The notes under the pieces were generated by a model, which was given only the letters and a program-made list of their open reading frames with translations, searched no databases and had not been told where the DNA came from. Shown here in pieces: positions 1 to 64,000 of a DNA stretch of 64,000 nucleotides. Source of the DNA: Nitrospirota bacterium (GTDB taxonomy: Bacteria; Nitrospirota; UBA9217); contig CAWIYV010000009.1 in assembly GCA_963840455.1 (NCBI GenBank), positions 376,712-440,711 on the forward strand. Reading direction: 5' to 3'. Within the stretch, counting starts at the first letter, position 1, and each line of letters opens with the position of its first letter. Position numbers and translations under genes: made by a program.

Positions 1-582
1 GCGCAAAAGACCGAAGTATCTTACGACAGCATCTACCTTGTGATCCTTCAATGCCTTCACCACTTCGTCTTGGAAGAGCCTTCTAATCGAGGCATTTTGA
101 AACGTACTGATTACAAGGATCTTTTCGGGATGCCCTTGATATGTCTCATCCTTCCACATAGAGGAGAATTTCGTCGACGTGGATGCGCACGCAAGGAAGA
201 TAAACAACATGATGAACGCAGCGAATCGTATGGATAATCTTAAAATTCTCATTTTCCGATGCTCCTTACTTTATAACATAGGGTTTCCCTGAAGAGGCGA
301 CACGATTGACTATAACACAAGACGCCGACAATTTCAAACAGCAGAAACATAAGCGGACAATTCCTGCCCAGAAATGTCACTTTATGATATAGTTACTAAT
401 AAGAACTGTTTCTGATGCATGAGAAGGGGGAATAACAAATGACGATATCAAGGATTTTATCTATATTCGGTATCTTGTTTTTCCTTTTCTTGATTGCGGT
501 TCCAGACACTTCGGCAACATGCACCTGAGTTTGGACAGTTAGCTTAGAGCAATCGGACAGGGTGCTTTTTGATTCAAGTTTA

Positions 583-1555
583 TCAGCTTTGCCTCGTACT
601 CAGCAGGCGGAACGTAATCCAGTGAAGCTTGCAGCACGCTTTCTGATTATACACTTGTTCGTTGAGTGGACGCTCGTACGAGAACGTCTCAGTGCGGTAT
701 GCTAAAGATGAGACCACTTCGGTCTTGAAGGTTTGCAAAAGATTTGCAAATGCGTTGTCGCAAAAAGTGCCCTTCGGAGACGCAGATCTGAAACCGGGCT
801 GCGATGGACTGTAATTGCATGAGCTAGCAGAACTCGACACCGCGCTTCGAATGTGAACGCGTCGTGCAGGAGGGTTTCTGCTCTGAATCGCCATCCGAAG
901 CGCTGAGAGGCTCAAGGATGTGTCGATAGTCCGCGAGAGGGCATATCCGATCGCCTTCCGCGAACAGAGGTCCAGATTGACCGCCAGGTATACAAAGCCG
1001 ACTGCAATCCGGATATAGGTGATATCGGCAACCCATACCTGATTGAGGCTGGTTACCTGCAGGTCTTTGGTCAGGTTCGGATATACGGGATAAGGATGGT
1101 TGCTGTCAGTGGTTTTGACAAACTGCTTGGTATTCGTGACCAAGAGGCCCTTTTCCCGCATGATCCGGTGTACTTTCTTGTGGTTTACCGGGATGTCTTT
1201 CCGGTGCAGTTCACGGGTGACTTTCCGATACCCGTATTTCGGGAACTCTTCGGTGATCTCGTTCGAATCCGGTTGCCAGGGCCTGGTCCTCAAGGGAAAG
1301 CTCCTGGCTCTTGGAATGGTAATAATAGCTGCTTCGAGGGAGCTTCATGAGTTCGCATCCCCTCGTGACGGTTTTGATAAGGTCTCGATGGTAGGCAATG
1401 AATTGCCTTTTTTCCGGGACTGATCGAAGCTTTGATGCAGCGCTTTTTTTAAAAACTGTTTTCGAGATGAGCTTTTCGAAGCTTGCTAAAATTATGCAAT
1501 GCGTGCTTAAAAAGCTGCTTCCTTGGCGGAATAGGCTGCGAGCTGTATTTGACAT
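583..1555 (-). mobile_element. Degraded IS3-family transposase (OrfB-like remnant)
   Basis: Overlapping frames give LPRSSYYY, YGYRKV...VNHKKVHRIMRE, TTDSNH...PNL and NQVWVADITYI...FVYLAV, typical of IS3 OrfB. Multiple frameshifts; the C-terminus decays. Confidence 0.85.
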
Positions 1556-2336
1556 ACTGCTTTATCAATGATGCAGAACTCAGACACGGCTATGTCTGCG
1601 GCAGGCGGACTCCGATAACCCAGCAGATTTCGTGTACAACTTGAATATAGCAATTCGGTCTTTAAACTCTGCAATCGAAGCACTAGGCGCCTGCACTGGT
1701 GCGCCCTAACTATGTAATAATTGGATCTAACGTCAGGGGGTGTTCTGGCAGACCGAACTCGCAGATCTTAACGCAAACGTGAGTGCGCGGTGAATACGGG
1801 AAAAATTTTTTCGTTTCAAGTTAGTCGATCTCGATACACAGGAGGTCGTTGCGGTATCCAGCGAGACACCAATTATCCGTCGGGGACTACCCCAATCTGG
1901 TCCGATTGTACTTCCAATTATCATCCCAACTCGTTAGTAGGGTAAGATATCGCTATCATCCCTAAAAGCCCATCGCCACATTAGATGCTGGCGGTTCCTT
2001 CCGGGCCATCATGCCTTTGGCGGCTTCAAACCCTGCCAACTCTCTCGCCAACTTCGCCTCTGCGAATGCACAGATAACGGCGCTGTCAAGGTTGTCCCAC
2101 ACGACGCCTGCAACTCTTTTGTTACTTCCTGTATGCCCTAAAAATACCTCATCTATTACCAATAATCATTCTCGCATAGCAGGCGCAACAATGCGCCTCG
2201 ATTGCATCCCGGCGCGTGAGCTTGATCCCGTTCTTCAGCGGCCGTGATCAGCCTTACCATCTACACAAGACATAAGACCTCACTAAAGGACGGTATTGGA
2301 CTAACAGAACGATCAGGGAGGGGACATTATGACAAT

Positions 2337-2363
2337 AAAAAAGCCCCTGTTTTCAAGGGGCTT
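2337..2363 (-). terminator. Intrinsic terminator downstream of tRNA-Met
   Basis: Stem AAGCCCCT/AGGGGCTT (2341-2348/2356-2363) followed by a T-run on the minus strand. Confidence 0.7.
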
Positions 2364-2396
2364 ATGTACTGCATTGAACTTTGTTGAATAATTAAA

Positions 2397-2472
2397 TGGT
2401 GGCGGTGCAGGGACTCGAACCCCGGACACAGGGATTATGATTCCCCTGCTCTACCAGCTGAGCTACACCGCC
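2397..2472 (-). tRNA. tRNA with CAT anticodon (probably elongator tRNA-Met)
   Basis: Reverse complement GGCGGTGTAGCTCAGCTGGTAGAGCAGGGGAATCATAATCCCTGTGTCCGGGGTTCGAGTCCCTGCACCGCCACCA forms a 76-nt cloverleaf with encoded CCA. G1:C72 is paired, so it is not the initiator. Confidence 0.93.
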
Positions 2473-2567
2473 ACGGGTGAATTTGATAGGTGGTCAAAAT
2501 ACTCAATTACGGCTTTTTTGTCAAGAAAAACCGTCGCCGCGCCCTTTGTATCGGGGGAGGCCGGGGG

Positions 2568-3206
2568 CTATTCCTTGAACCGGGTCTCTTCCTTCTGGAT
2601 CTTCTCCATCTCTTCCTTCTGGGTCTTGCACTCGATGCAGTACCGGGCAAGGGGATTGACCTCGAGCCGTTTGATGCTGATCTCTCCGCCGCACTCCTCG
2701 CAGACGCCGTACGTATTGTTCTGGAGCTTGCGGAATGCGTCGGCGATGTCCTTGTATTGCTCGTACTTCATCTCGAGCAGCGAGTAGTCGATCCCCTGGT
2801 CCACGTCCTGGGACGACTGGTCGGCGCTGTCCATGGCTGAGTCGATCTTCTGGCCGGTCTCAAGCGTCAGCTTGCGGCCCATCTGGGCCTCCAGGCCGCG
2901 CACCACTTCGTTCCGCTTCTTGAGAAGCAGCCCCTTGAGCACGTCCTTCCGTTTGTTCACGGCGGCGGACATCTTTGCCGGGGCGGCCGCTGCGGCCTTC
3001 GGGGCGGCCTTTGGCTTCTTGGTGGCGGTCCGTTTTACGGCCTTCTTCGCGGCTTTCTTTCCTGTTTTATTTGCCGTTCTTGTCACGGCTTTTTTTAACG
3101 TCTTTTTCTTCGCTGCTTTCTTTGCGGAGGCGCGTGCAGGTCTCTTGACCGATTTCTTTCCTTTGGTCGTTGCCGCCTTCTTCTTTGCTTTCTTTTTTAC
3201 CGCCAT
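2568..3206 (-). CDS. dksA: DksA/TraR C4 zinc-finger protein with Lys/Ala-rich N-terminal extension
   Basis: DSADQS coiled-coil tip and YGVCEECG...RL...P.ARYCIECK finger. Start placed at MAVKKK behind an SD-like GGAGG. Confidence 0.8.
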   Translation of the reverse strand: MAVKKKAKKKAATTKGKKSVKRPARASAKKAAKKKTLKKAVTRTANKTGKKAAKKAVKRTATKKPKAAPKAAAAAPAKMSAAVNKRKDVLKGLLLKKRNEVVRGLEAQMGRKLTLETGQKIDSAMDSADQSSQDVDQGIDYSLLEMKYEQYKDIADAFRKLQNNTYGVCEECGGEISIKRLEVNPLARYCIECKTQKEEMEKIQKEETRFKE

Positions 3207-3467
3207 GATCCTTTTCTTCCTCCTGACCCTTATGCGTGTGGCAGAATGATAGTGCAGATGTGGCGCTGCAGGCCGCTTCGCCATTTTTTGAATGCCGGAT
3301 ATTATAGTAAGCTATGATGGTAAATTCAAGATAATTTATCAGGGTCTGCAAGAAAAATGACCTGCCTGCAGATCCGGCTGTTGCCAGGTTCAGTCAAGAA
3401 TATAATGGCTAAGTATCTGGAATTCTGGTACTATTCGGCACTTAGACCGAGTCGAAGAGAGGGGAAC

Positions 3468-6400
3468 ATGAAAACACTTTTTATTACTGCCTTCCTGATG
3501 CTCTGTTCGTCCTGTGCGGCGCTTGCGGGGGAACGACCGGCCCCAGCACCCATTGAGTGCCGGCTTGATGTCTCTCTTGATATCCCCCGGTCGCTGATCA
3601 GGGGGCGTCTGACCATTCCTGTCAGCGCGGGGAATGCGGTGACCTTCCATACCGGCCAGCTTGTGGTGGGCGGCGTTACGCTGAACGGCAAAGACATACC
3701 TGCGCCTGTCCGGGAAGGGGTCCTCGACATCAGGCCGTCCGAGGACGGCCTGATGGAGGTCCGGTATGAGGGCGTGTTCCAGGGCGGCCAGCCCCAGGGC
3801 GACAGGAACTTCGGGGTCGTATCGAGCACCATCGATGACCGCGGGATCTCGCTCACCGGGACATGGTACCCCCAGCCGTCCGGTCTCGTGCGTTGGAAGC
3901 TCACAGCCCTGCTCCCTGTCGGGTATGAGGCGGTGTCGGAGGCGGACAGGATCGTCAAGGTGAAGAAGGACGGAGGCACCGAGTTCACCTTTGATTTTCC
4001 CCACCCCGTCGACAGTCTCTCCCTGGTTGCCACGGACCGCTACGAGGTGACCCAGGACCGCTTCGGCGACCGCGAGCTCTACGCCTATTTCTTCAAGGAG
4101 GACCGGGAGCTCGCAAAGACCTACTTACAGTACGCCAAAAAGTATTTCGAACTGTACGAGAAGATGCTCACTCCCTATCCCTACAAGCGGTTCTCCATCG
4201 TCGAGAACTTCCTGCCCACCGGCTATTCCATGCCCGCCTTCACCCTCCTGGGACAGGACGTGGTGCGCCTGCCGTTCATCGTGGAGACCTCGCTGGGCCA
4301 CGAGATCCTGCACCAGTGGTTCGGGAACTCGGTGTACGGCGACCGCGAAAAGGGCAACTGGGAGGAGGGCCTGACCACCTACCTTGCGGACCACTGGTAC
4401 GAGGAACAGAAGGGCAGGGGATGGGAGTACCGCAAGCAGCTGCTCGTCAACTACGGGGCGTACGTGAACAGCTCGAACGAATTTCCCCTCAGCGAGTTCA
4501 GGAGCAGGACCGACCTTCCTTCGCGCTCCATCGGCTACGGAAAGGCGGCCATGGTCTTCCACCTGCTCCGGACCATGACGGGCGACGAGACGTTCTTCGG
4601 GGCGCTCAAGGACCTCATCGGGCAGCGGCAGTTCACTGCCGCGTCATGGGACGACATCAAGGACGTCTTCGAAAAGCGGTCCGGCAGGGACCTGTCGCCG
4701 TTCTTCCATCAGTGGCTCAAGGAGAAGGGGCTTGTCGATATCCACGTGGAGAGCTCGTCGGTCCGGAGGAAAGGGGGGAAGTTCGAGCTGACGATTATTG
4801 TTGTGCGGAAGAACAGTACCGTCGCCATCGACCTGCCCCTGACCCTGCTGTTCCTGCAGGGCGGCGAGAAGAAGATGTCGGTCACGCTGGATGCTGAGCG
4901 GAAGGAGATCATGCTCCTTGTCGACGACGAACCTGCCTACGTGGTGTTTGACCGTGATTATGATCTCCCGAGGACGCTGACGGGGGATGAGATGCCGCCG
5001 GTCGTCGCGCGGCTGCTCGGTGACGAACGGCCGATCATCGTCGTAGAGGAAGCGGGCATTCCGGTGTACCAGGCGGTCATCGTGGGTTTTGCACGGGAAC
5101 AGGCTCAGAACAACGAAAAGAAGATGGATGGAACCGGGAAGCGTCTGACCGATGCGGACCTCAAGGCGTCGTCGGTCGTCATCCTTGGTGCGGACAATCC
5201 GCTGGTCAACAAGCTGTTCGGCGCTGTTCCCGCTCCGGCCGCGGGGTTCAGCCTTGAGGTCCGGACGAACCCGTGGAACGCCGGCAAGGTCGTCGGGATC
5301 TTCAACGCCCGTTCTGCGGAGGAGGCCGCGGCAGCATTCCCGAAGATAGCGCATTACGGGAAGTACAGCAGCCTTGCCTTCGACAAGGGAAGGAACATCG
5401 ACAAGAAGATCTCCACGGCCGAGCGCGGGATCATCGTTGCCTTCCGCGAGGAGCCAGCGGTCGTTGATCTCTCGCTGATGAAGAAACTCTCCAACGTGAC
5501 GGAGGCAGCTGCTGCCAAGAAGATCGTCTACCTGGGCGAATACCACGACCGGTTCAGCCACCACAACATCGAGCTCGAGATCATCCGGGACCTGCACAAG
5601 AAGGACCCGAGGCTCGCCATTGGGATGGAGATGTTCCAGCGGCCCTTCCAGAACACGCTGGACGACTATGTCAACGGCGCCATCGACGAGCGCGAGTTCC
5701 TGAACCGGTCCGAGTATTTTGGGCGCTGGGGGTTCGATTACAACCTCTACAAGCCCATCCTTGATTTCGCGCGGCAGGAGCGCGTGCCGGTGGTCGCCCT
5801 TAATATAAGGAAGGAAATCACCGAGAAGGTATCGAAGGAGGGCATGGACGCCCTGACCGATGATGAACGGAAGGAGCTGCCGCGCGAGACAGACTTCGCT
5901 GACGAGGACTACCGGCACCGCATCCGGCAGGCCTTCGACCAGCACAAGGGGCAGAGCGAGAAGAACTTCGATTTCTTCCTCCAGGCCCAGGTGCTCTGGG
6001 ACGAGACCATGGCGGAATCCATCGACGAGTACCTCAAAAAGAACCCGGACCGCCGGATTGCGGTCATTGCCGGCGGTGGCCATCTGGCCTATGGCAACGG
6101 CATTCCGAAGCGGGCCTTCCGGCGGAACAACCTCCCGTACACCATCATCCTGAACGATGCGGAGATCGAGCGGGACATCGCGGACTTCATCATCTTCCCG
6201 CAGCCCCTCAACGGCATGACCGCGCCGAAGCTGCTTACCACCTTCAAAGAGGACAAGGGGAGGCTTGTGATCAACGATTTCGTGCAGGAAAGCCCGGCGA
6301 AGGCTGCGGGGCTCAGGTCAGGTGACGGGATCATATCCCTGGACGGCGTGCCGGTGACATCCCTGCAGGATATCAAGGAGGCCCTTTTTTACAAGGACAA

Positions 6401-6482
6401 AGGTGATATAATGAAGATCAAGGTTATCCGGAAGCGGTTCCTTCTGGGCGAAAAAGAGATGGAGTTCGAGGTAAAGCTGTAG
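3468..6482 (+). CDS. Exported M1 aminopeptidase + ChaN-like domain + PDZ fusion
   Basis: Signal peptide; HEILH...WEEG zinc motif; IVYLGEYHD...AIGMEMF...QVLWDETMA (ChaN-like); C-terminal SPAKAAGLRSGD PDZ. Confidence 0.85.
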   Translation: MKTLFITAFLMLCSSCAALAGERPAPAPIECRLDVSLDIPRSLIRGRLTIPVSAGNAVTFHTGQLVVGGVTLNGKDIPAPVREGVLDIRPSEDGLMEVRYEGVFQGGQPQGDRNFGVVSSTIDDRGISLTGTWYPQPSGLVRWKLTALLPVGYEAVSEADRIVKVKKDGGTEFTFDFPHPVDSLSLVATDRYEVTQDRFGDRELYAYFFKEDRELAKTYLQYAKKYFELYEKMLTPYPYKRFSIVENFLPTGYSMPAFTLLGQDVVRLPFIVETSLGHEILHQWFGNSVYGDREKGNWEEGLTTYLADHWYEEQKGRGWEYRKQLLVNYGAYVNSSNEFPLSEFRSRTDLPSRSIGYGKAAMVFHLLRTMTGDETFFGALKDLIGQRQFTAASWDDIKDVFEKRSGRDLSPFFHQWLKEKGLVDIHVESSSVRRKGGKFELTIIVVRKNSTVAIDLPLTLLFLQGGEKKMSVTLDAERKEIMLLVDDEPAYVVFDRDYDLPRTLTGDEMPPVVARLLGDERPIIVVEEAGIPVYQAVIVGFAREQAQNNEKKMDGTGKRLTDADLKASSVVILGADNPLVNKLFGAVPAPAAGFSLEVRTNPWNAGKVVGIFNARSAEEAAAAFPKIAHYGKYSSLAFDKGRNIDKKISTAERGIIVAFREEPAVVDLSLMKKLSNVTEAAAAKKIVYLGEYHDRFSHHNIELEIIRDLHKKDPRLAIGMEMFQRPFQNTLDDYVNGAIDEREFLNRSEYFGRWGFDYNLYKPILDFARQERVPVVALNIRKEITEKVSKEGMDALTDDERKELPRETDFADEDYRHRIRQAFDQHKGQSEKNFDFFLQAQVLWDETMAESIDEYLKKNPDRRIAVIAGGGHLAYGNGIPKRAFRRNNLPYTIILNDAEIERDIADFIIFPQPLNGMTAPKLLTTFKEDKGRLVINDFVQESPAKAAGLRSGDGIISLDGVPVTSLQDIKEALFYKDKGDIMKIKVIRKRFLLGEKEMEFEVKL

Positions 6483-6486
6483 GGAA

Positions 6487-6617
6487 CGGTTGAGAGGCAG
6501 ACGCGAAGCAGTCGAAAGGCAGTCATGGAACAGTCGAGAAACAGTCGTCAGGCAGTCAACTGCTTTATGGCTGCAGCATGACTGCTGCTTGACCGCCCTT
6601 CGACCACCGTTCGACCG
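6487..6617. repeat. Palindromic array of 11-bp-phased CAGTC-like units
   Basis: Seven forward cores at 6487, 6498, 6509, 6520, 6531, 6542, 6553 and six inverted cores at 6558, 6569, 6580, 6591, 6602, 6613. Confidence 0.85.
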
Positions 6618-6669
6618 CAATATGATTCACATCATAGCTGTTCCTGGGCGGAAAGAGTAGGGTAAGACC

Positions 6670-6918
6670 ATGGGATTGTTCAGTGAAGGCTGCCCCGGCA
6701 GCTCAGAGATCCGCACCCCGAAGCCGGAAGAGATCCGTTGCCAAAAGTGCGGCGAAAAGATGGAGATCTGGACCGACGAGCCGGACTCGGCTTGCAAGAA
6801 GTGCGGCCACATCAATGCCCGGCCCATGGGCACGTCTTGCGTCGAGTGGTGCGCCTTCGCCAAGGACTGCGTCGGCGCGGAGAAGTACGATCGACTGATG
6901 AAGGCCGCGAAGAAGTAA
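6670..6918 (+). CDS. Small Cys-rich zinc-ribbon protein
   Basis: CPGS, CQKC, CKKC and SCVEWCAFAKDC motifs in 82 aa. Confidence 0.75.
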   Translation: MGLFSEGCPGSSEIRTPKPEEIRCQKCGEKMEIWTDEPDSACKKCGHINARPMGTSCVEWCAFAKDCVGAEKYDRLMKAAKK

Positions 6919-7102
6919 ACCGGTTCGCATCCCGCCTGTTCCGTTCATCATACCCCCTGCGAGCCACATGAACACGACCTTGCGTGCCTCACTCAAGGAT
7001 ACGGAAATCCCTTGATTTATAGGAGTGATTGTTCTATTATTGTCCGGCCATGAGGCGCTTGTTAGCGCCATTCAGGCAATCTGATCGAGGAGGACCACCC
7101 AG

Positions 7103-7327
7103 GTGCCAAAGAAGAAGGTCACGCAGGAAGAGCTCGCAGCGAAGATCGGGAAGTTGAAAGAGAAGGCGAAGGTGGCAAAGGAAAAGACGGCCGGAAAGAA
7201 GTCCGACCCGGCAGTGCGCAAGGCAAAGAAAAAAGTGAAGCGCGCCCAGCGGAAGCTCCGGACCGCCAAGGCTTACAAGACCGGCGGCAAGAAAACGAAA
7301 AAGGCCGAGGCCCCGGCAACGGCGTAG
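7103..7327 (+). CDS. Small Lys-rich basic protein
   Basis: GAGGAGG RBS, GTG start, very basic 74-aa product. Confidence 0.65.
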   Translation: MPKKKVTQEELAAKIGKLKEKAKVAKEKTAGKKSDPAVRKAKKKVKRAQRKLRTAKAYKTGGKKTKKAEAPATA

Positions 7328-7349
7328 CATTGGTCAGCGGTACCCCTCG

Positions 7350-8039
7350 ATGAAACTGGCCGCCGTTTGTATATCCATTCTCTGCGCCGTGCCTGTCATC
7401 GTGTCCTGTGCGGGCAAAGCGCCGCTTCCGGCGGCACCGGCCGTTCCTGAGAGGCCGGCGGCACCGGCAGCCGCGGCCGCGCCTGCATTGACGCCGGAGC
7501 AGGTCTACCGGGAGACAGGAACGGCCTCCTGGTACGGCAGGGAGCTCCAGGGCAGGAGAATGGCGGACGGAGGGACCTTCGATATGGATGGTCTTTCGGC
7601 CGCCCACCGCATCCTGCCTCTCGGAACGGTCATCCGCGTCACCAACCTCGACAATTACAAAACCACCAACGTCAGGGTCAGCGACCGCGGTCCCTTTGTG
7701 CGGTCCCGCATCATAGAGCTATCCTATGGGGCCGCGAAAGAACTGGAGTTTGTCCCACAGGGTACGGCGCGCGTCAGGATCGAGACCCTCGAGCCCGTCA
7801 GGGGCGATGCGGTCTACACGGTCCAGGCCGCCGCCTTCGTGGAAGAGGAGAACGCGAAGCTGCTCAAGGAGCGGCTCCAGAGGAAGTATGAAACAGTGTA
7901 CATCACTTCCTTCGAGTCGAATGTCGGCAAGTTCTACCGCGTCCGTGTCGGCGCATACCATAGCGAGGAGAAGGCCGAGCGCGTGGCCGTCAAACTGACG
8001 CTGGACGGGCTGGAGCCGGTAGTGGTAAGGAAAGATTGA
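7350..8039 (+). CDS. rlpA: RlpA-family lytic transglycosylase lipoprotein with SPOR domain
   Basis: Lipobox-like VSC; GTASWYG...AAHRILPLGT...V.DRGPF; C-terminal YTVQAAAF...YRVRVG SPOR domain. Confidence 0.9.
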   Translation: MKLAAVCISILCAVPVIVSCAGKAPLPAAPAVPERPAAPAAAAAPALTPEQVYRETGTASWYGRELQGRRMADGGTFDMDGLSAAHRILPLGTVIRVTNLDNYKTTNVRVSDRGPFVRSRIIELSYGAAKELEFVPQGTARVRIETLEPVRGDAVYTVQAAAFVEEENAKLLKERLQRKYETVYITSFESNVGKFYRVRVGAYHSEEKAERVAVKLTLDGLEPVVVRKD

Positions 8040-8080
8040 CGCGGGGACACGGGGACGGGGCGACACGGGGAAAAGGCGCT

Positions 8081-9574
8081 ATGAAGATAACGGTAAAGAC
8101 CGGCAAAGTGGAAATGCTGCGGACCGATGCCGCGGTCATCATGGTCATTGAAGGAGAGAAGCTCGGTTCAGCCGCGGCGCGGGTGGACAAGGCGCTGGGC
8201 GGCATGGTCCAGAAGCTCCTGAAGCGCGGCGACCTCAGCGCAAAGGCCGGCAGTGTCGGAATGCTCTATCCCGATGGCAGGATCGCGGCCGAGCGGCTGA
8301 TCGTTGCCGGTCTCGGCAAACGGTCCGAGTTTTCGGCGGACAAGCTCCGTCTCGCGGCGGGCAAAGCAGCCGCTGCTGCGCGCGGAGCCGGTGCGAAGAA
8401 CGTCGCCATCGTGATCGATGGGTTCACGCTTGACCAAGAGGAAACCGGGCAGGCGCTGGCCGAGGGCGCCACGCTCGGTCTGTACCGGTTCTTGAAGTAT
8501 AAGACATCTAAGATAGAAGAGAACAAGGGGAAGAAGGACATTGCCTCCATCACGGTGCTTTCGGAGAAGGCCTCGGCAATCAAGGCCCTCGCGAAGGGAA
8601 TCCGGACAGGCGAGATCATCGCGGCCTCGGCCTCGCTGGCCCGAGACATGGTCAATGCGCCGCCAGCGGACATGACACCCGCGGTCATCGCCGGGATCGC
8701 CCGGAACCTGGGCCGGAAGCACCGGCTGAAGGTCCGCGTCCTGGAGCGGGACGCCATGCGGAAGCTCGGCATGGGCGGGCTCCTGGGCGTGGCCTCGGGC
8801 AGCGCCCAGCCGCCCAAGTTTATTATCGTCGAGTACCGGGGCGGCGGGAAGAAGCCCTTCATCGCGCTGGTCGGCAAGACCATCACCTTTGATTCCGGCG
8901 GCATCTCCATCAAACCGTCGGAGAACATGGACAAGATGAAGGACGACATGAGCGGCGGCGCGGCGGTGCTCGGCGCCATCACGAACGCGGCGGCGCTCCG
9001 GCTTCCGCTCAACCTCGTGGCGCTCCTGCCAGCCACGGAGAACATGCCGAGCGGGACCGCTTTGAAGCCCGGCGACGTGCTCCGGACGATGTCAGGCCAG
9101 ACCATCGAGATCCTGAATACCGATGCCGAGGGAAGGCTCATCCTTGCCGACGCCTTAGTCTACGCCTGCCGATATAAGCCTGCGGTGATCGTGGACATCG
9201 CCACGCTGACCGGCGCCTGCCGGATCGCCCTCGGCCAGGAAGCCTCGGGGATGGTCGGCACCAGCGACCGGTTCAAACAGAAGATGCGCGATGCAGGCGA
9301 GAAGACCGGCGAGCGGGTATGGGAACTGCCGCTCTGGGACGGTTACTGCGACCTCATCAAGAGTGACATCGCTGACATGAAGAACGCGGGTGGGAGGGAC
9401 GGCAGCGTCATCACAGCGGCCTGCCTGCTCTCAAAGTTCGTGCAGAAACACCCCTGGGTCCACCTCGACATCGCCGCCACGGCCTGGACCGACAAGGACC
9501 GGCCCTATACGCCGAAAGGCGCCACAGGCATCGGCGTCCGGCTTCTGACGCAGTTCCTCAGGGATTACAAATAA
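8081..9574 (+). CDS. pepA: Leucyl aminopeptidase (M17)
   Basis: VGKTITFDSGGISIK, MKDDMSG, NTDAEGRLILAD and W.HLDIA motifs. Confidence 0.95.
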   Translation: MKITVKTGKVEMLRTDAAVIMVIEGEKLGSAAARVDKALGGMVQKLLKRGDLSAKAGSVGMLYPDGRIAAERLIVAGLGKRSEFSADKLRLAAGKAAAAARGAGAKNVAIVIDGFTLDQEETGQALAEGATLGLYRFLKYKTSKIEENKGKKDIASITVLSEKASAIKALAKGIRTGEIIAASASLARDMVNAPPADMTPAVIAGIARNLGRKHRLKVRVLERDAMRKLGMGGLLGVASGSAQPPKFIIVEYRGGGKKPFIALVGKTITFDSGGISIKPSENMDKMKDDMSGGAAVLGAITNAAALRLPLNLVALLPATENMPSGTALKPGDVLRTMSGQTIEILNTDAEGRLILADALVYACRYKPAVIVDIATLTGACRIALGQEASGMVGTSDRFKQKMRDAGEKTGERVWELPLWDGYCDLIKSDIADMKNAGGRDGSVITAACLLSKFVQKHPWVHLDIAATAWTDKDRPYTPKGATGIGVRLLTQFLRDYK

Positions 9575-9659
9575 CGTAAAACGTAAGGGGTGGCTCGGGT
9601 CGTGGCCGCTGCTTCGTCGAGCATGGTGTTCATCGTCTCACGTCTCACCTATCACGGAT

Positions 9660-10550
9660 ATGGACCTCCATCAGATCGAGATATTCTGCGCCATCGTCCG
9701 ACACCAGAGCTTCTCCCGCGCCGCCGAAACGCTCTTCCTCACTCAGCCGACGGTGAGCGGCCACATGAAGAACCTCGAGGCCGAGCTTGGCGTGAAGCTG
9801 CTCGACCGCTTGGGCAAGCGGGCCATCCCCACCGAAGCGGGCGATATCCTCTTCCGGCACGGCACGCGGCTGCTCGAAGAGCGTGACCGGGCAAAGCAGG
9901 AGATCGAGCAGCTCACCGGCCGGATCAGCGGCGTCCTGACCATCGGCGGGAGCACCATCCCCGGCGCCTACCTGCTGCCGCCGCTCATCGGTACGTTCAA
10001 GAAGAAGAACCCGGGCATCTCGGTCCATCTGAGCATTGACGACACTGCGAAGATCACCGAGGCCGTTCTGGCCGGCAGCATCCGCATCGGTGTCGTCGGA
10101 GCCCGGCTCTCGGACCCGCAGCTCGAGGTCCATCCTTTTGAGTCCGACGAACTGGTCATCGCGGTGCCCGCACGCCATCCCTGGGCCAGGAAACGGACGG
10201 TCGCACCGCGGGAACTGAAGGGACAGCCATTCATCCTGCGCGAGCAGGGCTCGGGCACCCGCAAGATCATGGAGGACCGCCTGGAGAAGGCGGGCGTCTC
10301 GATCGCCGACCTTGCCATCGAGGCCGTCGTCGGGAGCAGCGACGCGGTCCGGCAGGCGGTCAAGGCCGGGCTCGGCATTTCGATCCTGTCCCTCCGCGCC
10401 CTTGCCGATGACATCGAGGCGGGCCGCCTCGCCGCGGTCCGTGTCGCGGGCGTCAGGATGGAACGGCACTTCTACGTAATCCTGCTCAAGGGCAGGGCTC
10501 GCTCGCCCCTCTCCAAGGCGTTCCTCGATTTCATCCTCAAAAAGGTCTGA
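9660..10550 (+). CDS. LysR-family regulator (CysL-like / selenium-metabolism-associated type)
   Basis: N-terminal HTH SFSRAAETLFLTQPTVSGH; GGSTIPGAYLLP and REQGSGTR in the effector domain; neighbours a YedF-like gene. Confidence 0.9.
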   Translation: MDLHQIEIFCAIVRHQSFSRAAETLFLTQPTVSGHMKNLEAELGVKLLDRLGKRAIPTEAGDILFRHGTRLLEERDRAKQEIEQLTGRISGVLTIGGSTIPGAYLLPPLIGTFKKKNPGISVHLSIDDTAKITEAVLAGSIRIGVVGARLSDPQLEVHPFESDELVIAVPARHPWARKRTVAPRELKGQPFILREQGSGTRKIMEDRLEKAGVSIADLAIEAVVGSSDAVRQAVKAGLGISILSLRALADDIEAGRLAAVRVAGVRMERHFYVILLKGRARSPLSKAFLDFILKKV

Positions 10551-10701
10551 TAGCCGCTTCCGAACAGCCGTTGCCGCCCTGTTCCACTCGATCACTCTTT
10601 CCAATCCGATCTTCCTGTCCTCATCAGTATTAGCGATTTGACTCCCCCCAGATGCTCCCTTAAGATGGCCCCGGTACCAGCTCCATCTTCGGAGGTCAAG
10701 C

Positions 10702-11445
10702 ATGCAATTCGCGCGAAAACTGCTCTTCATCGCACTGTTCATATCGGTTTTTGTTCCCGTCACGACGCCCTCGGCAGAAAAGGAGTTCCGCGTCATCGCG
10801 ACCGAGGAGCTCAAGGCTATGCTGGACGGGAAGAAGGACTTCGTCCTCGTGGACACGCGCACGGCCGAAGAGTATTAGGAGGCGCACATCAAGGGAGCGA
10901 TGAGCATCCCGGAAAAGAGCTTCGAGAACCAGCTCGCCCTTCTGCCGGCGGACAAGAACGCCCTGATCGTGCTGTACTGCAACGGCGTCAAGTGCGGCAA
11001 GAGCAGGAAGTCGGCAAAGAAGGCCGAGGCAGCAGGGTACATGAACCTGGTCATCTACGCCGAGGGATTCCCTGTCTGGGAGGAAAAGGGCTTTGCCATC
11101 GTTGCCGGGCCGGAGCACGCGAAGAAGATCGAGACCGCGAAGGTGAAGACCTACCGAGCTCAAGCAGCTCCTGGATACGAAGTAGCGCGAACATCGTGAT
11201 CGTGGACGTACGGGACGAGGCGGAGTTCAGGGAAGGGCACATCCCCACGTCGATCAACATCCCCGTCGAGACCTTCGCGCTCCGCTCCGAGGTCCTACCG
11301 AAGGAGAAAGAAGATCATCGTGTACTGCAACACCGGCGGCAGGAGCTACAACGCCTACCGGAAGCTGATGAAGCTCGCTTATCCGAGCATCGCTCAGGCG
11401 ACCTTTGCTGAGTGGAAGGAAGCGGGCATGCCCGTCGAGAAGTAG
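10702..11445 (+). pseudogene. Exported tandem-rhodanese sulfurtransferase, disrupted
   Basis: GGAGG RBS and signal peptide. Two rhodanese domains (YCNGVKCGKS; YCNTGGRS) are reconstructed across an in-frame TAG at 10876-10878 and frameshifts near 11150-11185 and ~11310. Confidence 0.8.
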
Positions 11446-11463
11446 ACAGGGGAACGATCGTAG

Positions 11464-11990
11464 ATGTCCGACGAAATTTCATCGATCAGAAAGGTATATC
11501 GCGATCCCTCTTCGATCGGACCCTGGGAGAGGTGCGTTCCCGAGGGCGGCTAGGCACCGTGGTAGCCGGAAAGGCCGATGCATTTAATCGGGTCCTCACC
11601 GGCCGCACCAGCGGCCAGGGACGGGACAGGTTCCGCTTCACCCGGAAGGGGGAGTATCGCATCAAGAACTGCCGGAAAGTGGACCTTGGATGCGGCTACC
11701 GCATTGTCTGCATCCAGAAGGATCACCGTCTCGTCCTGCTGTTCATCGGCACGCACGACGACTGTTTCCGGTGGATCGAGCGTCACCGTACGGCAGAGTA
11801 TGACCTTGACGGCGTGCCCGAGGAGGCATGGACGGCCGTTATCGCCGATCGTCCGGCCGAGCGGCCGCGCCGGGAATTGGAGCACGACGAGGAGTGTCTT
11901 GCCGAGGAATATGAAGAGTCGCTCATGGACAAGATCGATGACGGGGTCCTGCGGAAAGTATTCGCCGGCATCGTCAATGGACGAACGTGA
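11464..11990 (+). CDS. Hypothetical protein with RelE/ParE-like signature (probable frameshift near 11508)
   Basis: KVDLGCGYRIVC...LVLLFIGTHDDC resembles the RelE-superfamily C-terminal strands. The ATG at 11464 is out of frame with the main ORF. Confidence 0.5.
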
Positions 11991-12044
11991 TCAAGGAACG
12001 GTAACGATGAGCGAACGAAAATTTGCTTGAAAGGAGATCAGACC

Positions 12045-12677
12045 ATGAAACATACATTCACGCTGGGGGCGAGCACCATCCCGGGAGAGTTCATCATTCC
12101 CCGGCTGCTGTCAGCCATGATCAAGCACCTGCCGGAGATCGAGCTCAAGGTGGAGATCTCGGACAGCCTGAAGGTGTTTGAGGGGGTGCGGAAAGGACAG
12201 CACGAGATCGGAATTATCGGGACGCGGTTCGATTCGCCGGAGGTCGACTTCGCGGTCATGGTCAAGGACGACCGGCTGGTGCTGATCACACCGAAGAACC
12301 ATCCGCTTGCAGCGAAACAAAACGTAGCCTTGAGCGACCTCAAAGGTCAGAGCTTCGTCACCCGGGAAAAGGGCTCGGGGACGCGGGCGGCCTATGAGAA
12401 GGCGTTCAAGGACGCGGGGCTCGCGCTAGCGGACCTGAACACGGTCGCCGAGGTCGGTACCACCGAAGGGGTCATCCAGGCTGTCGAGGGCGGCGCGGGG
12501 ATCGCCATTGTTTCGGAGCTGGCGGCGAAAGAGGCCATCGAGCTCGGGAAGATCAAGGCGTTGAACATTCCCCTGCTCAAGATGGTCCGGGATTTCTCGA
12601 TCATTACCCGGAAAGGGACAGCGCTTTCGAAAGATGCATCGGAAGTGCTTGCCGTGATCAAGGCGGTCATGAAGTAA
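12045..12677 (+). CDS. LysR effector-binding-domain-only protein (no HTH)
   Basis: AAGGAG RBS; begins directly at TLGASTIPGEFIIP; contains REKGSGTR; clearly similar to the C-terminal part of 9660-10550. Confidence 0.85.
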   Translation: MKHTFTLGASTIPGEFIIPRLLSAMIKHLPEIELKVEISDSLKVFEGVRKGQHEIGIIGTRFDSPEVDFAVMVKDDRLVLITPKNHPLAAKQNVALSDLKGQSFVTREKGSGTRAAYEKAFKDAGLALADLNTVAEVGTTEGVIQAVEGGAGIAIVSELAAKEAIELGKIKALNIPLLKMVRDFSIITRKGTALSKDASEVLAVIKAVMK

Positions 12678-12727
12678 CGTAGATACAGTTTGCTGAAGGA
12701 GCAGTGCTGTCAACGAGGAGACGTTAT

Positions 12728-12822
12728 GACTGGCTGTGTCGGCTGGCGCCGGCTGCAGGCTTCAATCCTGTAGGACTGCCGTGAAGGGCATGTCATCGGT
12801 TCGATTCCGAAGTCAGTCTCCA
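12728..12822 (+). tRNA. Atypical tRNA(UCA): tRNA-Sec-like body, 8/4 fold, U73
   Basis: Acceptor GACTGGCT/AGTCAGTC (8 bp); D stem GTCGGC/GCCGGC (6 bp) with TGGC loop; anticodon stem TGCAGG/CCTGTA with loop CTTCAAT; long variable arm; T stem TCGG/CCGA (4 bp) with TTCGATT loop; ends T-CCA. Confidence 0.9.
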
Positions 12823-12906
12823 AGTGAACGAACGACCAGCCAGGAATGCATTGTCGCAGAACGAACGAGCGGGGAGGCTCTTCGATCTCATCTCAAGGAG
12901 GAGTAC

Positions 12907-13425
12907 ATGGAACGGGAGCATCGTGAAGAGAAGGATCGCGAGGAGCTGAGCAGGCAGGATTTCCTGAAGGTCGCGGGGATCGCCGGCCTCGGCATGGCTG
13001 GGTTGGGCGCCATGATGAGCGCGCCCGTGTCAGCGGAAGAGGCCAAGGAGGGGAAGAAGGGGAAGTATGTCATCGTCATTACCCACGGAGGCAACAATCC
13101 GAACCGTGCGATCTGGGCGCTCCTGATGGCGGAGACGATCCAGAAGAAGGGATTGGGCGATGTGCATGTCTGGATGACCATCGAAGGAGCCGACCTGAGC
13201 AAGAAGAGCGTTCCCGAGAAGATCGTTTCTCCTATATTCTCCAAGTTCGGCAATGCCATGGAGATCATGGACCGTGTGCGGAAGAACGGGTGCAAGTTCG
13301 GCGTCTGCCCTCCCTGCGCGGAGTATTTCAGCGCCAAGGGCGATGAGAAGTTCGACTGGGTGGAGCTGCAGGGCGGCGACTGGCTGATGAAGAATATCCA
13401 GGATGCCTGGGTGGTGTGGTTCTAG
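12907..13425 (+). CDS. DsrE-family protein with Tat-like leader
   Basis: AAGGAGGAG RBS; SRQDFLK plus hydrophobic stretch; VHVWMTIEGA...VCPPC DsrE fold. Confidence 0.75.
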   Translation: MEREHREEKDREELSRQDFLKVAGIAGLGMAGLGAMMSAPVSAEEAKEGKKGKYVIVITHGGNNPNRAIWALLMAETIQKKGLGDVHVWMTIEGADLSKKSVPEKIVSPIFSKFGNAMEIMDRVRKNGCKFGVCPPCAEYFSAKGDEKFDWVELQGGDWLMKNIQDAWVVWF

Positions 13426-13507
13426 CGGTATCATTTCGCAAGGGGGCCGGTCGTGTTTGCTGCGACTGGCCCTGATCGTTTAGAAGAACGAGCAACGGAG
13501 GTCGGAC

Positions 13508-13921
13508 ATGCATGCGGAAGGACCGAGTACCGGCTGTGGAGCACATGCAAAAGGCGCCGAGATGAGAACGAGCGATGCGGGCTGGGCAAAGAGCCTGCTG
13601 CTGATCGTGGGATCGGATGTTCTGGGCAAGGAAGAGGCCATCGGAAAGGTCCTGATGAAGGGCTTCTTCGAGACGATGAAGGTCCACAAACAGGTACCGC
13701 ACACCATCTTCTTCCTGAACGCGGGAGTGAAGCTGACCACCACGAACGAAGAAACGGTACCGCTCCTCAAGGAGATTGAGGCCATGGGCGTCGAGATCTA
13801 CACCTGCGGTACCTGCCTTAAATACTACAACCTTGAGCCCTCTCTCAAGGTCGGACATCGCGGTACGACCAATCATATTGTTGAGGGACTGCAGGACTTC
13901 GGCAAGGTCGTGTGGATCTGA
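13508..13921 (+). CDS. YedF-like selenium-metabolism protein (DsrE-like domain only)
   Basis: SDVLG...IGKVLMKGFFETM...IFFLNAGVKLT...GVEIYTCGTCLKYY matches the YedF C-terminal domain. No TusA-like N-terminal domain is seen. Confidence 0.8.
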   Translation: MHAEGPSTGCGAHAKGAEMRTSDAGWAKSLLLIVGSDVLGKEEAIGKVLMKGFFETMKVHKQVPHTIFFLNAGVKLTTTNEETVPLLKEIEAMGVEIYTCGTCLKYYNLEPSLKVGHRGTTNHIVEGLQDFGKVVWI

Positions 13922-14115
13922 AACAGGTCTGGAGCTCTGTTCCGCGATGAACGTCAAGGTCCGGCTCTGTTCGCCGCCCGTCGTTTCTGTCTTTCACCAC
14001 GCAACTCTCCATCAAACACCGTTATATTTACTCCGCCTCTTCAACCATCCTGTCTTCCCTGTGTCTTATCAACCGGACGCAAGATCAAATTATTCGACAC
14101 AAGGAGGATACAGGT

Positions 14116-14607
14116 ATGAAGAAGTATTGGATCATCGGTTTAGTGCTGGTACTTGCGGCAGCAACAGCGGCATTCGCGCAGCCCTGGCAGGGATGGAAGA
14201 ACTGCGGGGGCTGGTGCAAGGAAGAGGGGATGACGGGAGGGCCGGGCGGCGGGCAGGGAAGGATGTATGACCCCGCCAAAGCGGAGACGATCAAGGGCGA
14301 GGTGACGGCGGTCGAGCAGATCGGCGGCGGCCGGAGGATGGGCCCGGGCGTGGGGCTGAAGCTCAAGACGGCAGCGGGCGAACAGTTCGTACATCTGGGG
14401 CCGCAGTGGTACATCGAACAGCAGGGAGAAATGCCGATCAAGGCAGGAGACACGGTCGAGGTGACGGGCGTGAAGGCCGCGCGCGGCGGCAAGGACTTCT
14501 TCATCGCCGGGATGGTTAAGAAAGGCGATGACGTTCTGAAGCTTCGCGATGAGACCGGCGTCCCCGCGTGGGCGGGATGGAGGCGGGGAGGGGTGGCACC
14601 GAAGTAG
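14116..14607 (+). CDS. Exported OB-fold-like protein
   Basis: AAGGAGG RBS; signal peptide; MYDP...ETIKGEV...VHLGPQWY...GDTVEVTG...LRDETGVPAW. Confidence 0.75.
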   Translation: MKKYWIIGLVLVLAAATAAFAQPWQGWKNCGGWCKEEGMTGGPGGGQGRMYDPAKAETIKGEVTAVEQIGGGRRMGPGVGLKLKTAAGEQFVHLGPQWYIEQQGEMPIKAGDTVEVTGVKAARGGKDFFIAGMVKKGDDVLKLRDETGVPAWAGWRRGGVAPK

Positions 14608-14654
14608 GAGCGAGCAGAAGCGCATTGTTTAAACCCTGAAAGCATACTGCGAGC

Positions 14655-14687
14655 GGCTGGCCCAGGATAACAGGGCCGGCCTTTTTT
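14655..14687 (+). terminator. Intrinsic terminator
   Basis: Stem GGCTGGCCC/GGGCCGGCC followed by TTTTTT. Confidence 0.75.
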
Positions 14688-14707
14688 GTCCCTTCCGTAC
14701 AAATCCC

Positions 14708-14736
14708 TTGACTCTTGTCCACCGTGCTTCTACAAT
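14708..14736 (+). promoter_or_regulatory. Sigma70-type promoter
   Basis: TTGACT-17 nt-TACAAT. Confidence 0.7.
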
Positions 14737-14765
14737 GTCAGAACTTTCAGCGGCACGGGCGGGAC

Positions 14766-15398
14766 ATGGAACGGGACATGACGTACGCCGATGCCGTTAC
14801 GGGCATCGAGAAATACCTTACGCGGGGCAAATTCGCCAAGGCCGATGTCTTCATCGCCCGCTACCGCGGCTTGCGGTTCATCGTAAAGGACTTCGGGAAA
14901 CGCGGTTTCTGGGAACGGAACCTCATCGGCCGCATCGTTATCGGCCGCGAGTCGCGGGCCTATAGGGCCCTTGCCGGGATCGAGGGATTGCCCGCACGCT
15001 TCAAGCGGCTCACGCCGTTCTCCCTTGCCATCGAGTATCTCGAAGGCAGGGACCTGGGCGGGGTCGAGCGGCATGAGATCGGCCCGGGGGTCATCCGCCA
15101 GTTCGAGCGGATCATTGACGATATCCATGACCGCGGCTGGGTCCACCTGGACCTCCAGCGGCGCTCCAACATCCTGCTGGTGAACGACCGGGTGTTCGTG
15201 GTCGACCTGGCCTCGGCGTTCCATCCCGGCGGCGTCCCGGTCATCGGCCGCTGGCTGGTGCGTCTCCTGGGGTTCGCCGACCGGCTGTCGCTCATCAAGA
15301 TGAAGACGATCTTCGCGTCAGAGCTTCTTTCACCCAATGATCGGAAACTGATCAAGATGCGGAACCTTCTCATGCCGACGAAATGGTCCCCTGAGTAA
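14766..15398 (+). CDS. RIO1/Kdo-like kinase-fold protein
   Basis: IVKDF, IEYLEG, H.RGWVHLDL...SNILL and VVDLA kinase motifs. Start may be 14778. Confidence 0.75.
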   Translation: MERDMTYADAVTGIEKYLTRGKFAKADVFIARYRGLRFIVKDFGKRGFWERNLIGRIVIGRESRAYRALAGIEGLPARFKRLTPFSLAIEYLEGRDLGGVERHEIGPGVIRQFERIIDDIHDRGWVHLDLQRRSNILLVNDRVFVVDLASAFHPGGVPVIGRWLVRLLGFADRLSLIKMKTIFASELLSPNDRKLIKMRNLLMPTKWSPE

Positions 15399-15455
15399 CG
15401 TCAACCGCATAGGCGGTAGCGGATCACGTTGCAGTACACGACAAGGAGACGATCC

Positions 15456-16025
15456 ATGGCGGTCAAAGACACCCTGCAGTACAAACTGACGAAGGTGACG
15501 GGAAAGACCGTGATGGCCGGTATTGTTGGGATCGTCATGTTCTTTCTGGCGAAGGGCAGGACCCTCGAACCGGCCTGGTTCATCCCGGGCGCCGCCATTA
15601 CTCTGTTCGGCGAATGGCTCCGTCTCTGGGCCGCCGGCCACCTCCGCAAGAACAAGCAGCTTACGACGACGGGTCCCTACTCGTACGTGAAGAACCCCCT
15701 CTACATCGGCACACTGCTCATCACCGTGGGTTACAGCGCCATGGCGATGAACTATTGGATCATGGTCGCCGGCTTTGTCTGGTTCTTCATCTATTATGCG
15801 CCGTACAAGAAGAAACAGGAGAACGAGAAGCTCATCGGCAGCTTCGGCGATGCCTGGATCGAGTTCGACAAGGCTGTGCCCGACTACCTCCCGCGCCTGT
15901 CGCCCTACCCCGGCAGGGGGACGAACCGCTGGAGCTGGGAGGTCGTGAAGGAGAACTCGGAGCACGAAACCGCCGTCGCGGTCTTCATCGGATTCGCTGT
16001 CATGTTCTATCTGCTGGTCCGGTAG
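15456..16025 (+). CDS. Isoprenylcysteine carboxyl methyltransferase / PEMT family membrane protein
   Basis: LRLWAAGHL.K...LTTTGPYSYVKNPLYIG...VP.YLP; AAGGAG RBS. Confidence 0.85.
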   Translation: MAVKDTLQYKLTKVTGKTVMAGIVGIVMFFLAKGRTLEPAWFIPGAAITLFGEWLRLWAAGHLRKNKQLTTTGPYSYVKNPLYIGTLLITVGYSAMAMNYWIMVAGFVWFFIYYAPYKKKQENEKLIGSFGDAWIEFDKAVPDYLPRLSPYPGRGTNRWSWEVVKENSEHETAVAVFIGFAVMFYLLVR

Positions 16026-16167
16026 CATACCGGATTATATCTCCCCGCGAGGGGCCGCCCGGCCCCTCTGCTCCCTTCCCCGCCCGCATTCAGGCCGATT
16101 TACCCCTTGACTTGACATACGCTGTTTGGGATACTCGCTTTACTCCGCCTCAACGGGATGGTATGCA

Positions 16168-19100
16168 ATGAACACGGCACAGGTCATCGGGTATCCCTTG
16201 CTCCTCATCTCCGTGCTCGAGCTGTTTCTCGGGTTCCTGCTCCTGAAGCAGAACCCCCGCAACAGTCTTGCCAGCAAGGCGACCGCGGCCTGCGCCTTTG
16301 CCGCCGCCCTGTGGTCCCTGAGCGCGTCCCTCATGTACATCCGGCTCTCTCTCGGCCTCGACTACCTGCTGTTTCAACGCGCCTGCTGGGTTGGATGGTT
16401 CACGGTCCCCACGGCACTTCAGACGGTGTTCTTCCTGCAGGACGAGCGGAGCCGCAAGGCCCGCCTCGCCGGCGTGGTCCTGTATCCCTTCTGGACCGCG
16501 GTGCTCGCTCTGTGCCTGTTCACCGATCTCATTGTGACACCGGGCTTTATTCCGCTTCCTTACTCCAACAGCCCTGGACCGCTCGAGATGCCCATACGGC
16601 TGGCGGGCAGCATGATGGCCTTTTGGCTGATCTACGAGATCGCCAAACTGAGGCGGCAGGTGACCGGCTACCGGCGCGCCCAGCTCAGCTATTATCTCTA
16701 CGGGACGGCCATCTTCGGGACCGGCGGAGCGGTCATCGCCGGACTCCTCCAGCTGTTCACCGGGAGGGGGATCGAGCCGTCCCTGAGCGCGTACTTCAGC
16801 CTGCCCTGGGTCCTGATGATCTTCTATGCGATTACGCGCCACCGCCTGTTCGATATCCGAATCATCATCTCGCGCACCCTGATCATCCTCATCCTGTCTT
16901 TCTGCATCTCGGCGTTCCAGTTCGTGCTGTTCAAGGTCCTGGAACCCCTCATCGGCCCGGTTGCCACCATTTTCATCTCGGTCCCGGTCATCGGGGTCAT
17001 CTTCTTCGGCACCCCGCTCAGCCGGACCGTGCAACAGTGGATCAATGATCTGGTGCTCAGGGGCCGCTACCAATACCAGAAGATGCTGAAGGAATCTGCA
17101 AACGCCATGGTAGCCATCCTGGAACGGGACGAGCTGCTCCGGTTTATCGTCGAGACCGTGCGAAGCGGACTGGGGGTCCGGGAGGTCTTCCTCTATCTGC
17201 TCGGGCCGGACGGCAGCTATTCTCTACGCCATAGCCGCAGGGCCAATGGGGAAATGCCGGACGGCTGCGTTCTGCCGGACAACGTGGTCACCTGTCTCAC
17301 CGAGACCAGCCAGCCCATCATCGGCGATGAGCTGGCGGTCGGACCGTCCGGCGTCGATACCGGCCTCCGGGAAACGATCCGGAGAATGGGGGCGGAGATC
17401 ATTCTCCCGCTGATCTCCCAGGGCCGGCTGCTGGGCGCCCTGACGCTGAACGAGCGCAGCAACGGCGAACCCTTTCTCCAGGGCGACATCGACGCGCTCC
17501 AGACCCTCGCCGGCCACGCGGCTGTGGCCATCGAGAACGCCCGGCTCTTTGAAGAGGCCGTTCAGGCCCGGGCATCGCTGAAGGAGAGTGAGGACATGTT
17601 TCGCACTCTGGCGGAAACTTCGAACGCCGCCATCCTCATTTTCCGGCCTGACGAGGTCATCTATACGAACGGTGCTCTTTCCCGGATGTCCGGCTATACC
17701 GTCGATGAATGGAAGGTAATGCATCCGCTCGCCCTCGTTCATGACGATTTCCGGGAAATGATGGTCCAGAGAGGCATGGCGCGGATGCGCGGCGAAAACG
17801 TCCCGTCGCAGTACGAATTCAAATTCATTCACCGGGACGGATCGGAGCGATGGGCGATCACCAGCTCCGCCACCCTTGCGCTGCGGGGAGGACCCGCACT
17901 TCTTGCGACGATGGTGGACATTACGGGCCTGAAGAAGGCAGAGGATGAGCAGGCACGACTGTACCGGGAGAATGAACGGCACTACCGGGAAAAGATCTCC
18001 GAGCAGGAACGGTTCGCTGCGGTGCTGAGCACGACGCGCGAGGGATTCTGGATCTGCGGGGTTGATGTGCGCTTCACCTTCGTCAACGACGCCTATTGCA
18101 GGATGCTGGGCTACAGCCGCGATGAGCTCCTGGCCATGTCGATCAAAGATGTTGAGTTGAACGAAAGCACCGCGGACGTGGATGCCCGTACCGCGAGGAT
18201 CAAACGCGACGGGTACGACCTGTTCGAGACCAAGCACCGGCGAAAGGACGGGAGCCAGATCGACCTTGAGATCACCGTGAGCAGATTCAAGGACGAGGAG
18301 ACGTTCTTCTCCTTCGGCCGCGACATCACGGACCGCAAAAAGGCCGAGGCGGAGCAGGCCCGGTTCGCTGCCGTGGTCAGCGCGACCAACGAGGGGTTCT
18401 ACATCTGCAACAACGACTCGGATTTCCTGTTCGTCAACGAGGCCTACTGCAAGATGCTGGGGTACAGTCGAGAGCAGCTGCTGGCCCTGTCGGTCAAGGA
18501 AATGGAGGTTGACGAAAACGCAGATATGGTAGACGACCACTCACGCAAGGTCATACTGGAGGGACATGACCTGTTCGAGACCCGGCACCGCCGGAAGGAT
18601 GGCACGCTGCTCGATCTCGAGATTAACGTCAACCGGTTCAAGGGCGAGGACCTGTTCTTCTCTTTCTGCCGCGATATCACTGATCGGAAGAAGGCCGAGG
18701 AGGCGCTGCGGCGGAGCGAAGAGCGGTTCCGTCAGGTCTCGGAGACCGCTCAAGAGTGGATATGGGAAGTGGACCGCGACGGACTGTATACCTATTCCAG
18801 CCCGGTGGTCATGACCCTGCTCGGCTACCATCCCGACGAGATCGTCGGAAAACGCTCCTTCTTCGATTTCTTCGTTCCCGAGGAAAGGGAGCAGCTGAAA
18901 CGGGACGCCTTCAAGGTCTTCGCGGAAAAGGAGGTGTTCCACGACTTCGTGAACCGCAACCTGCACCGGGATGGACGGGAGGTCGTTTTCTCGACAAGCG
19001 GGATCCCCATCATCGACGAAAAAGGCGACCTTCTGGGATACCGCGGTGTGGACTTCAATATCTCCGAGCGCATTCGTGCCGAACAGGAGCGGAGAGGGTT

Positions 19101-19746
19101 CTATGAAGAGAGCCTCAATCACTACCAGGAGCTCCTGGTAGAGCAGCAGCGCCACCAGGCGGAGAAGGAGAATATCCTGAAGGATCTCCACGACGGCATC
19201 GGCGGGATCACGACGAACATCAAGCTGCTTGCGGAGCTGGCGCAGAAGCAGGACGGACTGTCCGTGGTCAAACGTTCGCTGTCCACGATCGCGGACCTTT
19301 CCCAAGAAAGCCTGTCGGAAATCCGAAACTTCATTCAGAGCCTTGACGCCAAGGAGCTTACCTGGCAGGCGATCGCCGCCGAGTTCAGGAGCCTGGGGAA
19401 CTCGATTGTTGTGCCGCACGGCGTCACGTTCTCTCTCGATGTCCGGTTCGGGGAGGAGACCGGCGGCCCGACCAGCTCCGTCAGTATGAACCTCTTCCGG
19501 ATCTACAAGGAGTCCCTGGCGAACATCATCAAGCATGCGAAGGCCACGGCGGTCGATGTCCGGTTCTCGGTCGAGGGAGGGCGGGTGTCCCTCGAGGTCC
19601 GGGACAACGGCGTCGGCCTCGACAGGAAACGCGCGAGCGGCAGGGGGCTCGTGAACATGAAAAATCGCGCTCTGGGGATGGGCGGCAACCTGACGGTCAC
19701 GACCGACAAGGGAACGTGGCTGCGCCTCGATTTCCCCATGCCCTGA
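16168..19746 (+). CDS. Membrane sensor histidine kinase (multi-TM, GAF, 4 PAS, HisKA_3/HATPase)
   Basis: Hydrophobic N-terminus; GAF ending AVAIENARL; four PAS/PAC repeats; DLHDGIG; ESLANIIKHA; DNGVG. Confidence 0.9.
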   Translation: MNTAQVIGYPLLLISVLELFLGFLLLKQNPRNSLASKATAACAFAAALWSLSASLMYIRLSLGLDYLLFQRACWVGWFTVPTALQTVFFLQDERSRKARLAGVVLYPFWTAVLALCLFTDLIVTPGFIPLPYSNSPGPLEMPIRLAGSMMAFWLIYEIAKLRRQVTGYRRAQLSYYLYGTAIFGTGGAVIAGLLQLFTGRGIEPSLSAYFSLPWVLMIFYAITRHRLFDIRIIISRTLIILILSFCISAFQFVLFKVLEPLIGPVATIFISVPVIGVIFFGTPLSRTVQQWINDLVLRGRYQYQKMLKESANAMVAILERDELLRFIVETVRSGLGVREVFLYLLGPDGSYSLRHSRRANGEMPDGCVLPDNVVTCLTETSQPIIGDELAVGPSGVDTGLRETIRRMGAEIILPLISQGRLLGALTLNERSNGEPFLQGDIDALQTLAGHAAVAIENARLFEEAVQARASLKESEDMFRTLAETSNAAILIFRPDEVIYTNGALSRMSGYTVDEWKVMHPLALVHDDFREMMVQRGMARMRGENVPSQYEFKFIHRDGSERWAITSSATLALRGGPALLATMVDITGLKKAEDEQARLYRENERHYREKISEQERFAAVLSTTREGFWICGVDVRFTFVNDAYCRMLGYSRDELLAMSIKDVELNESTADVDARTARIKRDGYDLFETKHRRKDGSQIDLEITVSRFKDEETFFSFGRDITDRKKAEAEQARFAAVVSATNEGFYICNNDSDFLFVNEAYCKMLGYSREQLLALSVKEMEVDENADMVDDHSRKVILEGHDLFETRHRRKDGTLLDLEINVNRFKGEDLFFSFCRDITDRKKAEEALRRSEERFRQVSETAQEWIWEVDRDGLYTYSSPVVMTLLGYHPDEIVGKRSFFDFFVPEEREQLKRDAFKVFAEKEVFHDFVNRNLHRDGREVVFSTSGIPIIDEKGDLLGYRGVDFNISERIRAEQERRGFYEESLNHYQELLVEQQRHQAEKENILKDLHDGIGGITTNIKLLAELAQKQDGLSVVKRSLSTIADLSQESLSEIRNFIQSLDAKELTWQAIAAEFRSLGNSIVVPHGVTFSLDVRFGEETGGPTSSVSMNLFRIYKESLANIIKHAKATAVDVRFSVEGGRVSLEVRDNGVGLDRKRASGRGLVNMKNRALGMGGNLTVTTDKGTWLRLDFPMP

Positions 19747-19801
19747 AAATACCCTTCCGGAACGCTGGCATTGAACGGCCCGTTGTGCTAGAGTCAATCC
19801 T

Positions 19802-20425
19802 ATGAAAGTATCGATCGTCGAAGATGATGTCCTGCTTCGCCAGAACCTCAAACTGCTCCTGAGTGGGGAGAGGGGGATATCGGTGGTCAGCGTCTACGGT
19901 TCCGCGGAAGAGGCTCTGTCGGGGATCAAGCGAACGCGTCCCGAGATCCTGCTTGCCGACATTGGACTGCCGGGCATGTCCGGGATCGAGCTCATCCGGG
20001 AACTCAAGGAGCAGATGCCGGGCCTCGAGATCATGGCGCACACGGTGTTCGATGACCGGGAAACGGTCTTCTCGGCCATCAAGGCGGGCGCGTCAGGCTA
20101 CCTCCTGAAGGGCAGCACGCCGCGGGAGCTCATTGATGCCCTTCACACGCTGGCGAAGGGCGGATCGCCCATGAGCCCGAAGATCGCCCGAAAGGTGATC
20201 CGTGAGTTCCAGGACGAGGGGATCGACGAGCAATACCTCCTGAGCCACCGGGAGACGGAGATCGTCAAGGAGATCGAGAACGGCCTGTCCTACAAGGACA
20301 TTGCCGTGAAGCTGGCCATCAGCCCCCACACCGTCCACACCCATATCAAGAACATCTATGAGAAGCTTCATGCCAAGGACAGGCAGGGTGCATTGGTCGC
20401 CGCGAGGAAGAAAGGGATCATATAA
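19802..20425 (+). CDS. NarL/LuxR-family response regulator
   Basis: REC domain (VEDD, DIGLPGMSG, GYLLK) plus LSHRETEI...ISPHTVHTHIKNIYEKL HTH. Confidence 0.93.
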   Translation: MKVSIVEDDVLLRQNLKLLLSGERGISVVSVYGSAEEALSGIKRTRPEILLADIGLPGMSGIELIRELKEQMPGLEIMAHTVFDDRETVFSAIKAGASGYLLKGSTPRELIDALHTLAKGGSPMSPKIARKVIREFQDEGIDEQYLLSHRETEIVKEIENGLSYKDIAVKLAISPHTVHTHIKNIYEKLHAKDRQGALVAARKKGII

Positions 20426-20611
20426 AGCCAGGAATCAGGAGCCTGGAATGAGGAGTCAGGAACACCATCTCTCGACCAGAAAGTTATTGCCCCCATCCCG
20501 AATCCACATGATCTTGAACTTTGAAGCTTGTCCGTTGCACCCCTCGTATTTTCCCCATACCCTAAAAATACCCTGCCCGGGTGATTCCGTTTTTCCCAAG
20601 CATCCTCTATA

Positions 20612-21319
20612 GTGTCTCCAGGTCCGCTGCATCCGAAGCGTTCCTTTTTTCCGTACGATGACACGGGGAGGCCGGCGATCGATTCATCCTTGCAAGACGA
20701 GGTCCTGCCGGCGCTGGAACCCGGAGAGAGGCTGCTGTGGGCCGGTCGGCCGGATCCGCGCAGGACCGCGTGGGCGAAGATCAGGCAAGCACCGCTCGGA
20801 GCTGCGTTCGTTCTGCTGTCCTTCCTGGCGTATCTTTCCTTCCTGCCGGCCATCGGCCCCTATTTCGGCGCTGATTCCCTGCTATTCTCCTTACGCCCGA
20901 TGGTCCTTGTCGCAGGTTCCCTCCTTGCCTTCTCCGGCATGCTCCCGCCCATGCTCGCATACCGGAGGGCACAGAGGTCTTTGTACGCGGCGACCGACAA
21001 ACGGGTCCTAGCCCTGACCCGGGGGTGTTCGGTAAAGGCGGTCCGGTACGAAGACATGCAGGTACCGCTCATGGACCTGCAACCTGATGGAAGCGGCGAC
21101 ATCCATTTCAATGGGAAATGCAGAGGCGACGGGACCGAACTCCAACCGCAGTTCCCGCATTTTCTGGGGGTCGGAGAGGCCGAGAGCGTCTACCAACTGC
21201 TCCTTGGCCGGATGCCGGGTGCTGATGACGGCCGGATAGCGTACGGTGCGGTGCATGATTACCTGGAACTGCTGTTCCAGGGGAAGAGGACCCTCGACGA
21301 AGACCCGCCTCGGGAATGA
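20612..21319 (+). CDS. Hypothetical membrane protein
   Basis: LEPGERLLWAGRP, two hydrophobic segments, YAATDKRVL...DGSGDI.F. Start uncertain. Confidence 0.65.
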   Translation: MSPGPLHPKRSFFPYDDTGRPAIDSSLQDEVLPALEPGERLLWAGRPDPRRTAWAKIRQAPLGAAFVLLSFLAYLSFLPAIGPYFGADSLLFSLRPMVLVAGSLLAFSGMLPPMLAYRRAQRSLYAATDKRVLALTRGCSVKAVRYEDMQVPLMDLQPDGSGDIHFNGKCRGDGTELQPQFPHFLGVGEAESVYQLLLGRMPGADDGRIAYGAVHDYLELLFQGKRTLDEDPPRE

Positions 21320-21711
21320 AGAACGATTCCGCCCCCGACCTTCCTCTGTAGATGGTTCCCGTAAAACATCCCTTGCACCTCGACGCAGAACACCGCAAGA
21401 AATATCCTTGACTCTTTCTGCTACGTTATGCATACTGAAATATCTTCAGCTATATTTAGCTGGAAGATAAAACAGGGCACTGGTATTCAGGGTTTTCTGT
21501 TCCCTGCGGTAGCCGACAACTTTTCATGCGCTGGTGTATTGCGGCTGGAAGGGTGCTCCTGGGCAGGATCGTGGCCCCCTTGTCACGGATCCTCCCCCTG
21601 GGACGGCATGAGTGCTGGTCACCGCTTCCTGAAGGGGGGCGTGCGCCGCGACCGCCGCTGATGAACACGTCCCCCCTGCGAGGACCGCGCATTCTCGCGG
21701 AACGCATTCCC

Positions 21712-23100
21712 ATGAACGATAAAGAGCTTTATATCAAGAAAAGCAGGGAACACCTCTTCAAATTGTGGGTGGTGAGGTCCGCCACGTACGGCGCGTTCCT
21801 GTTCCTCATGTTGAGCGGGCTTGATTATCTCGCCACGCCGGAGAACTTCAGGACCTTCTTCGTCTACCGGGTCTTCATCGCCCTCGTGCTCGTGACCATT
21901 GCGTTCGTGATCAAGGAGACCGATCCCTGGGGGATACGGTTCCACCAGGTCCTTGCGGCAGTCGCGATCGCCGCTTCTGCCGGGGCCATCGAGCTCATGA
22001 TCCTGCAGTTCGGCGGACATGAATCGCCGTACGCGGCAGGCCAGATCCTCCTGGGCGTTTGCGTGTTGGGATTCGTTCCGGCATGGATGTCCTTCCATGC
22101 TGTCAGCGCCCTGGTCATTTACGGCATCTATGCCGTGCCCATCCTGCTCTTCGACCGGCCGGAGCAGACCGCGATGTTCGTAAGTGCCAACGGATTTCTG
22201 ATTGGGGCGCTCATCTCATCGCTGGCCCTGCGGTTCATCAGCGAACGCTCCCTCGACACGGAACTTTCCCTCCAGTATGACCTGCTGCAGTCCGAACAGA
22301 AGTACCGGGATCTGTTCGAGAACGCCGTCGATCCCATCTTCGAGGTCGATGCGGACCTGAGGTATGTGGACGTGAACAAGAAGGCCACGGAGCTCACCGG
22401 CTTTACAAAGGAGGAACTCCTGCGCCGGACCATCTACGACATGGTCCCTCCCGATCAGGTGCCCCGGTCCGCAGCCGCGTTCGAGAGGCTGCGGCAGCGC
22501 GGCGCCTACGAGAAGTTCGAGGGTAAATTGCGCACGAAGGACGGCCGTTGGATTGACGTTGAGGTCAATTCCTCTGCGATCATCCGGGGAGGGAAGGTGG
22601 TTGGTTCGCAGGACTTCGTCCGGGAGATAACCGACCGGAACCAGCGCCAGAAGGCGCTGAAACGGTCCCATGAGGAACTGGTATAGAGTGTCAGAGCGCG
22701 CTCGACGGCGCGCACGGAAATGAACCGGGCGCTGGAGCGCGAGATCGCGGACCGCCGGTAGGCCGAGCAGAAGATCAGCGAGCAGCCCGAGCGGCAACGC
22801 TCGCTTACCGCCGTAGACGGAGCGATCATCTCGAGTCTCGAACTAAGCCTGACGCTGAATGCGTTCATCGAACAGTTGATGAACCAGCTCGGTGCCGACG
22901 CGGCCGCGGTCCTGCTCTATGACGCCGAACACCAGGAACTGACGTTCGCGGCGGAGCGGGGCTTCCGCTCGAACCGCATCAGGAAGGTCACCGCTCCGGA
23001 CAGAGCCTTGCCGGCACGGTCATCGCGCGTCGCAAGAACATCATCATTGCGGACCTCGAACGTACGGGCGGGCGTTATCCTACACCAGAGCGATATTCGT
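21712..23100 (+). pseudogene. Membrane-PAS-GAF sensor, disrupted and truncated
   Basis: TM region and PAS run to TAG 22684-22686. The coiled coil and GAF continue in shifted frames with stops, then decay. End approximate. A TTGACT-17-CATACT promoter lies at 21408-21436. Confidence 0.7.
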
Positions 23101-23254
23101 TCAAGGACGCATTTATTTAAGGATATCCGTATGCCGAGATTGATCACGCTCGAGAGCGGGTCGACTTTCGGGCTGACCGAGGCGGCGTGTACGTGATGAA
23201 TAAGATATAGATGCAGGTCGCGGACATCTCTGAGCAGGGAGCGCGATAACGAAC

Positions 23255-23288
23255 AAAAAAGCCTCCGTTCGTACTGAACGGGGGCTTT
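23255..23288. terminator. Terminator between convergent genes
   Basis: AAAAAA, then stem GCCTCCGTTC/GAACGGGGGC, then TTT. Confidence 0.7.
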
Positions 23289-23318
23289 GCTGTTTCGGAC
23301 CGGAAGCGAGGCGGCCGA

Positions 23319-23490
23319 TTACCGGGCGTACGTCTGCGCGGTTGTTGTACCGTTGATAATGGGAAAGAACTTCTTGAACTCCGACCGTTTGCCCATGTCG
23401 GAGAACTGGGGGGGCGACGACAGCGCCTTCTGATCGCCCACGGTCTTGCCCTGGGTAAAGGCGCTGTTGAGCATGGAGCAGGCGGTGTGA
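23319..23490 (-). pseudogene. C-terminal remnant of a paralog of 23527-24240
   Basis: SMLNSAFTQ...KALSSPPQFSDMGKRSEFKKFFPIING aligns with AMLDSALTQ...KSLSADPRFAGLSLRPEFRKYEPMIKG. Confidence 0.65.
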
Positions 23491-23526
23491 GCTGCGAGCC
23501 GCAAATGTTTTTGGCTCCGAGATCCG

Positions 23527-24240
23527 TCAGTTCGTGGCCTTGGCCGAGGCACCCTTGATCATGGGTTCATATTTTCTGAATTCCGGCCTCAGGGAGAGAC
23601 CCGCGAAGCGCGGATCAGCGCTTAAGGACTTCAGTTCATTGGCGAACTGATCCTGGGTCAATGCGCTGTCGAGCATGGCACTGGCATAGGCAAAGTCGCC
23701 AAGCAGATAATTGACCTGGAAGAGCATCCAGTCGAGGTTCGCGGAATGACCCCGGGCGACAGACCTCGCCTGACGCAGGAATTCATTGGCAGCAACGTAA
23801 TTCTCCTTATCCATTTCAGCCTGGCCGAGCAGGACATAGGGAACCGAATCCTTGGGCTGTGTAGCGATATACTGTTTCAGGAACCCGAGGGCCTTTTCTT
23901 CGTCCTGGCCCGCATGGATGAAGTAGAGCCCCATATACGCCGAGTTGGCGCCGTATTCCAGCGCCTTGAGGCAAAATTGCTCCTCCTGCGCCGGGGTGTT
24001 GTTCTCCCGTCCGGCGATCATGAGGTAAGCCTGTCCGATGTAGGACCTTGCAGCCGGGGAATAGGTCTTTGTTGCGTCGACCTTCCCGATGATCTTGTCA
24101 AATTGCTCGGCTGCGGCTAACGTCGAGAACTCTTTGCACGCGGCGTCTTTCGCGGAACACGGGCTCTCCGTGGCCATGGCAACGGACTGTCCTGAAATGA
24201 TAATACCGACCGCCATAATGATACCGACGAAATGCTTCAT
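23527..24240 (-). CDS. Exported TPR-like hypothetical protein
   Basis: GGAGG RBS, signal peptide, helical repeats (PYVLLGQAEM...). Confidence 0.75.
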   Translation of the reverse strand: MKHFVGIIMAVGIIISGQSVAMATESPCSAKDAACKEFSTLAAAEQFDKIIGKVDATKTYSPAARSYIGQAYLMIAGRENNTPAQEEQFCLKALEYGANSAYMGLYFIHAGQDEEKALGFLKQYIATQPKDSVPYVLLGQAEMDKENYVAANEFLRQARSVARGHSANLDWMLFQVNYLLGDFAYASAMLDSALTQDQFANELKSLSADPRFAGLSLRPEFRKYEPMIKGASAKATN

Positions 24241-24667
24241 GGACCGCCTCCTGGAATGAAATATTTCTTACAGCAAGTCATTGCATGAAGGTATTATTAC
24301 ATGCGAGGGGGGATGTCTATCTGCGATCAGCATCATAAATTGGATAGAACATACTCTAACTTCTGATTCCTGTCAACAATAATATTTGTTATAAGCAAAT
24401 AAAATATGTTTATTGGTGGCCGGCGTATGTGGACAGGCATGCTGGTCTAAGGGCCGAAGAAGATGCCGCTTCACGAACGCTCCATGATAATACGATAGAA
24501 GAGCATCTCGATTATCCTTCGGAGTCAACCGATCAATGAATCCAGGAGCAAGTGCATCCCCCGCAGCCCGCTGCAGCGAACGTCAACAATACGTTTGCAT
24601 GGAAAGGCAAGATCACGATATTCCGCATTGATTGACACGTCTCGGAGCAATGGAGTAATATCTAGGC

Positions 24668-26674
24668 ATGCCGAAATTCCAGATCAGGTCAGACTTCAAG
24701 CCCACCGGAGATCAACCCCAGGCTATCGAGAGGCTTTCCGACGGCATCATCAAAGGCCTGAAGCACCAGGTCCTGCTCGGCGTGACCGGGTCGGGCAAGA
24801 CCTTCACCATGGCGAACGTGATCGAGCGGGTCCAGCGGCCCACGCTGGTGATCGCGCACAACAAGACACTGGCGGCGCAGCTCTACAACGAGTTCAAGGA
24901 GCTCTTCCCCGATAACGCGGTGGAGTACTTCGTTTCCTATTACGACTATTACCAGCCCGAGGCCTACCTCCCGACAACGGATACGTACATCGAGAAGGAC
25001 TCGGCCATCAACGAGCAGATCGACCGCATGCGCCACGCCGCGACCAACTCGCTGTTCGAGCGGAACGATGTGGTCGTGGTGGCTTCGGTCTCGTGCATCT
25101 ACGGCCTCGGTTCGCCCGAGGCGTACCACGGCATGCTGCTGTTCCTCGAGAAGGGCCAGCATATCGAACGGAACGACATGCTCCGGAAGCTCGTGGATAT
25201 CCAGTACTCGCGCAACGACTTCGATTTCCACCGCGGCACCTTCCGGGTGCGGGGCGACGTGTGCGAGATCTTTCCGGCATCCCACGAGAACACGGCCATC
25301 CGCATCGAGCTGTTCGGCGACGAGATCGACAACATCGTGGAGTTCGATCCGCTGCTCGGCACGCCGCTCAAGAAGCTCGAAAAGATCGCCATCTATCCGA
25401 ACAGCCACTACGTGATCCCCGAGTCGCGCATGAAGGCGGCCATCGACGGCATCCACGACGAGCTTCGGGAGCGCATCCAGTATTTTCGCAAGGCGAACAA
25501 GCTCATCGAGGCGCAGCGCATCGAACAGCGCACCCTGTTCGACCTCGAGATGATCCAGGAGATGGGTTTCTGCCACGGCATCGAGAACTATTCGCGCCAT
25601 CTCTCGGGCAGGGTCCCCGGCGAGCCGCCGCCCACGCTGCTCGACTATTTCCCGAAGGACTACCTCCTGGTCGTCGATGAGTCGCACGCGACCATCCCGC
25701 AGATCGGCGGAATGTTCAACGGCGACAAAGCGCGGAAGACCACGCTCGTGGAGTACGGCTTCCGCCTCCCTTCGGCGCTGGACAACCGGCCGCTCAACTT
25801 CGACGAGTTCAACGCCCGGGTGAGCCAGACCGTATACGTGTCGGCAACGCCGGCGGATTACGAGACAGAGAAGGCGGGCAACAGGATCATCGAGCAGGTC
25901 ATCCGTCCCACGGGACTCACTGACCCGACGATCAGTATCAGGCCGGTCAAGGGACAGGTGGACGATCTGCTGGACGAGGTGCGGAAGCGGGCGGAACAGA
26001 AGGAGCGGGTGCTGGTCACGACGCTCACGAAGCGCATGGCAGAGGACCTGACGGAGCATTATAAGGAACTGAACGTCAAGGTGGCGTACCTGCATTCCGA
26101 TATCGATACCCTGGAGCGGGTGGACATCATTCGTGACCTGCGTATGGGAAAGTACGACGTGCTGATCGGCATCAATCTCCTGCGCGAGGGGCTCGACATC
26201 CCCGAGGTCTCGCTCGTGGCGATCCTTGACGCGGACAAGGAAGGATTCCTGCGGTCCGCGCGGTCGCTCATCCAGACCATGGGCAGGGCAGCGCGGCATG
26301 TGAACGGCGAGGTGGTCCTCTATGCCGACATCATCACCGATTCCATGCGGAAGGCCATCAATGAAACGAACCGGCGCCGTACTGTCCAGGTGGAGTATAA
26401 CCGGGATCACAACATCACGCCGCAGTCCATCAAGAAGAACATCCAGGCCGCGCTCCGGACCGTGTACGAACAGGATTACTTCACCGTGCCGATCGCAGCC
26501 GAAGAAGCAGGCGAGTATGTGCCGACGGTGAACATCCCAGCGCTCATTGCTTCGCTCGATAAACAGATGCGCGCAGCGGCAAAGCAGCTGGACTTCGAGA
26601 CAGCGGCGGAACTGCGCGACAAGATCCGGTCCCTCCGGCAGCAGGAGATGGCCGTCGGGGTGAAGGTGGAGTAG
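24668..26674 (+). CDS. uvrB: Excinuclease ABC subunit B
   Basis: [35 protein letters not shown] and a C-terminal UVR domain. Confidence 0.98.
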
Positions 26675-26806
26675 AATGGCAGGCCAAAAGGGGCAAGCGT
26701 CCGGAGCCCGGAGTCCAGAAAACAGGGGGCTCGTTGCATGTCTCCGTGTTCATCCGCCTGTCCTCCGATGTTGTAACCGGGGACGTGTATCCGTGGCTAA
26801 TAAATA

Positions 26807-28655
26807 ATGACCCTTCCTGAAAAACTCCAGAACCTGCCGGACGAACCGGGCGTCTATCTGATGAAGGACCACGCCGGCCACATCATCTACGTCGGCAAGG
26901 CCGTCTCCCTGAAGAGCCGGGTGCGGTCGTATTTCCAGAAGAGCGCCAAGGACGAGAAGACCGAGGCGCTGGTGCGCATCATCGCGGACCTCGAGACCAT
27001 TGTTACGCACACGGAGCTCGAGGCGCTGATCCTCGAGTCCACGCTCATCAAGAAGCACCATCCGCGCTTCAACATCATCCTTCGCGATGACAAGAACTAT
27101 CCCTACCTCAGGCTTGACCTGAAGGCAGAATATCCCCGCCTTGATGTGGTCCGGGGTTTGAAGAAGGACGGCGCGGTCTATTATGGGCCCTACGTGCCTG
27201 CGGGCGGCATGTGGGAGATCCTGTCGCTCATCCGGCGCACCTTCCCGCTGGCAACGTGCCGGAAGGAGTTCAACCGGGAGAAGCCTGAACGGCCCTGCGT
27301 GCAGCACCAGATCGGCAGGTGCATGGCGCCGTGCGCGGGTGATGTCGATCCTGCGGTCTATAAGGACGTGGTCTCCCAGGTGCGGCTGTTCATCGAAGGC
27401 AAGAACCGGGACCTCGTCGAGATGCTGAAGCAGCGCATGGAAGAGGCATCGGAAAGGATGGAGTTCGAGCGGGCGGCCGAACTGCGGGACCGCATCGCCC
27501 GGATCGAAGGGGCCTTCGAGAAGCAGAAGATCATCTCGCCGGGCTTCGAGAACCAGGACGTGATCGGCATCGCGACTGAAGGGGGCCACAGCGGACATCC
27601 AGGTGCTCTTCGTCCGGAACGGGATGCTGCTGGGCAGGAAGGATTTCCACTTTACCGACCTGCACGGCTTGGCAGGCGAGGAACTGCTGACGGATTTCCT
27701 GCACCAGTTCTACGCCAAGGAGATGATCGTGCCAGCCGAGGTGCTGTTGCCGTTCGACGTGCCGGACCGGCAGGTTGTCGAGAGCTGGCTTACGGCAAAG
27801 CGAGGGGCGAAGGTGGAGGTGTCCGCGCCCCAGCGCGGCAGGAAGCGTGAGCTGGTGCAGATGGCGTCCGACAACGCTGCGCAGTCGCTCAAGGAGCAGA
27901 TGCTCTCCCGCAAGAGCAAAGAGCGCGTCCTCCTCCGGTTGCAGGAGGAGCTGGGGCTCAGGAACCTGCCGCGCCGCATCGAAGCCTTCGACATCTCGAA
28001 CATCCAGGGGACCGAGGTGGTCGCAAGCATGGTCTCTTTCGAGAACAACCTGCCGGACAAGCGGAACTACAAGCGGTTCAAGATACGGTCCGTCGAGGGA
28101 CAGGACGACTTCGCGAGCATGGCCGAGGTGGTCCGGCGGCGGTATGCGAGAGCGAAGGAAGAGGGCAGTCTTCCGGACCTCATCCTGATCGACGGCGGCA
28201 AAGGCCAGCTGAACGCGGCATTGGATGCGCTGATCGAATTGGACGTCAAAGGGCCCGACATCATCGGCCTCGCAAAGGCGCGGAGCGGGGAGGAAGGATC
28301 GACGCGTGAGTTCGAGCGGGTCTTCCTGCCGGGCGTGGAGGAGCCAATCATCCTCGAGCCCACGAGTTCGACCACGCATCTGGTCGCGCGGGTGCGCGAC
28401 GAGGCGCACCGCTTCGCCATCGAATATCACCGGAAGCTGCGGGAAAAGAAGGCGGTGCGGTCGGAGCTGGACGACATCCCGGGGATTGGCGACGCGCGGA
28501 AGAAGGCGCTGCTCCGGCACTTCGGCAGCCTCGCGAAGATCAAAGAGGCGACCGCAGAAGAACTGACATCCGTTAAGGGGATGACGAAGAACGCTGCGGA
28601 AGAGATTGTGAACTTCTACCGCGGGGCCGGGGTCCAGGGGCCAGGACCTAAATAG
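26807..28655 (+). CDS. uvrC: Excinuclease ABC subunit C, +1 frameshift near 27590
   Basis: GIY-YIG N-terminus (PGVYLM...YVGKA) in one frame; RIEAFDISN, PDLILIDGGKGQ and HhH in the next frame. Confidence 0.92.
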
Positions 28656-28692
28656 ACTATAATTAAGAGAAACGACGTTGTTAGGAGATGTT

Positions 28693-29535
28693 ATGACGAA
28701 CGAACAATGGCTGGAAATCTTCAAGGACATCGGCCGGCAAATGCACGCCGGCATCGCCGAGTTCCTCTCGCGCGAAGGCGGCGCCGTCCCGCTCGGCAAG
28801 GGCGCAGGTGGGGACAAGACCTTTCCGGTGGACAAGTGGGCCGAGGATATCATCCTTGCCTCGCTCGAGAAGGCCCATAATGAGGGCGAATCGTTCACGC
28901 TCATCTCCGAGGAGCTGGGCATCCGAAAGTTCGGCGACGGAATGACGGTCGTGCTCGTGGACCCCATCGACGGGAGCAACAACGCGAAGAACGGCGTGCC
29001 GTTCTTCGCAACGTCTCTTGCGCTCCTGAACGGCGACACACTGTCCACCCTGGCCGTAGGCTACGTCATCAACCTCGCCGTGGGGGACGAGTTCTGGGCG
29101 GTCCGGGGTCAAGGGGCCTTCAAGAACGGCTCGCGCATCCGGACGCCGGCGACCGACGCTGTCACCATCGTGGCCTACGAGGCCTCTGACCCGGCGAAAG
29201 ACCTCCCGCGCATCTTCCCGCTCATCGCCCAGGCGAAGCGCACGCGGTGCTTCGGTTCCACGGCGCTGGACCTCGCCCTTCTCGCGTCGGGCGGGTTCAG
29301 CGTGTTCGCAACGGCCACGGCATCGCGTGCCTTCGACTACGCGGCGGGGATGCTGATCGTCGAGGAGGCGAACGGCGTTATCACCGATCTCGAGGGGACG
29401 TCGCTCGATCACATCATCGCGGGCCTCGGCAGGACCGTGCCGCTGCTGGCAAGCAAGAACGATGCGACGCATGTGAAGGCGCTGAATATTCTGTCCCCGG
29501 GGATCAGCAGAACAGCTCGGTCCACAGAGGGATAA
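28693..29535 (+). CDS. Inositol monophosphatase / FBPase family protein
   Basis: SEE, VDPIDGSNN and FDYAAG motifs. Confidence 0.9.
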   Translation: MTNEQWLEIFKDIGRQMHAGIAEFLSREGGAVPLGKGAGGDKTFPVDKWAEDIILASLEKAHNEGESFTLISEELGIRKFGDGMTVVLVDPIDGSNNAKNGVPFFATSLALLNGDTLSTLAVGYVINLAVGDEFWAVRGQGAFKNGSRIRTPATDAVTIVAYEASDPAKDLPRIFPLIAQAKRTRCFGSTALDLALLASGGFSVFATATASRAFDYAAGMLIVEEANGVITDLEGTSLDHIIAGLGRTVPLLASKNDATHVKALNILSPGISRTARSTEG

Positions 29536-29584
29536 TCGCCCCCGCAGTATTGACATCCCTTTCTTTTTATGCAATCATGACCAT

Positions 29585-30505
29585 ATGGCACTGGTAAATC
29601 ACACCACACGCGAGATCAACGCGAAGATCGTGTATTACGGGCCGGGCCTCTCCGGCAAGACCACCAACATCCACTTCATCTATCATCGCATCTCCCCCAA
29701 CCAGCGCGGCAAGCTCATCTCGCTCGCCACCGAAACGGACCGGACGCTGTTCTTTGACTTCCTGCCCGTGGAGCTGGGGACCATCAAGAACTACAAGGTG
29801 CGGTTCCATCTCTACACCGTGCCCGGACAGGTATTCTACAACGCCACCCGCAAGCTGGTCCTCAAGGGCGCCGACGGCGTGATCTTCGTCGCCGATTCGC
29901 AGCGGACCATGGTAGACGCGAACCTCGAGAGCCTCGCGAACCTTAAGGACAACTTCACCGACATGGGCATCGACCTCACGGACTTTCCCGTGGTCCTGCA
30001 GTACAACAAGCGCGACCTTCCGGATGTGATGACACTGGAGGAGATGAACGCCAGGTTGAATCCCGCCAATACGCCGTTCTACGAGGCGGTGGCCCCGAAC
30101 GGCAACGGTGTGCTCAAGACCTTTGCGGCCATCTCCAAGCTGGTACTCCAGGACATGCAGAAGAACCCCGAGCGCCACAACTTCTCCGCCGGGGACATCG
30201 TGGCAAAGACCGAGGAAGAGTCCCGCGAAGCCCCGCTGCCGCGCAACCTCGTTCCCGAGCCGGAGCCGGCCCTGCCGGACGCGCCATTGGGCGAGTCGAA
30301 ACCCGCCATGGCGGCGCTGGAAAAGACCGTGGAGAAAGGCATCAAGGTTGAGCTCGGCAAGCCCTTCCTGGAGAACGGTCAGATCATGCTGCCCTTCGAG
30401 CTGCTTTCAAGGAACGCCAGGGAGCAGTACCAGCTCAGGGTCTCCATCAACACCGACGCACCCGCGGCCAAGCGGTTCAAGGTGATGGTCAAGGGATTCA
30501 AATAG
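29585..30505 (+). CDS. mglA: MglA-like small GTPase with C-terminal extension
   Basis: KIVYYGPGLSGKTTN, TETDRTLFFDFLP, YTVPGQVFY and NKRD. Confidence 0.85.
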   Translation: MALVNHTTREINAKIVYYGPGLSGKTTNIHFIYHRISPNQRGKLISLATETDRTLFFDFLPVELGTIKNYKVRFHLYTVPGQVFYNATRKLVLKGADGVIFVADSQRTMVDANLESLANLKDNFTDMGIDLTDFPVVLQYNKRDLPDVMTLEEMNARLNPANTPFYEAVAPNGNGVLKTFAAISKLVLQDMQKNPERHNFSAGDIVAKTEEESREAPLPRNLVPEPEPALPDAPLGESKPAMAALEKTVEKGIKVELGKPFLENGQIMLPFELLSRNAREQYQLRVSINTDAPAAKRFKVMVKGFK

Positions 30506-30547
30506 GGATCATCAGCACGCGGCCGCGGACCGCGGCATGAGGCTCCT

Positions 30548-31237
30548 ATGTCCAAGGTTACGGCACTGGTCCCCGCGGCGGGAATGGGAAAACGGATGGG
30601 GAAGGCAGTGGCGAAGCAGTTCCTTCCCCTCGGCGGCAAGCCCATGCTCGCTCACACGCTTCTCGCCTTCCAACGCGCCCCTGAGATCGACGAGATCATC
30701 CCCATCCTATCCGAAGAAGACATGGAAACCTGCCTCCGCGACGTGATCGAGGCATTTCACCTCACCAAGGTAAAGACCCTGGTGGTGGGCGGCAAGGAGC
30801 GGCAGGACTCGGTCTACAACGGGATCGGGAAGCTCGAGAAGGATGCCGCGGTCGTCCTGGTGCATGATGGGGTCAGGCCGTTCGTGACCCATGAGATGAT
30901 CCGGGAGTGCGTCGAGTCTGCACGGAAGGGTGAATGCGTCGCCGTGGGCGTGCCGCTCAAGGACACGGTCAAGGAAGTGGACAGCAAAGGGATCGTCCGC
31001 CAGACCCTGGAGCGGAGCAGGCTCTGGGCCATCCAGACGCCGCAGGCGTTTCCCGTGAAGGTCCTCCGGAAGGCCTACGATGAGTCGTATAAGAACAAGG
31101 TCTACGGCACTGACGACGCGACCCTTGTCGAGCGCTCCGGCACCAAGGTGAGAGTGCTGATGGGGAGCTACGAGAACATCAAGATCACGACACCCGAGGA
31201 CTTGATGCTCGCGGAGGAGATCCTGAAGAGAAGATGA
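30548..31237 (+). CDS. ispD: 2-C-methyl-D-erythritol 4-phosphate cytidylyltransferase
   Basis: PAAG.GKRM...KQF, GG.ERQDSV, HDGVRP, QTPQ and NIKITTPED. Confidence 0.95.
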
Positions 31238-31713
31238 CCATGCGCATCGGAACCGGATACGACGTCCACCGTCTCGTCGAGGGCAGGAAGCTCATCATCG
31301 GCGGGGTGGACATCCCCCATGAGAAGGGGCTGCTCGGCCATTCCGACGCGGATGTCCTGCTTCACGCTGTCTGTGATGCGATCCTCGGGGCCGCCGCGCT
31401 CGGCGATATCGGCAGGCATTTTCCCGATACGGACCGGCGGTATAAGGGCATTTCAAGCCTCAAGCTCCTCGGTGAGACCGCCCGGCTCCTGGGGGAGAAG
31501 GGATTCCGGGTGAACAACATCGACGCAACGATCATCGCCGAACTACCGAAGATGGCGCCGCACATTGCAGCGATGGCGGCCAATATAGCCGCAGCAGTCC
31601 AGGCCGATGCCTCGGCGGTGAACGTCAAGGCGACAACGACTGAGGGGTTGGGGTTCGCGGGCAGAGGCGAGGGCATCGCGGCCTATGCGGTCTGCACGAT
31701 CACCCGGGGGTGA
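31234..31713 (+). CDS. ispF: 2-C-methyl-D-erythritol 2,4-cyclodiphosphate synthase
   Basis: [16 protein letters not shown] and [10 protein letters not shown]. Confidence 0.96.
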
Positions 31714-31739
31714 AGGTGCTCGTGACGAAGGAGAGGGGT

Positions 31740-32309
31740 ATGAACACTATCATGAAGATGACCGGTCCGCTGCTCGTTGCATCATTGCTCTTCCTCGGCG
31801 CTGCCACCTGGGCGCAGGAGGGGAGCGGAGGCCTCTTTACCTGGACGGACAAAGACGGGGTCGTCCACATGACGGACAGCCTCGATAAGGTGCCGAAGGA
31901 ATATCGTTCTAAGACCCAGCGGACCGGTAATGGAGCATCGAGCGACAAGGTAGTGCCGGAAGCGCAAAGTCCAACAGCGCCTGCGACCTCGAACCAGGGC
32001 GGGGGCAACGATGCGGCGCTCAAAGCCCAGTGGCAGTCGCGGATGCTCGATGCCAAGCGCAGGCTGCAAAATGCCGAGAACAATTACCAGCAGTTCGAGA
32101 AGCGCAAGAGCGACCTTCAGGCCCAATGGGGCTCCTCAGGATCGGCTTTGCCTCCCCAGGACGTGCTGGACCAGATGAAACAGCTGGATGTTGACATGTC
32201 GCGCGCGAAGGCGGAGATCGACAATGCCAGGGACCAGATCAACAATGTCATTCCCGATGAGGCCCGGCGCGCCGGGATCCCTCCTGGATGGCTTCGCGAG
32301 GTAGAATAG
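31740..32309 (+). CDS. DUF4124-like exported protein
   Basis: Signal peptide; FTWTDKDGVVHMTD...VPKEYR; coiled coil; ARRAGIPPGWLR. Confidence 0.75.
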   Translation: MNTIMKMTGPLLVASLLFLGAATWAQEGSGGLFTWTDKDGVVHMTDSLDKVPKEYRSKTQRTGNGASSDKVVPEAQSPTAPATSNQGGGNDAALKAQWQSRMLDAKRRLQNAENNYQQFEKRKSDLQAQWGSSGSALPPQDVLDQMKQLDVDMSRAKAEIDNARDQINNVIPDEARRAGIPPGWLREVE

Positions 32310-32378
32310 GCCAGGTTGAAGGGTGAAGGTGCGGGGGGAAGGAACTCTCCCCTCCAACGCTGCAATAGAAGAAAAGTC

Positions 32379-33032
32379 ATGACCGAAACACTTCGCAAAA
32401 TACGGAACGACTTCAATGCTGCGATGTCGATGGACCCGGCTGCAACGAGCAAGATCGAGGTCGCGCTTACCTATGCGGGATTCCACGCCCTGTTGTTCTA
32501 CCGCCTGGCCCACTGGATCGTCAAGCATCGCATTCCGTTCCTCCCCCGCGCCTTGTCCCAGTTCGCGCGGTTCCTCACCGGCATCGAGATCCATCCCGGC
32601 GCGATCATCGGGTCGGGTCTGTTCATCGACCACGGCATGGGGGTTGTCGTCGGCGAGACCACGGAGATCGGCGACAATGTTACGCTCTTTCAGGGGGTGA
32701 CGCTGGGTGGTACGGGCAAGCAGCGGGGAAAGCGCCATCCCACCATCGGGAACCACGTGGTGGTGGGGGCGGGTGCCAAGGTGCTGGGGCCGATCATCGT
32801 CGGCGACTATGTCAAGATCGGCGCGAACTCGGTAGTGCTGCAGGATGTTCCGGACCATTCAACGGTCGTCGGCATCCCGGGAAGGATCGTGAGGATCAAG
32901 GACGAACGCGTTGCCGACGAGGCGCTCATGGACCATATCCATATCCCGGATCCCATCGCGGACAAACTCATCGATTTGCAGGTGCAGATCGATACGCTGA
33001 AAAAGGAGATGGAAAAATCACGGGGGGTGTGA
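32379..33032 (+). CDS. cysE: Serine O-acetyltransferase
   Basis: [30 protein letters not shown]...RHP. Confidence 0.95.
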
Positions 33033-33150
33033 ACCTTCCGGGCGAACTGTCTGTCAAGGGAACATCCGTTGTTATCCGACTCTTATCTGGTTTGGTCCGT
33101 GTCAAATGCCGTTATGAGGGACATCAGTCATTGCGTGATCTACTCGGGGA

Positions 33151-33570
33151 TCACACTTCCACGATCCGGTAGCTGTGCGTGATGGCCGCTGTCTTCCCGA
33201 TCGTTGCGCCGACGGAGCAATACTTATCCAGGGAAAGCTGGATGGCCCGCTCCACTGCTTCTTTCTGGATGTCCTTTCCCGTCACCACATACTCGATATG
33301 CACTTTTTCATAGATATGCGGGAATGAATCAGCCTGCTCGCCCTTTACGTTCGTCTCAAGTCCTGTCACGTTCTGGCGCTTCTTCCTCAGGATGGAAATG
33401 ACATCCATGCCGGTGCATCCACCGAAGCCGACCAGGAGCAGTTCCATGGGCCTGAAGCCCTTGTTCTGACCGCCCGATTCTGCATCGGCATCCATTATCA
33501 ACCGATGACCGGATGAGGATTCACCCTCAAACTGCATACCTCCTGCAAGTTTTACTTTGGCTTCAGCCAT
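33151..33570 (-). CDS. OsmC/YhfA-family protein
   Basis: PMELLL...GGCTGMDV and KYCSV motifs. Confidence 0.9.
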   Translation of the reverse strand: MAEAKVKLAGGMQFEGESSSGHRLIMDADAESGGQNKGFRPMELLLVGFGGCTGMDVISILRKKRQNVTGLETNVKGEQADSFPHIYEKVHIEYVVTGKDIQKEAVERAIQLSLDKYCSVGATIGKTAAITHSYRIVEV

Positions 33571-33832
33571 TTCTGCCCCCCTATTTTAATTGCATGATCA
33601 TGAGCTAGATCACTATCGATGTCATTCTACCATACAAATTATTGGTATATAAACCAAAAATATATTATCTCCAGAAATTAATTCACTATATTATATTTAA
33701 ACAAATACTTATATCCATTGACTGGCTGGATATTGGTAATTATGCCAATATTTAACAGTTGCCATGCAATATCTGCTCATTATAATCTTCTGATTATTAA
33801 AAGGATACCTGAGAAGCGAACTAATAGATTGC

Positions 33833-33848
33833 TGGCAATTTACTTGCA
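33833..33848 (+). promoter_or_regulatory. Candidate sigma54 (-24/-12) promoter upstream of dsrA
   Basis: TGGCAATTTACTTGCA has GG-N10-GC spacing and is close to the TGGCAC-N5-TTGC consensus. Confidence 0.55.
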
Positions 33849-34264
33849 TTGATATCTCTTTGTCGCTTGGGATATCCATGGAAAATACGTGATAGTTCCG
33901 CCTGTTCTCAGTCGATCCACCATTTATAAAAAGATAAGTTTTTCTTATTTGACAAACAAGGCAAGTTCCTTAATACTGCACTACCCTGAAATTCCCGAAG
34001 CCATTCTTTATCGACAGAACCGGCATCACGGTCTCTGTTCTAGTCGCTTTATCCCCGTTCCTCAGAAAGGATCGGGTCAGAATCTCAAGCTCACTCTTTG
34101 TCAGGAAAGGGGGATCCGGCAACTCACTACAGTGAAATTGAACGAAGCAACATGATCCGTCGTTCGTCCAGCAGGGGCGATCGTGCGGTGGCAGGGTTCT
34201 GATGTTCGTCGCAGATTCTGAATACCAGTTAAGAGAAAGAACAATATCCTAAGGAGGGTTCCAT

Positions 34265-35443
34265 ATGAGCAAAGATGTTAAAACACCAATGCTTGACGAC
34301 CTGGAAAAGGGCGCGTGGCCGAGCTTCGTAAAAGAGATCAAGAAGGCCGCGAAGAAGAGCAACACGGCACACGATCTGCTCGGCATCCTTGAAAGATCTT
34401 ATCGGGACAAAGTGACCCACTGGAAGCACGGCGGTATCGTGGGCGTCCTCGGTTATGGCGGCGGCGTCATCGGCCGCTACTGCGACCTTCCCGAAGAATT
34501 CCCCGGCGTGGCCCACTTCCACACGGTCCGCGTGAACCCGCCTTCCGGATTTTTCTACACCTCCAAGGCCCTGAAAGAACTGTGTGATATCTGGGAAAAG
34601 CACGGCAGCGGCATGTGGAACATGCACGGTTCCACGGGTGACATGGTTTGGCTTGGCACCCAGACGGACAAGCTTGAGCCCATCTTCGCAGAGATCACGG
34701 CAAAGGGCTGGGACCTCGGCGGTTCCGGATCCTGCCTCCGCACCCCGAGCGCCTGCGTGGGCATGGCACGCTGCGAGTTCGCGAACATCGATACCATGAA
34801 CATCTGCCACACCCTTACCAACAAGTTCCAGGACGAGCTCCATCGTCCCGCCTTCCCCTATAAGTTCAAGATCAAGGTTTCCGGCTGCGCCAACGACTGC
34901 ACCGCAGCGGTCGCCCGCGCCGACATGTCCATCATCGGCACCTGGAGGGATTCCATCCGCATCGACCAGGCCGAGGTGAAGAACGCCGCCAAGGACATGG
35001 ACATCAAGGCAGAGGTCACCGATATGTGCCCGACCCACTGCATGAACTGGGATGGCAGCACGCTCAAGATCAATGACAAGGATTGCAACCGCTGCATGCA
35101 TTGCATCAACCGTATGCCGAAGGCCCTCCGTCCCGGCAAGGAGAAGGGCGCGACCATCATGCTCGGCGGCAAGGCCCCGATCGTGACCGGCGCCCTCATG
35201 AGCTGGGTCATCGTTCCCTTCATGAAGCTCGAAGCGCCCTACGACAACCTGGAAGACCTCATTCGCAAGCTCTGGGAGTGGTGGGATGAGTCAGGCAAGA
35301 ACCGCGAGCGTATCGGTGAGCTCGTCGACCGTATCGGGATGAGGTCCATGCTCGAAGCGACCGGCCTCCCGCCCGTGCCGCAGATGGTGAAGGCGCCGCG
35401 GACCAACCCCTACGTGTTCTGGGCCCCGGGCGAAGTGAAATAA
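34265..35443 (+). CDS. dsrA: Dissimilatory sulfite reductase alpha subunit
   Basis: WPSFV, THWKHGGIVGV.GYGGGVIGRY, CVGMARC, FPYKFK.K.SGC.NDC, CNRCMHCIN. Confidence 0.98.
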   Translation: MSKDVKTPMLDDLEKGAWPSFVKEIKKAAKKSNTAHDLLGILERSYRDKVTHWKHGGIVGVLGYGGGVIGRYCDLPEEFPGVAHFHTVRVNPPSGFFYTSKALKELCDIWEKHGSGMWNMHGSTGDMVWLGTQTDKLEPIFAEITAKGWDLGGSGSCLRTPSACVGMARCEFANIDTMNICHTLTNKFQDELHRPAFPYKFKIKVSGCANDCTAAVARADMSIIGTWRDSIRIDQAEVKNAAKDMDIKAEVTDMCPTHCMNWDGSTLKINDKDCNRCMHCINRMPKALRPGKEKGATIMLGGKAPIVTGALMSWVIVPFMKLEAPYDNLEDLIRKLWEWWDESGKNRERIGELVDRIGMRSMLEATGLPPVPQMVKAPRTNPYVFWAPGEVK

Positions 35444-35484
35444 CGACAGACGAGCGAGAAAAATTCCAAGGAGGATAACCTAGA

Positions 35485-36558
35485 ATGGCTGACAAACCGA
35501 AGAGAATAACGGATATTGGTGCACCGGATTATCATAAATTCCTGCCTCCCGTGATCACAAAGAACTACGGGAAGTGGAAATATCATGAAGTCACCACAAA
35601 GGGCGTGATGAAGCACGTCTCCGAGACCGGTGATGAGCTCTACACCGTACGTATTGCAACGCCCCGGCTCGTGAGCACGGACTACGTCCGCGAGATGTGC
35701 GACATATCCGAGAAGTTCAGCGGCGGTCACCTCCGCTGGACGACCCGTCACAACGTCGAGTTCTTTCCCGAAAAGGGTCAGGTGGACGCCCTGGTTGCCG
35801 ACCTCAAGAAGCGCGGCCATATGGTCGGCGGCATCGGCTACGGCATCAGTAACGTGGTGCACACCCAGGGGTGGATCCATTGCCATACACCGGCAACCGA
35901 CGCCTCGGGCGTGGTCAAGGCGGTCATGGATGAGCTCCATGAATACTTCACCTCGAAGACCCTGCCGGCTCGCGTGCGTATCGCGCTTGCCTGCTGCCTG
36001 AACATGTGCGGCGCGGTGCACTGCTCCGACATCGCCATCCTCGGCATCCACCGGAAGCCCCCGAAGGTGAACGAGGCGACGCTCGCGAACCAGTGCGAGA
36101 TCCCAACGACCATCGCCTCCTGCCCCACGGGCGCCATCAGCCCGAACCCGGCGACCAAGTCGGTGAAGATCAAGGACGAGCGCTGCATGTACTGTGGCAA
36201 CTGCTACACCATGTGCCCGTCGCTCCCGATCGCTGATGGTTCCGGCGACGGCATCGCCATCTACGTGGGCGGCAAGGTGTCCAATGCCCGCGGTCCGGCG
36301 CGCATGTCCAAGCTCGTGATCCCGTTCCTGCCGAACAATCCGCCGCGCTGGCCCGAGGTCGTGAAGGCCGTAAAGCACCTCGTCGAGATCTACGCGCAGA
36401 ACGCCAAGAAGCACGAGCGCATGGGCGAGTGGATCGAGCGCATCGGCTGGGAGCGTTTCTTCAAGCTCACCGGCATCTCGTTCACCTACCAGCACATCGA
36501 CGACTTCACCTTTGCCCGTGAGACGTTCCGGATGACCCCCACCTTCAAGTGGGAGTAG
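35485..36558 (+). CDS. dsrB: Dissimilatory sulfite reductase beta subunit
   Basis: [55 protein letters not shown]. Confidence 0.98.
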
Positions 36559-36576
36559 CATCGAGCGAGTGAGTGG

Positions 36577-36610
36577 ATCGGCCCCCCGAACGTTCGGGGG
36601 GCCGGTTTTT
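36577..36610 (+). terminator. Terminator-like hairpin between dsrB and dsrD
   Basis: Stem ATCGGCCCCCCGAA/TTCGGGGGGCCGGT running into TTTTT. Confidence 0.75.
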
Positions 36611-36645
36611 CGTTTCACCCAACAACCTAACCAGGGGGTACGGTC

Positions 36646-36882
36646 ATGGACGCCCAGGAACTAGTGAAAAAAGTATACGAACTGGTCGAGAAGAACCAGG
36701 GGAAGAAGAAGATGAAGGCGGGCGATATCACCAAGGCCATGGAGGCCGAGGGAGCGACGCGCGACGAGGTGAAGGCAGCGATCCGCGAGCTCGTTGACGG
36801 CGGCAAGCTGGTGTATTCGTACTTCGGCGGCAGCTTCATCGAGATCCCGCACGTCGAAGGATCGGCAAATCCGCAGCAGTAA
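36646..36882 (+). CDS. dsrD: DsrD
   Basis: 78-aa winged-helix-like protein (EVKAAIRELVDGGKLVYSYFGGS) directly after dsrB. Confidence 0.8.
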   Translation: MDAQELVKKVYELVEKNQGKKKMKAGDITKAMEAEGATRDEVKAAIRELVDGGKLVYSYFGGSFIEIPHVEGSANPQQ

Positions 36883-36889
36883 TCCGGGA

Positions 36890-38281
36890 ATGCTGAAGGT
36901 CCCCCGGCTCGTTGTCTCGGCTGTCCGGGGAGGGCTCGGCAAGACGACCCTCTCGCTCGGGATCATCGCAGCCTGGCGGAACCAGGGGAAAAAGGTCGCT
37001 TCGTTCAAAAAGGGGCCGGACTTCATTGACGCGGGCTGGCTCGGGGCCGCCGCAGGCAGGCCCTGTTATAATCTCGATCTCTTCCTGATGGAGGAGGAGA
37101 GCATCCTCAGTTCCTTTGTCCGGCATTCCGCCGGCGCGGATGCGGCCGTGATCGAGGGGAACCGCGGTCTCTATGACGGCGTTGACGGGTCCGGGACCTA
37201 CAGCACGGCGCGGCTGGCACGGTTGCTGGACGCGCCCGTGGTTCTGATCGTGGACTGCACCAAGTCGTCTGCGACGGTGGCGGCGGTGGTGCTCGGCATC
37301 AAGCAGTACGATCCCTCGGTCGCAGTTCGGGGGATCATCCTGAACAATGTGTCTCCGGGAAGGCACGAATCGGTCATCCGTCAGGCGATCGAGCAGAGCG
37401 GTGGCCTTCGTGTTGTCGGCGCCGTGCCGCGGTTGAGGCATGGCGAGTTCCCTGAGCGGCACATGGGGCTCACGCCTTTTCAGGAGCACCCGGATGTGGA
37501 TACGGCGATCGCCGCGTCGGCGTCCGTGGCGGAGAAGTATCTCGATCTCGCGGCCCTCTGGCAGATCGCAGGCGACGCAGGACCTCTCGGACCCGTCAAA
37601 CAGCCTGCCGGACCATCGGCGGATGTTGACCGACCTGTGGTCGGCGTGATAAGGGACAAGGCATTTCAGTTCTACTACCCGGACAATGTTGAAGCGCTCG
37701 AGCGATCGGGTGCGGTGCTCCGGGAGATCAGTGCGCTGCAAGACCAGGAACTGCCGCCGCTGGACGCGCTGTACATCGGGGGCGGTTTTCCCGAGACCCA
37801 GGCGGCTGAACTGGCCGGGAACGTGTCCTTCACCGCATCGGTCAAGGCAGCGGTGGAAAAAGGGCTTCCGGTCTACGCCGAGTGCGGTGGCCTGATCTAT
37901 CTCGGCAGAAGCCTGAGGCTCGGGGAAACGGTCTATCCCATGACATCGGTACTGCCCGCGGACTTTGTGCTGGAAAAGAGGCCGCAGGCCCACGGGTATA
38001 CTCAGCTGGAAACATCCGGGCCCAACCCGTTCTTTGAAATCAAGTGCAGTTTGCTGGGGCATGAATTCCATTACTCCCGCATCAAGAACCTTGATGAGCT
38101 GCCCGGCATGGCGTTTACCATGCGCCGGGGCGCAGGGATCGATGGCTTGCGCGATGGACTGGTATACAAGAACGTGCTTGCGACGTACACGCATCTCCAT
38201 GCGCTGGGTGCGCCTCAATGGGCAGAGGCGCTGGTGCGGCGCGCACGGATGTTCCGCCGGGACAGCGCAGAGGAGAAGTGA
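36890..38281 (+). CDS. dsrN: DsrN siroheme amidase (CobB/CbiA-like)
   Basis: GGLGKTT, FKKGPDFID, IEGNRGLYDG, FPERHMGL, YAECGG, GHEFHYS; located in the dsr cluster. Confidence 0.9.
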   Translation: MLKVPRLVVSAVRGGLGKTTLSLGIIAAWRNQGKKVASFKKGPDFIDAGWLGAAAGRPCYNLDLFLMEEESILSSFVRHSAGADAAVIEGNRGLYDGVDGSGTYSTARLARLLDAPVVLIVDCTKSSATVAAVVLGIKQYDPSVAVRGIILNNVSPGRHESVIRQAIEQSGGLRVVGAVPRLRHGEFPERHMGLTPFQEHPDVDTAIAASASVAEKYLDLAALWQIAGDAGPLGPVKQPAGPSADVDRPVVGVIRDKAFQFYYPDNVEALERSGAVLREISALQDQELPPLDALYIGGGFPETQAAELAGNVSFTASVKAAVEKGLPVYAECGGLIYLGRSLRLGETVYPMTSVLPADFVLEKRPQAHGYTQLETSGPNPFFEIKCSLLGHEFHYSRIKNLDELPGMAFTMRRGAGIDGLRDGLVYKNVLATYTHLHALGAPQWAEALVRRARMFRRDSAEEK

Positions 38282-38643
38282 TGAAGGTGCGTGAAGAAAA
38301 GAATGCGCCGCCAAGCTGCCCCTTCTGCGGGGCCCATCTCAAACGGCCCGAGGAGATGAAGATCAGCCCGACCGACATTGTTCAGGGAGGTACCTGCGGC
38401 TGCGGTGCGCTCTATCTGGCGGACCCAACGGGTAAGGACGTGGGGTCCATGATGGCCCAGGCGCTCAATTGGGCTGCCGATACCCTCGGAAAGGGCGTGG
38501 GCGATTTGGCGCCCGACGAGGACTATCAGGACGCGGTCCTGAGCTATGACTGGAGAAATCACCGGTCAACCGGTGTCAGCAAGGGTTATATGGACAGGAA
38601 CGGCAGGCTCTATATCATGAAGGTGGGCAAGAGAACAGCGTGA
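38281..38643 (+). CDS. Hypothetical Cys-motif protein
   Basis: CPFCG and GTCGCGA motifs; start abuts the dsrN stop. Confidence 0.75.
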   Translation: MKVREEKNAPPSCPFCGAHLKRPEEMKISPTDIVQGGTCGCGALYLADPTGKDVGSMMAQALNWAADTLGKGVGDLAPDEDYQDAVLSYDWRNHRSTGVSKGYMDRNGRLYIMKVGKRTA

Positions 38644-38654
38644 TGCATAGTGGC

Positions 38655-38684
38655 TTGCATTAACGGTATCTTTTGAGGTAGTAT
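38655..38684 (+). promoter_or_regulatory. Candidate sigma70 promoter for dsrC
   Basis: TTGCAT-18 nt-TAGTAT. Confidence 0.5.
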
Positions 38685-38839
38685 AGCTACCTGTTTACCG
38701 GCATGACGGAGGTGATGCCCGGAATGCGCTGTCGGTAACGGAAACGAATTAACAGGTACGGTGCGTCAAGCACGAGGACCTAATCACGAAGAGGCGCTCA
38801 CAGAAGCGACCGTTCAATTTACGAAAGGGGACACAGAAC

Positions 38840-39175
38840 ATGGGAACAGTCACGGTAGCAGGCAAGACGATCGAAGTGGATGAGGACGGCTTTTTGGCCA
38901 ACCTGGACGACTGGAACATGGACGTGGCGAAGTATTTCGCCGAGGTCGAGGGGATCGATATGACCGATCAGCACTGGGAGGTCGTGAACTTCCTCCGCGA
39001 CTACTACAAGCAGTACCAGATCGCGCCGATGATCAAGATCCTGGTGAAGGAGATCGGCAAGAAGCTCGGTCCGGACAAGGGCAATACCAAGTACCTCTAT
39101 GAGCTCTATCCGGGCGGACCGGCAAAGCAGGCCTGCAAGATCGCCGGTCTTCCGAAGCCGACCGGCTGCGTGTAG
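38840..39175 (+). CDS. dsrC: DsrC
   Basis: DEDGFL and HWEVV.FLR.YY; C-terminal GPAKQACKIAGLPKPTGCV retains both conserved Cys. Confidence 0.97.
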   Translation: MGTVTVAGKTIEVDEDGFLANLDDWNMDVAKYFAEVEGIDMTDQHWEVVNFLRDYYKQYQIAPMIKILVKEIGKKLGPDKGNTKYLYELYPGGPAKQACKIAGLPKPTGCV

Positions 39176-39177
39176 GG

Positions 39178-39306
39178 CGGTCACTTCTCACAATTCAGGT
39201 GCAATCGCGCATCCGGGGATAAAACCCCGGAGGCGCGAGGCCTTGCGCACCATTCCGGACCTCGGACCCATCGAGATCAAGGGGGTGCGCAGGGAACACC
39301 TGACCG
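39178..39306 (+). ncRNA. Putative structured intergenic RNA (three-way junction)
   Basis: Nested helices visible by eye; pairings listed in findings. Confidence 0.5.
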
Positions 39307-39334
39307 ATCTTTGCGTTAAGGAGGAAGTTGCAGC

Positions 39335-39520
39335 ATGATCATGGTAACGGTTGACAAGAACAAGTGCGACGGCGACGGCACCTGCGTGAACGTATGCCCG
39401 CAGGGCGTTTTCAAGCTCGAGAACGGCAAGGCCGAGCCGGTCAATATGTCGGAGTGCATCAACTGCCTGACCTGCGTTGAGAACTGCCCGCAGCAGGCCA
39501 TTACGGTGCAAGAACTCTAG
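39335..39520 (+). CDS. Dicluster ferredoxin (CxxDxxC + CxxCxxC)
   Basis: CDGDGTC...CP and CINCLTC...CP; AAGGAGG RBS. Confidence 0.92.
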   Translation: MIMVTVDKNKCDGDGTCVNVCPQGVFKLENGKAEPVNMSECINCLTCVENCPQQAITVQEL

Positions 39521-39551
39521 ACAGGTGATGCGATAGCGATTCCATAGGTCA

Positions 39552-39586
39552 AGGGGATAGTTGAATAAATTATCCCCTCTTTTTTT
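39552..39586 (+). terminator. Intrinsic terminator after ferredoxin
   Basis: Stem AGGGGATAGTT/AATTATCCCCT followed by a T-run. Confidence 0.7.
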
Positions 39587-39623
39587 CTGTTGTTTGAACC
39601 GAATACTGCAGGGAGGTGATTTG

Positions 39624-39923
39624 ATGAAACTGGCTGTGTTCTTAAGCGATATGCGAAGGACCGAAGATACTTACGAGCGGCTAAAGGCCGACAAATTGGG
39701 TGTCATTCTGGTCGAGAACGGCGTTTATCATGCAGTGCTGAAGGAAGGCGGCAAGGACTCTCCCGTCCTGAACAAGGCCGGCGCGAATTTCTACGCGCTT
39801 TCCGATGATCTGGAGACCCGCGGGTTCACTGCGGCGCAGGTCAACCCGAAGGTGAAGGTCGTGAGCTACGGCGACATTGTCGATCTGATCATGAACGACT
39901 ACGAAAAGACGGCGTGGCTGTAA
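39624..39923 (+). CDS. DsrH/TusB-like protein
   Basis: ILVENGVY.A...YALSDDLETRG...VSYGDIVDLI; GGAGGT RBS. Confidence 0.85.
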   Translation: MKLAVFLSDMRRTEDTYERLKADKLGVILVENGVYHAVLKEGGKDSPVLNKAGANFYALSDDLETRGFTAAQVNPKVKVVSYGDIVDLIMNDYEKTAWL

Positions 39924-39980
39924 GCTGGTCGTGTACCTCAGGGGATAGAGAATCATACATTAGATACTAAGGAGGAGCAT

Positions 39981-40340
39981 ATGGGCGTTCTGACGATAGG
40001 TGCGTTCCCGTCCCTGGTCGGCTCCGGTACCCTTGATTTTTCCTTCAAGCTCGCCGAGGCGGCGATGGCGAAGGGACACAAGGTGAACTTCTGGCTTTCC
40101 GGGAATGCGGTGATGATGGCGAAGAAGGGGCAGCGGGCGTTCAAGGATTATTCCCATCTTGAAAAAAAGATGATGGAGCTCATCGGCAAGGGCGTTGAGA
40201 TCACGGTCTGCGAGGCCTGCGCCGAGGCCCGCGGCTACCACAAAGAGGACACGCCGGCCGGCATGAAGCGGGCGAGCATGGACTGGTACCTCGCGAAGTC
40301 TTTCAAATCGGACCGGGTCCTGCACATAGGAGGTGAGTAA
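39981..40340 (+). CDS. DsrE/TusD-like protein
   Basis: KLAEAAMAKGHKVNFWLSGNAV...VCEACAEARG...DRVL. Confidence 0.85.
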   Translation: MGVLTIGAFPSLVGSGTLDFSFKLAEAAMAKGHKVNFWLSGNAVMMAKKGQRAFKDYSHLEKKMMELIGKGVEITVCEACAEARGYHKEDTPAGMKRASMDWYLAKSFKSDRVLHIGGE

Positions 40341-40753
40341 TGGGCGCGATCAAACTGTGCTTTGTTGTCCAGCGGCCGCCGTATAAGAGCGAAAACGCCC
40401 GCCTGGCCCTGACCCATTCCATATCCAGCCAGACCGCGGAGATCCATCTCGAGGACGGCGAAACGGTCGTTCCCACGCTCATCTTCGTGGGCGACGGTGT
40501 TCTGAATGCCGTGAAAAACCAGCAGGCCATGAAGCTCTACGGGGTGACGAGCACCGAAAGCCACATCAAGAACGGGCTGCTCATCGACATGCCGGTCTGG
40601 GTCTGCAAGGAAGATATGCAGCGCCTCGGTCTGAAGGAAGACCAGATGATCGCCGACGCCGAGGACATGGGCGCCGAGCTGAAGACGAAGTTCGTTTCCT
40701 TCGCAGAGATCCAGAAGGAAATGGAAGCGTGCCCGCATCTTTTGTTCTTTTAA
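40340..40753 (+). CDS. DsrF/TusC-like protein
   Basis: FVVQRPPY.SE.AR.AL...LIFVGDGV...VCKEDMQRLGL. Confidence 0.8.
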   Translation: MGAIKLCFVVQRPPYKSENARLALTHSISSQTAEIHLEDGETVVPTLIFVGDGVLNAVKNQQAMKLYGVTSTESHIKNGLLIDMPVWVCKEDMQRLGLKEDQMIADAEDMGAELKTKFVSFAEIQKEMEACPHLLFF

Positions 40754-40832
40754 TGAGGACCCTACAGAGACCGCCCTGCGCCTGCGCGCAAGGCGGCCTC
40801 TCTGCTGAACTCCCTGATCGCGTGAACCGACC

Positions 40833-41345
40833 ATGAACCTGAAAGATCGATTGCAGGAGAACCGGTCAACCATCGTCAGCCAGTGGTTCGAGACGGTGGT
40901 CGGGACCTATCAGGAAGAGACGCGCGGACCGCTGCGGAAGCAGAACGCTCCCTTCACCAACCCCGTGGGCTTCAACACCGCCCAGGGACTCGAGGGCCTC
41001 TTCGACGGGCTCCTGAAAGGGATGATGCCCGCGGAGACGTCGCGGTTCCTGGACGCCATCGTCCGGATCCGCGCGGTCCAGGACTTTGCGCCCTCCGAGG
41101 CCATCCGGTTCATCTTCCGGCTGAAGGACGTGGTGCGGAAGGAACTGGCCGAGGCCCTTCAGGACCCGGCGATCTCCGCCGAGCTGGTCCCCTTTGAGGC
41201 GGCCATTGACGACCTTGCGCTGTTCGCCTTCGATCTTTACCTGCAGTGTCGGGAAAAGATCTACGACATCAAGGCGAAGGAAGCGCAGAGCGCGACCTTC
41301 CGCCTGCTGCAGCAGGCAAAGATCCTCACAGAGCGTCAGGAATAG
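40833..41345 (+). CDS. dsrT: DsrT (RsbRD N-terminal-like)
   Basis: FTNPVG, LD.IVRIRAVQDF.PSEA, AFDLY.QCREKIY; lies directly before dsrM. Confidence 0.9.
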   Translation: MNLKDRLQENRSTIVSQWFETVVGTYQEETRGPLRKQNAPFTNPVGFNTAQGLEGLFDGLLKGMMPAETSRFLDAIVRIRAVQDFAPSEAIRFIFRLKDVVRKELAEALQDPAISAELVPFEAAIDDLALFAFDLYLQCREKIYDIKAKEAQSATFRLLQQAKILTERQE

Positions 41346-41395
41346 AACGGTCCCCGGGGTTTGCAGTCAACCTTAGCGAAAAGAGGTTAATGATT

Positions 41396-42391
41396 ATGAA
41401 TGCACTGCTTTCGTTGATCGTCGTCCTCGTTCTTGCGGCCATCCCCTATGCGCTGGCGGGAGGAGATTCCGCCCGTTATGTCTTCGGGGTGGTCATTCCC
41501 TACGCGGCGTTCATTATGTTCGTTGTCGGGATGATCTACCGCATGTTGAAGTGGGCAAGCTCTCCGGTGCCGTTCCGGATACCCACGACCACAGGCCAGC
41601 AGAAGTCGCTGCCCTGGATCAAGGACAGCAAGATCGAGAATCCTTCCAACGGCTTCTGGGCGATCGTCCGGATGGCCATCGAGGTCCTGTTCTTCCGCTC
41701 GCTCTTCCGGAACCTCAAGACCCAGACCTATGAGGGGTCGCGGCTCGCCTATGGAGAGGCCAAGTGGCTGTGGGCCGCCGGCCTGGCGTTCCACTATTCC
41801 TTCGCCATCATCCTGTTCCGGCACCTCCGGTTCTTCATCGAGAAGGTGCCCGCGGTCGTTCAGGCCGCCGACATGCTCGACAGCTTCCTTCAGATCGGCG
41901 CGCCGCTCCTGTATATGACCGATGTGGTGCTCCTGGCCGCAGTGACCTACCTGTTCATCCGGCGCGTCGGCATCCCCCAGGTGCGGTACATCTCCCTCAT
42001 GGCCGATTACTTCCCGCTCTTCCTGATCCTGGGCATCGGTCTGACCGGCGTCCTGATGCGCTACTTCACGAAGACCGACATCGTGAGCGTCAAGGTGCTC
42101 GCCATGGGCCTGATCAGCCTGCACCCGACGGCGCCCGCTGCTACGCTCAGCCCCCTCTTCTTCATGCACCTGTTCCTGCTGTCGGCGCTCTTCGCCTATT
42201 TTCCGCTCAGCAAGCTCGTGCACATGGGCGGCGTTTTCCTGAGCCCAACGCGGAACCTGGCGAACACCAGCCGCACGAAAAGGCACATCAATCCCTGGAA
42301 CTACCCGGTCCATGTCCATACCTACGCGGAATATGAGGATGAGTTCAGGGATAAAATGAAAGGCGCCGGCCTGCCGGTGGAAAAGGAGTAG
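41396..42391 (+). CDS. dsrM: DsrM membrane b-type cytochrome
   Basis: SPVPFRIPTT.GQQKSL, FFRSLFRN, FRHLRFF, YFP.SKL.HMGG.F.SPTRN. Confidence 0.96.
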   Translation: MNALLSLIVVLVLAAIPYALAGGDSARYVFGVVIPYAAFIMFVVGMIYRMLKWASSPVPFRIPTTTGQQKSLPWIKDSKIENPSNGFWAIVRMAIEVLFFRSLFRNLKTQTYEGSRLAYGEAKWLWAAGLAFHYSFAIILFRHLRFFIEKVPAVVQAADMLDSFLQIGAPLLYMTDVVLLAAVTYLFIRRVGIPQVRYISLMADYFPLFLILGIGLTGVLMRYFTKTDIVSVKVLAMGLISLHPTAPAATLSPLFFMHLFLLSALFAYFPLSKLVHMGGVFLSPTRNLANTSRTKRHINPWNYPVHVHTYAEYEDEFRDKMKGAGLPVEKE

Positions 42392-42393
42392 CC

Positions 42394-44016
42394 ATGGCGA
42401 AACTTCCGAAACCAGAAGAACTTTCCAAGATAGACTATTCCCTGCCCGAGACCGGCTGGATGGACACCCCGGTCGTCATCAAGGAGGGGATGTTCTGCCA
42501 CGGGTCGAAGCCGAAGAGCCTCGAGATCGTGGGGTTCCCCAACCCGCGGGACTGGCGTCCAATGGACGCGGACTGGAAGCTCCCGGAGAACTGGAAGCAG
42601 ATATTGCTGGAAGGCATCGCGGAGCGGCTCGAGAAATACCGGTCGTTCCGTCTGTTCATGGACATCTGCGTGCGCTGCGGGGCCTGCGCCGACAAATGCC
42701 ACTTCTTCATCGGCACCGGCGACCCCAAGAACATGCCGGTGCTGCGGGCCGAGCTGATCCGCTCGGTCTATCGCAGGGAGTTCACGGTGGCCGGCAAGAT
42801 CCTTGGCAAGATGGCCGGCGCCCGGGAGCTCACCCTCGACGTGCTGAAGGAGTGGTGGTACTACTTCTTCCAGTGCACCGAGTGCCGCCGCTGCTCGGTC
42901 TTCTGCCCCTATGGCATCGACCAGGCCGAGATCACGATGATCGGCCGCGAGCTCCTCAATCTGCTCGGCCTCAACATCGAGTGGATCGCGGGGCCGGTCT
43001 CCAACTGCTACATGAAGGGCAACCACCTCGGCCTTGAGCCCCATACCATCGTCGGCAACCTGGAGTACATGCTCGACGACATCGAGACCGTGACCGGCAA
43101 GCGGATCAAGCCGACCTTCAACCGGAAGGGCGCCGAGATCCTGTTCGTGACGCCGTCCGGCGACCTCTTCGCCGATCCGGGCACGTACACGGCCATGGGA
43201 TACCTTATGCTCTTCGAGGAGCTGGGCCTGGACTATACCTGGAGCACCTACGCCTCCGAGGGCGGCAACTTCGGGTTCTTCACCTCGAACGAGATGGCGA
43301 AACGGCTCAATTCGAAGATCTATGCCGAAGCGAAGCGCCTCGGCGTGAAGTGGATCCTCGGCGGAGAATGCGGCCACATGTGGCGGGTGCTCTCCCAGTA
43401 CATGGACACCTGGAACGGGCCGGCCGATTTCCTCGAGGTCCCGAAGTCGCCGATCACCGGCACGGTCTTCGAGAACGCGAAATCCATGAAGATGGTCCAT
43501 GTCGCGGAATTCACCGCCGACCTGATCAAGAACAACAAGCTCAAGCTCGATCCGAAGCGGAACGACCACCTCACGGTCACCTGGCATGATTCCTGTAACG
43601 TTGCGCGCGGCATGGGCATGCTCGAGGAGCCGCGGTACGTGCTCAGGAACGTGGTGAACAACTTCGTCGAGATGCCCGAGGACACCATCCGGGAAAAGAC
43701 CTTCTGCTGCGGCAGCGGAACGGGTCTGAACGCCTCGGAGGACATGGACCTCAGGATGAAGGGCGGGTACCCCCGCGCGAACGCCGTCAAATATGTCGCA
43801 GATCACCATGGCGTGAACATGCTGGGCAACGTCTGCGCCATCGACCGCGCGTCGCTCAAGGCCCTGATGGAGTACTGGGTCCCCAGCGTGGGCGTCTGCG
43901 GTCTCCATGAGCTTGTGGCAAATGCTCTCATCATGACGGGCGAGAAGGAGCGGACGACCGACCTGCGCGGTGAACCTCTTCCGTCAGCTTCCGCGAAGGA
44001 GGAAAAAGCCTCATGA
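42394..44016 (+). CDS. dsrK: DsrK (HdrD-like Fe-S protein)
   Basis: CVRCGACADKC, CTECRRCSVFCP, GECGHMWR, HDSCN, TFCCG. Confidence 0.97.
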   Translation: MAKLPKPEELSKIDYSLPETGWMDTPVVIKEGMFCHGSKPKSLEIVGFPNPRDWRPMDADWKLPENWKQILLEGIAERLEKYRSFRLFMDICVRCGACADKCHFFIGTGDPKNMPVLRAELIRSVYRREFTVAGKILGKMAGARELTLDVLKEWWYYFFQCTECRRCSVFCPYGIDQAEITMIGRELLNLLGLNIEWIAGPVSNCYMKGNHLGLEPHTIVGNLEYMLDDIETVTGKRIKPTFNRKGAEILFVTPSGDLFADPGTYTAMGYLMLFEELGLDYTWSTYASEGGNFGFFTSNEMAKRLNSKIYAEAKRLGVKWILGGECGHMWRVLSQYMDTWNGPADFLEVPKSPITGTVFENAKSMKMVHVAEFTADLIKNNKLKLDPKRNDHLTVTWHDSCNVARGMGMLEEPRYVLRNVVNNFVEMPEDTIREKTFCCGSGTGLNASEDMDLRMKGGYPRANAVKYVADHHGVNMLGNVCAIDRASLKALMEYWVPSVGVCGLHELVANALIMTGEKERTTDLRGEPLPSASAKEEKAS

Positions 44017-44441
44017 AGATATACAACGGTGGGCCCATTTTCATCGGCATCGTCGTGTTCCTGGCCGTCGCCCTCTTCCCGTTCTACAGCAACGTGGGAA
44101 AGGTGAATGCAAAGCCGGAGCCCAAAACGGACACGCCTGCGATCCTGGAATACGAGAAACTGAACGGCAAGAAGGAGTGCGTCGAGTCGAAGGAGTGGAT
44201 GCGCGGCGAGCACATGCAGCTGCTGAACCAGTGGCGCGACTCCGTGGTCCGCGACGACAACCGCGGCTACGTGAGCACCGCGAACCACAAGCGGTTCAAT
44301 ATGAGCCTGCAGAACGGCTGCATGCACTGCCACTCGAACAAGAAGAAGTTCTGCGACGAGTGCCATAACTACCTGTCGGTGAAGCCGTACTGCTGGGACT
44401 GCCACATCCAGCCCGTGGAGAAAGAGGAGGGTAAATCATGA
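44013..44441 (+). CDS. dsrJ: DsrJ triheme cytochrome c
   Basis: CVE...MR.EHM.LL..WRD.VVR; CMHCH, CDECH, CWDCH. Confidence 0.95.
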   Translation: MKIYNGGPIFIGIVVFLAVALFPFYSNVGKVNAKPEPKTDTPAILEYEKLNGKKECVESKEWMRGEHMQLLNQWRDSVVRDDNRGYVSTANHKRFNMSLQNGCMHCHSNKKKFCDECHNYLSVKPYCWDCHIQPVEKEEGKS

Positions 44442-45283
44442 GCATGGATAGGAGACAGTTCCTGAAGTACTCCGGCATCGCCTCCATCCTGGGATTCGGC
44501 GCGTCGGTCGCGTCGGCGACCAACCTGATCACGGGAAAGCAGCTGCTCCCGCCGCAGGTCGACATGAACAAGGAAGCGCTCCGGGCCAAGCGCTGGGCCA
44601 TGGTCGTGGACATGAGCAAGTTCAAGACCGACGAGGATTTCCAGAAGACCATCAGCGCCTGCCACACGATCCACAACGTTCCCGACTTCCGGAAGCCCGA
44701 CGGCAGCGTTGACAAGAAGTTCGAGATCAAGTGGATCTGGAAGGCCGCCTATGAGCGGTCGTTCCCGGGCCAGGAGAACCCATACATGAGCGAGCACGTG
44801 AAGGACATGCCCTTCATGGTGCTTTGCAATCACTGCACCAACCCGCCCTGCGTGCGCGTCTGCCCGACCAAGGCGACCTACAAGCTGGCCGACGGCATCA
44901 CCATGCAGGACATGCACCGCTGCATCGGCTGCCGGTTCTGCATGGCTGCATGCCCGTACGGTTCGCGGAGCTTCAACTGGGTGGACCCGCGCCGCGCATC
45001 GAACCTTGACCCCGCGAAAGGCGGAAAGGTGAACAACGAATACCCGACGCGGACCAAGGGTGTGGTGGAGAAGTGCACCTTCTGCACCGAGCGGCTTGCT
45101 GTCGGCAAGATGCCTGCCTGTGTCGAGGCGGCACCCAAGGGGGCCCTGCTGTTCGGCGACCTCGAGGACCCGAACTCGGAGATCCGGCAGATCGTTGCGA
45201 ACAAGCTCACGATCCGGCGGAAGCCCGACCTAGGCACCGGCCCGGCGGTCTATTATCTGATCGGAGGTGGTGAACATGCTTGA
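44438..45283 (+). CDS. dsrO: DsrO Tat-exported Fe-S protein
   Basis: DRRQFLK; CNHCTNPPCVRVCP, CIGCRFCMAACPY, EKCTFC. Confidence 0.95.
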   Translation: MSMDRRQFLKYSGIASILGFGASVASATNLITGKQLLPPQVDMNKEALRAKRWAMVVDMSKFKTDEDFQKTISACHTIHNVPDFRKPDGSVDKKFEIKWIWKAAYERSFPGQENPYMSEHVKDMPFMVLCNHCTNPPCVRVCPTKATYKLADGITMQDMHRCIGCRFCMAACPYGSRSFNWVDPRRASNLDPAKGGKVNNEYPTRTKGVVEKCTFCTERLAVGKMPACVEAAPKGALLFGDLEDPNSEIRQIVANKLTIRRKPDLGTGPAVYYLIGGGEHA

Positions 45284-46448
45284 GAAAGCTTTGGAAGGGA
45301 GCAAGAAATACTGGGCATGGGTGTGCTTCCTCGGCATCTTCGCCCTGATCGGGACCTACTGGTACATCAGGCAGTTCAATGAGGGCCTGGGCTTGACAGG
45401 TCTGCACCGCGACGTGTCCTGGGGTCTCTACATCGGCCAGTTCACCTTCCTGGTCGGCGTGGCAGCTTCTGCGGTCATGCTCGTGATCCCGTACTATCTC
45501 CATGACTTCAAGAAGTTCGGGAAGATAGTGATCCTCGGCGAGTTCCTTGCCATATCGGCCGTGACCATGTGCATCCTCTTCATCTTCGTGGACATGGGCC
45601 AGCCGACGAGGATCATGAACGTGATCCTTCATCCCACGCCGGGCTCGGTCATGTTCTGGGACTCGGTGGTCCTCTCCGGCTACCTGTTCATCAACCTTCT
45701 GGTCGGCTGGGTGACCCTCGGGTCCGACCGCAAGGGCGTGCCACCGCCGAAGTGGATCAAGCCCTGGATCTATCTGTCGATCCCCTGGGCTATCAGCATC
45801 CACACAGTCACGGCGTTCCTGTACTCCGGTGTTCCGGGCCGTCATTTCTGGCTTACAGCGGTCATGGCTGCCCGGTTCCTGGCCTCGGCCTTTGCCGGCG
45901 GCCCGGCGCTCCTGATCATTCTGGCGCTGATCGTGCGCAAGGTCAGCAAGTTCGATGCCGGCAAGGATGTCATCCAGGCGGTGAGCAGGATCGTGGCCTA
46001 CGCCATGTTCGCGAACGTGTTCCTGCTCGGTCTCGAGTTCTTCACGGCCTTCTACAGCGGCATCCCGGGCCATCAGCACCCCTTCGTCTACCTCTACAAG
46101 GGACTCGACGGCCATGCCGAGCTCGTGCCGATCATGTGGACGTCGACGATCTTCGCGGCCGTCTCGCTCATCATGCTCTGGGTGCCTGCGATCCGGCGGA
46201 AAGAGGGGCTGCTTTCGCTCGCCTGCATCATGCTGTTCATCTCGCTCTGGATCGACAAGGGCTTCGGCCTGATCATCGGCGGCTTCGTGCCGAACCCCTT
46301 CGAGGAGGTCAATCCCTACTGGCCGACGATGCCCGAGGCCCTGATCACGCTCGGCGTCTGGGCCATCGGCTTCCTGGTGCTCACGTTCCTGTACAAGATC
46401 GCCATCACGGTCCGGGAGCAAACCGCGGGCGTGGAGATAGAACATTAA
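45276..46448 (+). CDS. dsrP: DsrP (NrfD-like membrane protein)
   Basis: RDVSWGLYI.QFTFLVGVAASAV, SIPWA.SIHTVTAF, ARFLASAF. Confidence 0.95.
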   Translation: MLEKALEGSKKYWAWVCFLGIFALIGTYWYIRQFNEGLGLTGLHRDVSWGLYIGQFTFLVGVAASAVMLVIPYYLHDFKKFGKIVILGEFLAISAVTMCILFIFVDMGQPTRIMNVILHPTPGSVMFWDSVVLSGYLFINLLVGWVTLGSDRKGVPPPKWIKPWIYLSIPWAISIHTVTAFLYSGVPGRHFWLTAVMAARFLASAFAGGPALLIILALIVRKVSKFDAGKDVIQAVSRIVAYAMFANVFLLGLEFFTAFYSGIPGHQHPFVYLYKGLDGHAELVPIMWTSTIFAAVSLIMLWVPAIRRKEGLLSLACIMLFISLWIDKGFGLIIGGFVPNPFEEVNPYWPTMPEALITLGVWAIGFLVLTFLYKIAITVREQTAGVEIEH

Positions 46449-46472
46449 GAGACATTTCAAAAGGAGTTGACC

Positions 46473-46506
46473 AAAGGGCTCATCCGAATCGGATGGGCCC
46501 TTTTTT
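46473..46506 (+). terminator. Terminator of the dsr operon
   Basis: Stem AAAGGGCTCATCCG/CGGATGGGCCCTTT running into a T-tract. Confidence 0.8.
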
Positions 46507-46706
46507 CTTGAGATGCGAAAAGATAAAATTCTTCTCAAGACGGAACGAAAGTTTTCCGCGAGGACGCTAAAACGCGAGGAAAAGCTTCAACCTGCACATG
46601 AAAAGCATGTCAAAGGTGTTGAGGGAAAGTATAGGGCATTTAGAGGAATTGACAAAGGACTAGGGAACGAATTGGATGGGTCCGGTCATATGGCGTACTG
46701 TGGGGC

Positions 46707-48611
46707 TCAAAGCTGAGTCCCGATGCCGTATTTCTTCCCGATGTCGTCCAGGATGCGCGAGAGCAGCCTGCAGATCTCTTTCAGGTTTCCCTGCTCGAGG
46801 GAGCTTAGCTGCTTCGGGTTGATAAAGTTGTCCGGCGCAAGTCCGGTTTTAACCTGTTCCAGCTGGTGGCGGATCCTGATCATGGACAGGAACTCCAGTG
46901 CATACGCAAGGTCATCGCCCAGGATCTTCACGATCGGGTGCGCCGTTTTCAATACGGCGAGCCGCTCCGCCGTGGAGGTTTCCTGGATATGGCTCTCTAA
47001 GCTGAAGAGCCGAATGATGTTGATCAACGGAGTAAGGCAGTTCTTTTTGAGGTCCAGCTGGTTGGCATGATCGCCGTCCTTTGCCACCGAAAGGGAGCCG
47101 AACAGGCCCAGGGGCGGGCGGTAGTCCGTTGTCAGGTCGGCCATTGCCTTCAGAAACATATTCTGGTCCCGAAGCGAGTCAATAAGGTGTTTTCTGAGCG
47201 TAGCTGCCAGACGCAGATCGCCGTGAAGGCCCCTGAAATCGAATAGGTTTGCTGAGTTATGGATGGCTTCATCAGTCGGCGTGCCTATCCAGTCGCTGAA
47301 GTGTTTCCGCCAGACGGAGAAGGGCTGGCGCCACTTGGGATTGGTCGCCATGAACTCGCCAGGACAGAGCGCAAACCCGCAGCGCAGGAACGCGTTCACG
47401 GAGAACTCGGCGAACCGGCTGAAGTAGGCCTTTGCCTCGCGGGCCTCCTCTTCGTTCCGCGGGTCCGCATAGATCACGCCGTTGTCCTGGTCGGTGATGA
47501 ACGTCTGCTCCTTGCGTCCGGCGCTGCCGTAAACGATCCAGCAGAAAGGCACCGGCGGCGGTCCCAGTGTCTTCAGGGCGAGATCCAGTATCGTGCGCTC
47601 GATGCGGTCGTTGACCGTGGTAATGATGCGATTGATGCTCCCGGCCTTAGCCCCTTCGACGAGTAGCATGGAAATGAGGGCTGTGACCTTCCCGGAGGAG
47701 GAGGCAAGCCCTTCGACCGATGACTGGCTCTCGATGTCCCGTAGGAGCATGAGCGGCGAGGTGACCTGCAGGACCATGAAATCGTGGCTGCTGACGATGC
47801 CGGTCAGGCTCCCGGCATCCATCACCAGCAAGTGGTGGACCTCGTGGCTCATCATCTTCAGGAGCGCCTCAAAGCAGAGATCCGAACCGTCGACCCTGAC
47901 GACCGGCGCGCTCATGATATCGCTGACAGGGTCGAGCAGGCTCTTGCGATGCATCAGTACCCTGTCGCGCAGGTCGGTGAGCGTGAGCATGCCGACCGGG
48001 CTGTCAGCCTCGTCGACGATGACCAGTGCGCCGGTGTGGCGTATGGACATCGATTGGACGGCCTCCAGGATCGAAACGCTGGCGCGGGCCGTCACAACGT
48101 CCCGGGTGGCGAGCTCCCTGACGGGTGTGGCAAACAGGGCATTCTCGGAACGGTCGCGCTCACCAGCCGCGGCAGGCGGGAGCTGGCGACCGCGGCCATC
48201 ACCTTTCGGGAAATACAGCGGCATAAGATATTCGCTCAAGGCAGGATGCTCGTCCAGCAGCTTGATCACACTGGCCCTGTCCGCCACATAGCAGACAGCA
48301 TCGCCTACTGCCTGCACCGATATACCCAGCGGATGGTCTCCTTCAAGAGGGAAAGGACCGAATGTGTCGCCTTTGCCGCGGAAATCGATTACATTCTCCT
48401 GGCCCTGCATGGTCCGCGTGTAGATCCTGACGCTGCCTTCTTTGATGATGTGGAGGGAACCGGACGACCTGTCGCCTTGTTTCATGATGAGCGTTCCCGC
48501 GGGATAAAGCTCCATGGTGAGGCGTCGGGACAGTTGAGCGAGGGCATGGTCATCCAGCTGGTTAAAAGGCGGGTATTTTTTCAAGAAACTCTTTGCGTTT
48601 TTGGCCAGCAT
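46707..48611 (-). CDS. cNMP-binding + CBS + DUF294 nucleotidyltransferase-like protein
   Basis: PPFNQL cNMP domain; CBS pair; GSAGRKEQTF.TDQDN; CPGEFMATNPKW; FDFRGLHG; PPLGLFG. Confidence 0.9.
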   Translation of the reverse strand: MLAKNAKSFLKKYPPFNQLDDHALAQLSRRLTMELYPAGTLIMKQGDRSSGSLHIIKEGSVRIYTRTMQGQENVIDFRGKGDTFGPFPLEGDHPLGISVQAVGDAVCYVADRASVIKLLDEHPALSEYLMPLYFPKGDGRGRQLPPAAAGERDRSENALFATPVRELATRDVVTARASVSILEAVQSMSIRHTGALVIVDEADSPVGMLTLTDLRDRVLMHRKSLLDPVSDIMSAPVVRVDGSDLCFEALLKMMSHEVHHLLVMDAGSLTGIVSSHDFMVLQVTSPLMLLRDIESQSSVEGLASSSGKVTALISMLLVEGAKAGSINRIITTVNDRIERTILDLALKTLGPPPVPFCWIVYGSAGRKEQTFITDQDNGVIYADPRNEEEAREAKAYFSRFAEFSVNAFLRCGFALCPGEFMATNPKWRQPFSVWRKHFSDWIGTPTDEAIHNSANLFDFRGLHGDLRLAATLRKHLIDSLRDQNMFLKAMADLTTDYRPPLGLFGSLSVAKDGDHANQLDLKKNCLTPLINIIRLFSLESHIQETSTAERLAVLKTAHPIVKILGDDLAYALEFLSMIRIRHQLEQVKTGLAPDNFINPKQLSSLEQGNLKEICRLLSRILDDIGKKYGIGTQL

Positions 48612-48838
48612 GTTTTTCCCTAGGTCTCTTCGGCAATCAGGCCCTGGGCCGACCTGCATAGAAAGTTTAACATACTTTTGCACCGAACAGGCAAAAACCA
48701 GGGTTCCCTGACACCGCTGCTGCGGCATATTCCCGCGGCAGCGCACAGGGATCGGCCGCTCGGGAAAGACGTGATGATTCATTCGCGATAGTGTGATAGA
48801 ATATGCAACAGACGGTCAGGGACGGGGAGGGAACTGCG

Positions 48839-49216
48839 ATGCATCGAATTCTCATTGTCGATGATGAGCCGAACATAGTACTTGCACTGGAACTCCTGAT
48901 GAAAAAGGAGGGATATGAGGTGCATACCGTGGATGACGGTGAGCGCGCCGTTCAAGCGGCCAAGGAGCTCCGGCCCGACCTGATCCTTCTTGATATCATG
49001 ATGCCCAAAATGGACGGATATGAGGTTTGCCAGAGGATACGCTCCGATACCTTGTTGAAGGACGTCAGTATCATCATGCTGACGGCAAAGGGCCGCGAGG
49101 TCGAGAGGGAAAAAGGGCTGGCCCTTGGCGCCGACCACTATATTACCAAGCCCTTTTCGACCCGGCAGGTGGTCATGAAGGTCAAGGAGCTTCTGACTGC
49201 AAGATCCGGCCCGTAA
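48839..49216 (+). CDS. Single-domain response regulator
   Basis: ILIVDDEPNIV, PDLILLDIMMP, ITKPFS. Confidence 0.92.
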   Translation: MHRILIVDDEPNIVLALELLMKKEGYEVHTVDDGERAVQAAKELRPDLILLDIMMPKMDGYEVCQRIRSDTLLKDVSIIMLTAKGREVEREKGLALGADHYITKPFSTRQVVMKVKELLTARSGP

Positions 49217-49231
49217 CGGGAACCGCAGGGT

Positions 49232-51316
49232 ATGGCGATGAATCTCACCGCGGCCAGACGAAGGGTGTTCCTGTATCTCGCGGCAGGAGGCATATTCCTC
49301 TATGCGGCGATATTTTCCTGCGTCTATCTGCTGATCCTGTTCCAGGCCGCCAATCCTGAACCTCACCCCGAGATCTATTTCGCCCTGGCCCTTGCGGCCT
49401 GCATCACGTCCGCGATCATATTTGTCCTGTTCATCGTCCTGCGCAAACTTGTTTTCAGACCGCTCGAGATCCTCGATCGTGAAGCCCGCATTATCGCAAG
49501 TATCAATCCGGGACATGTGATCGAGTTGCCCGGCGATCATCTTCTCGGAGAGCTCCCGAAAGCGATCAGCGATCTTGGAGAAGCTTTCATGAGGGCAAAA
49601 CGCGAAACCGCTGAAGCGGCTTCGGTGATCTCCAGCGAAATCGAAAACAGCAAGATCCACCTGGAGACCATCCTCATGACACTGAGGGAGGGGATCATCG
49701 TTTGCGACGAGCGCGCACGCATCATGTTCTACAATGCAGCTGCACGCGCCGTATTTTATGAGAACACCTCCCTGGGGCTCGGACGTTCGCTCTACCTTCT
49801 GTGCATGGCGGCGCCAATAGAGAACGCCCTGGCGCTCCTGAGGCAGCGGAGGACCCGCCACCCGGAAGGACACGACACGGAGAACGACATATCGTTTATG
49901 TGCTCCACGCTGCAGGGCGCGCTCATCAACTGCCGCATACACCTGCTTCCGATCGTGCCGGGGGTATCGTGGTCCTTTCTGTTCTCCTGTGAGGACCTCA
50001 GCCGGGAAGCCGGCGCCCGGGAACGCAGAGAAAATCTCCTGAGCATGACGATCAAGAGCATGCGCGGACCCCTGACCAGTCTGGGCCTGAGCGTGGAAAG
50101 CCTCGAAATGCTGCCTGATCTGGATGCCGTGAACCGCGCTGCACTGGAGCGCACCATCGTGAGTGATGCCCGCAGCCTTATCGGGCAGTTTACGGTGCTT
50201 GCACGCGAGATCCAGGAACGGGAATCCCCGCGATACCTGGTTAACGACGTCTTTTCAGAGGACCTCGCGGCCTGTGTCGCCAGGCGGCTCGAGGAAAGGA
50301 AGATACGCCTTACCATGATCGGCGCCCCCTTATGGGTGAAGGCCGACATACACTCGCTGCTGTTCCTGCTCGAGTTCTTTGCATTGAAGCTCCACGAGCA
50401 CAGTGGCGTCGATGTGCTTGAGCTGGAAACGCTCCTTGGCGACCGGCACGTCTATTTCAACTATTACTGGGAGGGTGTCGAGGTGCCCCAGGCAGAGATA
50501 GGGAAATGGATGTCCAGTTTTCGGGAGCCTTCTGCAGCGCACACCGTTGGTGAGGTGCTCGAACATATCGGCAGCGAGGTCTGGAGCAAACCGCATCAGA
50601 CGCCAGGCTTCGCCGTATTGTGTTTTCCCGTGCCATCATCGACCAGCCAGTGGGCGCCGCCGGCGACCCTCCTGCCGGCGAGGCCCGTCTATACAGACTT
50701 CGTCGCGGACGAGGACGCGGCAGAGACGGCTCGCCTGAAGGACCTCTCCCTAGACAGCCTGTCGTTCGTGGTGTTCGATACGGAAACGACGGGCCTCGCC
50801 CCTATGGAAGGCGACGAGATCATTTCCCTGGCCGGAGTCAAGATAGTCAATATGGGCATCATTGTCGGTGAGACCTTCGACCGGCTGGTGGATCCGCGAC
50901 GGAGCATCCCTCAGCCCTCGATCCGTTTTCACGGGATCACCGATGCAATGGTCGGGGGCAAGCCGCATATAGAGGAAACGCTCCGGGCGTTCCATGCCTT
51001 TGTCGGGGATTCCGTGCTGGTCGGCCATAACGCGGCATTTGATATGCGCTTCCTGCGCATCAAGGAAGGCCGCGCCGGCGTGCATTTCAGGGGTCCGGCG
51101 CTTGATACGCTGGGTCTGTCCCGGTACCTGCACGATCATACCCCCGAGCACTCTCTGGACGCGGTCGCCAAGCGCCTGGGTGTGGAGGTCAGGGACCGGC
51201 ACACGGCCCTCGGGGATTCACTGATCACGGCCCAGATCTTCATAAAATTGCTGTATCTCCTGAAAACACAGGGGATCACGACCTTGGGCCGGACGCTGGA
51301 GGTTTCGCGGCAATGA
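49232..51316 (+). CDS. Membrane PAS protein with C-terminal DEDDh (DnaQ-like) exonuclease
   Basis: Two TM segments; PAS; degenerate kinase-like segment; VFDTETTG, VGHNAAFD, RHTALGD. Confidence 0.85.
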   Translation: MAMNLTAARRRVFLYLAAGGIFLYAAIFSCVYLLILFQAANPEPHPEIYFALALAACITSAIIFVLFIVLRKLVFRPLEILDREARIIASINPGHVIELPGDHLLGELPKAISDLGEAFMRAKRETAEAASVISSEIENSKIHLETILMTLREGIIVCDERARIMFYNAAARAVFYENTSLGLGRSLYLLCMAAPIENALALLRQRRTRHPEGHDTENDISFMCSTLQGALINCRIHLLPIVPGVSWSFLFSCEDLSREAGARERRENLLSMTIKSMRGPLTSLGLSVESLEMLPDLDAVNRAALERTIVSDARSLIGQFTVLAREIQERESPRYLVNDVFSEDLAACVARRLEERKIRLTMIGAPLWVKADIHSLLFLLEFFALKLHEHSGVDVLELETLLGDRHVYFNYYWEGVEVPQAEIGKWMSSFREPSAAHTVGEVLEHIGSEVWSKPHQTPGFAVLCFPVPSSTSQWAPPATLLPARPVYTDFVADEDAAETARLKDLSLDSLSFVVFDTETTGLAPMEGDEIISLAGVKIVNMGIIVGETFDRLVDPRRSIPQPSIRFHGITDAMVGGKPHIEETLRAFHAFVGDSVLVGHNAAFDMRFLRIKEGRAGVHFRGPALDTLGLSRYLHDHTPEHSLDAVAKRLGVEVRDRHTALGDSLITAQIFIKLLYLLKTQGITTLGRTLEVSRQ

Positions 51317-51597
51317 TGGACACTAAGGACACAGTCACCCGTCCTCATGGCGAAGGCAGGACCGTCCCTGGTGCGAAACGCCGGGGGGAACGGCTCATCG
51401 GCCTTCTCATAGCCGGGGCAGTCCTCCTGAATTTCCCTTTGCTGTCCGTTTTCAGCGTGGACAGACTGGTCTTCGGAATCCCGGTCCTGTATCTGTATCT
51501 CTTTTCGGTCTGGGGCCTGATCATCTGCGTCAAAGCGCTGATACTCCGCGGCCGTCCGGCAGAACCGGCCGTAGACAAGCCGGAGGCCAAGAAATAG
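51313..51597 (+). CDS. Small membrane protein accompanying the SLC5-fused kinase
   Basis: LLNFPLL.VF....VFGIPVLYLYLF.VW. Confidence 0.75.
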   Translation: MMDTKDTVTRPHGEGRTVPGAKRRGERLIGLLIAGAVLLNFPLLSVFSVDRLVFGIPVLYLYLFSVWGLIICVKALILRGRPAEPAVDKPEAKK

Positions 51598-51601
51598 TAC
51601 T

Positions 51602-54319
51602 ATGCTTCAGCAATGGGTCATATTGGTCGTTTCCTTCGGCTATCTGAGCCTCCTCTTCGCCGTGGCGTACTATGGGGACAAACGCGCGGACGCCGGCAGG
51701 TCCATCATCAGCAACCCGTACATCTATACATTCTCCATTGCCGTGTATTGCACCGGCTGGACGTTCTACGGCAGCGTCGGCCGAGCAGCGGCCACGGGCG
51801 TAGGATTCCTGCCCGTCTATCTGGGGCCCACGCTTGCCGCGACCGTATGGTGGCTGGTGCTTCGCAAGATCATTCACCTGAGCAAGGCCAATAACATCAC
51901 GAGCATCGCCGACTTCATCGCGTCCCGCTACGGCAAGAGCGCGGTGATCGGCGGTCTGGTGACCGTGATCTCGATCGTGGGCATCATGCCCTACATCGCG
52001 CTCCAGCTGAAGGCCATTTCCACGAGCTTCAACGTTCTTTTCAATTATCACCCCGCGACCGCGGGCGGGCCCGGCTTCATCCACGACACGGCACTGTATA
52101 TCGCGATCGTCCTTGCCTTATTCTCGATCCTGTTTGGCACACGACATGTTGACGTTACGGAGCGGCACGAGGGTATGGTGACGGCCATAGCCTTTGAATC
52201 CATCGTGAAGCTCGTTGCCTTTTCAGCGGTCGGGATCTTCGTGACGTTCACGATGTTCGACGGGCCCGCGAACTTGTTCAGGTACGCTGCCGAGGCGCCG
52301 GAGACTGCGCATCTGATGAGCATGGATTCGCTGCCCGGAGGCTACGCTTCATGGCTGGCGCTGACCTTCATATCGATGACAGCCATCCTGTTCCTGCCGA
52401 GGCAATTTCAGATCCTGGTCGTCGAGAACGTGAACGAAGAGCATGTGCGCACGGCCTCGTGGCTGTTCCCGGTTTACCTTCTTGCGATAAACCTGTTCGT
52501 CCTTCCCATTGCTCTTGGCGGACTGATGTTCTTCAGGGTAGGTTCGGTGGACGCGGACATGTTCGTCCTGACGCTTCCCCTGAAGGCCGACGAAGAGGCG
52601 TTGGCCCTGTTTGTGTTCATCGGCGGCCTGTCCGCGGCCACGGGCATGGTCATTGTCGAGACGATCGCGCTTTCCACGATGTTCTGCAACGACCTGCTGA
52701 TGCCTGTCCTCTTACGGCTTAAGCTCTTGCGCCAGGACGATATGGGCAAGCTGCTGCTGGTCATGCGGCGCGGCGGTATCCTGCTGATCCTCCTGCTCGG
52801 GTATCTCTATTTCCGGCTCATCGGCGAATCCTACGCCCTGGTCTCCATCGGCCTTGTCTCGTTTGCTGCCGCGGCCCAGTTCGCTCCTGCCATTTTACTG
52901 GGGATATACTGGAAAGGGGCGAGCAGGCTCGGCGCTCTGGCCGGGCTGTCGGGCGGTTTTTTTGTATGGGCCTATACGCTCCTGCTGCCTTCCTTTGCGC
53001 GCTCAGGATGGATCGCAATGTCGTTCGTGGAGCCTGGTCCATTCGGCATCTCGGCTCTCGGCCCCTATCATCTCTTCGACCTCACGGTCTTTGACCCGAT
53101 CACGCACTCGGTGTTCTGGAGCATGCTGGTCAATATCGGCCTCCTCGTGGGCGTCTCCTTGTTCAGCCGCCAGGAGGCGCTCGAACAGCTGCAGGCGGCA
53201 ATGTTCGTTGATGTCTATAAAAAGCGGGCCATGGGTGCCGGAGACGCCCGTCTCTGGCATGGAAGGACGCAGGTGAGCGACCTGAAAGGTCTCATGGCCC
53301 GCATGATCGGAGCGGACCGGGCCGAGGAGGCATTTCTCTCGTATACCTCCACGCACCCGATCGAACTCCACGACGATACCCTGGCGGACGAGAGCCTTGT
53401 CGCATTCATGGAACGTGAGCTTGCCGGCACGGTCGGGGCGGCGTCCGCGCGGGTGATGGTTTCCTCGATCATTGAAGGGGAGGCCTTGAGCATTGACGGG
53501 CTGATGAAGATCCTCGATGAGACGTCCCAGGTCATCGAGTACAGCCACAGGCTCGAGCAGAAGTCCCGCGAACTTGAGGCGGCGACCCGTGAATTGAAGC
53601 GCACCAATGAACGCTTGAAGGAGCTTGATCGCATGAAGGACGAGTTCGTGTCGACCATCAGCCACGAGCTTCGCACGCCCCTGACATCGATCCGCGCCTT
53701 TTCCGAGATACTCCAGGATGACGAGGACATGGAACCTCAGCAGCGGCAGCAGCTCTTGCGGATCGTCGTCAAGGAAACCGAGCGTCTGACACGCCTCGTC
53801 AATCAGGTGCTGGATTTTACCAAGATCGAGTCCGGCGCTTACCAGTGGGCCCGCGAGAAGCTGGATCTGGCAAGCGTCATGCGCGAGGCCTTGGCCGCCA
53901 CCAGTCAGCTGTCGCAGAACAGGAACATGACCATTACGCAGGAGGCGCCGGACACTCCCGTCATGGTATTCGGAGACAAGGACAGGCTTGTACAGGTCGT
54001 CATCAATCTTCTATCGAATGCGATAAAATACTGCGAACCCGGCAGAGGGCGTGTCCACCTGATGCTTTCCCATAAAACTAGTGAAGCAAAGCTCGAGGTG
54101 ATCGACAATGGCCCCGGTATTGAGCCTGGTGAACGCGAGCTCATTTTTGAAAAATTCCATCAGTTCAGGGATTCCGCTAAGGGCAAACCTCAAGGTACGG
54201 GTCTGGGCCTTGCGATCTGCAAAACGATCATTGAAAATCACAGAGGCCGCATATGGGTGGAGAGCAATCAATGGAACGGCTCAAGCTTTATTTTCACGAT
54301 TCCCACGATGAACAGCTGA
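51602..54319 (+). CDS. Sodium:solute symporter-fused histidine kinase (CrbS/CbrA/PrlS-like)
   Basis: AVYCTGWTFYGSVG, PYIALQLKA, LPRQFQ, LAG.VGAASAR, SHELRTPLTSI, GTGLGL. Confidence 0.92.
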   Translation: MLQQWVILVVSFGYLSLLFAVAYYGDKRADAGRSIISNPYIYTFSIAVYCTGWTFYGSVGRAAATGVGFLPVYLGPTLAATVWWLVLRKIIHLSKANNITSIADFIASRYGKSAVIGGLVTVISIVGIMPYIALQLKAISTSFNVLFNYHPATAGGPGFIHDTALYIAIVLALFSILFGTRHVDVTERHEGMVTAIAFESIVKLVAFSAVGIFVTFTMFDGPANLFRYAAEAPETAHLMSMDSLPGGYASWLALTFISMTAILFLPRQFQILVVENVNEEHVRTASWLFPVYLLAINLFVLPIALGGLMFFRVGSVDADMFVLTLPLKADEEALALFVFIGGLSAATGMVIVETIALSTMFCNDLLMPVLLRLKLLRQDDMGKLLLVMRRGGILLILLLGYLYFRLIGESYALVSIGLVSFAAAAQFAPAILLGIYWKGASRLGALAGLSGGFFVWAYTLLLPSFARSGWIAMSFVEPGPFGISALGPYHLFDLTVFDPITHSVFWSMLVNIGLLVGVSLFSRQEALEQLQAAMFVDVYKKRAMGAGDARLWHGRTQVSDLKGLMARMIGADRAEEAFLSYTSTHPIELHDDTLADESLVAFMERELAGTVGAASARVMVSSIIEGEALSIDGLMKILDETSQVIEYSHRLEQKSRELEAATRELKRTNERLKELDRMKDEFVSTISHELRTPLTSIRAFSEILQDDEDMEPQQRQQLLRIVVKETERLTRLVNQVLDFTKIESGAYQWAREKLDLASVMREALAATSQLSQNRNMTITQEAPDTPVMVFGDKDRLVQVVINLLSNAIKYCEPGRGRVHLMLSHKTSEAKLEVIDNGPGIEPGERELIFEKFHQFRDSAKGKPQGTGLGLAICKTIIENHRGRIWVESNQWNGSSFIFTIPTMNS

Positions 54320-54435
54320 TCTTTCCTGCCATGCAGCGACAAACAAACGTGTTAGGAACCTTGAAGATCTGCTTTCATGTCATAAGAGATCCGACATCAT
54401 TCTACTTCGTTAAATGCTGGTGGAGGTGATTATCA

Positions 54436-54954
54436 ATGGCTGACCTGTTGAAGGGAGACCTGGTGCGTCACGATCGGTTCGGCGTCGGTCGCGTGGAAGA
54501 GATAACAAAGGGCGGCGGACCGGACTGCGAGGTCTTTTTCCCGCGGCTGGACAAGCAGACCCTGGTCGATGTCGATGACCTGCAGCCGCTGTCCGATGCC
54601 GAGGCAGCGGCCTATGAGATGGTGAAGCTCGCAGCGCGCGAGCTGCGCGAGGCGGAGCTGCCGGCGATCGAGCTCGGCAGCCGGTGGCAGGGCGGGGAGC
54701 TCGTTCTGAAGCCGGCGGATGCTGGACAGGCAGCAAAGTCCGTTCCCATCGAGTCCTTCTTCCACAAGATCGTGATGGTCCGCGACCGTCTGCGGGTCAT
54801 GGAAGCGCAGATCAACGGCCACAAGAAGCTGACCGACGAGGAGAAGGTGGATTTGCAGCAGTACATTACCCGCATCTACGGCTCCCTGACCACGTTCAAC
54901 ATCCTGTTCAAGGACAGGATGGACCATTTCGTGGGGCAGAAGGGAGAGGGGTAG
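54436..54954 (+). CDS. Hypothetical protein
   Basis: GGAGGT RBS; VRH.RFGVG N-terminus; FFHKIVMVRDRLRVME...YGSLTTFN. Confidence 0.8.
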   Translation: MADLLKGDLVRHDRFGVGRVEEITKGGGPDCEVFFPRLDKQTLVDVDDLQPLSDAEAAAYEMVKLAARELREAELPAIELGSRWQGGELVLKPADAGQAAKSVPIESFFHKIVMVRDRLRVMEAQINGHKKLTDEEKVDLQQYITRIYGSLTTFNILFKDRMDHFVGQKGEG

Positions 54955-55211
54955 GATGGAAATAAAGGGTCGATCTTGGGCGGTCGAGAGGGGAATGTCA
55001 CGCCGCAAGACCCGGCCTTCAGGGACCTTTTTCGTGATGATGCCAGCGTTCCGGATGGGAAGACGAAAATAGAGCGGAGACCTCCATTCCCGTTGACGTT
55101 CGTTCCAGAAAGTTGCCCCGATCCCTGGCGGTACTTACCGTAGGGTGCTATAATAATTACCAGGAAGCATACCGGAAATGGAAGCTTGAGCGAACTGACC
55201 AGGGGGATCAT

Positions 55212-55581
55212 CATGAGGCTGACAGACGCTGCTTTGGCCCGGGATAAGCGTCAGCATAAGCGTTTCAAAGTGCGGCATGAAGGCCTGATCGGCAGACTGG
55301 ATGAAGACCATCTCGTGGATATCATCGACCTGAGCGTTGGCGGCGTCGGCATGAAGACCGGCAGCAGGCTCGTCGTCGGCAGGGAATATTTCATGCGGCT
55401 GCATGATCGGAGGAAAAGCCTCGATGTGCGGGGTACGGTCGTCCGGTCCCGGATCGTGGAGACCAAACAGGTTCTGTTCGGGCAGCGGAGGCCGGTCTAC
55501 GCTTCGGCCATGCGGCTTCAAGAAGGATTGGAAGACCGGGTCGTAGATTTTATCTGTGATGCTCTGCTGGTGTCAGGCTGA
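55212..55581 (+). CDS. PilZ-domain protein
   Basis: KRQHKRF (RxxxR) and DLSVGG (D/NxSxxG). Start approximate. Confidence 0.8.
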
Positions 55582-55920
55582 AGGGATGGCCCTGAGAGCG
55601 GGCAAATCATGAACAGCTGAGTACGCTGATCGAAGCTGATCTATCCCGCCAATGAAGATCTCCCTGTGCGGCAGTACCCTATGATGCTTGTGATCCTATC
55701 CCGACCTGTAATCCCTGCCGCTGCAACCATGATCATGCGATAACATTCCCCGGGGAGTCCCTGCGCTGCTGAGCATTCCTTGACGTGAACTAGCACCCTG
55801 ACGCTGGGAACAGATGAGCACTGGTCTTGTTTGAACTTTTCCGAATTCTTCCTTATTGACGTGCTGCCTTCTATTGCTTTCCGAAGAGGGTGAAAGAACT
55901 GGAATGAACTGGAGGTCCCC

Positions 55921-56589
55921 ATGCTCTCCGTGCAAAACGCTTTGAACAATCGCAGAACGACACGCGCCTTCAAACCTGACCGGATCAACCGCGACAGCAT
56001 CATGAAGGTCCTCGAACCTGCGCTTGCCGCGCCGTCGTGGGCCAATACCCAGCCCTGGGAGATCTTCGTGGCTGCAGGCGAGCCCCTCGAGCGGATCCGG
56101 CGGGGCTATGCCAAGATGCTCAAGGACTGCGTTCCGCGGAATCCGGACATTGCCATGCCCAAAGAATGGCCAGATGCATGTCGCAGCCGTATGGAGGCGC
56201 TCAAGGCTGAAAGGACAGAGGTCCTGGAGCAGGCGTGCAAGCCTGGTGACGGGCTGCCTGACCTGATGCAGATGAACTACAAGCTCTTTGGCGCACCTGT
56301 TGTCGTCTACCTCTGCATGGACCGCTGCCTCACGCCCTGGTCCATGTTCGATCTCGGCGCCATCAGCCAGAGCATCATGCTCTCGGCAGAGGAGCAGGGG
56401 ATCGGCTCGGCGGTCGCCGTCACACTGGCTGCCCATCCCGACATCATCCACAGGGAGCTGTCCATCCCCGACCAGCTTGCGATCGTCATCGGCATCGCTC
56501 TGGGTCTGCCTGATCCGGACAGTCCGCAGAACAAGTTCCGGAGCACGAGGAGGAGTTTGGGGGAGGTTGTGAGGTTTGTAGGGGTTTAG
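55921..56589 (+). CDS. Nitroreductase family protein
   Basis: RRTTRAF, APSWANTQPW, FGAP, GIALG; GGAGGT RBS. Confidence 0.92.
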   Translation: MLSVQNALNNRRTTRAFKPDRINRDSIMKVLEPALAAPSWANTQPWEIFVAAGEPLERIRRGYAKMLKDCVPRNPDIAMPKEWPDACRSRMEALKAERTEVLEQACKPGDGLPDLMQMNYKLFGAPVVVYLCMDRCLTPWSMFDLGAISQSIMLSAEEQGIGSAVAVTLAAHPDIIHRELSIPDQLAIVIGIALGLPDPDSPQNKFRSTRRSLGEVVRFVGV

Positions 56590-56810
56590 CTATGCGGGAT
56601 TTTCAGGAGCAAAAAGTTGACCCCGAAATGGCCCTTGAAGGCCTATCCGGCCGCAGTGATCGGCCTCGCGCGATGCGGCGACCACTAATACCAGACCCGG
56701 GCACCTCTGGTTAATGAAGACGCGGCACAGCGCTTGCCTGCTCAAATGATCATGATGGCCGCGCTGCAGAGCAACGGGAGGCGACGAAGATTAGCGGGAT
56801 CGATGATGCT

Positions 56811-57851
56811 GTGGACCAACAGACGGTGCGCAGGGTACGAAGAGGACTGGAACGCTCTTATGCCCTGGCGATCGAGCGGAAATACGAGCTCCGCATTGGT
56901 ATCGACCAGGCGCGTGTCATCATTTTATCGGACCTTCACCGGGGCGTGCGGGACGCCGCCGACGATTTCCTGCGCTGCGAAATGGCGTACAGCGCGGCTC
57001 TGGGCTACTATCTGGAAGCCGGGTATACGCTCATCGTACTCGGCGACGCCGAAGAGCTCTGGGAGTGCAGGCCCGCGCCGGTCGTCGATGCCTATCGCGC
57101 GACGCTGCAGCTGGAGGCTGAGTTCCACAAGCAGTGCCGATATTACCGCATGTACGGCAATCACGACGATTTCTGGGAGCAGGAGTCGGGGATCAGAAAG
57201 CTCCTGGGCCCGATCTTCGGCGGCCCGCTCCCGGTCCGGGAGAGCCTGAGGATCCTGATTGAGGGAGCGCCGACCGACGCCTGCGAGTTCTTCCTGGTGC
57301 ACGGGCACCAGGGAGACTTTCTGAGCGACCAGGCCCGGACCGTGTCGAAGTTCTTCGTTCGCTATCTCTGGCGGCCCTTCCAGAGGTTCACGAAGATCAA
57401 GCTCACGACGCCGGCAACGGATTTCACGCTGCGGGACGAGCTCAGCTTCGCCATATATCGCTGGGCCGAGCAGAGGAAAGGCATGGTGATCATCGCAGGC
57501 CATACCCATCTGCCGGTGTTCGGGTCCAGGGACCATGCAAGCAGGATCAAAGAGCAGCTTGAAACGGCCCGGACGGCGGGCGACGGCGCGGAGGCGGCTG
57601 GGCTTCGGGCGCAGCTTGAATCGGCACGGGCAGCAACGCGGGAGCAGGGCGGCCGCGGGTTCTCCATGCAGCGGCCGAGCTACTTCAATACGGGCTGTTG
57701 CTCCTTCAGCGACGGCGATGTGACCGGCATCGAGATCGCCGACGGGATGATCAGGCTGGTGCGGTGGCCCGACGACGCGGGGGATCCCAGGGCCAAGGTC
57801 CTTCAAGAGGCGAGGGTCCTGGATGTGTTTACGGCTGTTACCGCAACGTAG
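56811..57851 (+). CDS. Metallophosphoesterase
   Basis: SDLHRG, LGDAEE, GNHD, VHGH, GHTH, NTG. Start uncertain. Confidence 0.85.
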   Translation: MDQQTVRRVRRGLERSYALAIERKYELRIGIDQARVIILSDLHRGVRDAADDFLRCEMAYSAALGYYLEAGYTLIVLGDAEELWECRPAPVVDAYRATLQLEAEFHKQCRYYRMYGNHDDFWEQESGIRKLLGPIFGGPLPVRESLRILIEGAPTDACEFFLVHGHQGDFLSDQARTVSKFFVRYLWRPFQRFTKIKLTTPATDFTLRDELSFAIYRWAEQRKGMVIIAGHTHLPVFGSRDHASRIKEQLETARTAGDGAEAAGLRAQLESARAATREQGGRGFSMQRPSYFNTGCCSFSDGDVTGIEIADGMIRLVRWPDDAGDPRAKVLQEARVLDVFTAVTAT

Positions 57852-58076
57852 GAACTCGATCAGGAATGACTTAATCACGAAGACATTGGGGGCGTTGTGT
57901 CCAAGGCGGACTAATCCTGACGACGATATCGACAAGTCAATTTGGGACACAACGTTCCCATATTTCTTCGGAGCAAGAATAAAGAGCTGGCCCTAAACGT
58001 TCGCTCAATGTTCGCGTCTGTTTTTACAATCGCAGAGTCTTCTGGTCGGCTTCATGTTTCCTTGGGAGGTGCATGC

Positions 58077-58463
58077 ATGGAACGGATGAGAATAACGGCT
58101 GTTGCTACCGGGTTTTGCGCGCTGGTCTTCTTGGCAGGGAATGCCTCGGCAGTGGGGCCCGGCAAGACCCTGACCTGGGCCGGAGGCAGCAAGGGAGCGG
58201 TCATGTTCGATGGGAACTATCACGCCGAGAAGGGCCACGGCTGCAAGGACTGCCATCACGGCCTGTTCAGCATGAAGTTCGGGACAGCCAAGATCACCAT
58301 GGCCGCGCTCAAGCAGGGCCAGTACTGCGGCGCCTGCCACAACGGCAATCTCGCCTTCAGCACCGATGACCAGCAGAAGTGTTTTGTGTGCCACAAGGGG
58401 AAAAAGAAGCTGCAGGATCGTAAGGAGCAAGAGGGAAAGAAGACGCATACGCAAGATGAATGA
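58077..58463 (+). CDS. c7-type triheme cytochrome c
   Basis: GGAGGT RBS; signal peptide; CKDCH, G.YCGACHNG..AF, CFVCH. Confidence 0.9.
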   Translation: MERMRITAVATGFCALVFLAGNASAVGPGKTLTWAGGSKGAVMFDGNYHAEKGHGCKDCHHGLFSMKFGTAKITMAALKQGQYCGACHNGNLAFSTDDQQKCFVCHKGKKKLQDRKEQEGKKTHTQDE

Positions 58464-58693
58464 GGAAAGGTGAGAAAGTAAGGCGAAGAAGTAGCAAGGC
58501 GGATAGGTTCTGCTACGGTATCGCGTATCATTATCTGCCGAATCCTACGGACCGGAACACCCGCGTCTTTGTCGGCAGTTATGATCTCCATCTCGTCATA
58601 GGCGATGGAGGCTGGAAGAGCGATACATTCAAATTCAATCTAAAATTCATCGACGGGAACAAGGACCTGGAAGGTTCATTGAAGCAGAATTAA
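58460..58693 (+). pseudogene. Probable C-terminal fragment of a SnoaL/NTF2-like protein
   Basis: FCYGIAYHY...VFVGSYDLHL...GGWK...FKFNLKF resembles the last strands of SnoaL-like folds. No N-terminal part is present. Confidence 0.45.
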
Positions 58694-58704
58694 GGAGGAA
58701 TAGC

Positions 58705-59118
58705 ATGCGAACCATGAATGCAGTGCTCGGCCTGCTGGTCGTGCTCGCGCTCTGCGGCATCCTGCGGACGACGCAGGCAGCTGCAGCGGACGACGTTACG
58801 CGGATCCCGAAGGAGGAGGCGAAGGCCCTGCTGGGTAAGCCGAACGTGGTCTTCCTCGATGCCCGGGTCGATAAGGCCTGGAAGGGGAGCAGCCGGAAGA
58901 TCCTGGGCGCGGTGCGGGTCGACTTGTTCGACCTCGAGACCCAGGCCGCGAACTACGGCAAGGATACGACATTCATCATCTACTGAACGTGAGCCAATGA
59001 AGGCACGAGCGTCCGGGTGGCGCTCAGGCTGATCGAGATGGGATACAAGAACGCCTATGCGCTGAAGGGCGGCTGGTGGGAATGGGTTGGTGCCGGCTAC
59101 CCAATGGAGTCCAAATGA
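58705..59118 (+). CDS. Exported rhodanese-like selenoprotein with U-T-U motif (predicted Sec94, Sec96)
   Basis: In-frame TGA at 58984 and 58990. Read-through gives IIY-U-T-U-ANEGTSVRVA...GYKNAYALKGGW.EW..AGYP.E. SECIS-like hairpin at 59007-59025. The final TGA overlaps the next ATG. Confidence 0.85.
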
Positions 59119-59636
59119 CGCGCTCCATGCTCGCCCTTGCGATCGCGTTCCTGCTGGCCTCGTCGCCTGTGGTCCTGACGGCAGCGGAGAAAGGGCAGGA
59201 GAAGGTCCTGCTGGTCCACGTGACCACGCTCCTGGACAGCGACCAGGATCGCACAGCGCTGGTCTTCCGCGTGGTCGCTGCCGGCCTCAAGAAGGGCAGA
59301 CACGTCATCCTGCTCTTCGACGCCCAAGGTGTTGCGTCGCTCAAGATCGGCAGATGGTACGGCGGGCACTCGACGCCCATCGACCGGGTCTTGATCTCCC
59401 CGCAGGACCGGAAGGACCTGGCAGCAATGCTTGGCACTGCTCCGGAGGAGATCCCGGACATCTACGGCAGCCTGCTTGCGTTCCTGAAGGGCAGGGGAGC
59501 GGTGGTCTGCGCGTCAAAACGGGCGCTTGAGATGGCTGGCCTCTGGCCGGACCGATTCGATCAGATCGCGGAGCCGGCAAGCGAGGAGCGCATGCTGGAG
59601 CTCCTCGGCCGGGCGAACGCATACCTTGCGTACTGA
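59115..59636 (+). CDS. Exported DsrE-family protein
   Basis: Signal peptide; LLVHVT...GLKKGRHVILLFDAQGV...GAVVCAS; ATGA overlap with the rhodanese gene. Confidence 0.75.
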   Translation: MTRSMLALAIAFLLASSPVVLTAAEKGQEKVLLVHVTTLLDSDQDRTALVFRVVAAGLKKGRHVILLFDAQGVASLKIGRWYGGHSTPIDRVLISPQDRKDLAAMLGTAPEEIPDIYGSLLAFLKGRGAVVCASKRALEMAGLWPDRFDQIAEPASEERMLELLGRANAYLAY

Positions 59637-59756
59637 CCGTTGAGGGAGCTTCAATGTGCAGGTATGTCAACGTGAAGACTCTGCTCCGAGAGATTTCGGC
59701 AAGTCGGACATAAACATGAAAGATTCGACTCTCGAGGAGCTATTGTGAGGTTTGGC

Positions 59757-60599
59757 ATGAGCGATCAAGTGGAAAAGAACATCGCTGCTCCCGTCTGACC
59801 GCCTAAAGGCGGCACTGGAGGTTGCCGACTGGATATTCCCGCGAAGCTCCCGGTTGATGCGCCCGCGGACCTGGAGGAGATCAGAAAAGCCATACGGAGC
59901 AAGTACGCTGAGGTCTCCGTATCAGCAGCAGGAAAATTCTCCTATCCCACAGGCAGGGAGGGAGCAGCGGCCCTGGGGTATGACCCGGCGATCATCGGAC
60001 GTGCGCCCGCGCGAATCTTCGAATCATCGTGCGGGGTCGGCAATCCGTTCTCCCTGGGCGCTATCCGGACAGGAGAGTCGGTGCTGGATATCGGGTGCGG
60101 AGGCGGTCTTGATCTGTTCGTTGCCGCAACGTTGGTGGGCGAGAGCGGCCGTGTCTCGGGGATCGATCTGACGGAAGACATGGTCCGGCGAGCACAGGAG
60201 AACCTTACGCTCGCCGGCATGAAGAACGTTGAGGTCACGAAGGTCGATTCGGACATCATCCCCCATGCGGATCATACCTTTGATGTCGTACTCTCGAACG
60301 GCGTCATAAACCTGTCCCCGCGCAAGGAGATCGTCTTCCGGGAGATCTATCGTGTCCTGAAACCCCGAGGAAGGCTGCAATTCGCCGATGTTGTCCTGGA
60401 GAACGAACTGCCGTTGTCGCTCGCAGGCAGCGCCGAAGCGTGGTCACAATGAATCGGCGGCGCGATCCCGGTCGGGGATCAGGTGCGGCTGCTGAGAACC
60501 GCCGGTTTTGAAGATGTTGCATGGCTGGGAATGACCGACTTCCGGTCGTCACCCTACACGGTCGGTGCGTTGTTCAAGGCGAGGAAGCCAAAGAAGTAA
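59757..60599 (+). CDS. ArsM-like SAM methyltransferase, predicted selenoprotein (Sec14, Sec232)
   Basis: One frame with TGA at 59796 and 60450. KY.EVS...F.YPTGR...LGY...CGVGNPF, VLDIGCGGG.D, WSQ-U-IGGA...AGF. A hairpin starts 11 nt after each TGA. Confidence 0.82.
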
Positions 60600-60656
60600 C
60601 ATTTCCAAACGGTGTCAAATCTTTACCGTTGACATGGATGGCCGCGGATACTCCCA

Positions 60657-61064
60657 ATGCATTATCTCATCAGAAGTTTCCTTGTCTGGCTGCTGTTCAT
60701 CCCGATGGCGATAGCGAACGGCGCGCTGCGGGACCTCGTGCTCACCTCGGCGCTGGGCGACACGCTGGGACGGACTGTCAGTTCGCTGACGCTATCACTC
60801 CTGATCTTCGGCCTGACGCTGCTCCTGGTGGACCGTCTCGGTGTCAACACGCGGGCGGGGTATCTGGTGGTGGGCGCGTTCTGGCTGGTCCTGACGCTGC
60901 TCTTCGAGGTGTCGTTCGCCCTGCTGGTGATGGGCCATCCCATGGACGAGCTGCTGCATGACTATGATATCTTTCGAGGTAGGCTGTGGCTGATCGCGCT
61001 GGCGACGACATTCTTCGCGCCGCTCCTTGCCGGCAAGATGAGAAAGCGACTACACACCGACTGA
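60657..61064 (+). CDS. Hypothetical membrane protein
   Basis: AIANGALRD...W.VLTLLFE...LL.DYDI.RGRLW; about four TM segments. Confidence 0.8.
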   Translation: MHYLIRSFLVWLLFIPMAIANGALRDLVLTSALGDTLGRTVSSLTLSLLIFGLTLLLVDRLGVNTRAGYLVVGAFWLVLTLLFEVSFALLVMGHPMDELLHDYDIFRGRLWLIALATTFFAPLLAGKMRKRLHTD

Positions 61065-61162
61065 GGGGGTCAGATCTTTACCGTTGACATAACTTCACCG
61101 TTCTTCCTGCGATTGCCTCCATCGGACTTTTCCACCCCGTTGTCGTCCAGCTCAAGGGGTAT

Positions 61163-61432
61163 TTGCTGGCCTTCGTGATCCCCCCTGCGGCCCTGGTCTT
61201 TGGCGCAGTGGGAGGCCATTTTCTCGGAACGTATGCCGGTTTCCCGGCGCTTGATATTATCGCGGGTTTCTTCTCGCTGATTGTGGTCTCCTGCTTCTCA
61301 TTGAAACGGTTAAAGCGCCTGGATGCTTCAAATTCGATCCAGATCGTGGATGTGCTTGTCGATCCCTGGAACCCAGCGTGCACGGGACCCGTTGAGGAGA
61401 CGATCCCCGATCACTTCGTTTCAACCTGCTAG
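61163..61432 (+). pseudogene. Possible RseC/MucC-like C-terminal fragment
   Basis: YLLAFVIP.AALVFGAVGG plus a second TM segment. No N-terminus or RBS. Confidence 0.35.
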
Positions 61433-61644
61433 TTGTTCGACCGCAGAGCTGCTGCAGCGTCTCGGTCAGCCTGATGTGTCCGTCGATCCCCAGCCGGCAG
61501 CAGCTCCGTACATTCAGTGCTTTGAGTTGTGCTTTGGCTCTTTCCCTGGCCCGTCCTCTCCGCAGAGAATATGAAATTGAGGTATAATTAAAGTAACAAA
61601 GGGCGTAGTGCGAATGGGGACTTGTTGCAGGAAAGGAGGCACGT

Positions 61645-61794
61645 ATGCTTTGGACAATTTTTGTGATTCTCGTTGTATTATGGCTTCTGGGCCTGGTCAG
61701 CGGCTACACGATCGGCGGATATATCCATTTCCTTCTGGTTCTTGCCATCGTTGTCGTGCTGATCAGAGTCATTTCAGGACGCCGACCCGTCTGA
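61645..61794 (+). CDS. Small lmo0937/DUF5670-like membrane protein (49 aa)
   Basis: AAGGAGG RBS; MLWTIFVILVVLWLLGLVSGYTIGGYIHFLLVLAIVVVLIRVISGRRPV. Below the ORF-track size cutoff. Confidence 0.85.
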   Translation: MLWTIFVILVVLWLLGLVSGYTIGGYIHFLLVLAIVVVLIRVISGRRPV

Positions 61795-61856
61795 CGGTAT
61801 CTGATGAATCTTCGGGGGAGCATCTGAGAGTCAGGGCTTGCGGCCCTTCCGTCGCC

Positions 61857-62008
61857 ATGTGGCAGCAGAATGGTGACTCCACCAACTCTTCAATAAAGAA
61901 ATGGCACGGAAGGACCGGCCATCTGTTCCAGGGGAGATGCAAATCTATACTGATCAGAACGACAGCCATCTTCTCGAAGTCTGCTGATACGTCGTATTGA
62001 ATCCGGTC
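61857..62008 (+). mobile_element. Remnant of a Y1/REP-associated tyrosine transposase
   Basis: HGRTGHLFQGR.KSILI followed, after a shift, by NDSHLLEVC*YVVLNPV. Confidence 0.7.
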
Positions 62009-62185
62009 AATAAAAGACCTGACACGCAATGCTCCTTCCGATCGCTTCCCTCTTATCTGATCTGCCCCGCCCGATTGTGATCCGGATCACAAAAAAACAT
62101 ACCCTGCTGCCGTAACATATTGACACAGTACGATATTTTGTCCCGGCCGCTTCGCCCTGCGTGCGGGAAATCTGACGAGGTAGTC

Positions 62186-63976
62186 ATGCGCAAACCTAAC
62201 TCTATTCAAATTTTGAAAATGGCCGCAGTTCTGGCCGCTATCGGATTGCTCGTGGCAGGAGTATATGCTTGGAAGTGGTATCAGACCAACGAGAAGAGCC
62301 GGATCAGCTACACGGTGTTCATCGACAAGGTTAATTCCGGAGAGATCATCAAGGTCAGGATGGAAGGCGATGCCATCACCGCAGAGGCGGGATCGGGGGC
62401 GCAGTTCCACCTTATCCGTCCGATGGATGCCGACGTGTCGAAGCTGCTCCTTAAGAAGCACATAGATCTTTCCGCAAAATCTGCCTCCTCGGCGACGGGA
62501 TGGGTCCAGGCAGGTTTAGTTCTTGTGATGTTCGTACCCTTTTTCTTCATCCTGAAAAGGCTGGCCGTGTTCAATCGCAGCAAGGCGAAGCTCGCCGACG
62601 GAGCGCACTCGCAGACATTATTCACTGATGTTGCCGGTGTCGAAGAGGCAAAGGTCGACCTGCTCGAAACGGTCGAGTTTTTGAAAGATCCGAAGCGGTT
62701 CGCGAGGCTCGGCGGGAAAATGCCGACCGGCGTTCTGCTCGTGGGACCTCCGGGAACGGGGAAAACGCTCCTTGCGAGGGCAGCGGCAGGTGAAGCAGGG
62801 GTGCCGTTCTTTTCCATGTCCGCGTCGGAGTTCGTCGAGCTGTATGTGGGGGTCGGCGCATCCCGAGTCAGGGACCTCTTTGCCCAGGGGAAGAAAGCGT
62901 CTCCCTGCATCATCTTCATCGATGAGCTCGATGCCGTGGGACGCAAACGAGGTTCCGGGGGTAACGGGGCGAGCGACGAGCGGGACCAGACGCTGAACCA
63001 GCTCCTGGTGGAAATGGACGGGTTCACTGTGAATCCGGGCATCGTCGTCATCGCAGCCACCAACCGGCCAGAGATCCTGGACCCGGCACTGCTCCGCCCC
63101 GGGCGCTTCGACCGTCAAGTGGCTGTCGGCGCCCCGGATATCAGGGGACGTGAGGAGATCCTGAAGGTCCATACACGCACGGTTCCGCTCGGACCGGGGG
63201 TCGATCTGCGGATCATAGCTCGGGGAACGCCGGGGTTCTCAGGAGCCGACCTCGCCAATGTCGTGAACGAAGCGGCGATCCGCGCCGCAAGATCGAACAA
63301 GCCTGTCGTTGAAATGGCCGATCTCGAAACTGCAAAAGATAAGGTCCTGATGGGCGCGGAGAGGAAGTCCATGGTGCTCTCGGACAAAATAAAATTGAGC
63401 ACCGCCTGGCATGAGGCGGGCCACGTCATGGTCGCGAAGCTCGTGGCGGGGTGCGAACCCGTACACAAGGTATCGATCATTCCCCGGGGACGGGCTCTCG
63501 GTGTCACGGTCCAGATCCCCGAAGAGGACATCCACTGCTATACAAAGGAGATGCTTGTCTGTCATATCAAGGTGCTAATGGGAGGCCGCGCAGCAGAGGA
63601 CCTGGTCTACGGAACGACGACCACCGGAGCGGGCAATGATCTTGCCCGGGCAACGGACATGGCGCGCAAGATGGTGTGCGAATGGGGCATGTCTGAGGCA
63701 TTCGGCCCGGTCGCGTTCGGCCATTTTGATGCTCCTGCATCGGCCGAGGCCGGCTCTTCGAATACGAACCACTTCAGCGATGCCACCGCAGTCGAGATCG
63801 ACTCGGAGATACGGTCGATCGTGACAGCGGCTTACGCCGAGGTCCGGAACCTTCTCGAATCGCACATGAATGCCATGAAGCGTCTTGTCGAAGAACTCAT
63901 TGTCAATGAAACACTGAGCAACTCCGAGATCGATGCCATCATTGAACCGTTTCTCGGAACTGTTTGTACGCGATAA
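62186..63976 (+). CDS. ftsH: ATP-dependent zinc metalloprotease FtsH
   Basis: Two TM segments; [32 protein letters not shown]. Confidence 0.95.
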
Positions 63977-64000
63977 AAGGCCAGAGCATCTTAGCGTCAG

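What the first reader, a model, noticed from the sequence alone, without database searches (positions are those of the whole stretch)
9660..13921. Candidate selenium/sulfur-sensing module built around the UCA tRNA
Seen: a co-oriented run of full LysR, exported tandem rhodanese, RelE-like ORF, HTH-less LysR paralog, tRNA(UCA), Tat-like DsrE (CPPC) and YedF-like protein (CGTC). Established: YedF and certain LysR regulators co-occur with selenium-utilisation genes, and rhodanese and DsrE folds carry persulfides. Inference: a regulated unit coupling Se/S availability to UGA decoding, with targets such as the selenoproteins at 58.7-60.6 kb. I do not know this gene combination as a described system.
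Basis: partly seen in the sequence, partly recalled or inferred. Interest (0 to 1): 0.85.

Follow-up and report, generated by a model that had tools for sequence, protein, structure and literature searches.

The report
Regulated cysteine-for-selenocysteine tRNA operon
The UGA-reading tRNA here is a second, cysteine-type look-alike of the selenocysteine tRNA, and it sits in an operon behind a selenium-family LysR regulator and a conserved operator-like promoter, which suggests how bacteria decide when to put cysteine instead of selenocysteine into their selenoproteins.

Summary
The gene run is real. Two corrections matter.

1. The tRNA(UCA) at 12728-12822 is not the genome's tRNA-Sec, which lies on another contig with G73. 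It is a selC*/tRNAReC-type tRNA-Cys: 8-bp acceptor stem, 4-bp T stem, U73 and an encoded CCA.
2. The tandem rhodanese is a pseudogene, with one TAG and three +1 frameshifts.

The new result is a conserved LTTR-type box, ATCAGTATTAGCGAT at 10623-10637. It is fused to a sigma-70 promoter just downstream of the LysR_Se gene. A related box lies 31-113 nt after the LysR stop in 19 of 19 LysR-linked selC* loci, whatever gene follows. In the simplest loci it directly precedes the tRNA.

In the organism's family, 17 of 22 selC* copies have LysR_Se upstream. None of 31 canonical selC loci has any module gene. One congener lacks the whole 4.3-kb module cleanly.

Most likely reading: a LysR_Se-controlled operon delivers the Cys-inserting UGA tRNA together with variable S/Se-carrier genes, an HTH-less LysR_Se paralogue and a RelE-fold protein. 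Selenium dependence and its direction are inferred, not shown. I found no paper that links selC* to LysR_Se.

The parts
9660..10550 (+). LysR_Se (LysR_Sec_metab) transcriptional regulator, full length with HTH
   Evidence: NF040786 at 306.4 bits (cut-off 250); Pfam HTH_1 plus LysR_substrate. Orthologues of 71-94% identity lie next to pepA in G001, G003/L058, G004, G005 and G011.
10596..10611 (+). Distal conserved block (tctttccaatccgatc), a possible second LysR half-site about 20 nt upstream of the box
   Evidence: Seen by eye in alignments of the LysR-downstream intergenic regions. A block of the form cCTATGCttg / ttcaatgcaaac sits at a constant distance from the box. This is inference only.
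10623..10637 (+). LTTR-type box ATCAGTATTAGCGAT (ATC-N9-GAT, contains T-N11-A), abutting the -35 hexamer
   Evidence: Identical in G001, G004, G005 and L058, although the flanks diverge and the next gene differs. Unique in the 4.03-Mb genome. The degenerate form gives 1 match in the window and 0 in 100 shuffles. It scores 16-19 of 19 in 19 of 19 LysR-linked loci.
10638..10666 (+). Sigma-70-like promoter: TTGACT, 17 nt, TAAGAT
   Evidence: Consensus scan gives 9 of 12 matches. The hexamers are conserved across loci in register with the box.
10702..11445 (+). Exported tandem-rhodanese pseudogene
   Evidence: Pfam Rhodanese on the fragments. TAG at 10876-10878 where intact G001 has CAG, and three frame changes. 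Related contigs leave out 1 nt at 11149, 11182/11185 and 11306/11307. The gene is absent in L058.
11464..11990 (+). ORFX: RelE/YafQ-fold protein with a conserved C-terminal helix; the window copy is frameshifted near 11505
   Evidence: Family of about 175 aa, with 128 proteins at E<=1e-3 and no Pfam domain. AF2 model and Foldseek against the PDB. The orthologue recurs in 7 of 22 selC* loci.
12045..12677 (+). HTH-less LysR_Se paralogue (stand-alone effector-binding domain, 210 aa)
   Evidence: Matches NF040786 positions 90-297 at 182 bits. 272 proteins score E<=1e-3; the best 120 listed are 50-100% identical to the query, mostly 207-223 aa (range 146-285), and none carries PF00126. The 16 aligned members all begin at MKxxFTLGASTIPGE or a near variant.
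12728..12822 (+). selC*/tRNAReC-type tRNA-Cys(UCA): 8-bp acceptor stem, 6-bp D stem with 4-nt loop, 6-bp anticodon stem, long variable arm, 4-bp T stem, U73, encoded CCA
   Evidence: Over 11 sequences, 96.5% of 341 cells are paired and 7 pairs show changes on both sides; slid controls give 31-50% paired.
12907..13425 (+). Exported DsrE-family protein with CPPC; the signal is Tat-like but reads SRQDFLK, not a twin arginine
   Evidence: Pfam DsrE at 21.9 bits. ESM Atlas DsrE clusters at 0.98. 94% identical orthologue in L058; truncated in G001.
13508..13921 (+). YedF C-terminal (DsrE-like, CGTC) domain protein, lacking the TusA-like N-domain
   Evidence: TIGR03527 at 134 bits, model positions 81-194 only. 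Full-length YedF (193.9 bits, positions 1-194) sits at the equivalent place in G016.

Best explanation
The 4.3-kb stretch is a cassette whose constant core has three parts: a selenium-family LysR regulator (LysR_Se), an operator-like box fused to a sigma-70 promoter immediately downstream of that gene, and a tRNA-Sec-shaped tRNA-Cys(UCA) of the selC*/tRNAReC kind.

Proposed mechanism:
1. LysR_Se binds the box (10623-10637, perhaps with the distal block) and sets transcription of one operon: pseudo-rhodanese, ORFX, HTH-less LysR, tRNA, dsrE, yedF-C.
2. The tRNA is cut out of this transcript.
3. The genome's single CysRS charges it with cysteine. U73 and G1:C72 are consistent with that.
4. Because of its 8-bp acceptor stem, SelB carries it to UGA/SECIS sites.
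5. Cysteine then replaces selenocysteine in the organism's selenoproteins.

By analogy with the archaeal LysR_Se orthologue HrsM, which shuts off cysteine isoenzymes when selenium is present, the operon would be on when selenium is scarce. The variable co-transcribed genes would handle or scavenge S/Se species. These are YedF, DsrE, rhodanese and, in relatives, an HGD-D/BcrAD-type ATP-dependent reductase pair. The HTH-less paralogue, encoded inside the operon, would feed back on the regulator, either by forming mixed oligomers or by buffering the effector.

Shown here: tRNA type, synteny, box conservation, and presence/absence of the module.
Inferred: binding of LysR_Se to the box, co-transcription, charging, the delivery factor, the selenium signal and its direction, and the role of the paralogue.
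For: tRNA identity:
- The genome holds a canonical tRNA-Sec elsewhere (C1:311722-311816, 66.5 bits, G73+CCA). The window copy scores 52.9 bits and has U73+CCA.
- Of 37 tRNA-Sec-model hits typed, 28 are G73 canonical, 7 are this U73 class and 2 are ordinary tRNAs.
- Covariation supports a functional tRNA.
- selA, selB and selD are present, with one selB and one cysS.
- Published definition of selC*: U73, GCA or UCA anticodon, tRNA-Sec-like shape, found in Nitrospirae (PMC5389517, passages).
- A tRNAReC of D. nigrificans is delivered by SelB, not EF-Tu (PMC11415595, passage).
- The 8-bp acceptor stem is the SelB/EF-Tu discriminator (PMC7609411, passage).

Linkage:
- A covariance-model search of 64 family genomes gave 22 hits of >=86 bits in 20 genomes.
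- LysR_Se lies upstream on the same strand in 17 of 22. One is not assessable because the contig ends. Four lack it.
- Controls: 0 of 31 canonical selC loci carry any module gene.
- G002 (same genus, 97% complete) lacks both the tRNA and this LysR paralogue. It shows pepA directly followed by dn1-dn2-dn3.

Operator and promoter:
- The box is identical in 5 loci of the genus whether rhodanese, yedF or ORFX follows.
- It scores 16-19 of 19 at 31-113 nt after the LysR stop in 19 of 19 LysR-linked loci. Only 2 of 2000 random 300-nt genome windows reach 16.
- In L106 and L096 the order is LysR_Se, box, -10, tRNA(GCA), with nothing between.
- Across the phylum, 16 of 30 GCA-type selC* loci have a box scoring >=15 at 50-72 nt before the tRNA.
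- Where no LysR is adjacent, 5 of 5 genomes checked encode 2-3 LysR_Sec_metab genes elsewhere.
- Gaps between the upstream gene and the tRNA are short: 50 nt in the window and 25-35 nt after yedF in 3 loci read at sequence level (L052, L053, L059). This leaves little room for a separate promoter.

Analogy: HrsM, the LysR_Se orthologue, represses Cys-type hydrogenases when Se is available (PMC5322559, passages).
Against: - No expression data exist. No RNA run holds the stretch, so co-transcription, Se dependence and direction are untested.
- Four of 22 copies lack LysR_Se. Two copies in G073 have their own promoter (TTGTAT, 17 nt, TATAGT). One in G060 follows a nikR-like gene. One has the box and yedF but no LysR.
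- The box consensus was derived from the same loci on which it was scored. The background was measured only in this G+C-rich genome, and an A+T-rich motif will hit more often by chance in A+T-rich relatives.
- The box abuts the -35 hexamer, so activation and repression are both possible.
- The acceptor-T helix is 12 bp (8/4). In 5 of 11 sequences the outer T-stem pair is U-U. SelB use is therefore not assured.
- The UCA anticodon lacks G34, a CysRS identity element, and no cysS* is present.
- The window copy of the operon carries a dead rhodanese and a frameshifted ORFX, so part of the module is decaying.
Confidence: 0.6

Rival explanations
1. The LysR_Se operon is a selenium/sulfur trafficking or detoxification unit (YedF, DsrE, rhodanese, HGD-D/BcrAD). 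The tRNA is a passenger that happens to be co-located. It could be a duplicated selC relic or an island insertion point, with no regulatory logic tying it to the regulator.
For: - YedF, LysR_Se and an HGD-D/activase pair are already known neighbours of Se genes without any tRNA (PMC5322559, Table 1 passage).
- Among 70 LysR_Se loci of other lineages, only 1 has a tRNA-Sec-like gene within 6 kb.
- Gene content around the tRNA is highly variable and partly decayed.
Against: - The tRNA is the most constant cargo.
- In L106 and L096 the box and promoter are followed by the tRNA alone.
- In 16 of 30 phylum loci the box travels with the tRNA even when neither LysR nor yedF is adjacent.
- Compensatory changes show the tRNA is under selection.
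- No integrase was found among the ORFs I read next to the tRNA.
Confidence: 0.15
2. The tRNA is a general opal suppressor delivered by EF-Tu. Its 8/4 arrangement gives 12 bp, the same length as canonical 7/5 tRNAs. The regulator keeps it tightly off except under stress, giving conditional read-through of UGA stops genome-wide rather than SECIS-directed Sec-to-Cys replacement.
For: - The 12-bp acceptor-T helix.
- A deltaproteobacterial 8/4 tRNA-Cys(UCA) translated an opal codon in E. coli (PMC5389517, passages).
- Tight regulation would make sense for a toxic suppressor.
Against: - The 8-bp acceptor stem is reported as the feature that excludes EF-Tu and recruits SelB (PMC7609411, passage).
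- The one tRNAReC tested biochemically used SelB (PMC11415595, passage).
- GCA-anticodon relatives carry the same box. They could read UGA only in a SelB/SECIS context, as reported in PMC13582414 (passage).
Confidence: 0.12
3. It is a second true tRNA-Sec, serylated and converted by SelA, expressed under special conditions.
For: It passes Rfam's tRNA-Sec gathering score and has a UCA anticodon.
Against: - All 28 canonical tRNA-Sec genes typed in relatives have G73. All 7 of this class have U73.
- U73 is the main CysRS identity element, and G73 or U73 bears on SerRS recognition (PMC5389517, passage).
- T-stem length differs: 4 bp here against 5 bp in the canonical tRNA.
Confidence: 0.04
4. The stretch is a decaying remnant: a dying island with a toxin-like gene, no longer functional as a unit in this genome.
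For: - The rhodanese has four lesions and ORFX one.
- G001 has a truncated DsrE, a frameshifted YedF-C and only a 3' remnant of the HTH-less LysR.
- G011 keeps LysR alone, without the box.
Against: In the window, LysR_Se, the box and promoter, the HTH-less LysR, the tRNA, DsrE and YedF-C are all intact. The tRNA differs from those of relatives only in loop positions.
Confidence: 0.09

Closest known systems
selC* tRNA-Cys / tRNAReC (Mukai et al. 2017 NAR, PMC5389517; Vargas-Rodriguez et al. 2018 RNA Biol, not held here)
   Same: tRNA-Sec-like shape with an 8-bp acceptor stem, long variable arm, U73 and UCA anticodon. It coexists with a canonical selC and full selABD. It occurs in Nitrospirae-type anaerobes.
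   Different: The gene contexts described in the main text are selB* and cysS* downstream, in Deltaproteobacteria. This genome has neither: one selB and one full-length cysS. Instead the tRNA lies behind LysR_Se and a box with S/Se-carrier genes. The main text of that paper does not contain the words LysR, yedF, DsrE or rhodanese. Its supplementary locus figures could not be seen.
LysR_Se / HrsM (Lin et al. 2015 GBE, PMC5322559; NCBIfam NF040786)
   Same: The regulator passes the family cut-off. The family is tied to Sec-decoding genomes. HrsM switches Cys isoenzymes according to selenium supply.
   Different: Known or proposed targets are protein genes (selA/B/D neighbours, the frc and vhc operons). 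Here the conserved target is a tRNA gene, with a defined box. There is also an HTH-less paralogue family, which that paper's passages do not mention.
YedF (TIGR03527) and its usual neighbours (HGD-D / BcrAD-type activase)
   Same: The CGxC DsrE-like domain. Full-length YedF lies directly upstream of the tRNA in many relatives. An HGD-D plus BcrAD pair lies in the module of G017 and G010, as in the STRING table of PMC5322559.
   Different: The window's copy is the C-terminal domain alone, placed after the tRNA.
RelE/YafQ/ParE toxins
   Same: The fold of the N-terminal ~115 residues of ORFX.
   Different: No Pfam membership and no adjacent antitoxin gene. There is an extra conserved C-terminal helix. 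The genomic association is with the selenium module rather than with mobile elements.

Membership tests
selC* tRNA-Cys / tRNAReC | tRNA-Sec-like cloverleaf (8-bp acceptor stem, long variable arm, extended D and anticodon stems) | tested here: met
   Read from the sequence. 31 pairs, 96.5% of cells paired, 7 pairs with changes on both sides. Rfam tRNA-Sec at 52.9 bits.
selC* tRNA-Cys / tRNAReC | U73 discriminator, where tRNA-Sec has G73 | tested here: met
   U73+CCA in the window and in 6 relatives. G73+CCA in 28 canonical tRNA-Sec genes.
selC* tRNA-Cys / tRNAReC | Anticodon UCA or GCA | tested here: met
   UCA.
selC* tRNA-Cys / tRNAReC | Coexists with canonical selC and with selA, selB and selD | tested here: met
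selC* tRNA-Cys / tRNAReC | Charged with Cys by CysRS; delivered by SelB; inserts Cys at UGA | not testable with these tools
   Needs biochemistry. The genome has one cysS and one selB.
LysR_Sec_metab (NF040786), gene 9660-10550 | Whole-protein score over the curated cut-off; HTH plus effector domain | tested here: met
   306.4 bits against 250, model positions 1-296 of 298.
LysR_Sec_metab (NF040786), gene 12045-12677 | Whole-protein score over the curated cut-off; HTH plus effector domain | tested here: not met
   182.1 bits against 250, only model positions 90-297, no PF00126. It is a paralogous stand-alone effector domain, not a member as the family is defined.
YedF (TIGR03527) | Score over the cut-off; C-terminal CGxC motif | tested here: met
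   134.1 bits against 110; CGTC present.
YedF (TIGR03527) | N-terminal TusA/SirA-like domain with CPxP | tested here: not met
   The match covers model positions 81-194 only. The full-length form with CPLP is seen in G016, G005 and L059.
RelE/ParE superfamily (ORFX) | Pfam model over the gathering score | tested here: not met
   ParE_toxin at 14.9 bits against 23.
RelE/ParE superfamily (ORFX) | RelE-type fold (strand, two helices, three-stranded sheet, helix) | tested here: met
   AF2 core pLDDT 84-96 in the well-folded blocks. Foldseek probability 1.00 to 4lsy, 4mmg and 2khe.
RelE/ParE superfamily (ORFX) | Adjacent cognate antitoxin gene | tested here: not met
   No small upstream or downstream partner. 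The neighbours are rhodanese and the HTH-less LysR.
Rhodanese (PF00581), gene 10702-11445 | Intact reading frame | tested here: not met
   One TAG and three frame changes.
DsrE (PF02635), gene 12907-13425 | Pfam gathering score | tested here: inconclusive
   21.9 bits against 22.7. ESM Atlas feature search at 0.98 to DsrE clusters.

The most novel reading that the evidence does not exclude
The cassette is a complete, self-contained switch for the meaning of UGA. Its proposed parts are:
- a selenium sensor (LysR_Se) with a dedicated operator;
- an operon-encoded HTH-less copy of its own sensor domain that tunes or latches the response;
- the Cys-inserting tRNA-Sec mimic as the output;
- a domesticated RelE-fold A-site protein (ORFX) that acts on ribosomes waiting at UGA, for example by clearing or sparing selenoprotein mRNAs while the tRNA pool changes over.

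That would make it the first known case of a transcription factor reprogramming a codon through a dedicated tRNA in response to a trace element.
Probability: 0.15. Interest if true: 0.9.

Novelty: new variant of a known kind. Interest (0 to 1): 0.72.

Why it matters
selC*/tRNAReC tRNAs have been known since 2016-2018. When and why cells use them is still open. A 2026 paper states that the partitioning between tRNA-Sec and tRNAReC 'remains unclear' (PMC13582414, passage).

This work supplies three things: a candidate regulator, a candidate operator sequence and a promoter. It also shows that the box travels with the tRNA across a phylum, including two single-contig 1.8-1.9 Mb genomes. That turns the question into simple experiments: tRNA Northern blots with and without selenium, EMSA, and Sec/Cys proteomics.

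The result also gives LysR_Se, so far a purely comparative-genomics family in bacteria, a concrete predicted target. Finally, it flags two uncharacterised protein families as parts of selenium biology: the HTH-less LysR_Se domain and the RelE-fold ORFX.

Tried and rejected
- Expression: the look-up of sequencing runs failed three times because the machine was busy. On the fourth try it listed 19 DNA rows and no RNA holder.
- Read laying on four wetland DNA runs gave only short contigs of related strains. These cannot show whether the window's own lesions are assembly errors. The table of base differences was truncated, so the TAG site was not resolved.
- The script machine was lost. Three things were therefore left undone: ORF annotation upstream of the 9 box-bearing GCA-type loci that had no LysR hit; a background estimate for the box in A+T-rich genomes; and a count of U73 for the 11 loci my parser missed.
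- Near-matches to the box at C13:75654 and C13:76486 (4-5 mismatches) lie beside an exported protein gene and were not convincing.
- The second LysR_Sec_metab of the genome (C9:362446-363354) has no box within its locus and no obvious Se gene beside it.
- ARAGORN alone is unreliable for this tRNA class. It missed L096 and L078, so LysR loci of other lineages were rescanned with the covariance model.
- Complex prediction (LysR_Se with the HTH-less paralogue) was not run. Two LTTR effector domains would probably pass through likeness to solved LTTR dimers, which would not distinguish hetero- from homo-oligomers.
- Papers: Vargas-Rodriguez 2018 (PMC6103700) is not held, so its content is cited only through passages of later reviews. 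The supplements of Mukai 2017, which may show selC* gene neighbourhoods, were not visible.
- Searches for a printed link between selC*/tRNAReC and LysR or YedF found none. In one search the term 'LysR' matched only 'LysRS'.

Full report
**What is there**

The window is G000:C9:376712-440711, from a 4.03-Mb, 14-contig, 100%-complete genome.

- The full LysR (9660-10550) is a member of NCBIfam LysR_Sec_metab, at 306.4 bits against a cut-off of 250.
- The second LysR-like gene (12045-12677) matches only positions 90-297 of the same model (182 bits) and has no HTH.
- The last gene (13508-13921) matches YedF over model positions 81-194 only. It is the DsrE-like CGTC domain without the TusA-like domain.
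- The gene at 12907-13425 is a DsrE-family protein with a signal-like N-terminus and a CPPC motif.
- The ORF at 11464/11412-11990 has no family hit. It is treated separately below.

**Two corrections to the observation**

First, the tandem rhodanese is dead in this genome. Read in one frame, it has a TAG at 10876-10878 inside the conserved EEY-x-x-HI motif. The frame then moves three times, near 11149, 11182-11185 and 11306-11307. The orthologue in congener G001 is an intact 246-residue exported tandem rhodanese, with CAG at the TAG position. Short metagenome contigs of related strains leave out one base at 11149, at 11182 or 11185, and at 11306 or 11307. So the window carries three +1 insertions relative to its relatives. 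The closest relative found (L058 = G003, 94-99% protein identity) has no rhodanese at all at this place. Long ORFs elsewhere in the window are intact, so a generally error-rich assembly is unlikely. I could not see the assembly's own reads.

Second, the RelE-like ORF has lost one base of a C-run near 11505 relative to G001.

**The tRNA is not tRNA-Sec**

A search of the genome and 40 relatives with Rfam's tRNA-Sec model found two hits over the gathering score in G000. One is at C1:311722-311816 (66.5 bits). The other is the window's, at 52.9 bits.

- 28 are 94-95-nt genes of the canonical type (most read GGGAGAGG...CTCTCCC), followed by G and CCA.
- 7 are 90-93-nt genes of the form GACYGGCT...AGYCRGTC, followed by T and CCA. 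These are the window plus G001, G004, G005, G010, G016 and G017.
- 2 are ordinary Ser and Leu tRNAs.

The window tRNA has these features:
- an 8-bp acceptor stem;
- a 6-bp D stem with a 4-nt loop;
- a 6-bp anticodon stem with loop CUUCAAU;
- a 7-bp variable arm with one bulge;
- a 4-bp T stem;
- U73 and an encoded CCA.

On 11 sequences, 96.5% of 341 cells form standard pairs. Seven pairs show changes on both sides. Sliding the partners by 1-3 columns gives 31-50% paired. The outer T-stem pair is U-U in 5 of 11 sequences.

These are the published hallmarks of selC* tRNA-Cys: U73, a GCA or UCA anticodon, a tRNA-Sec-like shape, occurrence in Nitrospirae among others, and coexistence with full selABCD (PMC5389517, passages). 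The genome has selD (with an in-frame TGA), selA and one selB. It has one full-length cysS. The selB* and cysS* genes described downstream of selC* in Deltaproteobacteria are absent.

**Conserved neighbourhood**

The locus is mosaic within the genus.

| Genome | Gene order |
|---|---|
| Window (G000) | pepA, LysR, ψ-rhodanese, ORFX, HTH-less LysR, selC*, DsrE, YedF-C, dn1 |
| G001 | pepA, LysR, rhodanese, membrane ORF, ORFX, a 12-codon remnant of the HTH-less LysR, selC*, an inserted CCG/Fe-S gene, truncated DsrE, frameshifted YedF-C, dn1 |
| G004 | pepA, LysR, single-domain rhodanese, selC*, dn2 |
| G005 | pepA, LysR, full YedF, about 1.1 kb, selC*, dn1 |
| G003/L058 | pepA, LysR, ORFX, HTH-less LysR, selC*, DsrE, YedF-C |

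To avoid picking loci by the regulator, I built a covariance model of the tRNA and searched all 64 genomes held for the family. It gave 22 hits of 86 bits or more in 20 genomes. There was also one degenerate 61-bit hit, and two 41-42-bit hits that are the canonical tRNA-Sec.

After fetching flanks, the contexts were as follows.
- A LysR_Se homologue lies upstream on the same strand within about 6 kb in 17 of 22 copies.
- One contig is too short to tell (G045).
- Four copies lack it:
  - G060:C105 has the box and yedF, but an asparaginase-like gene lies upstream.
  - G060:C58 follows a nikR-like gene.
  - The two G073 copies have their own TTGTAT, 17 nt, TATAGT promoter inside a shared ~150-nt repeat. 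One of them is degenerate.

Other module genes recur less regularly.
- A YedF-type gene is adjacent in 15 of 22 copies, often ending 25-35 nt before the tRNA.
- A rhodanese occurs in 8.
- ORFX occurs in 7.
- The HTH-less LysR is intact in 4 and a remnant in 2.
- In G017 and G010 an HGD-D plus BcrAD/BadFG ATPase pair lies between the box and the tRNA.

Controls:
- None of 31 canonical selC loci (30 with ±1.5 kb, one with ±10 kb) has any module gene.
- G002 (same genus, 97% complete) has no such tRNA. It has only the other, 275-bit LysR_Sec_metab paralogue. Its locus reads pepA, 278 nt, dn1, dn2, dn3. The whole module is therefore a presence/absence unit whose limits match the finding's coordinates.
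- G011 keeps pepA-LysR-dn1 without the box or the tRNA.

**The box**

I aligned the DNA after the LysR stop in six close loci. It is poorly conserved except for one block: ATCAGTATTAGCGAT, then TTGACT, then 17 nt, then TAAGAT or TACAAT. This block is identical in five loci of the genus, whether rhodanese, yedF or ORFX follows.

In the window it occupies 10623-10666. The promoter scan found the same hexamers independently.

The 15-mer is an ATC-N9-GAT dyad containing T-N11-A. From my own knowledge, that is the classical LysR-type box. It occurs once in the genome.

With more distant regulators (35-44% identity) the block recurs as ATCGGAATTACCTAT-TTTACA, ATAGATATTAACTAT-TTTACA or ATCAATATTAACTAT-TGGACT. 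Scored against the degenerate consensus ATMGRWATTANCKATTKKAC:
- 19 of 19 LysR-linked selC* loci score 16-19 of 19 at 31-113 nt after the LysR stop, each followed by a -10-like hexamer at the right spacing;
- 2 of 2000 random 300-nt windows of this genome reach 16;
- the window has 1 match with up to 2 mismatches, against 0 in 100 shuffles.

A second, weaker block (cCTATGCttg or ttcaatgcaaac) lies about two helical turns upstream (by eye).

In L106 and L096, two Nitrospirae MAGs of another lineage, the order is LysR_Se, box, -10, then a U73 tRNA with a GCA anticodon. Nothing lies between.

A pattern search for that GCA type across 401 genomes of the phylum found it in 37, with 0 for the reversed control. 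I examined 30 of those loci with ±1.5 kb flanks.
- All 19 whose 3' end my script parsed have U73+CCA.
- 16 have a box scoring 15 or more at 50-72 nt before the tRNA.
- 7 have LysR_Se directly upstream, and 2 more have it nearby.

In one single-contig genome (G118) the boxed tRNA sits between unrelated genes. All 5 such genomes that I checked encode 2-3 LysR_Sec_metab genes elsewhere.

Among 70 LysR_Se loci of other lineages, the model found one further case. L078, an unclassified MAG, reads LysR, full yedF, then a UCA tRNA with T+CCA after the acceptor.

Caveats: the consensus was built from the loci it scores, and I have no background for A+T-rich genomes because the script machine was lost. 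The fixed distance to the tRNA start is the stronger argument there.

**The two uncharacterised proteins**

The HTH-less LysR is not a relic. A search returned 272 proteins at E<=0.001. The best 120 listed are 50-100% identical to the query and mostly 207-223 aa (range 146-285). None carries the HTH domain, and the named ones are from Nitrospirota. The 16 members I aligned all start at MKxxFTLGASTIPGE or a near variant, exactly where the effector domain of LysR_Se begins. They share the STIPG and RExGSGTR motifs with it. Orthologues of 48-65% identity also occur without a selC* nearby (L061-L064).

ORFX belongs to a family of 128 proteins of about 175 aa without a Pfam domain. It has invariant R, K, H, D and W residues in a ~115-residue core and a conserved C-terminal helix. 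The AF2 model has mean pLDDT 73.9, with the well-folded core blocks at 84-96. Its best PDB matches are the H. pylori HP0894 toxin, YafQ and RelE (Foldseek probability 1.00, TM to target 0.61-0.69). No antitoxin-like neighbour exists.

**How it most likely works**

Shown here:
- the tRNA type;
- its selection as a tRNA;
- its linkage to LysR_Se;
- the conserved box and promoter;
- the cassette behaviour.

Inferred steps:
1. LysR_Se binds the box.
2. One transcript runs from about 10673 through yedF-C. Intergenic gaps are 19-85 nt, and the only + strand terminator-like site is a weak one inside 12045-12677.
3. The tRNA is processed out of that transcript.
4. It is charged by the single CysRS.
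5. It is delivered by SelB. The 8-bp acceptor stem is the reported discriminator (PMC7609411, passage). The one tRNAReC tested used SelB, not EF-Tu (PMC11415595, passage).

The signal is proposed by analogy. HrsM, the archaeal LysR_Se orthologue, represses Cys-type hydrogenases when selenium is available, and selenophosphate was suggested as its effector (PMC5322559, passages). The same logic here would express the Cys-inserting tRNA when selenium is short.

I put these odds on the three layers:
- about 0.9 on the tRNA identity;
- about 0.7 on control by LysR_Se through the box;
- about 0.45 on 'induced by selenium shortage'.

Plausible clients are in the window. There is a rhodanese_LYCAU selenoprotein with a U-T-U motif (58705-59115; 142 bits against a cut-off of 115). 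There is also an ArsM-like methyltransferase with two in-frame TGA codons.

**Comparison with what is known, and novelty**

The tRNA is a member of a known class, and the regulator is a member of a known family. New as far as I could find are:
- their linkage;
- the operator-like box that follows the tRNA across a phylum;
- the HTH-less paralogue family;
- the RelE-fold partner.

Searches of the held library found no paper joining selC*/tRNAReC with LysR or YedF. The main text of the discovery paper has none of those words. Its supplementary locus figures and the 2018 RNA Biology paper were not available to me, so prior depiction of this neighbourhood cannot be excluded.

I rate this a new variant of a known kind. 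Interest is 0.72, because it makes the open question of when tRNAReC is used directly testable.

Noticed in passing
window 58705-59115 (+): An exported rhodanese-related selenoprotein (NF041203 rhodanese_LYCAU, 142 bits against a cut-off of 115). It has two in-frame TGA codons two codons apart (IIY-U-T-U-ANEG) and ends at a third TGA. A 2026 paper reports that tRNAReC is enriched in genomes with UXXU hydrogenases (PMC13582414, passage).
   Followed up: partly
window 59757-60596 (+): An ArsM-like SAM methyltransferase with two in-frame TGA codons (PV-U-PPK and WSQ-U-IGG). It hits the NCBIfam double-selenoprotein methyltransferase models, below their exception cut-offs (273-295 bits).
   Followed up: partly
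G000:C9:362446-363354 (14 kb upstream of the window; locus L002): A second full LysR_Sec_metab paralogue (273 bits). It is the one retained in relatives that lack selC*. It has no box after it, and it is followed convergently by a large ComEC-like gene.
   Followed up: partly
L169 (G073:C12) and L175 (G073:C3): Two copies of the tRNA in one genome share about 150 nt of upstream sequence, including their own TTGTAT, 17 nt, TATAGT promoter and a TTCGAATTTCGAA palindrome. No LysR is nearby. One copy has a damaged D arm and acceptor stem.
   Followed up: no
L177 (G060:C58) and L178 (G019:C24): A divergent subtype of the U73 UCA tRNA lies directly after a nikR-like gene, near Ni/Co transporter-like genes. 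The G019 copy looks degenerate (61 bits).
   Followed up: no
L078 3019-3119; L096 about 3377-3480: ARAGORN reports no tRNA at two loci where the covariance model and reading by eye show U73 tRNA-Sec-like genes. Surveys of this class that rely on ARAGORN will undercount.
   Followed up: yes
L051 3489-5570 (G017); L052 5568-7512 (G010): An HGD-D (2-hydroxyglutaryl-CoA-dehydratase-like) gene plus a BcrAD/BadFG ATPase lies between the box and the tRNA. In G010 the HGD-D gene is split into two ORFs. In G001, an ORF after the tRNA looks, by eye only, like a BcrAD remnant.
   Followed up: partly
G000:C13:75654 and 76486: Two near-matches to the box (5 and 4 mismatches of 21) lie within 1 kb of each other, flanking an exported 232-aa protein gene. 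They may be chance.
   Followed up: partly
window 14715-15395 (+) and its homologues G002:C50:4608-5273, G011:C124:961-1596: A kinase-like ORF downstream of the module. The genome search flags one in-frame stop inside the matched stretch in two relatives: TGA in G002 and TAG in G011.
   Followed up: no
L063 (a MAG labelled Chloroflexota) and L062 (labelled Pseudomonadota): Orthologues of the HTH-less LysR (59-62% identity) sit in MAGs labelled as other phyla. In L063 DsrE, ORFX and YedF accompany it. This could be mis-binning or transfer.
   Followed up: no

What the first reader, a model, noticed from the sequence alone, without database searches (positions are those of the whole stretch)
12728..12822. 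Non-canonical UGA-reading tRNA: tRNA-Sec-like body with an 8/4 fold and U73
Seen: a complete 95-nt cloverleaf, invisible to the ORF track, with anticodon TCA (12762-12764), 6-bp D stem and 4-nt loop, 6-bp anticodon stem, long variable arm, 8-bp acceptor stem, only a 4-bp T stem, and discriminator T before the encoded CCA. Established: canonical bacterial tRNA-Sec is 8/5 with G73, and U73 is a major CysRS identity element. 8/4 tRNAs (allo-tRNAs and selC* tRNA-Cys) are described in the literature (recalled: Mukai et al. 2017). Inference: this may not be the housekeeping selC. It could be an auxiliary opal decoder that inserts Cys (or Ser, via the long variable arm) at Sec UGA codons, for example under selenium limitation, or a divergent 8/4 tRNA-Sec. 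No selA/selB/selD/cysS gene is in this window.
Basis: partly seen in the sequence, partly recalled or inferred. Interest (0 to 1): 0.93.

Follow-up and report, generated by a model that had tools for sequence, protein, structure and literature searches.

The report
Second, cysteine-type selenocysteine-like tRNA gene
This is a real, conserved second UGA-reading tRNA in a Nitrospirota genome that also has a normal selenocysteine tRNA; it fits a published class of look-alike tRNAs thought to insert cysteine at selenocysteine codons, so it is a new member of a known kind.

Summary
Window 12728-12822 (+) is a 95-nt cloverleaf with anticodon UCA, an 8-bp acceptor stem, a 6-bp D stem with a 4-nt loop, a long variable arm, a 4-bp T stem, U73 and an encoded CCA.

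The same genome has a better-scoring tRNA-Sec with G73 and an 8/5 fold on another contig. It has one selA, one selB, one Sec-type selD, one cysS and one tRNA-Cys(GCA). This gene is therefore not the housekeeping selC.

Homologues keep UCA and U73 (all 22 aligned copies keep both; the anticodon-blind searches turned up 23 Nitrospirota copies, all UCA). They occur in 19 of 63 sampled genomes of the same Nitrospirota family and in 0 of 337 genomes from other Nitrospirota families. Near-identical bodies turn up in Desulfobulbales, Eisenbacteria, Acidobacteriota and a Clostridia MAG. Covariation supports the cloverleaf. The 8/4 reading is right for this gene but is lineage-specific; many relatives outside the phylum fit 7/5.

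It meets every sequence-level criterion of the published selC* tRNA-Cys / tRNA-ReC class (Mukai 2017; Vargas-Rodriguez 2018). It lacks the deltaproteobacterial subgroup's A51a bulge, selB* and cysS*.

Within its family it is tightly linked to selenium genes: yedF, a selenium-associated LysR regulator, and in one genome a second selD. Charging with Cys and the delivery factor are inferred, not shown.

Verdict: new member of a known kind, moderate interest.

The parts
12728..12822 (+). tRNA-Sec-like tRNA(UCA) with U73 and an encoded CCA. Acceptor 5' strand 12728-12735; D arm 12738-12753; anticodon arm 12754-12772 (anticodon 12762-12764); variable arm 12773-12795; T arm 12796-12810; acceptor 3' strand 12811-12818; U73 at 12819; CCA 12820-12822.
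   Evidence: Conservation and covariation.
12027..12677 (+). Context. ORF for a LysR substrate-binding domain only, with no HTH. It ends 50 nt before the tRNA and its best match is the NCBIfam 'selenium metabolism-associated LysR'.
   Evidence: NF040786, 184 bits, profile positions 86-297, below the cut-off of 250 because it is truncated; stop-to-stop frame. The same HTH-less form is 83-91% identical in G003, G031 and G179. A full-length version in G005 scores 302 bits.
12907..13425 (+). Context. DsrE-like ORF with an N-terminal signal-like stretch, starting 84 nt after the tRNA on the same strand.
   Evidence: translation. PF02635 at 21.9 bits, just under the cut-off of 22.7. Orthologues lie in G003 and G001.
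13508..13921 (+). Context. yedF-like gene holding only the C-terminal domain. Relatives carry a full-length 200-aa yedF directly upstream of the tRNA.
   Evidence: TIGR03527, 134 bits against a cut-off of 110, profile positions 81-194; full-length form in G016, 193.9 bits, profile positions 1-194. Synteny.
10702..11445 (+). Context. Tandem-rhodanese gene that is broken in this genome by an in-frame TAG at 10876-10878 and a frame change between about 11190 and 11320.
   Evidence: Rhodanese domain hit.

Best explanation
The gene encodes a functional second tRNA(UCA) of the selC* tRNA-Cys / tRNA-ReC kind. It has a tRNA-Sec-like body: an 8-bp acceptor stem, a 6-bp D stem with a tetraloop, and a long variable arm. 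It carries the cysteine discriminator U73 and G1:C72, as the genome's own tRNA-Cys does.

The most likely mechanism has three steps. The single housekeeping CysRS charges the tRNA with cysteine. The Cys-tRNA then reads UGA, chiefly the SECIS-flanked UGA codons of selenoprotein mRNAs, which include the organism's own Sec-type selD. Cysteine thus goes in where selenocysteine normally would, giving a back-up when Sec-tRNA-Sec is scarce.

In this Nitrospirota family the gene sits in a selenium-associated cluster (LysR_Sec_metab, rhodanese, yedF, sometimes a second selD), usually 25-70 nt downstream of yedF on the same strand. Its expression is therefore probably tied to that cluster.

Shown here: the gene, its fold, its conservation, its coexistence with a canonical selC and a full sel gene set, and its linkage to selenium genes. 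Inferred: the amino acid, the elongation factor (SelB or EF-Tu), co-transcription, and the physiological role.
For: (1) A canonical selC exists elsewhere in the genome: G73, 8/5 fold, 66.5 bits, against 52.9 bits for this gene.

(2) The genome has a complete Sec apparatus: selA and selB adjacent on C7, and selD on C14 with one in-frame TGA at the catalytic position.

(3) Discriminators in this genome: all four tRNA-Ser and the canonical selC have G73. tRNA-Cys(GCA) has G1:C72 and U73, as this tRNA does.

(4) U73, G1:C72 and C3:G70 are invariant in 22 of 22 distinct homologues. UCA is kept in all 23 Nitrospirota copies found by searches blind to the anticodon, including G019's broken copy, which still reads CUUCAAC.

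(5) A canonical G73 selC co-occurs in 10 of 12 family genomes that carry this tRNA. It also co-occurs in 9 of 10 further carrier genomes checked.

(6) The gene meets the published sequence-level definition of the class: a tRNA-Sec-like body, U73, and a GCA or UCA anticodon, beside a full selABCD set (PMC5389517, passages and section 17). It also meets the 2026 operational rule of at least 80 nt, UCA or GCA, and discriminator U (PMC13582414, passages).

(7) Citing reviews state that such a tRNA-Cys decodes Sec UGA codons as Cys and is delivered by SelB rather than EF-Tu (PMC11415595, passage; PMC13582414).

(8) Linkage to selenium genes. A yedF-like gene lies within 2.5 kb in 15 of the 23 Nitrospirota loci compared. 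It lies directly upstream on the same strand in 9 of them. In G005 the order is LysR_Sec_metab (302 bits), yedF, a Sec-type selD, then the tRNA.

(9) TGA is still the commonest stop codon, ending 1010 of 2337 long ORFs. This argues against constitutive general opal suppression.
Against: No aminoacylation, expression or decoding data exist for this tRNA or for any member of its sequence family.

U34 replaces G34, which is a strong CysRS identity element (stated in PMC5389517). The genome has only a standard full-length CysRS and no anticodon-domain-less cysS*. There is also no selB*.

The acceptor/T helix is 12 bp, which is the length EF-Tu prefers. SelB and SelA are described as favouring 13 bp (PMC11231383, passage).

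The long variable arm and the tRNA-Sec-like D arm are features recognised by SerRS and SelA.

Sec-type selD occurs in every family genome where a full-length selD match was found, whether or not this tRNA is present. A 'selD bootstrap' role is therefore not required in the family.

In this genome the neighbouring rhodanese, LysR and yedF genes are broken or truncated.
Confidence: 0.65

Rival explanations
1. It is a second selenocysteine tRNA. SerRS charges it through the long variable arm, SelA converts Ser to Sec through the tRNA-Sec-like D arm, and U73 is a tolerated variant.
For: The D arm (6 bp plus tetraloop), the 8-bp acceptor stem, the long variable arm and the UCA anticodon are all tRNA-Sec features. 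[quoted passage not shown] A SelA that accepts a 12-bp acceptor domain is described (PMC11231383, passage). In the one Clostridia MAG (G061) no other tRNA-Sec was found.
Against: U73 is invariant in 22 of 22 homologues, while the canonical selC and every tRNA-Ser of this genome have G73. Position 2:71 is A:U or G.U, where this genome's tRNA-Ser and selC have G2. That G2:C71 matters to SerRS is recalled, not tested. In Mukai 2017's E. coli tests only the G73 allo-tRNA variant inserted Ser (section 15). A canonical selC is kept alongside this tRNA in nearly all carriers.
Confidence: 0.13
2. It is an allo-tRNA-like opal suppressor delivered by EF-Tu. It inserts Cys or Ser at any UGA, without SECIS or SelB, and is kept harmless by low or conditional expression.
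For: The acceptor/T helix is 12 bp. Allo-tRNAs with 8/4 or 9/3 folds were delivered by EF-Tu in E. coli (section 15 of PMC5389517; PMC11231383). In 5 of 9 homologues outside the phylum the 8th acceptor pair cannot form and a normal 7/5 helix fits instead. There is no selB* here.
Against: TGA ends 43% of long ORFs. The anticodon is fixed at UCA, unlike the 35 different codons read by allo-tRNAs. The gene is linked to selenium genes. Citing reviews say the tested tRNA-ReC does not use EF-Tu.
Confidence: 0.12
3. It is not a working adaptor. It is either a decaying gene copy or a tRNA-shaped processing or regulatory element of the yedF/dsrE transcript.
For: Its neighbours in this genome are degraded. 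Degenerate copies exist: G019's acceptor 3' strand no longer pairs, G155 has D-stem mismatches, and G017 has C33. No promoter-like site was found.
Against: The cloverleaf is intact and the CCA is encoded. Compensatory changes occur in the acceptor, anticodon, variable and T stems. The anticodon loop and U73 are conserved across at least four phylum-level groups.
Confidence: 0.05

Closest known systems
Deltaproteobacterial (8/4) selC* tRNA-Cys(UCA), as in Desulfococcus biacutus and Desulfomonile tiedjei (Mukai et al. 2017, PMC5389517)
   Same: Both are a second tRNA(UCA) beside a canonical selC. Both have U73, an 8-bp acceptor stem with a 4-bp T stem, a long variable arm, and a host that encodes a Sec-type selD.
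   Different: This gene belongs to a different sequence family: GACUGG... here against (A/G)GGGGCAA... in 44 of the 119 scan hits. It has no A51a bulge in the T stem. There is no selB* downstream and no cysS*. The first pair is G1:C72 in all copies. It is linked to yedF and a LysR gene instead.
tRNA-ReC of Desulfotomaculum nigrificans (Vargas-Rodriguez et al. 2018). The paper is not held in the library and is known here only through citing papers.
   Same: It is a tRNA-Sec-like tRNA with Cys identity, in a genome that has a normal Sec system and a single SelB. It is proposed to put Cys at Sec UGA codons.
   Different: The tested tRNA has a GCA anticodon, whereas this one has UCA. Its fold could not be compared because neither the paper nor the supplements were available.
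Canonical bacterial tRNA-Sec (selC; Rfam RF01852)
   Same: It passes the Rfam threshold. It shares the UCA anticodon, the 8-bp acceptor stem, the 6-bp D stem with a 4-nt loop, and the long variable arm.
   Different: The helix is 12 bp (8/4) rather than 13 bp (8/5), and the discriminator is U73 rather than G73. It is only about 57% identical to the genome's own selC in a crude global alignment, and that selC is present separately.
(8/4) allo-tRNAs (Mukai et al. 2017)
   Same: Both have a 12-bp 8/4 acceptor branch, a tRNA-Sec-like D arm and a long variable arm. The host groups overlap: Clostridia, Acidobacteria and Proteobacteria.
   Different: Allo-tRNAs have highly diverse anticodons and Ser or Ala identity elements (G73, or G3:U70). 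This family is fixed at UCA, U73 and C3:G70.

Membership tests
selC* tRNA-Cys / tRNA-ReC | tRNA-Sec-like body: long variable arm, and acceptor and anticodon stems longer than in canonical tRNAs | tested here: met
   The acceptor stem is 8 bp, the anticodon stem 6 bp in this gene, the variable region 23 nt, and the D stem 6 bp with a 4-nt loop.
selC* tRNA-Cys / tRNA-ReC | Discriminator U73 | tested here: met
   (T at 12819). Invariant in 22 of 22 homologues.
selC* tRNA-Cys / tRNA-ReC | Anticodon GCA or UCA | tested here: met
   UCA at 12762-12764.
selC* tRNA-Cys / tRNA-ReC | Coexists with a canonical selC and complete selA, selB and selD | tested here: met
selC* tRNA-Cys / tRNA-ReC | Charged with cysteine by CysRS | not testable with these tools
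   Only identity elements can be compared: U73 and G1:C72 are shared with this genome's tRNA-Cys.
selC* tRNA-Cys / tRNA-ReC | Decodes SECIS-linked UGA as Cys, delivered by SelB | not testable with these tools
   One selB is present.
Deltaproteobacterial (8/4) selC* subgroup | Bulged A51a in a 4-bp T stem | tested here: not met
   The T stem UCGG/CCGA has no bulge. The bulged form GGAGG/CCCC is seen in the other sequence family.
Deltaproteobacterial (8/4) selC* subgroup | selB* directly downstream. In one subgroup, also cysS* together with A1:U72. | tested here: not met
   The genome has a single selB and a single full-length cysS, both on other contigs. The genes downstream of the tRNA are dsrE-like and yedF-like. 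The first pair is G1:C72.
Canonical bacterial tRNA-Sec | 13-bp 8/5 acceptor/T helix | tested here: not met
   Only 12 nt follow the T loop before position 73, and a fifth T-stem pair would be A.A.
Canonical bacterial tRNA-Sec | Discriminator G73 | tested here: not met
   The discriminator is U73. The genome's other tRNA(UCA) has G73.
allo-tRNA | 12-bp acceptor branch in an 8/4 or 9/3 arrangement | tested here: met
   This gene is 8/4. However, 5 of 9 relatives outside the phylum fit 7/5 instead.
allo-tRNA | Diverse anticodons across the family, with Ser or Ala identity (G73, or G3:U70) | tested here: not met
   UCA is present in all 23 Nitrospirota copies found without using the anticodon, the broken G019 copy included. 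U73 and C3:G70 are invariant.

The most novel reading that the evidence does not exclude
This GACUGG-type tRNA(UCA)-U73 may be a distinct lineage of Cys-type UGA decoder, spread laterally between phyla, that needs no dedicated selB* or cysS*. In Nitrospirota it would be wired into a selenium-responsive LysR-rhodanese-yedF-(selD) operon and co-transcribed with it. It would switch on when selenium runs short, so that the Sec-type SelD and other selenoproteins can still be made with Cys. Its swing adenosine would let the helix change between 7/5 (the EF-Tu type) and 8/4 (the SelB type) in different lineages.
Probability: 0.3. Interest if true: 0.6.

Novelty: new member of a known kind. Interest (0 to 1): 0.4.

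Why it matters
Look-alike tRNAs that put cysteine at selenocysteine codons blur the reading of UGA. Every predicted selenoprotein in a carrier genome may in fact be made as a Sec/Cys mixture.

This case adds four things to the published picture:

- A carrier group in Nitrospirota, with 19 of 63 sampled genomes of one family carrying the gene.
- A sequence family shared with Desulfobulbales, Eisenbacteria, Acidobacteriota and a Clostridia MAG.
- Evidence that the system can exist without an extra SelB or CysRS.
- A repeated physical link to yedF, LysR_Sec_metab and selD genes, which suggests a testable selenium-dependent control.

It does not change the known principle.

Tried and rejected
Correlation with Sec-type selD. 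Every full-length selD match in the family has one in-frame TGA, whether or not the genome carries the tRNA. The test therefore does not discriminate.

In-frame UGA in a neighbouring gene as a possible target. The interrupted rhodanese frame has a TAG, plus a frame change whose old frame then ends at a TGA (11197-11199, read as U186). Neither looks like a recoded UGA, so it reads as a broken gene.

Promoter scan of 11900-14200. No sigma-70-like site was found, and the five terminator-like hits are not placed informatively.

Conserved context outside Nitrospirota. None was found. The neighbours are tupABC, ppk1, hemW, radical-SAM genes or ORFs with no family hit. A LysR-like hit lies near L138, and a selA start lies 5.4 kb from L168.

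Expression. No RNA holder was listed among 20 runs.

Laying contigs of runs X1-X4. Only short fragments were laid, and none spans the tRNA. One 150-nt contig covers 12792-12944 with no difference listed at 12819. This is too thin to use as evidence.

Sequencing error at position 73. Rejected, because U73 is present in 22 of 22 distinct homologues from independent assemblies.

Distribution outside Nitrospirota is therefore a lower bound. The pattern also required CUUCAA and UCCA, so UCA and U73 in those nine outside sequences are there by design.

[quoted passage not shown] PMC6103700 is not held.

Not used: structure prediction, fold search, the search for homologous proteins, the protein atlas and complex prediction. 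None bears on a tRNA.

Full report
THE OBJECT. Window 12728-12822 (+) reads as a complete 95-nt cloverleaf.
- Acceptor stem GACUGGCU/AGUCAGUC, 8 bp.
- Linker GU.
- D stem GUCGGC/GCCGGC with a 4-nt loop.
- Anticodon stem UGCAGG/CCUGUA with loop CUUCAAU; the anticodon UCA is at 12762-12764.
- A 23-nt variable region.
- T stem UCGG/CCGA with loop UUCGAUU.
- U73 at 12819 and CCA at 12820-12822.

The minimum-free-energy structure is exactly this fold (-42.1 kcal/mol, z = -2.9). ARAGORN calls tRNA-SeC(tca), shifted by one base. Rfam's tRNA-Sec model scores 52.9 bits against a gathering score of 47. A fifth T-stem pair would be A.A, so the 8/4 reading is correct for this gene.

THE REST OF THE GENOME. 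The window is C9:376712-440711 of a 4.03-Mb assembly in 14 contigs, rated 100% complete.
- A second tRNA(UCA) lies at C1:311722-320 (311722-311820). It scores higher (66.5 bits), has G73, a 5-bp T stem and an 8-position acceptor stem whose eighth pair is G.G.
- There is one selA and one selB, adjacent on C7.
- There is one selD on C14, with a single in-frame TGA at the catalytic position, reading ...TCG*AAKIGP.
- There is one full-length cysS and one tRNA-Cys(GCA).
- No second selB or cysS was found.
- All four tRNA-Ser and the canonical selC have G73. tRNA-Cys has G1:C72 and U73, as this tRNA does.

The gene in the window is therefore not the housekeeping selC.

WHO ELSE HAS IT. A blastn search, which ignores the anticodon, found it in 11 of 36 other genomes of the same family and in 0 of 24 genomes from other families of the phylum. 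One more carrier, G031, surfaced through the Rfam search. In an even sample of 400 genomes of the phylum it was found in 19 of 63 genomes of this family and in 0 of 337 genomes of the 43 other families.

One relative's contig matches, by length and by tRNA sequence, a record titled 'MAG: Nitrospirota bacterium', and two others match records titled 'uncultured Nitrospiraceae bacterium'. The phylum is therefore Nitrospirota.

All 23 Nitrospirota copies that I read have UCA. All have U73 except G019's copy, whose 3' acceptor strand no longer pairs. A few other copies look damaged: G155 has D-stem mismatches and G017 has C33.

The canonical selC was found in 32 of 36 family genomes, and in 10 of the 12 that carry this tRNA.

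A pattern scan of one genome per GTDB species required CUUCAA, a long variable region, a GGUYCRAWUCC T loop, 10-11 nt and then UCCA. Of these:
- 13 belong to this tRNA's sequence family. Four are Nitrospirota. The other nine are from Desulfobulbales (3), Candidatus Eisenbacteria (2), Acidobacteriota (1), a Clostridia MAG (1) and two loci, L168 and L187, whose record titles I did not see in the list.
- 44 belong to a different family, (A/G)GGGGCAA...GGAGG-UUCGAUU-CCCC...U-CCA. Its bulged T stem and its Desulfobacterales hosts match the published deltaproteobacterial 8/4 selC* (description).
- The rest are other tRNA-like sequences or chance matches.

In 9 of 10 further carrier genomes searched whole, a G73 canonical selC was also present. 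The exception is the 2.2-Mb Clostridia MAG.

This tRNA is 66-75% identical to the copies outside its phylum, but only about 57% identical to its own genome's selC. A patchy spread within one family, combined with near-identical bodies in unrelated phyla, suggests lateral transfer. I did not test that with a tree.

STRUCTURE ACROSS THE FAMILY. On 22 distinct sequences, 94% of cells pair and 15 of 31 pairs change on both sides. No shuffle out of 500 reaches these values, and sliding the partners collapses pairing to 26-52%.

The 8/4 and 7/5 readings score alike overall, because they differ in one pair only. The nucleotide after CCG(A/U) is always A. It can pair either with nucleotide 8 or with the nucleotide before UCGG.
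- In the 13 Nitrospirota rows, U8 is present in 13 of 13. The alternative partner is A in 7 and U in 6, so 8/4 is favoured (it is the only option in 7 rows).
- In the nine outside rows, the alternative U-A pair is present in 9 of 9. Nucleotide 8 is U in only 4, so 7/5 is the only option in 5 rows.

The 8/4 fold is thus a lineage trait, not a family hallmark.

NEIGHBOURS. In this window the tRNA follows, by 50 nt, an ORF that is a LysR substrate-binding domain without an HTH. Its best match is NCBIfam 'selenium metabolism-associated LysR' (184 bits, profile positions 86-297).

The tRNA precedes, by 84 nt, a DsrE-like ORF, and after that a yedF-like ORF that holds only the C-terminal domain (TIGR03527, 134 bits, profile positions 81-194).

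Further upstream is a tandem-rhodanese gene broken by a TAG and a frame change.

In relatives the picture is cleaner. A full-length yedF (193.9 bits) ends 25-70 nt before the tRNA on the same strand in nine genomes: G010, G016, G027, G030, G031, G070/G210, G155, G229 and G257. In G005 the order is a full-length LysR_Sec_metab (302 bits against a cut-off of 250), yedF, a second Sec-type selD, then the tRNA. In all, a yedF-like gene lies within 2.5 kb at 15 of the 23 loci compared. Outside Nitrospirota no such context recurs.

WHAT IT MOST LIKELY IS. Mukai et al. 2017 define selC* tRNA-Cys as tRNA-Sec-like tRNAs with U73 and a GCA or UCA anticodon, found beside a complete selABCD set. [quoted passage not shown] For that paper I read the abstract, passages, and sections 14, 15 and 17.

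The follow-up by Vargas-Rodriguez et al. 2018 is not held in the library. [quoted passage not shown] A 2026 paper already annotates the class by a simple rule: at least 80 nt, UCA or GCA, and discriminator U.

The gene here meets all of these sequence-level criteria. It does not meet the marks of the deltaproteobacterial subgroup, which are the A51a bulge, selB* downstream, and cysS* with A1:U72.

I therefore file it as a member of the class but not of that subgroup. The mechanism I commit to is charging by the ordinary CysRS through U73 and G1:C72, followed by reading of selenoprotein UGA codons as Cys.

WHAT SPEAKS AGAINST THIS, AND WHAT IS OPEN.
- Nothing here tests charging or decoding.
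- U34 removes a strong CysRS identity element, and there is no relaxed cysS*.
- The helix is 12 bp, the length EF-Tu prefers, while SelB and SelA are described as favouring 13 bp (passage). The delivery factor is therefore open.
- TGA ends 1010 of 2337 long ORFs, which argues against strong constitutive read-through but not against a weak or conditional one.
- The long variable arm and the D arm would suit SerRS and SelA, so a second tRNA-Sec remains possible.
- Against that possibility stand the invariant U73 beside G73 in every Ser and Sec tRNA of this genome, and the finding that only a G73 allo-tRNA inserted Ser in E. coli.
- The attractive idea that the tRNA lets a Sec-type SelD be made without selenium gets no support from distribution. 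Every full-length selD match in the family is Sec-type, with or without the tRNA.

NOVELTY AND VERDICT. The kind has been known since 2017. The additions here are modest:
- a carrier family in Nitrospirota;
- a bulge-free sequence family shared across phyla;
- independence from selB* and cysS*;
- a fold that shifts between 8/4 and 7/5 by lineage;
- a repeated link to yedF, LysR_Sec_metab and selD.

I could not see the 2017 supplements or the 2018 paper, so some of this may already be listed there. My two literature searches for the class found no paper describing the yedF or LysR linkage: selC, tRNACys, opal, Nitrospirae, selenocysteine, CysRS; tRNASec-like, tRNACys, SelB, UGA, cysteine, discriminator. 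That is weak evidence of absence. Interest is moderate at 0.4.

Noticed in passing
L072:2001-2144 (-) and L073:2001-2144 (+), from genomes G035 and G028 of the same family: A 144-nt RF01852 match (49 bits) with a GCA anticodon and an apparent U73-CCA end. It carries an insertion of about 55-70 nt in the variable arm and lies about 115 nt downstream of a Sec-type selD. It looks like a second, different selC*-type gene in this family.
   Followed up: partly
L071:2001-2098 (+), genome G056, another family of the phylum: A tRNA-Sec-like gene (50.6 bits) with a GCA anticodon and U73-CCA. By eye the helix is 8/5 (GAGGGGUG/CACCCCUC; T stem GUGUG/CGCAC). ARAGORN did not call it.
   Followed up: partly
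L219:2001-2094 (-), genome G070: A second copy of the GACUGG-type tRNA(UCA)-U73 in one genome. It lies just upstream of two cobalamin riboswitch matches (73.3 and 67.5 bits), the nearer about 12 nt from its 3' end and the other about 730 nt further on.
   Followed up: no
window 10702-11445 (+): A tandem-rhodanese gene with a signal peptide is interrupted by TAG at 10876-10878, at a position where rhodaneses usually have an ordinary residue. The reading frame also changes between about 11190 and 11320. It is probably a pseudogene or an assembly error.
   Followed up: partly
window 12027-12677 (+): A stand-alone LysR substrate-binding domain with no HTH. It is conserved at 83-91% identity in G003, G031 and G179, so it is probably a real HTH-less paralogue and not a fresh truncation.
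   Followed up: partly
window 11412-11990 (+): A 192-aa ORF with no Pfam or NCBIfam hit. It recurs next to the tRNA in G001, G003, G033, G215 and G155 at 48-64% identity.
   Followed up: no
L122:3716-4627 (+), genome G005: A second selD, also with TGA at the catalytic position, sits between yedF and the tRNA. G005 has another selD elsewhere in the genome.
   Followed up: partly
L084, L127, L164, L190 and L193 (Sulfurospirillum, Candidatus Marinarcus and others whose titles I did not see): Another group of tRNA(UCA) genes ending in U-CCA, with a long variable arm and what looks like an ordinary 7/5 helix (GCGGAUG.../...CAUCCGC).
   Followed up: no
window 2397-2472 (-): An ordinary tRNA-Met(CAT), 65.2 bits against RF00005.
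   Followed up: no

Follow-up and report, generated by a model that had tools for sequence, protein, structure and literature searches.

The locus described here raises two linked questions: is a 280-codon reading frame crossed by two distant TGA codons translated as one intact selenoprotein, and what kind of enzyme would this be? It lies in a stretch of 64,000 nucleotides from a Nitrospirota bacterium (the 64-kb window), and had been described in an initial annotation as an ArsM-like methyltransferase gene with TGA at codons 14 and 232. All the coordinates of this frame hold, from the ATG at 59757 to the TAA at 60597–60599, and every one of the motifs singled out in its translation (KYAEVS, FSYPTGR, LGY, CGVGNP, SNGV and WSQ-U-IGGA) is found. 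The C-terminus of the protein reads ...KPKK before the TAA, with no selenocysteine (Sec) there. The features discussed below are collected in Table 1.

Table 1. Features of the two-TGA gene and of the window, numbered from the first nucleotide of the window.
Feature	Position	Strand	Basis
Whole gene, 280 codons and TAA stop; predicted ArsM-like SAM methyltransferase with Sec14 and Sec232	59757–60599	+	
Shine-Dalgarno-like GAGG, 6 nt 5' of the ATG	59747–59750	+	Read from the sequence
N-terminal arm, residues 1–36, Gly/Pro-rich, carrying U14 (...APV-U-PPK-GG...) and C23	59757–59864	+	
TGA 1, predicted Sec14 codon	59796–59798	+	TGA in 11/11 loci, W in 16/16 full-length metagenome proteins
Competing hairpin CCGCC-UAAA-GGCGG, abutting TGA 1; bases 59810–59812 common to the SECIS-like stem	59799–59812	+	Part of the minimum-energy fold
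SECIS-like hairpin 1, CGGCA/UGCCG, 5-bp stem, 8-nt loop CUGGAGGU	59810–59827	+	
Cys92 codon in C-G-V-G-N-P, two residues N-terminal to the ArsM Cys72 position	60030–60032	+	PDB alignment
SAM-binding motif VLDIGCGGG, residues 109–117	60081–60107	+	Pfam methyltransferase matches; columns invariant in alignments
Gly182 codon in S-N-G-V, at the place of the arsenic-binding ArsM Cys174	60300–60302	+	Alignment
TGA 2, predicted Sec232 codon in WSQ-U-IGGA, aligned with ArsM Cys224; corresponds to the 'UxxG' Sec site of the catalogues	60450–60452	+	
SECIS hairpin 2, GAUCCC/GGGAUC, 6-bp stem, loop GGUCG, UGA-to-loop spacing 17 nt	60464–60480	+	
tRNA-Sec, anticodon TCA, required for recoding	12727–12821	+	ARAGORN

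The first clue comes from the conservation of the two codons. A six-frame search of 60 related genomes yielded 10 orthologs (53–64% identity), which belong to the family of the window's genome but to different genera. Both TGAs are present in all of them, and thus in 11/11 loci when the window is counted, the first within ...P-x-U-x-P-x-G-G... towards the N-terminus and the second within AWSQ-U-IGG towards the C-terminus. In a collection of 5.8 billion proteins, the 16 metagenome proteins aligned over at least 86% of the query (52–74% identity) carry a Trp at both sites without exception, which indicates gene calls made under a code where TGA stands for Trp. Four shorter aligned database entries, of 193–216 amino acids, end precisely at WSQ. 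The presence of the TGAs in independent DNA could also be checked, since contigs from two other studies span the whole gene: record 8 of X3 shows 25 differences and record 17 of X8 shows 35, and none of the differences listed for either touches a TGA, the list omitting 11 of them, one of the listed changes being the replacement of the TAA stop by TAG. Run X1 covers the gene partially. From the RNA run X20, two short pieces were obtained, both from a relative, and this run thus holds no expression evidence for the gene itself. The distribution of the gene is patchy, and it is absent from the five same-genus genomes searched (completeness 88–100%).

Decayed copies of such genes do exist, namely a frameshifted one in genome G006 (L175) and a 53-residue relic with a TAG in the window's own genome, and one of the 11 loci (L013) is without an upstream start and ends early. 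They may be invoked for a pseudogene or an assembly error; a third explanation of the same kind is that TGA is read as a standard amino acid. However, both TGAs fall in the same columns in 11/11 loci with conserved protein sequence on either side, and the contigs of the two other studies show no listed difference from the window at either. TGA is moreover an ordinary stop codon in neighbouring genes: of eight nearby ORFs that were checked, four terminate with it, among them a cytochrome c7-like gene (three of the four have no family match), and so do orthologs L014 and L016–L019. The genome also carries the full Sec machinery, with SelB at 383.5 bits (cut-off 242), SelA at 606.9 (268), SelD at 359.8 (125) and a tRNA-Sec located within the window; the SelD gene contains a TGA itself. 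Decay, error or reassignment of the codon appears in consequence very improbable.

The next question is whether the RNA downstream of each TGA looks like a bacterial SECIS element. The two hairpins proposed in the initial annotation are placed as it described, each beginning 11 nt 3' of its TGA. They were compared with the bSECIS rules given in Fig. 2 of PMC13188914, as far as this figure states them: the stem must have 4 bp or more, the loop must be 3–9 nt long with a G among its first two positions, the spacing must lie between 16 and 37 nt, and the energy must not exceed −7.5 kcal/mol. These published rules were coded strictly, with bulges disallowed, and 301 of 2784 other codon positions of the same genes (10.8%) pass as background. 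At site 2, all 11 loci comply, with a spacing of 17–18 nt and a loop that is mostly GGUCG. The stem is paired in 98.5% of cells and includes one compensatory pair (GC 6, AU 3, GU 2). Over the wider Sec clade (56 sequences), a different hairpin, CCGGGAA...UUCCUGG, is seen in the sister clades at an equal distance from the UGA, which argues for selection on structure rather than on sequence.

The first site is less clear-cut, and in the window the strict rules are obeyed by the second hairpin only. [quoted passage not shown] It is a weak hairpin (−5.9 to −7.2 kcal/mol), with which the stronger one at 59799–59812 competes. The loop of this competitor lies too near the UGA for a spacing of 16–37 nt, and we infer that it is probably melted by the ribosome positioned on the UGA. 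Across the 11 loci, the site-1 stem is paired in 89% of cells with little covariation; since it is made of Gly-Gly and Cys-Arg codons, its conservation could be explained by protein constraint. Folding of single sequences gave neither site a better energy than shuffled controls (z of −1.24 and −0.71), and support comes from comparison. No Rfam match was obtained between 59700 and 60650 at E values up to 10.

This weakness of the first hairpin gives some room to another reading, in which only TGA 2 would encode Sec, and TGA 1 would terminate a conserved 13-codon leader ORF followed by regulatory hairpins, the enzyme starting downstream at a non-canonical codon. In addition to the failed bSECIS test in the window, such a reading may invoke the lack of any Cys homolog of the arm in the searches made, the armless relatives (L063 and the single-Sec forms), which start just before the core, and the habit of gene callers of placing starts after TGA 1. 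It is opposed by the distribution of start codons. As the initial annotation had already pointed out, no ATG, GTG or TTG occurs between TGA 1 and 60081; the first in-frame candidate is the GTG at this position, 95 codons on (codon 109), which falls inside the conserved core, whose start is near residue 37. In 5/11 loci the first ATG, GTG or TTG after TGA 1 comes only 56–96 codons on, well inside the conserved core. Upstream starts are by contrast readily found: the ATG of the window lies 13 codons 5' of TGA 1, and 8/11 loci have an ATG 11–15 codons before it, mostly preceded by a purine-rich stretch. The frame remains open past TGA 1 with a protein-like residue pattern, P-P-x-G-G-x-G, and its third codon positions are variable, except for those within the stem. 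Finally, TGA is invariant in the 11 loci, although the stop of a leader could equally be TAA or TAG. The leader ORF is therefore considered improbable. Translation of both in-frame UGAs as Sec is well supported by the comparison of genomes, given their conservation in orthologs, a genome equipped with the Sec machinery and the lack of any alternative start that could be used.

What is then the protein? Pfam detects generic SAM-methyltransferase domains (e.g., PF13847 at 6e-30). In the HMM search against selenoprotein methyltransferase families, which had been suggested as a check, the best NCBIfam matches are indeed three models of ArsM-like double or triple selenoproteins, NF041537 (295.4 bits), NF041536 (278.2 bits) and NF047649 (273.2 bits), and the generic ArsM model NF008823 gives 201.2 bits against a cut-off of 263. 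All these scores are under their cut-offs, and the matches are confined to residues 37–279. The closest solved proteins by sequence are ArsM and AS3MT. The AF2 model (pTM 0.83) has a confident core, residues 1–36 being below a pLDDT of 50, and its top Foldseek matches are the ArsM/AS3MT structures 5evj, 4fr0 and 6cx6.

The cysteines of the active site could be compared with those of CmArsM. Cys224 corresponds to Sec232, Cys174 to Gly182, and Cys72 to Val94, the nearest Cys being Cys92, shifted by two residues toward the N-terminus; the position of Cys44 (CysA) is without a Cys. Only the fourth of the four ArsM cysteines is thus retained, as Sec232. The replacements noticed at first from the sequence, with Gly for the Cys of SNCV and UGA at the W..C position, are therefore borne out by the PDB alignment. 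According to the accessible part of PMC6138428, all four cysteines of CmArsM (Cys44, 72, 174 and 224) are needed for As(III) methylation, and a disulfide-cascade model is proposed there for ArsM. The C-x-V-G-N-P motif and the S-[NS]-G motif are each found in 27/27 members of the N-arm family, which consists of the 11 loci and the 16 proteins with Trp at both sites (for the arm counts given below, rows L013, L014 and L019 were corrected by hand). Together with the sub-cut-off score, the Gly in place of the SNCV Cys and the shifted GCGNP Cys support the earlier view of a Sec-dependent ArsM-like enzyme distinct from a standard ArsM.

The substrate is a more delicate question. The protein could still be a true arsenite methyltransferase devoted to arsenic detoxification, in which Sec and the arm merely replace the usual cysteines: ArsM and AS3MT are its closest solved structures, JGI labels its relatives 'arsenite methyltransferase', Sec232 occupies the position of the As-binding Cys224, and U14, C92 and U232 could together form a three-coordinate As(III) site. 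The low NF008823 score argues in the other direction, as do the replacement of Cys174 by Gly and the absence of CysA, both in 27/27 members. In addition, the window's genome carries elsewhere a canonical four-Cys ArsM (380.4 bits with NF008823), and no ars genes are found near the two-TGA gene. A role in arsenite detoxification thus looks rather doubtful, though far more plausible than the leader ORF. The canonical paralog adjoins CcdA-like and thioredoxin-like ORFs, named by eye from their translations.

The N-terminal arm is the most distinctive part of the protein. An extra arm of the type U-x8-C had been proposed; the arm itself is supported, and its spacing is not conserved, with a Cys at +9 in only 15/27 members of the N-arm family. 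A U-x-P motif is observed in 25/27 members, the window arm reading U-P-P-K, and a Cys within 15 residues in 26/27, with CysA in 0/27. The recurring feature of the arm is U-x-P together with a nearby Cys. In two deep-branching members, P0098 and P0105, the arm reads C-x-L-G-x-G-G-U-x-P-K, near the C-x-P-G-G-x-U-x-P-K tail of the UXPK-star proteins discussed below. The alignment of Cys homologs foreseen in the initial annotation gave a mixed outcome: U232 lies opposite ArsM Cys224, and no Cys counterpart of U14 was found. A profile of the arm and first helix, short and thus of low sensitivity, gave 64 matches among 1.84 billion representatives with no Cys form of the arm; only three of them reach the Sec14 column, all three with a Trp. 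Because no such counterpart was found, the classical Sec/Cys pair of homologs is lacking for Sec14. One candidate, L174, has no stop codon and seemed aligned from residue 10; it was rejected as a distant, different methyltransferase. Since AF2 gives the arm no position, its contact with the active site can only be inferred. L063, which belongs to the same clade, and every single-Sec relative examined are armless and start about five residues before the core; judging from these relatives, the core seems able to work without an arm.

The U232 position is already catalogued ('UxxG'), and the N-terminal arm alone appears to be new. The part of the 2026 review PMC13188914 that is accessible lists an ArsM with one Sec, UXPK-star with two, ArsM/DUF2284 with two and ArsM/AhpD with three, and describes no N-terminal-Sec form. 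Its table credits the UXPK-star double selenoprotein (NF047649) to Haft & Tolstoy 2025, and gives Fomenko et al. 2007 as the reference for the single-Sec 'arsenite methyltransferase' selenoprotein (UxxG). An N-terminal-Sec form was not found in literature searches, in this table, in NCBIfam release 20 or among NCBI names in their truncated form, and PMC1976440 and PMC13326102 contain nothing on such a methyltransferase.

To place the family among its relatives, 25 more distant loci (L063–L087) were read by eye. They include 15 single-Sec armless forms, three AhpD fusions (C-x-x-U), one UXPK-star and two Cys-type proteins, the others being frame-disrupted (two) or cut by a contig end (two). With 536.7 bits, the UXPK-star locus exceeds the cut-off of its model (460 bits); in its class, 35/83 genomes have a member above the cut-off, and none was found in 251 genomes of the window's phylum. 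In the 28 UXPK-star loci that could be parsed out of 30, the tail C-x-P-G-G-x-U-x-P-K-stop has its Cys at −6 in 27/28 and U-x-P-K in 23/28, and the canonical CysA is kept in 25/28. A rapid IQ-TREE analysis of 78 core sequences splits these proteins into two groups: the N-arm family and the armless L063 form one (support 99), and the other unites UXPK-star (99) with the single-Sec and AhpD forms (98). Left out of this tree were the unparsed L154, L157, L025, L027 and L030, the partial L077 and L087, the disrupted L082 and L083, P0025 with an internal deletion, L068, which is the same gene as L143, and, as unselected, L081 and several distant Cys-type loci.

Little can be learned from the genomic neighbourhood. 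The window and six loci with flanks of about 8 kb have no conserved neighbour in common, the window's neighbours include no arsenic genes, and the flanking ORFs (59076–59636 and 60657–61064) belong to no Pfam or NCBIfam family. Synteny within the genus is uninformative, the single syntenic contig stopping just before the gene. In two orthologs, L011 and L012, the frame stays open on the 5' side: beyond a third TGA it encodes a further domain, some 85 residues long. The six-frame search gave this domain 37 bits and hmmscan 45.1 bits (cut-off 45), which makes it borderline TsoC. In L012, the nearest start codon lies no closer than 38 codons before TGA 1, and from the sequence this locus is likely to encode a three-Sec fusion protein. 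Standalone TsoC-like copies occur elsewhere in the window's genome. TsoB gave no match above the cut-off in five genomes, and TsoA no match at all, which proves little since control genomes gave none either.

Taken as a whole, the explanation that we hold to be likely is that of an intact 280-residue methyltransferase of the ArsM/AS3MT fold, with two Sec inserted through SelB and tRNA-Sec, hairpins assisting, and a catalytic contribution of the arm. Its catalytic centre would consist of Sec232 and Cys92. The roles of the missing CysA and Cys174 would be taken by the mobile, disordered arm with Sec14 and, usually, a nearby Cys. Swinging into the active site, this arm would provide a third soft ligand, a resolving selenol, or both. 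A soft metalloid substrate, either As(III)-like or a Se or Te species, would be held between selenium and sulfur ligands and methylated from SAM. A transient oxidised intermediate would then be reduced while the arm engages in a Se-S or Se-Se bond, itself re-reduced by a thioredoxin-type partner. The scheme parallels the disulfide-cascade model of ArsM. The role of the arm is deduced from this model, from the missing cysteines, from the parallel C-terminal tail and from the redox domains fused in relatives: in the sister families, the counterpart of this Cys/Sec arm is located C-terminally (UXPK-star), or a redox domain (AhpD) is fused instead.

A bolder proposal goes further. The N-terminal arm and the UXPK tail would be interchangeable swinging Cys/Sec arms, arisen in two clades, which would deliver the substrate or act as resolving groups in place of the lost ArsM cysteines; selenocysteine would be obligate at position 14, with no Cys counterpart anywhere; the substrate would be other soft chalcogen or metal species (selenide, tellurite) rather than arsenite; and the enzyme would work with small thioredoxin-fold selenoproteins of the TsoC type. 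This combination is put forward as speculative, and its odds appear rather unfavourable.

These observations may matter in several respects. In public annotation, the N-arm family appears as fragments of 189–216 residues that lack both seleniums, which leaves the enzyme invisible to surveys of arsenic and selenium cycling by wetland and sediment microbes. If the arm model is true, the family would show, in a compact form open to testing, how a selenol arm at a protein terminus can serve a methyltransferase, with the same solution at either protein end in sister clades. A selenocysteine without a cysteine counterpart also bears on the reasons why Sec is retained, and arsenic as the substrate of the whole Sec-type 'ArsM' clade, which is without Cys174, is called into question.

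How does this protein compare with known systems? With canonical ArsM and AS3MT (CmArsM 4fr0, CrArsM 5evj and human AS3MT 8xt7), it shares the fold (Foldseek E of 1e-18, TM about 0.65), the SAM motif and the active-site position of Cys224, with which Sec232 aligns. It differs from them at the other three cysteines, with Gly for Cys174, Val for Cys72 and nothing equivalent to Cys44. Mobile chalcogen arms occur elsewhere: thioredoxin reductase has a C-terminal Gly-Cys-Sec-Gly tail and MerA a C-terminal Cys pair. In both, a buried active site is supplied with electrons or a soft metal by a flexible terminal arm carrying a Cys/Sec pair; their folds and chemistry are unrelated to those of the window protein, and the analogy concerns the proposed mechanism alone. 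The single-Sec 'arsenite methyltransferase' selenoprotein, as far as its catalogue entry describes it, has its Sec at the same active-site position as U232, but it has one Sec and is armless.

The closest parallels are the selenoproteins in which an additional Sec-bearing module accompanies the same core. ArsM/AhpD (NF041537) and ArsM/DUF2284 (NF041536) have the UxxG Sec as in the window, but their extra redox module is a fused C-terminal domain, whereas that of the window is a 36-residue N-terminal arm. The window protein accordingly scores far under their cut-offs (510 and 575); only its methyltransferase part matches, with no AhpD or DUF2284 domain. It also remains below the UXPK-star cut-off (273.2 bits against 460, over model positions 8–250 of 283) and has no C-terminal U-x-P-K-stop. 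UXPK-star keeps the canonical CysA in most of its members, in contrast to the N-arm family, and the two form separate clades. Yet UXPK-star has, like the window protein, an ArsM-like core with C-x-V-G-N-P, S-N-G and W-x-x-U-x-G-G, and a second Sec that lies in a U-x-P(-K) motif close to a Cys, on a Gly/Pro-rich arm at one end of the protein. In UXPK-star it is the C-terminus that bears this arm, its Sec being followed by three residues and the stop codon; in the window protein it is the N-terminus.

In two orthologous loci from other genera, L011 (G021:C3) and L012 (G017:C45), the open frame extends 5' of the methyltransferase across a third in-frame TGA. The domain reached upstream is a TsoC-like small selenoprotein with the motif ...DPxGxRU, and the product of these loci is probably a three-Sec fusion protein. 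Two small TGA-containing genes are found elsewhere in the window's own genome: one of them is a TsoC, scoring over the cut-off (69.5 bits), and the other shares 60% identity with the fused domain of L011. No TsoB was found above the cut-off in this genome, nor any match to TsoA, the control genomes being likewise without a TsoA match in the same search.

A further TGA is observed in L072, a more distant single-Sec relative (contig JAADHK010000058.1), where it follows ...RESSP and precedes 8 further codons leading to a TAA. It may encode one more Sec tail of the C-terminal kind, or simply be a stop codon.

Features located in the window and in the genomes searched
Feature	Location	Strand	Description
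Rhodanese-like match	window 10765-11142	+	scores 70.5 bits against the rhodanese portion of the TsoB model
tRNA-Sec gene	window 12727-12821	+	
186-aa ORF	window 59076-59636	+	upstream of methyltransferase
Small TGA-containing gene	G000:C11:192242-192481		own genome, outside window
Small TGA-containing gene	G000:C11:196154-196405		own genome, outside window
L176	G000:C11:872625-872789		own genome; 53-residue methyltransferase relic
L175	G006:C189:15754-16221		ortholog with N-terminal TGA and arm
Second methyltransferase copy, partial	G021:C3:655969-656382		residues 141-278, TGA included

Inside the window, the tRNA-Sec gene and the methyltransferase selenoprotein gene lie 47 kb apart, and the rhodanese-like stretch, which carries an in-frame TAG, is about 1.6 kb from the former. 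The ORF preceding the methyltransferase is in the same frame, with stop codons between them, and matched no family in Pfam or NCBIfam. Its N-terminal hydrophobic stretch looks signal-peptide-like by eye.

Incomplete copies of the methyltransferase were also detected. The partial one in the L011 host genome is located about 2 kb away from the full gene. L175 contains a frameshift 3' of CGVGN; it is a pseudogene or the product of misassembly. L176, 75% identical to methyltransferase residues 30-82 and with its frame broken by a TAG, looks like a decayed second copy of the gene.
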